24,000 nt of DNA. It comes from Ignavibacteria bacterium (GTDB lineage Bacteria; Bacteroidota; Ignavibacteria; Tepidaquicellales; Tepidaquicellaceae). Positions 1 through 24,000 of this stretch are shown one piece after another. The translations under genes and the position numbers were made by a program. The notes beneath the pieces are model-generated. The model did no database searches. It saw only the letters and a program-made list of their open reading frames with translations, and was not told the origin of the DNA. The stretch covers positions 306,177-330,176 of the forward strand of contig DATAJP010000002.1 in the NCBI GenBank assembly GCA_036262055.1, read 5' to 3'. Each line of letters opens with the position of its first letter. Position 1 is the first letter of the stretch.

Positions 1-426
1 ACCATCAACTTCAAAAAGCTCTTTGATTTCATTTGTGGAAATAACTGCTCCTGCCGTTTCAAATGATGTAGCAGGAACGCAAGACGATGCGCCGAAATAA
101 AACTTAAACGGCACCTGAATTCCGTTATTAATCATGTAACGAATGCCGTCAATTCCGAGAACATTTGCAATTTCATGCGGGTCAGAAACCGTTGCAACTG
201 TTCCGTGAATTACCGCAATGCGCGCAAACTCCGATGGAATAAGCATTGAGCTTTCAATATGAATATGCGCATCGATAAATCCCGGCATCAAATAAGTATC
301 GTACTTTGCTTTTTCATCGGAAATAATTTTTTCAATCTTTCCGTCTTTAACGTGAATTGTCGAAGAAGTTATCTTGCGGTTTACTATATCAACAACATTA
401 CCCGATATTGAAAATGTATCGTCCAT
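1..426 (-). CDS. ade: Adenine deaminase, N-terminal 142 codons (gene runs off the window start)
   Basis: Absent from the ORF track because the 3' end is off-window. My translation from the ATG at 426..424 stays open to position 1: [82 protein letters not shown]... [15 protein letters not shown] and DPHEIANV are metal-binding amidohydrolase motifs typical of adenine deaminase. Confidence 0.8.
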
Positions 427-470
427 TAGAGTTAATAAAATTAATTAGAGTTTAAATATTAAAAAAATTT

Positions 471-497
471 GTCATCATGAACGAAGTGAAAGATCTC
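471..497 (+). repeat. Degenerate GTCATC-headed palindromic repeat (GTCATCATGAACGAAGTGAAAGATCTC)
   Basis: Intergenic. It has the same GTCAY head as the other repeat families and resembles the GTCATCCTGAGCGAAGCGAAGGATC-type element I recall from FCB-group genomes. Single degenerate copy. Confidence 0.4.
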
Positions 498-532
498 ATT
501 CATTTGGGAATGCAGATTACTGCTCATTGATT

Positions 533-558
533 GGGATTCCCGCTTCCGCGGAAATGAC
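533..558 (-). repeat. REP-like palindromic element, family A (GTCATTTCCGCGGAAGCGGGAATCCC on minus strand)
   Basis: Plus strand reads GGGATTCCCGCTTCCGCGGAAATGAC. Near-identical to the copies at 3832, 6061, 11879, 11991 and 17289. Forms a GC stem with a 4-nt loop. Confidence 0.85.
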
Positions 559-571
559 TTCGGATTTGTAA

Positions 572-2020
572 TTACGTCTTATAAATAAAATGTTCTATTT
601 TTTTATAAAACTCATCTTTGGTGAACGGCTTTGCGAGATAGTCATCCATTCCTGATTCTATGCACCGTTCTTTGTCGGCTTTCATTGAGTATGCCGTTAT
701 GCCGATAATTGGCAAATGACCTCCGCTTTCTTTTTCGATTTCGCGTATGATTGAGGTTGCTTCAAGTCCGTCCATAACCGGCATCTGAACGTCCATTAAA
801 ATCATATAGAAGTTTTTCTTCGTTTCCATTGCATCGAAAATTTTCAAGCCGTTTTCAACAATCGTTACTTCATATCCTTTTCTTTCAAGAAGCTCTTTAA
901 CAAGCCGCTGGTTTACAAAATTATCTTCTGCAACAAGTATGCTTATTTTTCCCTCATGCTTTCCATCATAATTTTCACTTGAAATGTTTTCTGCATTTTC
1001 TGTAACATCAACACATTCAAATGGCAGTTCGCATTTCACGGTTGTGCCTTTACCAATTTCACTGTCTATATTAATTGTGCCTCCCATCGAGTCAAGAATA
1101 CATTTTGTAATCGCAAGCCCAAGACCTTTTCCTGTATAAGTCATTTTTCCAAGCGGGTCGTTATATGTAAACGCTTCAAAGATTTTTTCACGCATTTCAG
1201 GTGCAATTCCTATTCCAGTATCCTTAACCGTTATAAAATAATTTATCTTTCCATAATCAAGCTCGCTGTTGACGTTTATTTCAATTTTTCCTTTTTCGGT
1301 AAACCTGATTGCATTAGAAATAATGTTAATTATAACCTGATTAACTCTCAGCGGATCGCCAAGAACTTCTTTTGAAGGAAGATTATCACAGTTCGATTTT
1401 AACTCGATATTTTTTCTTCTTGCATCGGCTTCCATGACTTTGCAGGAATTTTTTATAAGATGCTCAAAATTGAAGTTCGTTTTTTCAAGCTTAAACTTTC
1501 CTGACTCGATCCTTGCCAAATCCATAATGTCGTTTACAATGGCTAAGAGTGTAGTTGAAGAAAATTTTATTATATCGAGATATTCTTTTTGTTCTTCACT
1601 CACCTTTGTTAATGAAAGCAGCTCGGTCATCCCCACAATACCGTTCATCGGTGTTCTTATTTCCTGGCTCATATTTGCAAGGAAGGAAGTTTTTGCGCGG
1701 TTAGCGGCTTCAGCTTTCACTTTTGCATCGAGTAAATCCGCATAAGAACTTTTTCCATCGGCAGATGAAGAAGATGAAGATATTGGTGGATTTATTTTTT
1801 TAAGAGCAAATAATTTATCGGCAATAAAATAAAAAATTACGGTTGTGGCTATGATGAATAAAAGACGCCTGTAAAGATCCACTTCAGAAAAAAATCCTGA
1901 AGTTGTCATGTTGGAAATTAGCAGCTTATCACAGAAAATGATTACAACGACACTTAATACGAAATATAATAATGTAAGTTTTAATATAGGATTTAATCGG
2001 GGTTTATCTGAAGATGCCAT
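572..2020 (-). CDS. Hybrid sensor histidine kinase / response regulator (HisKA-like, HATPase_c, REC) with a non-canonical H-box (Gln instead of His)
   Basis: 482-aa ORF. Two N-terminal hydrophobic helices (about res 14-31 and 52-70) are joined by only a ~20-aa loop. DHp motif is FLANMSQEIRTPMNG. N-box NIISNAIRFT, G1 DTGIGI and G2 GKGLGLAI are present. C-terminal receiver: ILVAEDN..LMDVQMPVMDG..GITAY..LAKPF. Confidence 0.9.
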   Translation of the reverse strand: MASSDKPRLNPILKLTLLYFVLSVVVIIFCDKLLISNMTTSGFFSEVDLYRRLLFIIATTVIFYFIADKLFALKKINPPISSSSSSADGKSSYADLLDAKVKAEAANRAKTSFLANMSQEIRTPMNGIVGMTELLSLTKVSEEQKEYLDIIKFSSTTLLAIVNDIMDLARIESGKFKLEKTNFNFEHLIKNSCKVMEADARRKNIELKSNCDNLPSKEVLGDPLRVNQVIINIISNAIRFTEKGKIEINVNSELDYGKINYFITVKDTGIGIAPEMREKIFEAFTYNDPLGKMTYTGKGLGLAITKCILDSMGGTINIDSEIGKGTTVKCELPFECVDVTENAENISSENYDGKHEGKISILVAEDNFVNQRLVKELLERKGYEVTIVENGLKIFDAMETKKNFYMILMDVQMPVMDGLEATSIIREIEKESGGHLPIIGITAYSMKADKERCIESGMDDYLAKPFTKDEFYKKIEHFIYKT

Positions 2021-2022
2021 AT

Positions 2023-2733
2023 TTAACTCTCTTTTTCAGGTTCTATTATTCTGAACCTGTACAATATGCTTTCGGTTATTTCTTTAGCGCGGGCTTCCGA
2101 GCTGTTGACTAAATTTAATGCAAAAATATATAAATTGTTACCATATTCTACGGTTCCAAGGCACCAATTCAATTTTTGCGCGTTATCACCGTTATTGCGA
2201 CATTCTCCATTTACGAAACTAATTTTTCTTTGGTTCACCGTATCTGAAACAAAATTTGTTTTAAAAACATTAAGCTGTTCTGCCGATAAATTAATTTCAT
2301 TCATATAAATTTTTCTGATGAAATTAATTTGTTCAACAGCAGAAATTTTTAAAACATCGCCGCATAAAAAATTACCGGGTGAAAAGCTCGTATCATTATT
2401 TCCGTAACTAAAATTTTTTATGATTTTCTTTTGCGCATTTATTGCCGAGGTATCCGTTGTTCCTAATGAATCATTTCTCGAATTGATTACATTCGAAAGA
2501 ACGGTTAGGTATTTATAAGTCCCTGCAGGACTTAATTCTTTATTGGCAAAAGCTTCATTATGATATATGTGATACTTATTATTAAAATCGTAGAGGATGA
2601 AACAGCCGGAATCGTTTTTGAAAAATTCAGTAAAGTCTGCCTGATATCCGCGTTTATCAGGGTTTTTATCGCAGGAACTAAGAAGAAAGAGCAGAACAAA
2701 CAACAAAAGAGGAAATGAAATTTTAGGTATCAA
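2023..2733 (-). CDS. Lipoprotein with a degenerate class-D beta-lactamase / BlaR1-MecR1 sensor-like domain
   Basis: 236-aa ORF with signal peptide and lipobox (LLSSC, Cys21). SPAGTYK aligns to PASTFK/STYK. FSYGNNDTS..LKISAVEQINFIRKIY aligns to my recollection of OXA-10 FSYGNQNISGG..LRISAVNQVEFLESLY. NWCLGTVEYGNNLYIFALNL aligns to [20 protein letters not shown]. Its stop is 2 nt from the kinase start. Confidence 0.8.
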   Translation of the reverse strand: MIPKISFPLLLFVLLFLLSSCDKNPDKRGYQADFTEFFKNDSGCFILYDFNNKYHIYHNEAFANKELSPAGTYKYLTVLSNVINSRNDSLGTTDTSAINAQKKIIKNFSYGNNDTSFSPGNFLCGDVLKISAVEQINFIRKIYMNEINLSAEQLNVFKTNFVSDTVNQRKISFVNGECRNNGDNAQKLNWCLGTVEYGNNLYIFALNLVNSSEARAKEITESILYRFRIIEPEKES

Positions 2734-2743
2734 ATTATATCTT

Positions 2744-3139
2744 TTATCCGTAATGTATCAATAAATGTTTTTCTATGATTTTATAAAAATCATCTTTATT
2801 AAACGGCTTGGATATATAATCATCCATGCCAATCTCAAAGCATTTTTGCCGGTCGCTTTCCATAGCAAAAGCTGTCACAGCAATAATTGGAACATATTTC
2901 CCGCTTGTAATTTCTTTTGCACGTATAAGTTTAGTCGCCTGATATCCGTCCATAACAGGCATCTGAATATCCATCAGAATAATATGAAACTTTTCATTTT
3001 CTAATGCATCAAGAACCTTCTGACCGTCATCAACAATCGTAATATTATACCCTTTATTGAGTAAAAGCTTACTGATTAATTTTTGATTGATATAATTATC
3101 TTCAGCGACTAAAACCTTGATAGTTTTAGGATTTACCAT
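2744..3139 (-). CDS. Stand-alone response-regulator receiver (CheY-like, no output domain)
   Basis: 131-aa ORF with motifs VLVAEDN, ILMDIQMPVMDG, AVTAF and ISKPF. Clearly paralogous to the receiver domain of the kinase at 572..2020. Its stop is 10 nt from the lipoprotein start. GGGGGT lies 8 nt upstream of the ATG. Confidence 0.9.
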   Translation of the reverse strand: MVNPKTIKVLVAEDNYINQKLISKLLLNKGYNITIVDDGQKVLDALENEKFHIILMDIQMPVMDGYQATKLIRAKEITSGKYVPIIAVTAFAMESDRQKCFEIGMDDYISKPFNKDDFYKIIEKHLLIHYG

Positions 3140-3240
3140 ACTTTTTTACCCCCGAACAAGCAAATTACTATTGTATCCATGTAATCTCAATATTCAAATA
3201 AATATAATATAAGTTAAAAAACTATAAATTTAGAAAAAAC

Positions 3241-3741
3241 TTATTTAAATTTAATTATTATTAATGAATTTATAATCGAAGCGATAAATCCGCCAAAAAT
3301 TGAATAAATAATTAATTGGAAAATCAAATAATAAGTATTGAATTCAAAATATAAATTATTGCGTATAAACGGAGAGTTTAATAACTGAATATCAAGCAAT
3401 GAATAAGTATAAATGTTGTTGATTAAGGTATTGGAAATATTTTTATTAAAATTATTATAATAAATATAAGTAAAAACAGTTGTAAGGATTATGAAACTGA
3501 ATGTGATTAGTATTCCGTATAATGCTGCATCTTTAAACTTCAAATTCTGATTTTTAAGCTCTCTGCTTTCGTTATTGAAAGAATCAATTCCTATATAGGT
3601 TGCAATAAAAAGAAACGGAAAAGAGAGATTATAAAACCCGAAGTTTGCTAAGCTTAGTTGAGTATTATATTGATTGAAAATCGACATCTCTATAAGAACA
3701 TAAATGATGAAAGCCAAGCCAGCAAATAATCCGTATTTCAA
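3241..3741 (-). CDS. Small polytopic membrane protein, unknown function (possibly DUF4199-like)
   Basis: 166-aa ORF with about 4 hydrophobic segments. Very AT-rich and rich in I/N/Y/F. No catalytic motif recognised. Confidence 0.55.
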   Translation of the reverse strand: MKYGLFAGLAFIIYVLIEMSIFNQYNTQLSLANFGFYNLSFPFLFIATYIGIDSFNNESRELKNQNLKFKDAALYGILITFSFIILTTVFTYIYYNNFNKNISNTLINNIYTYSLLDIQLLNSPFIRNNLYFEFNTYYLIFQLIIYSIFGGFIASIINSLIIIKFK

Positions 3742-3831
3742 AATTTATTTTTTAGAAATGACGCTTTGATAAATTTGTATATAAATATTCTGATTTAATA
3801 GAATCAGCCACATTATATTGTGTAAAAAGAA

Positions 3832-3857
3832 GTCATTCCCGCGAAGGCGGGAATCCC
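3832..3857 (+). repeat. REP-like palindromic element, family A (GTCATTCCCGCGAAGGCGGGAATCCC)
   Basis: Exact consensus copy in intergenic DNA. Stem ATTCCCGC/GCGGGAAT with loop GAAG. Confidence 0.9.
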
Positions 3858-3892
3858 AGTACTGTTTGCAAAATACTTTCAAGTCTCATAGT

Positions 3893-3923
3893 CCTCCCCT
3901 TAATTCCCCTCCAAAGGGGAAAA
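3893..3923 (+). repeat. C/G-tract palindromic repeat, family C (TCCTCCCCTTAATTCCCCTCCAAAGGGGAAA)
   Basis: Hairpin TTCCCCT-CCAA-AGGGGAA at 3904..3921. Its ends match the element embedded in the acylase gene at 20331..20390 (minus strand). Confidence 0.65.
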
Positions 3924-3987
3924 CATATACAAACTTATCGTAATCAGAAGGAATTAAAAAAAGTGTATAATTTATAATACTAATAAT

Positions 3988-6048
3988 TTAATACTCAACA
4001 AGCTTTCTGATTTGTTCTTCGAATCTTTTAATCGGGAAAAAGTTTTGCTCAAGCTCTAAGGCAAAAGGAACGGGTGTATCGAGTCCTGCTGAACGAACAA
4101 CCGGTGCATCGAGATACTCAAAACAATTTTCAGAAATAATTGCAGAAATTTCTCCGCCTATTCCGCCGGTTAAAGTATCTTCGTGAAGTATGATAACTTT
4201 TCCTGTTTTCTTAACCGAGTTAATAATTGTTTCTTTATCAAGAGGAATCAAAGTTCGCAAATCAATTATCTCACAATCTATGTCAGGATTTTTTTCTGCA
4301 AAGTTTTTTGCCCACTGAACACCAAGCCCGTAAGTTATGATTGAAACTTCCTCACCGGATTTAACAATGCTTGCTTTCCCGATTTCGATTGTATAATAAT
4401 CATCAGGAATATCTTCTTTCAAGCTCCTATATAATGCCTTATGCTCGAAGAACATAACAGGATTCGGATCTTCAAATGCGGCAATCATCATTCCTTTTGC
4501 ATCGTATGGATTTGATGGATAAAATATTTTTAATCCCGGTGTATGGAAAAACCACGCTTCGTTTGATTGCGAGTGAAAAGGTCCTGCGCCAACACCTGCG
4601 CCGCAGGGCATTCTGATAACGACGTCAGCATTCTGTCCCCAACGGTAATGAATCTTTGCAAGGTTATTCACGATTTGGTTGAATCCCGATGTAACAAAAT
4701 CAGCAAATTGCATCTCGACCATCGCCTTGTAGTGCTTAACCGATAAACCTAATGCTGCGCCGATGATTGCAGATTCACATAATGGGGTATTACGAACCCG
4801 GTCTTTGCCAAATTCTTTATAAAAATTCTCAGTAATTTTAAACACACCGCCGTACTCTGCAATATCCTGTCCCATTAAAATTAAATTATCATATTTTTCC
4901 ATTGCAAGCTTAAGACCATCAGAGATTGCATCGACAAATCTTTTTGATGACTTTGCACTCGAGCCGGGCTTAATAACAATCTGTTCATAAGGTTCATAAA
5001 TGTCTTTTAATTCATCTTCGGTGTTTGCAATAACATTTGGCGCGCTGAACGCAGCATCAAGCGCTGACTCAATTTCTTTTTTAAATTCTTTTCTTGTTTC
5101 TTTTACAAAGTCTTCGGTAATTACAGCTTCATTCAATAAAAAATTTTCATAGTTCGTTACAGGATCTTTCTTTCCCCATTCATCGAATAAATTTTTCGGA
5201 ACATATTTTGTTCCCGATGCTTCTTCATGTCCGCGCATTCTGAACGTCATGCACTCAAGCAAAACAGGTTTTTGTTTTTTCTTGATTGACTTGGAAAGAT
5301 TTTTCATCGTTTCATAAACAGTCAGAATATTATTTCCGTCAATTTGCATTCCTTCCATTCCGTAACCTTCAGCTTTTGTGTATAAGCTTGTGCATTTATA
5401 CTGCTCGTTCACGGGAGTGGATAAGCCGTAACAATTATTTTCAATTATAAATACAACAGGTAAATCCCATACCGCAGCAACGTTTAACGCTTCGTGAAAA
5501 TCACCTTCGCTCGTTCCGCCGTCACCGGTGAACACAGTCGTAATCTTCGCTTTATCCTTTTTTGCTTTCACATTCAAAGAACACGCAAGTGCAATACCGT
5601 CTGCAATTGCAAGCTGGGGACCAAGATGTGAAATCATGCCGACAATATGATGCTCATTCGTTCCGAAGTGAAACGAACGCTCGCGGGCTTTTGAGAACCC
5701 GTCATACTTTCCCTGAAGCTGCATAAATAATTTATCAAGAGGAAGCTTGCGCGAAGTGAAAATACCAAGGTTTCTATGCATCGGCAAAATATATTCATCT
5801 GATTCCATTGCTTCGGCAACGCCGACAGAAATTGCTTCCTGCCCGATTCCCGAAAACCATTTGCTAACCTTTCCGAGACGAAGATTCAGTAACATCTTCT
5901 CCTCAATCATTCTCGGCAATAAAATTGCTTTGTATAATCTGATTAGAGTATCGTCATCAAAATTCTTTCTGTCGAATTTTATGAAAACTTCTCTTTTATT
6001 TTTTTCTTTATTTTTTTCTTCTGTGTCAGTAATTGAAAGCTGTGCCAT
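3988..6048 (-). CDS. Fused 2-oxoacid (branched-chain/pyruvate family) dehydrogenase E1 component, alpha+beta subunits in one polypeptide
   Basis: 686-aa ORF. The N-terminal half carries the TPP motif GDGGTSEGDFHEALNVAAVWDLPVVFIIENN. The C-terminal half is transketolase-like E1-beta (MGQDIAEYGGVFKIT.., CESAIIGAALGLS, FADFV). Confidence 0.9.
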   Translation of the reverse strand: MAQLSITDTEEKNKEKNKREVFIKFDRKNFDDDTLIRLYKAILLPRMIEEKMLLNLRLGKVSKWFSGIGQEAISVGVAEAMESDEYILPMHRNLGIFTSRKLPLDKLFMQLQGKYDGFSKARERSFHFGTNEHHIVGMISHLGPQLAIADGIALACSLNVKAKKDKAKITTVFTGDGGTSEGDFHEALNVAAVWDLPVVFIIENNCYGLSTPVNEQYKCTSLYTKAEGYGMEGMQIDGNNILTVYETMKNLSKSIKKKQKPVLLECMTFRMRGHEEASGTKYVPKNLFDEWGKKDPVTNYENFLLNEAVITEDFVKETRKEFKKEIESALDAAFSAPNVIANTEDELKDIYEPYEQIVIKPGSSAKSSKRFVDAISDGLKLAMEKYDNLILMGQDIAEYGGVFKITENFYKEFGKDRVRNTPLCESAIIGAALGLSVKHYKAMVEMQFADFVTSGFNQIVNNLAKIHYRWGQNADVVIRMPCGAGVGAGPFHSQSNEAWFFHTPGLKIFYPSNPYDAKGMMIAAFEDPNPVMFFEHKALYRSLKEDIPDDYYTIEIGKASIVKSGEEVSIITYGLGVQWAKNFAEKNPDIDCEIIDLRTLIPLDKETIINSVKKTGKVIILHEDTLTGGIGGEISAIISENCFEYLDAPVVRSAGLDTPVPFALELEQNFFPIKRFEEQIRKLVEY

Positions 6049-6060
6049 ATTCCCTTTGAA

Positions 6061-6086
6061 GTCATTCCCGCGCAGGCGGGAATCCC
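6061..6086 (+). repeat. REP-like palindromic element, family A (GTCATTCCCGCGCAGGCGGGAATCCC)
   Basis: One loop substitution relative to consensus. Lies 13 nt upstream (in transcript sense) of the E1 start codon. Confidence 0.9.
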
Positions 6087-6090
6087 ATTC

Positions 6091-6115
6091 AGGCAGACAG
6101 GAATGTCTGTCCTAC
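6091..6115 (+). repeat. Palindromic repeat, family D (AGGCAGACAGGAATGTCTGTCCTAC)
   Basis: Stem CAGACA/TGTCTG around a GGAA loop, directly abutting the family A copy. Only one copy in this window. I recall the same motif as a dispersed repeat elsewhere, but that is unverified. Confidence 0.4.
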
Positions 6116-6132
6116 TAATAATTTGCATTAAT

Positions 6133-6152
6133 AAAAAAGGGGCGTTAGCCCC
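6133..6152 (-). terminator. Rho-independent terminator downstream of ferritin
   Basis: Minus strand reads GGGGC-TAAC-GCCCC followed by TTTTTT. It lies 44 nt after the ferritin stop. Confidence 0.7.
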
Positions 6153-6195
6153 GTTATAAATTTTGTATCCCGATAGAAGTCAATCGGGGAAATTT

Positions 6196-6729
6196 TTACT
6201 CGCCTGTATCGGTTCTGATTGAAAGAACTTCAGGAGGCGCCTGTCTTTTTGAAAGCTCATTATCAAGCATAAGAATACCGTGCCCCTCATTACCAACCAG
6301 CTTAACTTTTGCAATCAGTCTATTGAACAAATCAATTTCTTCTACCTGTTCATCTACATACCATTTCATGAAACTCATTACTGCGTGATTGTTATCTTTA
6401 ATTGCCATGTCCATAAGGTTATCTATGCAGTCAGCTATGAACTTTTCCTGTTTCATTGCCGCTTCAAATACATCATAAATGGAATTGTATTCGGCTTTTG
6501 GTTCTTTGAGTGCTTTAAGAATTACTCTTCCATCCATAGCATTCACGAAATTAAAAATCTTCATTGCATGGAAATGCTCTTCAGCGGCCTGAACCTTGAA
6601 AAAGTTCGTGAAGCCATCAAGGTTTTGAGATTCAAAATAAGCTGCCATCGCCAGGTAATCATATTCAGATGAAAGCTCCCTGTTTATCTGCAAATTTAAC
6701 TCATCATGTAACTTTTGTGACATTCTCAT
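6196..6729 (-). CDS. ftn: Non-haem ferritin
   Basis: LNLQINRELSSEYDYLAMAAYF..VQAAEEHFHAMKIFNFV contains ferroxidase-centre E/ExxH motifs. The track ORF begins at a TTG (6759). I prefer the ATG at 6729 (MRMSQKL) because AGGAG lies 10 nt upstream of it. Confidence 0.9.
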   Translation of the reverse strand: MRMSQKLHDELNLQINRELSSEYDYLAMAAYFESQNLDGFTNFFKVQAAEEHFHAMKIFNFVNAMDGRVILKALKEPKAEYNSIYDVFEAAMKQEKFIADCIDNLMDMAIKDNNHAVMSFMKWYVDEQVEEIDLFNRLIAKVKLVGNEGHGILMLDNELSKRQAPPEVLSIRTDTGE

Positions 6730-6761
6730 AACGATTTTTCTCCTTTCATTTCTGTTCAAAT

Positions 6762-6769
6762 CAAAATTA
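6762..6769 (-). promoter_or_regulatory. Candidate FCB-type -7 promoter box (TAATTTTG) for ferritin
   Basis: Matches TAnnTTTG about 33 nt upstream of the preferred ATG. It lies downstream of the upstream TTG start, which argues against that start. No experimental support. Confidence 0.3.
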
Positions 6770-6787
6770 CGAAATTTAAGCCGCAGA

Positions 6788-6803
6788 TAAAATGATGATT
6801 TTA
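6788..6803. promoter_or_regulatory. AT-rich inverted repeat TAAAAT-GATG-ATTTTA (Fur/PerR-box-like) upstream of ferritin
   Basis: 6+6 bp perfect arms. In context it reads GATAAAATGATGATTTTAG, which loosely resembles GATAATGAT Fur half-sites. Confidence 0.25.
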
Positions 6804-6804
6804 G

Positions 6805-6850
6805 GTGAAAAATTACAAATCCTTCCCGGAGGAGTTAACCGGGAAGGATT
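6805..6850 (-). terminator. Rho-independent terminator downstream of creD
   Basis: Perfect 12-bp stem AATCCTTCCCGG / CCGGGAAGGATT (6818..6829 and 6839..6850) with a 9-nt loop. On the minus strand it is followed by TGTAATTTTTCAC. Confidence 0.6.
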
Positions 6851-6900
6851 GTTTTCCTGAGCCTGTTAAAAAACAGACTTCCTTTCGGACGGGGGAAAAT

Positions 6901-8241
6901 TTATGCCTGCTGAAGCCGGTTTGCCTTATACCAATTTATGTTTCGCAGGAAATACATTATCACCGCAAGCACAACAAATATTCCGATGCTTCCGATTAAT
7001 AATGAGTAATCTTCGTTAAGCAATAGAATATATAAGAACCCATACAGTGCAGTCAGTGCTAAGCTGATGAAGAATGCAAACTTTTTGCTTTTGAGCACGC
7101 TTAGGGAATAAAGCCCTATAAGTAAGATTATGCTTGCGCTCGAAATGAGATACGCTAAGTTAAATTGCAGATGCTCTGATATTGATAGCAAAAGCAGATA
7201 AAAAACAACCAGAGAGAATCCGACGAGCGTATATTGAATCGGGTGAATTCTTTTCTTGCCGAGATATTCCACGAAAAAGAAAATAATGAAAGTCAGCCCG
7301 ATGAACATCAACACATATTTTACAGCGCGCATTACTTCAGTGTAACCATTCAGCGGAACAAAGAAATTAAGTCCGAATGCAGATGATGCAATTTCTACTT
7401 TATTGTTTTTTCTTATCCAGCTTTGCTGGTAGTTTCTATTCAGGTCAAGAACTTTCCAGCTTGCTTCAAAGCTGGTATCTGTAATTTTTCTTTCTTCGGG
7501 CAGGAAATTTCCTGTAAAGCTCGGGTCTCCCCAGTTTGATGTGATGTTCACGTTCGTTTCTTTCCCGAGCGGAAGAAACGTCAAGCTCTCACTGCCGTTT
7601 AGAGTAAGGTCAATTTCAAAATTATTTATTTCAAAAGGAATAACATTCACACTTGAGCTTACGCCTGCATCAAAAACATCTGCCGATATCAATCCTGCAG
7701 AAAACTGCGTCTGCATATCATTCCATTTCAAGCGAATATTATCTTTTATTCCTTTCATGTCGCTGATACCGAAAAGAACATATGCTTCATTCCATTTGAG
7801 ACGTGTGTTGTTTGTATCAATGTCGGGAATATGGCTAAGGTCAAACTTGCCGGTAACTTTATTGTGAGTTGTGTATAAAGTAAATTTATATATACCTCTG
7901 TTTCTGAGCTCCGAATCTACTTTACCGTCGATACTCAGGTTCAAAGGCAAAATTTTCACAATGTCTTCGTAAGTATTAATTTTCCCGTTTGTATCTTTGA
8001 TTGTTTTCACATAAGGAATGTAAAGAACGGGACCGCCGATATTTTGCTTGCCGCCCCAGTTTGATGAAACTTCCGTGAATGCCGCATCTTTGACTTCCTG
8101 TCTTTCTTCTATAAGCGAGCCAATAAACGCCGATGGAATTAAAAGAAAAAATATTAATCCGACAATAACAATAATTTTAAATGCTAACGAATTTGCAAAT
8201 GTCCGGACAAAATGACTTCCGCCACTGTCTTGGTTTTCCAT
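6901..8241 (-). CDS. creD: Cell-envelope integrity inner-membrane protein CreD
   Basis: NVNITSNWGDPSFTGNFLPEERKITDTSFEASWKV and RIHPIQYTLVGFSLVVFYLLLLSISEH align with E. coli CreD as I recall it (LTSNWPHPSFLGDFLP.., RLHPMQYLLVGLSLVMFYLLLLALSEH). One N-terminal and about 5 C-terminal TM helices. I prefer the ATG at 8241 (AAGGAG 6 nt upstream) over the track TTG at 8268. Confidence 0.9.
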   Translation of the reverse strand: MENQDSGGSHFVRTFANSLAFKIIVIVGLIFFLLIPSAFIGSLIEERQEVKDAAFTEVSSNWGGKQNIGGPVLYIPYVKTIKDTNGKINTYEDIVKILPLNLSIDGKVDSELRNRGIYKFTLYTTHNKVTGKFDLSHIPDIDTNNTRLKWNEAYVLFGISDMKGIKDNIRLKWNDMQTQFSAGLISADVFDAGVSSSVNVIPFEINNFEIDLTLNGSESLTFLPLGKETNVNITSNWGDPSFTGNFLPEERKITDTSFEASWKVLDLNRNYQQSWIRKNNKVEIASSAFGLNFFVPLNGYTEVMRAVKYVLMFIGLTFIIFFFVEYLGKKRIHPIQYTLVGFSLVVFYLLLLSISEHLQFNLAYLISSASIILLIGLYSLSVLKSKKFAFFISLALTALYGFLYILLLNEDYSLLIGSIGIFVVLAVIMYFLRNINWYKANRLQQA

Positions 8242-8242
8242 T

Positions 8243-8521
8243 TTATTCTCCTTCTGGAAAAATATCAATATCGTGAGATATTGATTTTAAGTTTGTTAAA
8301 AATAGTTTTGAGAAATTATTCTTGGATGAATTGATTTGGGAAAAGAATGGTGAAACAATCGGGAATATTATAAATATTATTGCAAAGACAATGAATTGAG
8401 CTCCGTTATGACTAACGGAATGAATGTTGAAAATTGAAATGAGGTTGCGGCAAATAATGAATGTTAGAGGATTACCTGCGCCGGGGAGTTCCAGGTCAGG
8501 ATAATCATTAACTGAGTTCAT
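8243..8521 (-). CDS. Hypothetical small membrane protein, possibly co-translated with creD
   Basis: 92-aa ORF with one hydrophobic segment (FIVFAIIFIIFPIVSPFF). Its TAA stop is 1 nt from the creD ATG and overlaps the creD RBS. No homology recognised. Confidence 0.4.
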   Translation of the reverse strand: MNSVNDYPDLELPGAGNPLTFIICRNLISIFNIHSVSHNGAQFIVFAIIFIIFPIVSPFFSQINSSKNNFSKLFLTNLKSISHDIDIFPEGE

Positions 8522-8523
8522 AT

Positions 8524-8557
8524 TTTATCTATTCTTCTATTTAAAAGAGTAGATAAA
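8524..8557. promoter_or_regulatory. 8-bp perfect inverted repeat TTTATCTA-N18-TAGATAAA just upstream of the small ORF/creD unit
   Basis: Read directly from the sequence. It could be an operator, or a chance match in AT-rich DNA. Confidence 0.2.
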
Positions 8558-8628
8558 TTGTCATAAAATGGTGTTTTGTGAGTTTAGTCGTATATACTGC
8601 TTGAGTAGGAGTTTTGTTTCAAAGAATT

Positions 8629-8967
8629 TTAGTTCAATCCGAATTTTTTCTTACCCTTATCTGTCCAGCCGGCTTCGGATTTCCATGATGTGAATTTTAT
8701 AATTATGTCAGCGTCACTTTTCCAGCTTGTAAAATAAATCTGCCAGTCGGCATCAGACTTCCACTCTGTAAAATACCACATGCCTGAGTTTGGTTTCGCA
8801 TCAACTTTCCAGTCGGTTACATATACAAGCATATCCGCATCGCTTTTCCATTCGGAAATATAGACCTGCTTGTCGGCATCCGACTTCCAACCCGTAACAA
8901 ACACAACCTGCGAGTTTGCCTCGCAGGCCGCAATAATCAAAAAAAGAAAAATAAATAATGATTTCAT
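8629..8967 (-). CDS. Small secreted tandem-repeat protein (six ~13-aa 'hydrophobic strand + WKSDAD' units)
   Basis: 112-aa ORF. A signal peptide is followed by VVFVTGWKSDADKQ / VYISEWKSDADML / VYVTDWKVDAKPNSGM / WYFTEWKSDADWQ / IYFTSWKSDADII / IKFTSWKSEAGW. It may correspond to a Bacteroidota DUF repeat family (DUF6150-like), which I cannot confirm. Confidence 0.7.
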   Translation of the reverse strand: MKSLFIFLFLIIAACEANSQVVFVTGWKSDADKQVYISEWKSDADMLVYVTDWKVDAKPNSGMWYFTEWKSDADWQIYFTSWKSDADIIIKFTSWKSEAGWTDKGKKKFGLN

Positions 8968-8979
8968 ATAGTTAAGAAT

Positions 8980-9005
8980 GGGATCCCCGCTTTCACGAGG
9001 ATGAC
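8980..9005 (-). repeat. REP-like element, variant of family A (GTCATCCTCGTGAAAGCGGGGATCCC on minus strand)
   Basis: Plus strand reads GGGATCCCCGCTTTCACGAGGATGAC. It has the same GTCAT head and GGGATCC tail architecture, and lies between the BNR gene stop and the repeat-protein start. Confidence 0.7.
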
Positions 9006-9015
9006 ATCCTTTTGT

Positions 9016-11142
9016 TTATTTTATTAACATCATTCTTTTACTTTCGGAAAAGTTATTTGTTTCCAATCTGTAGAAATATATTCCGCTTGAAAGTGAAGTC
9101 GCATCAAATTCAACATTATAACTTCCGGGTGATAAATTTTCATTTACTAATGTTCTAACCAATTTACCTGTTACATCATACACGGTTAGTTTTGCAAATC
9201 CGAAATTCACAATCCGAAATTCGATATTGGTGGTCGGATTAAATGGATTGGGATAATTCTGCATCAATTTATATTCAGCAGGAATTTCACTTGTAACAGG
9301 AGTAATTCCAACAAGAGGTGTGAGCGAACGAATCATTGTTCCTGAATTTCCCGTTGCCAAACCATAACCGTCACCTGAAATTGTAACAGTATTAAAAGTA
9401 TTAATCGTAATCCTTGTTTCCTGAGTCCAGTTTCTTCCGCCATCAACTGTTTTATAAACATAACCGCTTGCACCGCCTGCATAACCTGAAAGCGCGTTTC
9501 GCATTTTCACATCCCAAACAGTAGAAGCAGGCTGCGTGGTTGCCGGTGTCCATGTTGTACCACCGTTAGATGTCCATAGCACAAGTCCGCTTGAACCGCC
9601 TGCAACACCATTATTCTCATCAACCATAGATAATCCGTATAAACCGAGTGAAGACCCATCCCACTGCAAAGTCCAGCTTGTTCCGCCGTTTGTGGTTTTA
9701 TAAATAACTTCTCCGACACCGTCAACCCAGCCGGTGTTTGCATTCACAAAATCAACTCCGTATATTAAAACATTTCCGGGGATGTTTATGTTAGTCCAGT
9801 TCACTCCGCCGTTTGTTGTTTTCAATACCTGACTGCTCTGCCCTGCAACAAATCCCGTGTTAGCATCCAAAAAGTCTAAATCCAATAATTCATTTGTAGC
9901 TGTTCCTCCAAGATCAATCCAGTTTGTTCCGCCGTTTGTTGTCTTTAAAATTTTTCCCGAGTATCCGCAGATGTATGCATTGTTCGCGTCAATCATCTGT
10001 ACTTGTTCAAGCTGAGTAGTTACGGGTGAAGTTTGTGTTGTCCATGAAATTCCCGCGTTTGTTGTTTTGCTTATAAAACCATTTGCAGCAACTGCATAAC
10101 CTGTGTTTATATTCAAGAAACTCATTCCCTGAATTGATGCAGTTGAGAAGCTCTTGCTTACTTCAGTCCAGTTTGCGCCTGCGTTTGTCGTTCTAAAAAC
10201 TTTTCCGTCTGCGCCTGCAGCATAAGCAGTATTGTTACCATCAAACTTAACGTTATACAATGTTCCGGTGAATCCAGGGGCTGTTGTTTCGCTCCATGTT
10301 GCGCCGTCATTTGTCGAACGAATGATTGTTCCGCTTGCGCCAACTGCTATTACGTTACCAAGATAATCCCTGTCGATTGACCAAAGCAAAACAGAACCTC
10401 CCGGATTATATGATACAGTCCAGTTAACTCCGCTGTTTGTGGTTATGGCAATTCTTTTTCCTGAACCGCAAATCATACCGTTCGATGTTCCGATAAATCT
10501 AACTCCGCGATAATCTGTGCTTGTTGGGAAAATCTGCGGATGATTCACCCACGTGCTTCCGCCGTCAGTCGAACGCAAGACAGAGTTTGCATTTCCGACA
10601 ACGTGAACAAGAAGCGAACCCGGAGCGAAAACTCCATACAATGTTGAAGTTGTAATTCCCGGGTTTGTTTGCGAAACCCAGTTCACTCCGCCGTTAGTTG
10701 TTCTCATTATGAAACCATTAAACCCTACGCACCATCCTGTGAGATGGTTTGCAAAATGAACTCCGTATTTTGTTGTATCGGGCGAGCCGGCAAGATGAAA
10801 CCAGTTAAATCCGCCGTTAGTCGTCTTGAAAAGCATTTCCGTAAATGCTCCGGCTGCATATCCCGTGTTTGCATCAACAAAATTTATTGCGCGGATTATA
10901 CCGTCACCAACTGGAACGGTCGTCCAATTAGCACCTGCATTCGTGCTGATAACTGCATCACCGATAAAATTTGTTATGCCGACAATTTTATTCGGAGCAG
11001 GAGTGGCAATGCTGAAAATATCTTCCGTCGTCGGATACGGGTTTATGAAAGTCCACTGAGCATTAGAATTTGCAATTAACAATGTGCAATTAGCAATAAG
11101 AAGAAACAAAAATAGTTTTAGTTTTGTAAGAATAGGATTCAT
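9016..11142 (-). CDS. Secreted multi-blade BNR/Asp-box (Ycf48-like) beta-propeller protein with T9SS C-terminal sorting domain
   Basis: 708-aa ORF with a signal peptide. There are 13 copies of (S/T)T(N/D)xGxxW (e.g. TTNGGFNW, STDGGSTW, TTNAGANW) spaced about 40-45 aa apart. The C-terminus QNYPNPFNPTTNIEFRI...GIYFYRLETNNFSESKRMMLIK is a typical T9SS type-A CTD. Confidence 0.85.
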   Translation of the reverse strand: MNPILTKLKLFLFLLIANCTLLIANSNAQWTFINPYPTTEDIFSIATPAPNKIVGITNFIGDAVISTNAGANWTTVPVGDGIIRAINFVDANTGYAAGAFTEMLFKTTNGGFNWFHLAGSPDTTKYGVHFANHLTGWCVGFNGFIMRTTNGGVNWVSQTNPGITTSTLYGVFAPGSLLVHVVGNANSVLRSTDGGSTWVNHPQIFPTSTDYRGVRFIGTSNGMICGSGKRIAITTNSGVNWTVSYNPGGSVLLWSIDRDYLGNVIAVGASGTIIRSTNDGATWSETTAPGFTGTLYNVKFDGNNTAYAAGADGKVFRTTNAGANWTEVSKSFSTASIQGMSFLNINTGYAVAANGFISKTTNAGISWTTQTSPVTTQLEQVQMIDANNAYICGYSGKILKTTNGGTNWIDLGGTATNELLDLDFLDANTGFVAGQSSQVLKTTNGGVNWTNINIPGNVLIYGVDFVNANTGWVDGVGEVIYKTTNGGTSWTLQWDGSSLGLYGLSMVDENNGVAGGSSGLVLWTSNGGTTWTPATTQPASTVWDVKMRNALSGYAGGASGYVYKTVDGGRNWTQETRITINTFNTVTISGDGYGLATGNSGTMIRSLTPLVGITPVTSEIPAEYKLMQNYPNPFNPTTNIEFRIVNFGFAKLTVYDVTGKLVRTLVNENLSPGSYNVEFDATSLSSGIYFYRLETNNFSESKRMMLIK

Positions 11143-11261
11143 ATGTGTTAGATTATCGGGGATTTTATTGAAAAATATGATTAATTCCAGTATTTAATAT
11201 TAATTTAATTTAAGAAATATTGTTTAAAATAAAAACGTTATCTGAAAATACCGAAATTTGA

Positions 11262-11828
11262 ATGGATTCAATTAAAGACAATTTTTTAGAGGCAAAGAAA
11301 GTTTTAGATGATTTTATTTTTGACCCTGAGAATTTTGAACGGGTGAAAAAAGCCGGTGATTTAATGGTTACAGCCGTGAAATCGGGAAACAAAATTATAT
11401 CCTGCGGAAACGGCGGTTCGATGTGCGATGCAATGCACTTCGCAGAAGAAATGACAGGAAGATTCAGAGACGAAAGAAAAGCACTTCCTGCAATCGCAAT
11501 ATCTGATGTCTCGCATATTACCTGCACAGGAAATGATTACGGTTTTGATTTTATTTTTTCAAGATATGTTGAGGCGCTGGGAAACAAGGGTGACGTTCTT
11601 CTAGCACTCAGCACAAGCGGAAACTCAAAAAATATATTGAATGCAATTGATTCGGCAAAGACGAAAGGAATGAAAGTTGTCGGACTTACAGGTAAAGACG
11701 GAGGTAAGATGGCTGAGTTTTGCGATATTGAAATTCGCGCGCCGAAATCGAATTACTCAGACCGAGTGCAGGAGATACATATAAAGGTAATTCATTCGCT
11801 AATCGATTATATAGAGAAGAATTTATAA
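11262..11828 (+). CDS. gmhA: D-sedoheptulose-7-phosphate isomerase (SIS domain)
   Basis: 188 aa. [34 protein letters not shown] closely matches the GmhA core (GNGGSxCDAxHFAEELTGRYR..PAIAISD). Confidence 0.9.
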
Positions 11829-11831
11829 TGG

Positions 11832-11855
11832 GTTGTTGGTGAAAACACCAACAAC
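11832..11855 (+). terminator. Strong hairpin 4 nt after the gmhA stop (probable terminator)
   Basis: Perfect 10-bp stem GTTGTTGGTG-AAAA-CACCAACAAC. The U-tract is weak and displaced (ATTTTA about 12 nt downstream). Confidence 0.45.
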
Positions 11856-11878
11856 GGCAAAATAAAATTTTACGGTTT

Positions 11879-12014
11879 GTCATTCCCGCGAAGGCGGGAA
11901 TCTAATCAAAAATGGTTTTTCGTTCTAAGAGTATATACTCAAAGATATTTTAGAACGTAAAATTTTTTGAATAATGAATCTTAATAGTTTGGATTCGCGC
12001 CTTCGCGGAATGAC
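11879..12014. repeat. MITE-like unit: two inverted family A elements flanking 88 bp
   Basis: GTCATTCCCGCGAAGGCGGGAATC (11879..11902) is paired with GGATTCGCGCCTTCGCGGAATGAC (11991..12014). The interior contains its own inverted repeat CGTTCTAA..TTAGAACG. No coding capacity. Confidence 0.7.
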
Positions 12015-12053
12015 ACTGTTTTGTTGTTTATAAAAATAAACTTTTATTATATC

Positions 12054-12815
12054 ATGCTTAAATATTTAATAATTCTTTCCCTATTTATTTCATCAAACGT
12101 GTTTGCGCAGAATGATACTGTCACAACTGCGTCGGGGTTAAAATACATTATTATTTCCAAATCCGGCGGCGCGCCTGCGGTAAACGGAAAAGCAGTTGAG
12201 GTTCATTATACGGGACGGTTAACCGACGGAAAGGTTTTTGATTCATCAATCGAAAGAAAAGAGCCGATTGAATTCGTTCTCGGAAAAGGGCAGGTCATAA
12301 AAGGATGGGATGAAGGTATTGCATTGATGAATATCGGTGATAAATATCAGCTTATCATTCCTTCCAATCTTGCTTATGGCGAGAGAGGCGCAGGAGATGT
12401 AATTCCTCCCGGAGCAACTTTGATTTTCGATGTTGAGCTTATGAGCGTGAGCGAGCCTAAAATTGCGCTTGAAGATGTTTTACTTCCTGTTTTCATTGAA
12501 AGCGGCGTTGATGCAATGATTGCTAAGTATAGAGAGATAAAAGCAAATGAACCTGACATATATAATTTCAAGGAAGGTCAGTTGAATTCCCTTGGTTATA
12601 CATTTTTACAAGGCGGTAATTTCGATGCAGCAATTGCCGTATTAAAACTTAATGTTGAAGAATATCCTAACTCATTTAACGTTTATGACAGCCTGGGAGA
12701 AGCTTACATGCTAAAAGGCGACAAGGTGAATGCAATATTGAATTATGAAAAATCTCTTGAGCTTAATCCTGATAACGAGAATGCAAGAAACATGATTTCA
12801 AAGATGAATCAGTAA
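12054..12815 (+). CDS. FKBP-type peptidyl-prolyl cis-trans isomerase with C-terminal TPR-like domain, secreted
   Basis: Signal peptide [23 protein letters not shown] core: [65 protein letters not shown]-like tail: [28 protein letters not shown] chose the ATG at 12054 rather than the track TTG at 12021. Confidence 0.88.
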
Positions 12816-12841
12816 TAGATTTTTTAAATTTTAGACAAAAT

Positions 12842-12866
12842 AAAAAAGGGGCTTTCGCCCCTTTTT
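12842..12866. terminator. Bidirectional rho-independent terminator between convergent genes
   Basis: AAAAAA-GGGGC-TTTC-GCCCC-TTTTT, with the stem at 12848..12861. Confidence 0.8.
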
Positions 12867-12890
12867 GTTGTAAAAACTAATACCTTAGAT

Positions 12891-13283
12891 TTAATTATAA
12901 TTAATCCTGACTGAAGCTGAACCTAAGCTGTTTCCAAAACAATCATAAAGATAGAAAGTATAATTGCCGTTTTTATAAAATGTTATCTTTTTCCAGAACC
13001 AAACCCAGTCATATTCTGTATCAACATAAACGGTATTATCATAATCACCGTTTCTGTAAATTTCATATCGGACTGATTTACATTCAATTGTATAAGGCAG
13101 ACGGCAAAGAACATAAAGGAAGCCGCCGCTTCTGTTAATGTTGAATGTTGATGCTGATTCAATCGGATAACCGTCAGAGTCAACACCTTCACAGAAGTAA
13201 ATTGACTGAGCAGATGCTTCCGTGTTAAAAAATGCAAGTAATGCAAATAAAAAAATTGCCGGTAAAAATATTTTTTTTGTCAT
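12891..13283 (-). CDS. Secreted hypothetical protein (Y/W/N-rich, 4 Cys)
   Basis: 130-aa ORF with signal peptide ..FFNTEASAQ. No motif recognised. Its start overlaps the stop of the upstream DUF559-like gene by 4 nt (ATGA). Confidence 0.55.
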   Translation of the reverse strand: MTKKIFLPAIFLFALLAFFNTEASAQSIYFCEGVDSDGYPIESASTFNINRSGGFLYVLCRLPYTIECKSVRYEIYRNGDYDNTVYVDTEYDWVWFWKKITFYKNGNYTFYLYDCFGNSLGSASVRINYN

Positions 13284-13582
13284 TTTGTTTTCCTTTTTTT
13301 ATAGAGTATTTTATTTAACAGATGTTTAATTTCACTTTGTAATGAAGATTCGGGAAGTTTGATTACTTTAATACCGTTTGAACGAAAAAAATCTTTTCTT
13401 AAAGAATGGTATAAGCTTTTTTTGTCATCCTTAAATCCATCTTCAAGCTCTAAAGCAATTTTTTGTTCTTCGCAGTAAAAGTCGAGAACATATTTTCCGA
13501 TTTGGTGCTGTCTTTTGAATCTGAGACCGCTGTAAGTTTTATCTTTCAGAAGAAGCCATAAAATTTTTTCCTTTTCATTCAT
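13280..13582 (-). CDS. DUF559 / Vsr-like (PD-(D/E)xK) endonuclease-domain protein, short and slightly degenerate
   Basis: 100 aa. ILWLLLKDK..GLRFKRQHQIGKYVLDFYCEEQKIALELEDG...LRKDFFRSNGIKVIKL matches the DUF559 pattern (LW..LR..G.KFRRQ.PIG.YI.DF.C...LIIELDG...D..RD..L...G..VLRF). Confidence 0.65.
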   Translation of the reverse strand: MNEKEKILWLLLKDKTYSGLRFKRQHQIGKYVLDFYCEEQKIALELEDGFKDDKKSLYHSLRKDFFRSNGIKVIKLPESSLQSEIKHLLNKILYKKRKTK

Positions 13583-13660
13583 AGTTCAAAATTGCACAAT
13601 GTAAAGTTATTATGCAAACAGATTTTTTTAAAAATGTGAATAAATTTTCATAATGTCCAA

Positions 13661-15118
13661 ATGAAGAATTTTTCAATCATAAAGGTTTTAAAAACGCTAA
13701 ATCCGTCTGAAATTAAAGATTTTGACAGGTTCGTGCGTTCACCATATTTTGGCAGCAGCGCCTATTTGTTGAAATTCTGGCAGGAATTAAAGAAATATTA
13801 TCCGGACTTCGATGAAAGTAAAATAAGCCGTGAACGAATTTTTAAACGTCTTTATCCCGGTAAATCATATAATGACGCAACCATACGCAAATTATCATCC
13901 GGGCTTTTTAAAATGTGCGAAGAATATATTTCGATTTCGGAAATTAAAAAAACAAAACTTCCTGACAGGTACCTGCTTATGTTTTACCGTAGCAGGCATC
14001 TGCACAATTTGTATGACACAAAATGGAATGATGTTGAAACATATTATAAAAAACAGGATGAATTTGATTTTCTTGTCCTGACTGAAAAACACTTTTTACA
14101 GGTTCCCCAAATACAGATAGCTTCCGATAAAAAAAAGAATAAAGAAGTTTTTGCCGAACGTATGAAATATTATGAATATATAATCATTTACATTCTTTCG
14201 ATTTTAATGCAGGAGCAGACAAGAAAGTATGTTAACATTGAAGTTTACAACTTTGAAAAAAACATAGCGGAAGAGTTTTTTAAGAATATTAACTTAGAAA
14301 ATTTCCTGGCTGAACTCGAAAAAGAATCTTCACCATTTAAAGATGTAATCCGCTTTAATTACAATATGATGAAAGCATTTCAGCAGCCCAAAAACCCGGA
14401 ATATTTTCTGAAGGCTAAAAAACTCATGATTAAAAAAGGAAAGAATGCTGCTCCGAAAGCATTTTATATGTATTCAACACTTATGATAAATTGGTGTCTC
14501 AGAGGCAGAAGCCTGAATTCCTCAGACACTCCGTTATATAACCGTCACATTGCCGACATAATTGAATTTTTAATTAAAATTAATGTTATAGTTGAGCCTT
14601 CTACAAATGCAATAGACCCGACTTTGTTCAGCATCGCTTTTCAGACCTACAATTACCTGGGTGAGTTCAGAAAAGCTGAAAAATTTTTAAATACATTTTC
14701 GAAATATCTGAATGAAAGAATCAGAGAAAATACAATAAAAGCATGCGAATTTGATCTGGCATTTTCAAGAGAAGAATATCAAAAAGCGCTTGAGATTCTT
14801 TCACAAATAAAAGAAGTAGATTATTATGACCGTATAAATTACCGTCAGTATAAACTGATAATATTTTATGAACTTGATATGATTCAGGATACTCATTACC
14901 TGATTCATTCCGTGAGGCAGTTCCTGAAAGAAAATGATATTATTTCAAAAGAGCTACGAAATAAATTGAGAGTATTTGTGAATTATTATTCAAAACTTAT
15001 AGATGCGAAAGAAAAAAAAGATGAGAAAAAAAAAGATGAACTATTGTTTGAGTTAAAAAAAGAAAAAATGGAATTTCCGTTTAAACTATGGCTTGTGAGC
15101 AAAGCAGAAAAATTATAG
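13661..15118 (+). CDS. Large hypothetical protein, probably all-alpha/TPR-like, Lys/Glu-rich tail
   Basis: 485-aa ORF with no signal peptide or TM segment and no catalytic motif recognised. The reading frame is consistent, and the nested ORFs are shorter. Confidence 0.6.
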   Translation: MKNFSIIKVLKTLNPSEIKDFDRFVRSPYFGSSAYLLKFWQELKKYYPDFDESKISRERIFKRLYPGKSYNDATIRKLSSGLFKMCEEYISISEIKKTKLPDRYLLMFYRSRHLHNLYDTKWNDVETYYKKQDEFDFLVLTEKHFLQVPQIQIASDKKKNKEVFAERMKYYEYIIIYILSILMQEQTRKYVNIEVYNFEKNIAEEFFKNINLENFLAELEKESSPFKDVIRFNYNMMKAFQQPKNPEYFLKAKKLMIKKGKNAAPKAFYMYSTLMINWCLRGRSLNSSDTPLYNRHIADIIEFLIKINVIVEPSTNAIDPTLFSIAFQTYNYLGEFRKAEKFLNTFSKYLNERIRENTIKACEFDLAFSREEYQKALEILSQIKEVDYYDRINYRQYKLIIFYELDMIQDTHYLIHSVRQFLKENDIISKELRNKLRVFVNYYSKLIDAKEKKDEKKKDELLFELKKEKMEFPFKLWLVSKAEKL

Positions 15119-15159
15119 AATGATTCCGCTTATTTGCTGATACATTAAATAACCTTCAA

Positions 15160-16452
15160 TCATAATAGTTTTTTCATTTCTTTTTTATATGCTTCCACAC
15201 CGGGCTGGTCGAATGGGTTGACTCCTAACATGTATCCGCTGATACCGCAGGCACGCTCAAAGAAATATATTAATTGACCGATGTAATATGCATTTAATTC
15301 AGGAATTTTAATGAGGATATTAGGAACGCTTCCCTGCGTATGCGCCTGAACTGTGCCAAGCATTGCTTTTTCATTTATATAACTGATTCGTTTATCCGAC
15401 AGATAATTCAATCCATCCGGATCATTTTGTGCTTCGGGAATCTTTATTTCGGCGTTTGTCCTATCAACCCATAGAACAGTCTCGAAAAAATTCTTTTTGC
15501 CGTCCTGAATAATTTGACCAAGTGAGTGAAGGTCAGTCGTGAAATTTACTCCTACCGGAAATAATCCTTTCCTTTGTTTTCCCTCGCTCTCACCATATAA
15601 TTGTTTCCACCATTCGATAAGATAACCAAGTTTAGGTTCATAGCTTACCATAATTTCTATTTCTTTCCAGCTTCGGTATAAAATATTTCTCAGCCCGGCA
15701 TACAAACATGCAGGATTATTAAAAAAATCTTTTTCTTTATTAATATGGTTTAAAATATCTTTTGCTCCTTGAAGCAAACCGGATATGTCAATTCCAGCGC
15801 ATGCAACAGGAAGCAATCCAACAGGAGTCAAAACTGAAAATCTTCCGCCGACATTATCGGGAATTACGAAAGTCTTGTAGCCCTCTTCATCCGCAAGTTT
15901 TTTTAATGCTCCTTTTGATTTATCGGTGACCGCTACGATTCTTTTTCTTGCTTCATCCTTGCCGTATTTTGTTTCAATATGATTTTTCAGCAATCTGAAA
16001 GCGACTGCAGGTTCAATTGTCGTTCCTGATTTTGAAATAACAATGATGGAATAATCAATTCCGCTTAATAAACTCAGAAGTTCGTGAAGGTATTCTTCAC
16101 TCAAGTTATGCCCAGCGTATAGAATATCGGGATTACCTTTTTCAAATTTATTTTTGAACGACGGGCTTAATGCTTCAATAACCGCTCTTGCACCGAGATA
16201 CGAACCGCCTATGCCTATGACAACGACTGCCGAAGAAATTGAACGCAAGTTTTCGGCACAGTATTTTATATCATTAATCTCACTCTCTGAAATCCTTGCC
16301 GGCAAATCCATCCATCCGTGGAAATCACTGCCTTTACCCGTTCCATATGTTAAAGAATTATCAGCGTTAAAAACTTCCGCCTGAACTTTTCTAAGTTCAT
16401 CATCAGAAAAAAATGAAGATATGTATTCTTTATTTACTTTTATGAAATCCAT
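15160..16452 (-). CDS. pgi: Glucose-6-phosphate isomerase (short bacterial type)
   Basis: 430 aa. Contains GIGGSYLGARAVIEAL, VISKSGTTIEP, GGRFSVLTPVGLLP and NPFDQPGVEAYK. Confidence 0.93.
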   Translation of the reverse strand: MDFIKVNKEYISSFFSDDELRKVQAEVFNADNSLTYGTGKGSDFHGWMDLPARISESEINDIKYCAENLRSISSAVVVIGIGGSYLGARAVIEALSPSFKNKFEKGNPDILYAGHNLSEEYLHELLSLLSGIDYSIIVISKSGTTIEPAVAFRLLKNHIETKYGKDEARKRIVAVTDKSKGALKKLADEEGYKTFVIPDNVGGRFSVLTPVGLLPVACAGIDISGLLQGAKDILNHINKEKDFFNNPACLYAGLRNILYRSWKEIEIMVSYEPKLGYLIEWWKQLYGESEGKQRKGLFPVGVNFTTDLHSLGQIIQDGKKNFFETVLWVDRTNAEIKIPEAQNDPDGLNYLSDKRISYINEKAMLGTVQAHTQGSVPNILIKIPELNAYYIGQLIYFFERACGISGYMLGVNPFDQPGVEAYKKEMKKLL

Positions 16453-16456
16453 TTGT

Positions 16457-17335
16457 TCATAATTTTAATCCCAATCCCAGAGTTATTCTTCGTTTTCTTT
16501 CATCATCTCTTTCTTCTTGCTCAAACTTTGCATTCAGCGATGACCTTTCTTTTTCATCAAGATAAAGAGTTGCCGTTCCTTCGTATTTATATCCATAATT
16601 TACGCTCGGATTTATTTCCCGTTCGATTCTTCCTGTTAAATCAAACTGAATATAATACCTTTTAACAGTAAAGCTCAATGATGCAAATGAATCATAAGTT
16701 TTAAAATCATCTTTTTTCTTAGGTCCCGTTTGCCTTTGATAGTCGAATCCGATGGTTGGATTTAATCCATACACCCAGCGGTTATCCTTCCCGTTATATT
16801 TGAATTTAACTTTCGACGCGTCCATTATAGGAATTGCAAAGTTAGGAAACGTCGGATTGAAAGAAAGTTTTGCTTCAAATAATTCTCTCTTTGAATAAAA
16901 ATCTTTCCAGAAAGAAACTTCCGGTTCTATTTTCCCCGCACTGTTTTTTGTTCTGTATAAATAATATTTAAATGTAAGTCCGCCTTTTACTTTTTCTTTT
17001 CTGTCTTTGCCTCCGCTTATGTATTCAAATTGAACAAACGGAGCAATTGCAAAGTCTGTGTAATCGAGTTTCTTATAAAGAATCGCAGCATCTATTTTAT
17101 AAATTGCATCCTCGTCATCTTTTTTTGAATATGAAAAAAGCGCGGGTTTTGTTGATTCGGAATTGTCATCAAATGCCCTTCTCAGTTCAATATATTCCTG
17201 AACAATATCAATGATGCTTTTTGTGGAATCATTATCCTGAGATTTTGCTTCGAAAGGAAAAATTAAAACAATAAATAATATTAAGGAAGTCATTCCCGCG
17301 AAGGCGGGAATCCCAATACCATATGTTTTATTCAT
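16457..17335 (-). CDS. Putative outer-membrane beta-barrel protein, unknown function (start uncertain: 17335 or 17293)
   Basis: 292-aa ORF with alternating-hydrophobic strands and many Y/F/K residues. It ends 4 nt before the pgi start. The ATG at 17335 overlaps the purT stop (ATGA). The first 15 codons read through a family A repeat ([11 protein letters not shown]). The alternative ATG at 17293 lies inside the repeat. Confidence 0.55.
17289..17314 (+). repeat. REP-like palindromic element, family A (GTCATTCCCGCGAAGGCGGGAATCCC)
   Basis: Exact consensus copy, located between the purT stop and the hydrophobic signal-like segment of the next ORF. Confidence 0.9.
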
Positions 17336-18498
17336 TTGATTACCTTTACTTTTGATGCAATGCTTTTGGCACGTTCTCGTAATGTATCCATACTCTCACC
17401 TTCATCACCAAACGTCAGCGCTACTCCCATCCGTCTGAATTTTCTTGTAACCGGCTTTCCAAAAATTTTTACATCAGAATTTTTTTCTTTCAATGCTTCA
17501 TCAAGTCCTGTGTATTGCGGATTTTCTATACCTTCTTCATCTGCAAGTATAACTGCACTGACTCCGTTTTTCAAGAGCTTAATTTCGTTAATCGGCAGAC
17601 CAAGAACTGCCCTTGCATGAAGCTCGAATTCATTAAACTGCTGTGTCCCTGCAAGTGTTACCATTCCCGTATCGTGAGGTCTTGGGGAAAGCTCTGAAAA
17701 ATAAACATCATCATCTGAAATAAAAAACTCAACTCCCCAGATTCCTGCACCCGTTAACGCTTTTGTAACTTCCCTTGCTATGTCCTGTGCTTTCTTCAAA
17801 AGCTTTTCATCCATCGGACACGGCTGCCAGCTTTCCTGATAGTCACCTCGTTCCTGTCTGTGGCCAATCGGCGCGCAAAATAACGTCTCGCCGTTTTTTT
17901 GTGTAACCGTGAGCAGCGTGATTTCAAATTTGAAATCAATAAACTCCTCAATTATTATTTCATTAAAATCTCCGCGACCTTTTGTTGTTGCATATTCCCA
18001 GGCTTTCTCAATGTCACTTTCAGATTTAATAGTTGACTGTCCTTTGCCCGATGATGACATCAAAGGTTTCACAACGCAAGGAATGCCGATTTCTTTAATT
18101 GCATTTTTAAACTCATCAAGTGTTGAGGCATATTTATACTTAGCAGTTTTAAGTCCGAGTTCTTTTGCGGCTAAATCGCGGATTGCTTTTCGGTTCATTG
18201 TATAGTTCACCGCTCTTGCGCTCGGAACAACCTGTATTCCGACCGATTCATAATCAAATAATTTTTCTGTTCTGATTGCTTCTATTTCGGGAATGATAAT
18301 ATCGGGCTTATGCTTCGCAACGATTCTATCGAGTTCGTTGCCGTCAAGCATGTTTATAACTTCGCGTTCATTCGTTACCTGCTGTGCAGGCGCGTTGTTA
18401 TATGAATCAACAGCAATGACCTGATGTCCGAGTCGCTTGACAGCGATTGTAAATTCTTTTCCCAGCTCACCTGAGCCAAGCAGTAAAATTTTTTTCAA
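17332..18498 (-). CDS. purT: Formate-dependent phosphoribosylglycinamide formyltransferase (GAR transformylase 2)
   Basis: 388 aa. [54 protein letters not shown] and [11 protein letters not shown] align along the full length with E. coli PurT as recalled. TTG start. Confidence 0.95.
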
Positions 18499-18511
18499 TA
18501 AATGAGAATTT

Positions 18512-21163
18512 TTATGGTTCTAATTTTAAAACTTTAAGCTCTTCTTTTAGAAGCTCATTGAAATCGATAGTGATTGATGTATATTCTCCGTTCAGCCATA
18601 ACCTGGATTGGTCTCTGTAGTTAGGATGCAATGGCTGTCCCGATTGTCCTGTCGTTATTATAGTAAGTAAATTTTTATTTTTTGATAAGTCAACAATCAT
18701 CCTCATCGACGCTCCCAGAGTAAAGTTAAAATTTCCGCTTTCAAGTGGTTTTGAAAAATTATACTCGGCATTATTAACAGTGACCCCGCTTCCGCCCATT
18801 TCATAAGGACCGATGTTCAAGATTCCGCCAAGCGCCGGCACCTGTCCCAGTGGATGCTGCATAAGAATTTTATGATAATTTCCCCAGAGCCAATTGTTAT
18901 AATCATCCGTTCCGGAAATTTCTTTCAGTTCATCTATTCCGTCAATAAAGCTTTTACGCAAAATGAAATTTCTGTTTGTTGTTTCGTTCTGGCCATCAGA
19001 AAAAAGCCACGAGTTATTTTTTGTAAGAAGCTTGACAGTATTTCTAACAGGAACATTCTGAATAAAAACATAATTATCGTAAACATCTTTGCCAAGCAAA
19101 TTCATATATAAGTTTTTATAAAGCTGAATTTCAAACGCAGCAAAAATTGTCGCTGCAGGGCTGAATGCCGTCATCTGATAATCCCATTTTTTCAACAGCT
19201 CATAATATTTTCTGTAATCCATCGGAATGCCGACCGAATCCCTGAATGCTTCAAACAAATATTCGCAGTATTGCTTTGCAAGAAGATTCATAAAATCGGT
19301 TTGGATAAGCTTGAACTCATCTGCAGAAAAGCTTCCGCGTGATTTCAGAATCTCGTCAATACGCATTGCGCGGTAAGGCGGCTCAAATAAGTCAGAGATA
19401 TAATATTTATAATCTTTTAACGGCGGGTTGTTTGCTGTAACTATATAATCTTTCTGAGGATTGTATTCATTCGGAAGCTCATCAAAATGAACATATCCCG
19501 TAAAATCAACTGTTCCCATCGAAGTATAAGTCGGGATATAACCGTTATCTGCGCCTGTTACATTATTACGCAAAGAAATTTTCCCTGCTACCTGATAACC
19601 GATATTGCCTGAAGTATCCGCATACACAAAATTGGAGGGTGGAACCCCGAATAAAGAAAGACCGTTTCTGAATTCAGTCCAGCTTTTAGCGTAGTTGACT
19701 TTGTAAATTGCTTCAAGCTCATCTGAAAAATCAAAACCTGTCCATCGCAGAACAATAATTTTATCAGGTGAGGTTCTGAGCTCGCGCTTTCTTCCGAAAC
19801 CTGAAACATTAAGATTTGAAATAACAGGACCCAAGCGCGTTGTGTAACATGTAAAATCATAAGAATCATTCTCGCCTTTTACTTTTATGCTTTCAACTAA
19901 GCTGTCAAGCGGATATGTTGCATCTTTGATTTTATACTTTGTTCTGTTTGATGAATCCAGCTGCAAAATATAAAAATCCGAGTCATCGCTCATCAAGCTG
20001 GTCATTCCCCAACTGATAACATTGTTAGAGCCGATTACAACCGCCGGCGTTCCCGGCAGACTGTATCCTGCAACGCTGCTTTTATACTGGTCGTTATATA
20101 AATGAATTTCATACCACTTCGAAGGAACTGACAAACTCAAATGAGGGTCATTAGCGAGAATCGGTTTTCCATTTTCTGTTTTCTTGCCATTGACAACCCA
20201 TGCATTGCTTCCGATGTGCGAACCCTCGATGCCGAAATAATTTCTATAATTTTTAACCGTATTAAAAAAATCTGCGCCTTCAACTGCAAGGGATTTATAA
20301 TTATTTTCAATTACATTATAAGAAATATTATTTCCCCCTTTGGAGGCGGAACGTCCCGACTTGTCGGGAGGCAATACAAGGGGAGGATATTGAGTAAAAG
20401 AATTTCCATCACGTTGACCCTGAAACAAGTTCAGGGTGACATCCTTTTTTTCATTTTTAGTTTTTACTGAATCTTTCTTTTCTGTTTCTTTGTTAGTATG
20501 AATTACAAACGGTCCTGTTTCGGGATAAATTGGAAAAAGCTCTTTTGCTCTTTCAAGTCCGAGCTTATTCACAACTTCACCGAACATATAATCAGCATAC
20601 CATGAAAGGTTTAAATCCCATCCCATCAAACGGACTATCATCAAACTATGCTCGGGCTTCCATTCATCGGGTTTATAGTTAAGCACGTCGAATTCAAGCG
20701 GAAGATTTTTTATGTGAGTCTGAATAAAATAATTAACACCTTTTGTGTAGCTGTCGAGAATCGATTTTGTTTTTGGTGAGAGCTGGTTATAAAATGAGTA
20801 AGCTGATTTTCCGATGCCGATTGTTCTGAACAAAACATCATAATCAAGAACGTCCCTTCCGTAAATTTCCGAAAGACGTCCTTCAGCAACACGCCGCATA
20901 ATGTCCATCTGCCATAACCTGTCCTGCGCGTGAGTATATCCCTGCGCAAAATACATATCGCGTTCATTGCGTGCATAAATATGCGCAACTCCGAAATTAT
21001 TTCTTATGACGTTGACAGTATCGGTGATTCCTTCGACTTTTACTGTTCCCGTTTCTTCATAAAATGACCTTTGCGTTAAGTCGCTGAAGAGAACTCCAAG
21101 CGTTATGAAAACCGCTATCAATAATATCAAAAGACCGATTATGGTTTTTAAGACAGGATGCAA
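18512..21163 (-). CDS. Penicillin-acylase-family (S45, Ntn-hydrolase) amidase, membrane-anchored; could equally be an AHL or other acyl-amide acylase
   Basis: 883 aa with an N-terminal TM helix. Alpha-subunit motifs [17 protein letters not shown]. The predicted beta-subunit N-terminal nucleophile is in [25 protein letters not shown] (Ser319). TTG start. Confidence 0.9.
20327..20443 (-). repeat. Two palindromic repeat elements embedded in frame in the acylase ORF (codons 241-279)
   Basis: On the minus strand, GTCACCCTGAACTTGTTTCAGGGTCAACG (20411..20441) encodes [66 protein letters not shown] (20331..20388) shares its ends with the element at 3893..3923 and contains the perfect palindrome TCCCGACAAGTCGGGA. 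Confidence 0.75.
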
Positions 21164-21242
21164 TTAACCCGGATTAAGTATTTATGCAAAATACCTAAGT
21201 TAATTGTTATGTTAAATGGAGTTAAAAATAAATTTGAGAAAA

Positions 21243-21273
21243 TTCCCTCTTAGCAAAGGGGGTTAGGAGGTTG
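21243..21273. repeat. C/G-tract palindromic repeat loosely related to family C (TTCCCTCTTAGCAAAGGGGGTTAGGAGGTTG)
   Basis: Intergenic, between the beta-barrel gene stop and the acylase start. It has CCTCC/GGAGG and CCCT/AGGG arms. Confidence 0.4.
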
Positions 21274-21280
21274 TTACAAT

Positions 21281-22111
21281 TTAAATGTCAAAAAAGAACT
21301 TTCCCGTTAAAGCAAGGTTCTGGAGAAACGACGAACCGTGACCTGTGGTAAGCGGGTCGCCAAATTCTTTTACTGTTTTGAAGTTAGTATAAGTCAGCTC
21401 AACGTCGCCTGCAAGAGTTCCGAATAAATCAAATGCTGTTCCTGCAGAAAGCTTCATCACGGGCAGCCATTGGTGGTCTGAATAGCTTGCAAGAGTCTGC
21501 TTCGAATAATAATAGTAATAATAATAGTTGTCAAAATATTTTAATGTTCTTACACGCTCAATGGATTCCCGCATATAGGCATAACCTGCGCCTGCAGTCA
21601 GGTAAATCCCGCTGTTAGTTCTTCCTCCCGGGAAATATTTCACCGATGCAATCAATGGTATTGAAAGCATTTTTGCTCTTTCATAAGAATCATAATAAGG
21701 AGTGCCTGCATTAGAGCCGGTTGTTATATCCCTGTTGTCTATGAAACCTTTTGTATGGTTAAAAAATGACATCTCAAGTTCAAGCGAGATATTTTCATTA
21801 AGCTTCTTTCCTGCAATTATTGCAATCTGAACAGGGCTCAGACTGTATGAAGGTCCGTAATCATAATTATATCCATCGTAGTTATATTCATCTTCTCCGT
21901 ATCTTATCTGAAACCTGTTGCCAAATTCACCTCCCAAAAACGACGAGATTGAGGTTCCAATTCCGAGATAAAATGTTTTTTCTTTTACCGGCGGCTTCTT
22001 AGTCTGAGAAAATCCCTGAGAAACACCTATAGATGAGCCCAAAAATACGATAAGAACAGCCAAAAAAAACCTTTTTATTTTGAATCCTAATGTATAATTT
22101 GATAGTATCAT
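21281..22111 (-). CDS. Putative outer-membrane beta-barrel protein with hepta-tyrosine tract
   Basis: 276-aa ORF with a signal peptide, alternating strand pattern and aromatic-rich C-terminus (LTGKFFFDI). DNYYYYYYYS arises from a 12-bp tandem duplication. Confidence 0.55.
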   Translation of the reverse strand: MILSNYTLGFKIKRFFLAVLIVFLGSSIGVSQGFSQTKKPPVKEKTFYLGIGTSISSFLGGEFGNRFQIRYGEDEYNYDGYNYDYGPSYSLSPVQIAIIAGKKLNENISLELEMSFFNHTKGFIDNRDITTGSNAGTPYYDSYERAKMLSIPLIASVKYFPGGRTNSGIYLTAGAGYAYMRESIERVRTLKYFDNYYYYYYYSKQTLASYSDHQWLPVMKLSAGTAFDLFGTLAGDVELTYTNFKTVKEFGDPLTTGHGSSFLQNLALTGKFFFDI

Positions 22112-22188
22112 AGTAATATTACAACTTTATTCAATTAATATAGTTCCTTTTAAAAACATAAGAAGTTTAAAAATCAGTAATTTATAAT

Positions 22189-23265
22189 ATGAAAAAAATA
22201 CTTTTAATTTTATTTGCGTTAATTCTCTGTTCTAAAATCTCTTATTCAAACGAGCTTCAATTTGAGAACGGAACATTTCAGGAAGTTCTTGCAAAAGCAA
22301 AAGCTGAAAACAAGCTTTTAATGATTGACTTCATAACCGACTGGTGCATCTGGTGCGTGCATACAGACATAAAGGTTTACACAAATCCTGAAATAATTGA
22401 TTTTGCATCGAAAAACCAAATCAACTGGAAGGTTGATGCGGAAAAAGGCGAGGGCATTGAGCTTGCCAAAAAATATAATGTAGTTGGTTATCCGACAATT
22501 GTTTTTGTTGACGGTGACGGAAATGAAGTCGATAGAATTTACGGGTATTATCCTGCAAAAGATTTTCTTGAAACAATAAAGAATTACTCAAACCGAGTAA
22601 AGACTCTTCCTGCATTGCAGAAAGCAGTAATGGAAAATGCAAATGATGTTACCGCAAATTATTTGTATGCGGAAAAACTTCTCAATGTTGGTAAAGCTGA
22701 GGATGCAGGAAAATATTTTGAGTTCGTAATCAAAAATGACGAAGGAAATGCATCGGGATATTATGATGATGCTTTATTCCAGACCGCAATGGGAAAAAAT
22801 GATACGGTTGCGGTTGCAGAATTAATCACCAGATTTCCGGAATCAAATATGCAGAAAGATGCCTATATATTTTTATTCAATGATGCAGTCGGTAAAGGAA
22901 AACAGGACGACATTGATAAGTATAAAGCAATCCTCGAGTCAAAGTATGGTTCTGATGAGATGGTAAATTTTTACATCGGTCAGTATTATCTGGGCAAGGC
23001 ATCGAAAGTTTCAAAAGATGAGAAGGCAACAAATGAAATGAGAATGGAAGCTATTAAAAATACCGACTTGGCTTTTCCTTATTTAGAAGGCGGAGTTTTT
23101 GAAGCAGGTCCGAGCTTTGTAAAATCCAATTTATATTATGCTATGGGAGATTACAAAACAGCTGATGAATATATTGACAAGTCTCTTGCAATCTGGGGAA
23201 CAAGAAAATCATACGTTGACCAGAAACAAAAAATTCAGGCAAAACTTAAAGAACAAACAAAATAA
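22189..23265 (+). CDS. Secreted thioredoxin-fold protein (CxxC = C-I-W-C) with helical/TPR-like C-terminal domain
   Basis: 358 aa with a signal peptide. LLMIDFITDWCIWCV..YNVVGYPTIVFVD is a thioredoxin-like active-site and cis-Pro arrangement. Confidence 0.75.
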   Translation: MKKILLILFALILCSKISYSNELQFENGTFQEVLAKAKAENKLLMIDFITDWCIWCVHTDIKVYTNPEIIDFASKNQINWKVDAEKGEGIELAKKYNVVGYPTIVFVDGDGNEVDRIYGYYPAKDFLETIKNYSNRVKTLPALQKAVMENANDVTANYLYAEKLLNVGKAEDAGKYFEFVIKNDEGNASGYYDDALFQTAMGKNDTVAVAELITRFPESNMQKDAYIFLFNDAVGKGKQDDIDKYKAILESKYGSDEMVNFYIGQYYLGKASKVSKDEKATNEMRMEAIKNTDLAFPYLEGGVFEAGPSFVKSNLYYAMGDYKTADEYIDKSLAIWGTRKSYVDQKQKIQAKLKEQTK

Positions 23266-23318
23266 TACTTTTTAACATTATGTTTTCAAGTTAAGAAAAT
23301 AATAAAAAACACAGTAAA

Positions 23319-23984
23319 ATGAAAAATCTATTAAAACTTTTATTTTTAATTGCAGTTTTCATTTCTTTGCAGATTTCGTTTCAAGGTTGTTCAAAAAATC
23401 AGAATACAACGGGCGGCAAAACCGATTCTGCCGGAACAACCACAAGCAGTAATAACACCGGAAGCTCCTCCGGCAGTAATCCCGCAGATATTATGAACAA
23501 GGGATTTAAAATTGATTATAAAATTTCCGGAATGATGAACGGAAGCGGTGTGATTGCAGTGAAAGGAAAAAAATCAAAAACCAACATGTCCTATGATATG
23601 CAGGGACAAAAAGTAAGCATGCAGGGCTTTAATGATGCTGAATGGATATATACAATGATGGATATGGGCGACATAAAACAGAACACCAAAATGAAAATTA
23701 AAGATAAAGCAAAGAAAGACCCTTCTGAAATTGACTATGCCGACTTGAAAAAAGAACTCGAGAAATTCAAAAAAATCGGAACTGAAACAATCATAGGAAA
23801 AGAATGCGACATATATGAAATGTCACCGGGCTCCACAATAAGCGTTTATGATAACATGATTCCGCTTAAAGTGAAAACCGAAGGAATGACTATGGAAGCA
23901 ACGGCAATTGATTTGGATTCGGGAATCAGTGATAGTGAAGTTACTCCGCCTTCAGATGTAACCTTCAAAGAAGTAAACTACTAA
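23319..23984 (+). CDS. Hypothetical lipoprotein with S/T/G-rich linker
   Basis: 221 aa. Signal peptide and lipobox-like SFQGC, then the low-complexity segment TTGGKTDSAGTTTSSNNTGSSSGSN, then a globular domain with no recognised motif. Confidence 0.55.
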   Translation: MKNLLKLLFLIAVFISLQISFQGCSKNQNTTGGKTDSAGTTTSSNNTGSSSGSNPADIMNKGFKIDYKISGMMNGSGVIAVKGKKSKTNMSYDMQGQKVSMQGFNDAEWIYTMMDMGDIKQNTKMKIKDKAKKDPSEIDYADLKKELEKFKKIGTETIIGKECDIYEMSPGSTISVYDNMIPLKVKTEGMTMEATAIDLDSGISDSEVTPPSDVTFKEVNY

Positions 23985-24000
23985 TAATTTTATATCATTA

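Follow-up and report, generated by a model that had tools for sequence, protein, structure and literature searches.

Hybrid histidine-kinase homologs with a conserved glutamine at the phospho-acceptor position form a single clade, apparently of Ignavibacteria-type bacteria

The window analyzed here, a stretch of 24,000 nucleotides from the genome of an Ignavibacteria bacterium (GCA_036262055.1, contig DATAJP010000002.1), carries a conserved operon in which a stand-alone receiver is followed by a lipoprotein and, as the last gene, a hybrid histidine-kinase homolog (Table 1). The stop codon of the stand-alone receiver, which is 55% identical to the receiver fused to the kinase homolog, lies 10 nt before the lipoprotein start, and the stop codon of the lipoprotein lies 2 nt before the start of the kinase homolog. 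The stand-alone receiver is kept as a neighbor in loci L001, L002, L003, L088 and L090. The lipoprotein matches the NCBIfam models bla_class_D_main and blaR1_generic (E about 1e-21) over its C-terminal half only; it is degenerate in the window genome, and its orthologs in L003 and L088 are full-length with the STFK, S.V and KTG motifs. Judging from synteny, it is probably an accessory or input component of the operon. The GC-rich palindrome beyond the last gene could mark the end of the operon, either as a terminator or as a REP-like element; a promoter and terminator scan of positions 300..4100 returned nothing above background.

The kinase homolog is a protein of 482 aa in which two transmembrane (TM) helices precede HisKA, HATPase_c and receiver domains, so that the domain set of a hybrid kinase is present in one polypeptide. 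All three Pfam matches exceed the gathering cut-offs: HisKA scores 72 bits over profile positions 1-66, and HATPase_c and Response_reg score 91 bits each. The two predicted TM helices are joined by a loop of only ~8 residues, indicating that the protein has no periplasmic sensor domain. An AlphaFold model (mean pLDDT 79, pTM 0.46) shows canonical domains with a disordered ATP lid. In a phmmer search against solved kinases, the RetS cores 6dk7 and 6dk8 are among the closest relatives (E about 1e-36), while the DivL structure 4q20 is matched at E 1.5e-27, a similarity that is only generic. The protein is currently annotated as "response regulator."

Table 1. Features of the operon and of the protein encoded by its last gene
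Feature	Position	Strand	Basis and details
Stand-alone 131-aa receiver, first gene of the operon	2744..3139	(-)	Pfam Response_reg 1.8e-29
Lipoprotein (lipobox LLSSC), class D β-lactamase/BlaR1 sensor-domain homolog	2023..2733	(-)	NCBIfam, synteny
Gln-type hybrid histidine-kinase homolog gene	572..2020	(-)	ORF list, Pfam domains, 117 Gln-bearing homologs
N-terminal membrane anchor, predicted helices 11-37 and 46-74	1799..1990	(-)	AlphaFold secondary structure, sequence
DHp (HisKA) domain, residues 109-174	1499..1696	(-)	Pfam
H-box FLANMSQEIRTPMNG, residues 113-127	1640..1684	(-)	Translation; E120 (H+1) and T123 (H+4) kept
CAG codon for Q119, H-box phospho-acceptor position	1664..1666	(-)	Sequence, translation, alignment to 7p8e/6qrj
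CA (HATPase_c) domain, residues 221-334	1019..1360	(-)	Pfam
Degenerate F-box/ATP lid FEAFTYNDPLGKMTYTGKGLG, residues 281-301	1118..1180	(-)	Column comparison, AlphaFold
Fused receiver domain, residues 361-475	596..940	(-)	Pfam; D366, D410 (codon 793..791), T442, K464
GC-rich palindrome TTCCCGCTTCCGCGGAAA	537..554		Lies 18 nt past the kinase stop codon; the window has five copies

The original prediction held that Gln takes the place of the phospho-acceptor His in an otherwise ordinary H-box, and the DNA reads accordingly: on the minus strand, 1700..1640 contains ttc ctt gca aat atg agc CAG gaa ata aga aca ccg atg aac ggt, translated as FLANMSQEIRTPMNG, with CAG at the acceptor codon. In phmmer alignments, Q119 stands opposite the phospho-acceptor His of two solved hybrid kinases, 7p8e (FLATVSHEIRTPMNG) and 6qrj (LATLSHEFRTPLNG). 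In this column, 139/139 His-type hybrid kinases have His and all 115 Gln-family members of our core alignment have Gln, a contrast that shows the substitution is not due to chance. That no other His stands in for the missing one is also correct: the whole protein has only four (187, 355, 435 and 477), and its DHp helices have none. We considered an alternative acceptor His or H-box elsewhere in the protein and exclude it, as the DHp has no conserved His and the invariant H435, the sole His conserved in the family, is in the receiver, in a region that we place between α3 and β4. The HisKA E/DxxT/N motif is present in the window protein as Q-E120-I-R-T123. Across the Gln family, E120, R122 and P124 are each 100% conserved, and position 123 is Thr in 65% of members and Ile in 34%, with Thr within the window protein's own ortholog group.

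The Gln is encoded by CAG in all nine loci compared (eight distinct sequences) despite a GC content of 29-40%, and adjoining codons vary synonymously. We rejected recoding or a constraint at the nucleotide level as the cause, because CAG is the preferred Gln codon in the ORFs of the window (120 CAG vs 57 CAA) and because other invariant Gln sites are equally one-sided (Q144 is CAA in 8/9 loci, Q228 is CAG in 8/9).

A single transversion separates CAG from CAY, and the substitution had also been considered as a possible sequencing error or recent, strain-specific lesion in a normal kinase. Isolated H-to-Q changes in canonical hybrid kinases with intact lids are found in unrelated high-GC metagenome contigs (L099, L101, L104, L107 and L132), so such substitutions do happen. 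For the window protein this explanation is nonetheless refuted by conservation across the clade: all 115-117 relatives that can be aligned, taken from NCBI, JGI, ENA and Logan assemblies and as divergent as about 45% identity, have Gln; these proteins are monophyletic; and the Gln is accompanied by decay of the ATP lid and an altered pattern of domain rates, as described below. Among the 120 best homologs, 117 carry Gln, the other three being accounted for by two truncated sequences and two distant His-type proteins, whose counts overlap with the 120, and about 30 further family members were found among 44 metagenome matches. The named sources of these relatives are all metagenome-assembled genomes labeled Ignavibacteria, Kapaibacterium or Bacteroidetes.

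In the tree, the Gln proteins form one clade on a stem of 0.26 substitutions per site with no His protein inside, a result that holds even when the H/Q column is removed from the alignment. The nearest His-type proteins lie at a mean distance of about 1.0, compared with 0.5 inside the Gln family. A scan of genome contigs, which was dominated by the generic receiver pattern ILMD[IV]QMP and serves as background, not as a census, returned 79 unrelated His-type hybrid kinases and one Gln-family member (L005, Kapaibacterium); at the acceptor position, this background has 87 His vs 1 Gln. A list of 50%-identity representatives, mostly long multi-receiver kinases that we used as an outgroup set, includes only three Gln-family entries (P0020, P0080 and P0084), and outside the family it has 233 His, 2 Tyr and 0 Gln. 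The change from His to Gln happened a single time, at the root of a clade in which all named members are of Ignavibacteria/Kapaibacteria type, and the Gln has been kept since.

Of the two possibilities originally raised, it is the functional pseudo-kinase lineage that agrees with an invariant Gln, a single clade and the CAG codon in nine loci. The acceptor His is absent and its absence is conserved among orthologs, which places these proteins with the pseudo-histidine kinases, a known general class whose other mark, a lack of autokinase activity, is predicted here from the missing His, the degenerate lid and the CqsS H194Q precedent described below; literature searches turned up no account of a Gln-type kinase family and no relevant work on two-component systems of Ignavibacteria. 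Since Gln holds across the whole clade of relatives, the 482-aa protein is an old, selected "pseudo-kinase" of a clade that apparently consists of Ignavibacteria-type bacteria.

The N, G1, F and G2 boxes and the fused receiver had all been taken to be intact. This holds for N236, D267xGxG271, G297/G299/G301 and the receiver, but not for the F-box and ATP lid, which are degenerate. No member of the Gln family departs from N236, D267xGxG or the G2 glycines, suggesting that nucleotide binding still matters. The lid of the window protein reads IFEAFTYNDPLGKMTYTGKGLGL, compared with F..PF.Q.D.S..R..GGTGLGL in His-type relatives, whose lid residues Q286, R293 and G296 are replaced by Y, M and T. More broadly, F284, Q286, D288, R293, G296 and, in part, K239 are lost or relaxed in the Gln family, while they are at least 89% conserved in the 139 His-type relatives. 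In the AlphaFold model, pLDDT falls below 50 at lid residues 285-288 and 293-297.

The domains of the Gln family also differ from those of His-type relatives in how fast they diverge. Mean pairwise identity is 81% for the DHp, 48% for the CA domain and 80% for the receiver in the Gln family, and 52%, 49% and 31%, respectively, in His-type relatives. With the DHp matched at 0.6-0.8 identity, the CA domain shows an identity of 0.36-0.40 in the Gln family vs 0.54-0.59 in His-type proteins, and receiver identity is 0.70-0.75 vs 0.32-0.39, a contrast in domain rates that is semi-quantitative because the His-type set consists of diverse 50%-identity cluster representatives picked by similarity to the query, with no matched orthologous family. 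Residues that are invariant specifically in the Gln family fall in the DHp, mainly in α2, and in much of the receiver, including segments that we assign to α1, β4-α4 and β5-α5, with almost none in the CA domain. The receiver residues E365/D366, D410, T442 and K464 are each 100% conserved, and the receiver is matched in conservation only by the DHp. The decay of ATP-lid residues and a fast-evolving CA domain next to a conserved DHp and receiver indicate that the loss of the His is old. Selection in this family maintains the helical bundle of the DHp as well as the fused receiver, whose phospho-Asp chemistry is complete.

The same conserved ATP-binding residues raise the question of whether the protein is still a kinase that phosphorylates another acceptor, either the His of a partner, in a split arrangement such as that of CheA3/CheA4, or a Ser, Thr or Tyr, on the model of PDK/BCKDK or of plant ETR2-type receptors. 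All family members have the Mg2+-binding N236, the adenine-binding D267 and the glycines of G1 and G2, and a gene for a fused E1 α/β dehydrogenase, a speculative target, is found three genes upstream in every group-A locus. We regard such an activity as very improbable: the lid residues of His-type relatives are lost, the CA domain evolves fastest and has almost no family-specific invariant residues, and paralogs elsewhere have no E1 neighbor, the E1 synteny reflecting general gene-order conservation only.

Gln-type sensors occur in at least three gene contexts: some accompany a β-lactamase-like lipoprotein, some cbb3-oxidase assembly genes, and others come with PAS domains; the group located beside ccoI/ccoS has no adjoining stand-alone receiver. 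Neither in the window nor in related loci did we identify an HPt protein or phosphodonor. Paralogs whose inputs (PAS domains or no more than two TM helices) and contexts differ have nearly identical DHp and receiver domains, as expected if all of them converge on one partner. Such a partner could be a canonical hybrid kinase of the same cell, with which the Gln-type protein would form DHp heterodimers or onto which it would dock in another way, blocking autophosphorylation or siphoning off phosphoryl groups. RetS, whose cores are among the closest solved relatives noted above, is a precedent: this hybrid protein of Pseudomonas aeruginosa (6dk7/6dk8) does not use its own kinase activity and modulates the phosphate flow of another kinase. 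In L001, a canonical PAS hybrid kinase is indeed encoded two genes downstream, but its H-box is of another type (FLANMSHELRTPLNSILILS), and we found no His-type kinase with a closely matching DHp, the nearest being the distant proteins described above. A RetS-like role is thus distinctly unlikely in our assessment, and the two proteins differ in other respects as well. RetS, which acts on GacS, has retained its His and carries two receivers plus a periplasmic sensor domain.

DivL of Caulobacter had been proposed as a comparison, and it is indeed a HisKA/HATPase_c protein that binds ATP weakly and has, by nature, another residue in place of the acceptor His, a replacement that is conserved (PMC4211667; 4q20). 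DivL has neither kinase nor phosphatase activity and senses DivK~P, which it binds through its receiver-docking face (PMC4211667). It is only a loose analog, however: DivL is alphaproteobacterial, has Tyr at the acceptor position and PAS domains ahead of its DHp and CA domains, and lacks a receiver, whereas the window protein has Gln, two TM helices and a fused receiver. By a similar mechanism, the Gln-type protein could be a non-catalytic sensor or scaffold whose DHp binds its own phosphorylated receiver or the stand-alone one and relays this state allosterically to another protein. The loss of the acceptor His, the degraded ATP lid and the hyper-conserved DHp docking surface all parallel DivL, a third of the family does without the Thr at H+4, having Ile instead, and the operon also supplies a stand-alone receiver. 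We nevertheless think this unlikely. The phospho-chemistry residues of the fused receiver are fully kept in a domain as conserved as the DHp, which points to real phosphoryl turnover; E120 is retained, as is T123 in the window ortholog group; the ccoI/ccoS-adjacent group does without a neighboring stand-alone receiver; and the invariant residue is Gln, not Tyr. With E120/T123 and a canonical, hyper-conserved receiver, a phosphatase or phospho-sink fits better than the role of DivL.

The closest parallel comes from Vibrio cholerae, where the same substitution was made in the same kind of H-box in CqsS, a HisKA-CA-receiver hybrid (PMC3310172). CqsS H194Q does not autophosphorylate, yet LuxU~P is dephosphorylated, and this phosphatase action depends on receiver Asp618, not on His194 or the catalytic site (PMC3310172). 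By analogy, the 482-aa protein appears to be the natural counterpart of this mutant. There are two differences: CqsS H194Q was engineered from an active kinase whose CA domain is intact, whereas in the Gln family the change is natural, fixed in the clade and followed by lid decay; and CqsS H194Q works on the HPt protein LuxU, whereas we identified no such partner at our loci. In another kinase, CrdS, the H371A mutant keeps most of its phosphatase activity, the Asn/Thr at H+4 is essential, and the residue matching E120 is required for kinase but not for phosphatase activity (PMC3510030). In HK853, His260 and Thr264 hold the catalytic water (PMC5727384).

Sensors that act only as phosphatases are also known. 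BumS of the Campylobacter jejuni BumS/BumR pair is a kinase homolog without autophosphorylation residues that only removes phosphate, and the phosphate of the response regulator originates outside the pair (PMC12469816, PMC11796366). BumS is cytoplasmic, non-hybrid and paired with a DNA-binding regulator, whereas the window system has a fused and a single-domain receiver. PsmA of Streptomyces is, like the Gln-type protein, a conserved hybrid kinase-like protein in which the H-box His is missing and the receiver Asp present, but its His position varies (E, D, Q, V, Y), its E/DxxT/N and ATP motifs are lost and its receiver Asp is dispensable (PMC12963549). By contrast, Gln and E120 never vary in the Gln family, nor do its core ATP motifs and receiver, which argues for retained phospho-chemistry.

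Based on these sequence features and precedents, the reading that we favor, with about an even chance of being right, is that the protein is a hybrid sensor devoid of kinase activity whose receiver and DHp serve to drain or remove phosphoryl groups. Lacking the His and having a decayed ATP lid, it would not autophosphorylate, as the CqsS mutant does not. Its fused receiver would take a phosphoryl group from an external donor, candidates being an HPt protein, a canonical hybrid kinase, the pathway of the operon's stand-alone receiver or acetyl phosphate. The phosphoryl group would then be lost by hydrolysis, probably aided by the E120/T123 surface of the DHp, with the Gln amide replacing His in positioning water. 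The protein would thus be a signal-regulated phosphate sink or phosphatase and not a source. Given the tiny periplasmic loop, its input probably comes from the co-transcribed class-D-β-lactamase/BlaR1-like lipoprotein, as synteny suggests. Some observations limit the phosphatase reading: with Ile at H+4 in 34% of members, a canonical DHp phosphatase cannot be the function common to the whole family, and E120 is 100% conserved although its counterpart is dispensable for the phosphatase activity of CrdS.

Catalytic Gln residues occur in CheZ and in the DxxxQ motif of HisKA_3. A more specific version of the phosphatase reading, which we find rather doubtful, is that the invariant Gln is itself a catalytic amide that places the hydrolytic water on the receiver acyl-phosphate, turning the acceptor position into a dedicated phosphatase site. 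If several Gln-type sensors share one genome, they could act as clade-wide "negative receptors" that combine their signals by draining one shared phosphorelay.

Taken together, our findings describe a clade that comprises well over a hundred sequence clusters at 90% identity; its acceptor residue has been Gln since the origin of the clade, and selection has moved from the ATP-binding domain to the DHp and receiver. Histidine-kinase homologs are usually annotated as kinases with no check of the acceptor residue. The Gln family is a natural experiment on what role a hybrid kinase can have once autophosphorylation is gone. Along with BumS, RetS, DivL and PsmA, it strengthens the case that "kinases" that remove phosphate or have no catalytic activity are a design that recurs, and it may link a BlaR1/OXA-like periplasmic protein to two-component signaling outside Firmicutes.

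The last gene of a tightly packed operon encodes a membrane-anchored protein, here called the Gln-type sensor, which by homology is a HisKA hybrid kinase. Pfam assigns it a HisKA (DHp) domain at residues 109-174, a HATPase_c (CA) domain at residues 221-334 and a receiver at residues 361-475, all far over the curated cut-offs. In its AlphaFold model, two membrane helices span residues 11-37 and 46-74 at the N terminus; a loop of ~8 residues connects them, and the protein is essentially without a periplasmic domain. The H-box reads FLANMSQEIRTPMNG, and translation confirms the original prediction that the phospho-acceptor His is replaced by Gln (Q119, codon CAG); in phmmer alignments this residue lies exactly opposite the phospho-acceptor His of solved hybrid kinases (7p8e, FLATVSHEIRTPMNG; 6qrj, LATLSHEFRTPLNG). 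The surrounding helix was said to contain no other His, and indeed the protein has only four (187, 355, 435 and 477), none of them in the DHp helices. There is therefore no displaced H-box, and one elsewhere in the protein is ruled out. H435 lies within the receiver sequence GGHLPIIGITA, which by our placement belongs to the α3-β4 loop. It is present in 100% of the Gln family (relatives with Gln at the acceptor position); His-type relatives have D, N, R, T or other residues there.

Features of the window and of comparison loci (L-numbers, other genome or metagenome sequences)
Feature	Locus	Position	Strand	Detail
Gln-type sensor gene	window	572..2020	minus	482 aa
Q119 codon	window	1666..1664	minus	CAG
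T123 (H+4) codon	window	1652..1654	minus	
H435 codon	window	716..718	minus	receiver
Lipoprotein gene	window	2023..2733	minus	10-nt gap after stand-alone receiver
Stand-alone receiver gene	window	2744..3139	minus	131 aa, first gene of operon
CreD gene	window	6901..8268	minus	inner-membrane protein
BNR/Ycf48-like repeat protein gene	window	9016..11142	minus	708 aa
Penicillin-amidase-family protein gene	window	18512..21163	minus	883 aa
Palindrome	window	537-554		18 nt after sensor stop
Palindrome	window	3836-3853		also called terminator-like hairpin (3835-3854)
Palindrome	window	6065-6082		
Palindrome	window	11883-11900		
Palindrome	window	17293-17310		inside ORF 16457..17335
Lipoprotein gene	L001	4300-4989		shortened
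Lipoprotein gene	L003	4115-4900		full-length
Lipoprotein gene	L088	5091-5882		full-length
CreD gene	L003	10353-11392		near orthologous operon
ccoI-linked Gln-type sensor	L004	5001-6446		
ccoI-linked Gln-type sensor	L086	6001-7452		
ccoI-linked Gln-type sensor	L087	6001-7767		overlaps ccoI start

To place Q119 among its relatives, we searched 5.8 billion proteins and examined the best 120 matches (94% down to ~45% identity), whose named sources are Ignavibacteria, Kapaibacterium or Ignavibacteriota metagenome-assembled genomes and one 'Bacteroidetes bacterium'. In a MAFFT alignment, the Q119 column holds Gln in 117 of these 120; His appears in two, the most distant of the set and with extra PAS domains, and two matches are truncated. 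Nine loci were retrieved from independent assemblies and gave eight distinct sequences, L001 and L002 being identical; the codon is CAG in 9/9, and synonymous differences occur at the adjoining Ser, Glu, Ile, Arg, Thr and Pro codons. The recent point mutation or sequencing error once suggested is contradicted by this recurrence and by the persistence of Gln to ~45% identity. Among unrelated hybrid kinases in reference genomes, 87/88 H-boxes carry His, the sole Gln belonging to a Kapaibacterium member of the Gln family, and cluster representatives at 50% identity outside the family comprise 233 His, 2 Tyr and 0 Gln. Scanning JGI metagenome contigs for N-M-S-Q-E-I-R-[T/I]-P-M returned 44 loci, ~30 of them low-GC family members. 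With the H/Q column left out, a neighbour-joining tree of the DHp-CA-receiver core puts all 115 Gln proteins together beyond a branch of 0.26 substitutions/site, and no His protein groups with them. The simplest history suggested by these sequences would be a single replacement of His by Gln at the root of the clade, strictly retained since. The Gln is real, conserved and biologically meaningful; with the residue invariant throughout the clade, the idea of a functional pseudo-kinase lineage stands, and we regard a selected lineage of this kind as nearly certain.

Comparing the 115 Gln proteins column by column with 139 His-type relatives (hybrid kinases with His at the acceptor position), we found that the ATP-binding boxes, predicted to be intact, are so only in part: the Mg2+-binding Asn (N236), the G1 motif (D267xGxG) and the G2 glycines are invariant, but the F-box/ATP lid is degenerate. 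His-type kinases conserve F284, Q286, D288, R293 and G296 at 89-98%; in the Gln family these residues have been lost or vary, and conservation of the N-box Lys (K239) is just 75%. The lid reads IFEAFTYNDPLGKMTYTGKGLGL in the window protein and F..PF.Q.D.S..R..GGTGLGL in its relatives, and exactly this degenerate stretch has pLDDT <50 in the AlphaFold model. The fused receiver retains complete phospho-Asp chemistry, as predicted. Mean pairwise identity in the Gln family is 81% for DHp, 48% for CA and 80% for the receiver, against 52%, 49% and 31% in the His-type set. At matched DHp identity (0.6-0.8), the Gln family has CA 0.36-0.40 and receiver 0.70-0.75 and the His-type set 0.54-0.59 and 0.32-0.39, a rate contrast that is semi-quantitative, the His-type set being diverse representatives picked by query similarity rather than matched orthology. 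Residues invariant in the Gln family yet variable in the His-type set cover DHp helix α2 and much of the receiver and include almost none in CA; in the receiver they include, by our numbering, α1, β4-α4 and β5-α5, which are partner-docking surfaces. DHp and receiver are hyper-conserved, the acceptor His is absent and the lid has decayed.

About a dozen isolated Gln-type H-boxes occur on unrelated high-GC contigs. NMSQEIRTPM hybrid kinases of this kind, from unrelated and mostly high-GC organisms, are found on metagenome contigs of GC 0.42-0.65 (L096, L099, L100, L101, L104, L107, L116, L117, L131 and L132). Their ATP lids are fully canonical (e.g., FKPFEQADGSITRKYGGTGLGL), and both CAA and CAG are used; each might be a separate recent H-to-Q change, a polymorphism or an error. 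They provide an internal control for recent change, and the Gln family is unlike them, as would fit kinase function having been lost long ago. The Gln-type H-boxes of L102, L119 and L125 are on high-GC contigs in ORFs of just 73-134 aa, which may be broken genes or pseudogenes. In two long protein matches with tandem kinase cores, P0195 (residue 736) and P0211 (residue 1016), the first H-box is normal (MSHEIRTP) and the second has a DivL-like Tyr (MSYEIRTP, MSYEIRSP).

In the operon, the sensor follows the lipoprotein gene after a 2-nt gap. The receiver-lipoprotein-sensor order is kept in orthologues at 52-60% identity (L001, L002, L003 and L088) and also in L090 and L114, with ferritin, fused E1 dehydrogenase and DUF4199 genes upstream of it and adenine deaminase downstream. 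The lipoprotein shows homology to class D β-lactamases and to the BlaR1 sensor domain. The full-length L003 and L088 copies carry SPCSTFKIPN, SxVWYYQ and KTGS and score ~241-243 bits (bla_class_D_main), whereas the window copy is shortened, matches in its C-terminal half alone (77 bits) and has SPAGTYKYL, with Gly for the catalytic Ser; in L001 the catalytic Ser motif is QTYI. A degenerate lipoprotein beside the Gln-type sensor would pair a pseudo-enzyme with a pseudo-kinase, possibly with β-lactam or muropeptide input. CreD, in other bacteria a member of the β-lactam-responsive CreBC/BlrAB regulon, and a penicillin-amidase-family protein share the window with the lipoprotein, which may be coincidence. 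The window also contains five copies of a GC-rich 18-nt palindrome, TTCCCGCGAAGGCGGGAA (0.03 expected by chance), four of them just past gene ends; it is REP-like or terminator-like. The BNR/Ycf48-like protein bears a type IX secretion C-terminal sorting domain (Por_Secre_tail), which fits a source within the Fibrobacteres-Chlorobi-Bacteroidetes group, to which Ignavibacteriota belong.

In a second orthologous or paralogous group of Gln-type sensors (P0052, P0096, P0101 and most metagenome matches), the sensor gene is immediately followed by ccoI/fixI (Cu P-type ATPase), ccoS/fixS, a Cys/Met PLP enzyme and ccoNO. This linkage, the commonest context in metagenomes (~20 loci, e.g., L097, L098, L105, L113, L124 and L129), suggests that these sensors are connected with assembly of the cbb3 oxidase or with sensing of O2 or Cu. 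In a third group PAS domains are present, so the Gln core occurs with more than one kind of input and in more than one setting.

We tentatively favor, at close to an even chance, a kinase-dead sensor acting as a regulated phosphate sink or phosphatase: its receiver would take phosphoryl groups from an outside donor and the sensor would then dispose of them, with the β-lactamase-like lipoprotein as likely periplasmic input and the stand-alone receiver as likely substrate or partner. Our preference comes from four precedents. CqsS H194Q, the exact laboratory counterpart of this natural protein, does not autophosphorylate, yet dephosphorylates the HPt protein LuxU~P, for which the receiver Asp is required and the His and catalytic site are dispensable (PMC3310172). 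CrdS H371A keeps most phosphatase activity (CrdA~P half-life 2.6 min, versus 0.7 min with wild-type CrdS and 53 min without enzyme), and the H+4 Asn/Thr is essential to that activity (PMC3510030). In HK853 the water for hydrolysis is held by His260 together with Thr264 (PMC5727384); the Gln amide could replace His in this role. Phosphatase-only sensors such as BumS are a recognized class (PMC12469816, PMC11796366).

Three features of the Gln family count against a sink or phosphatase: the 'kinase-only' Glu at H+1 (E120) is 100% conserved, core nucleotide-binding residues are kept, and the H+4 Thr, present in 139/139 His-type proteins, is kept in 65% and replaced by Ile in 34%. The Ile (QEIRIP) occurs mainly in the ccoI-linked group, the window's own group having Thr; judging from the alignment, constraint on H+4 loosened or shifted once the His had gone. 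These features keep three alternatives alive: a DivL-like non-catalytic sensor or scaffold, which we think unlikely; a RetS-like modulator of a canonical kinase, which is less likely; and a kinase with a different acceptor, which is more improbable still given the decayed lid and fast-evolving CA domain.

Among known systems, the Gln-type sensor belongs within the broad pseudo-histidine kinase class and outside every named family; it would fail the defining functional test of HisKA hybrid kinases because the acceptor His is absent. DivL has Tyr at the acceptor position, PAS domains and no receiver, whereas the Gln-type sensor has Gln and a fused receiver. RetS retains the acceptor His. BumS is cytoplasmic and non-hybrid, unlike this membrane-anchored hybrid. 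PsmA has no fixed residue where the His should be, lacks the E/DxxT/N motif, has lost its ATP motifs and can dispense with its receiver Asp (PMC12963549). We found no description of the Gln family, or of Ignavibacteria two-component signaling in such detail, in open-access full text. Pseudo-histidine kinases being already known, the family is not categorically new; its importance is for annotation and in offering a natural model for hybrid sensors that drain phosphate.
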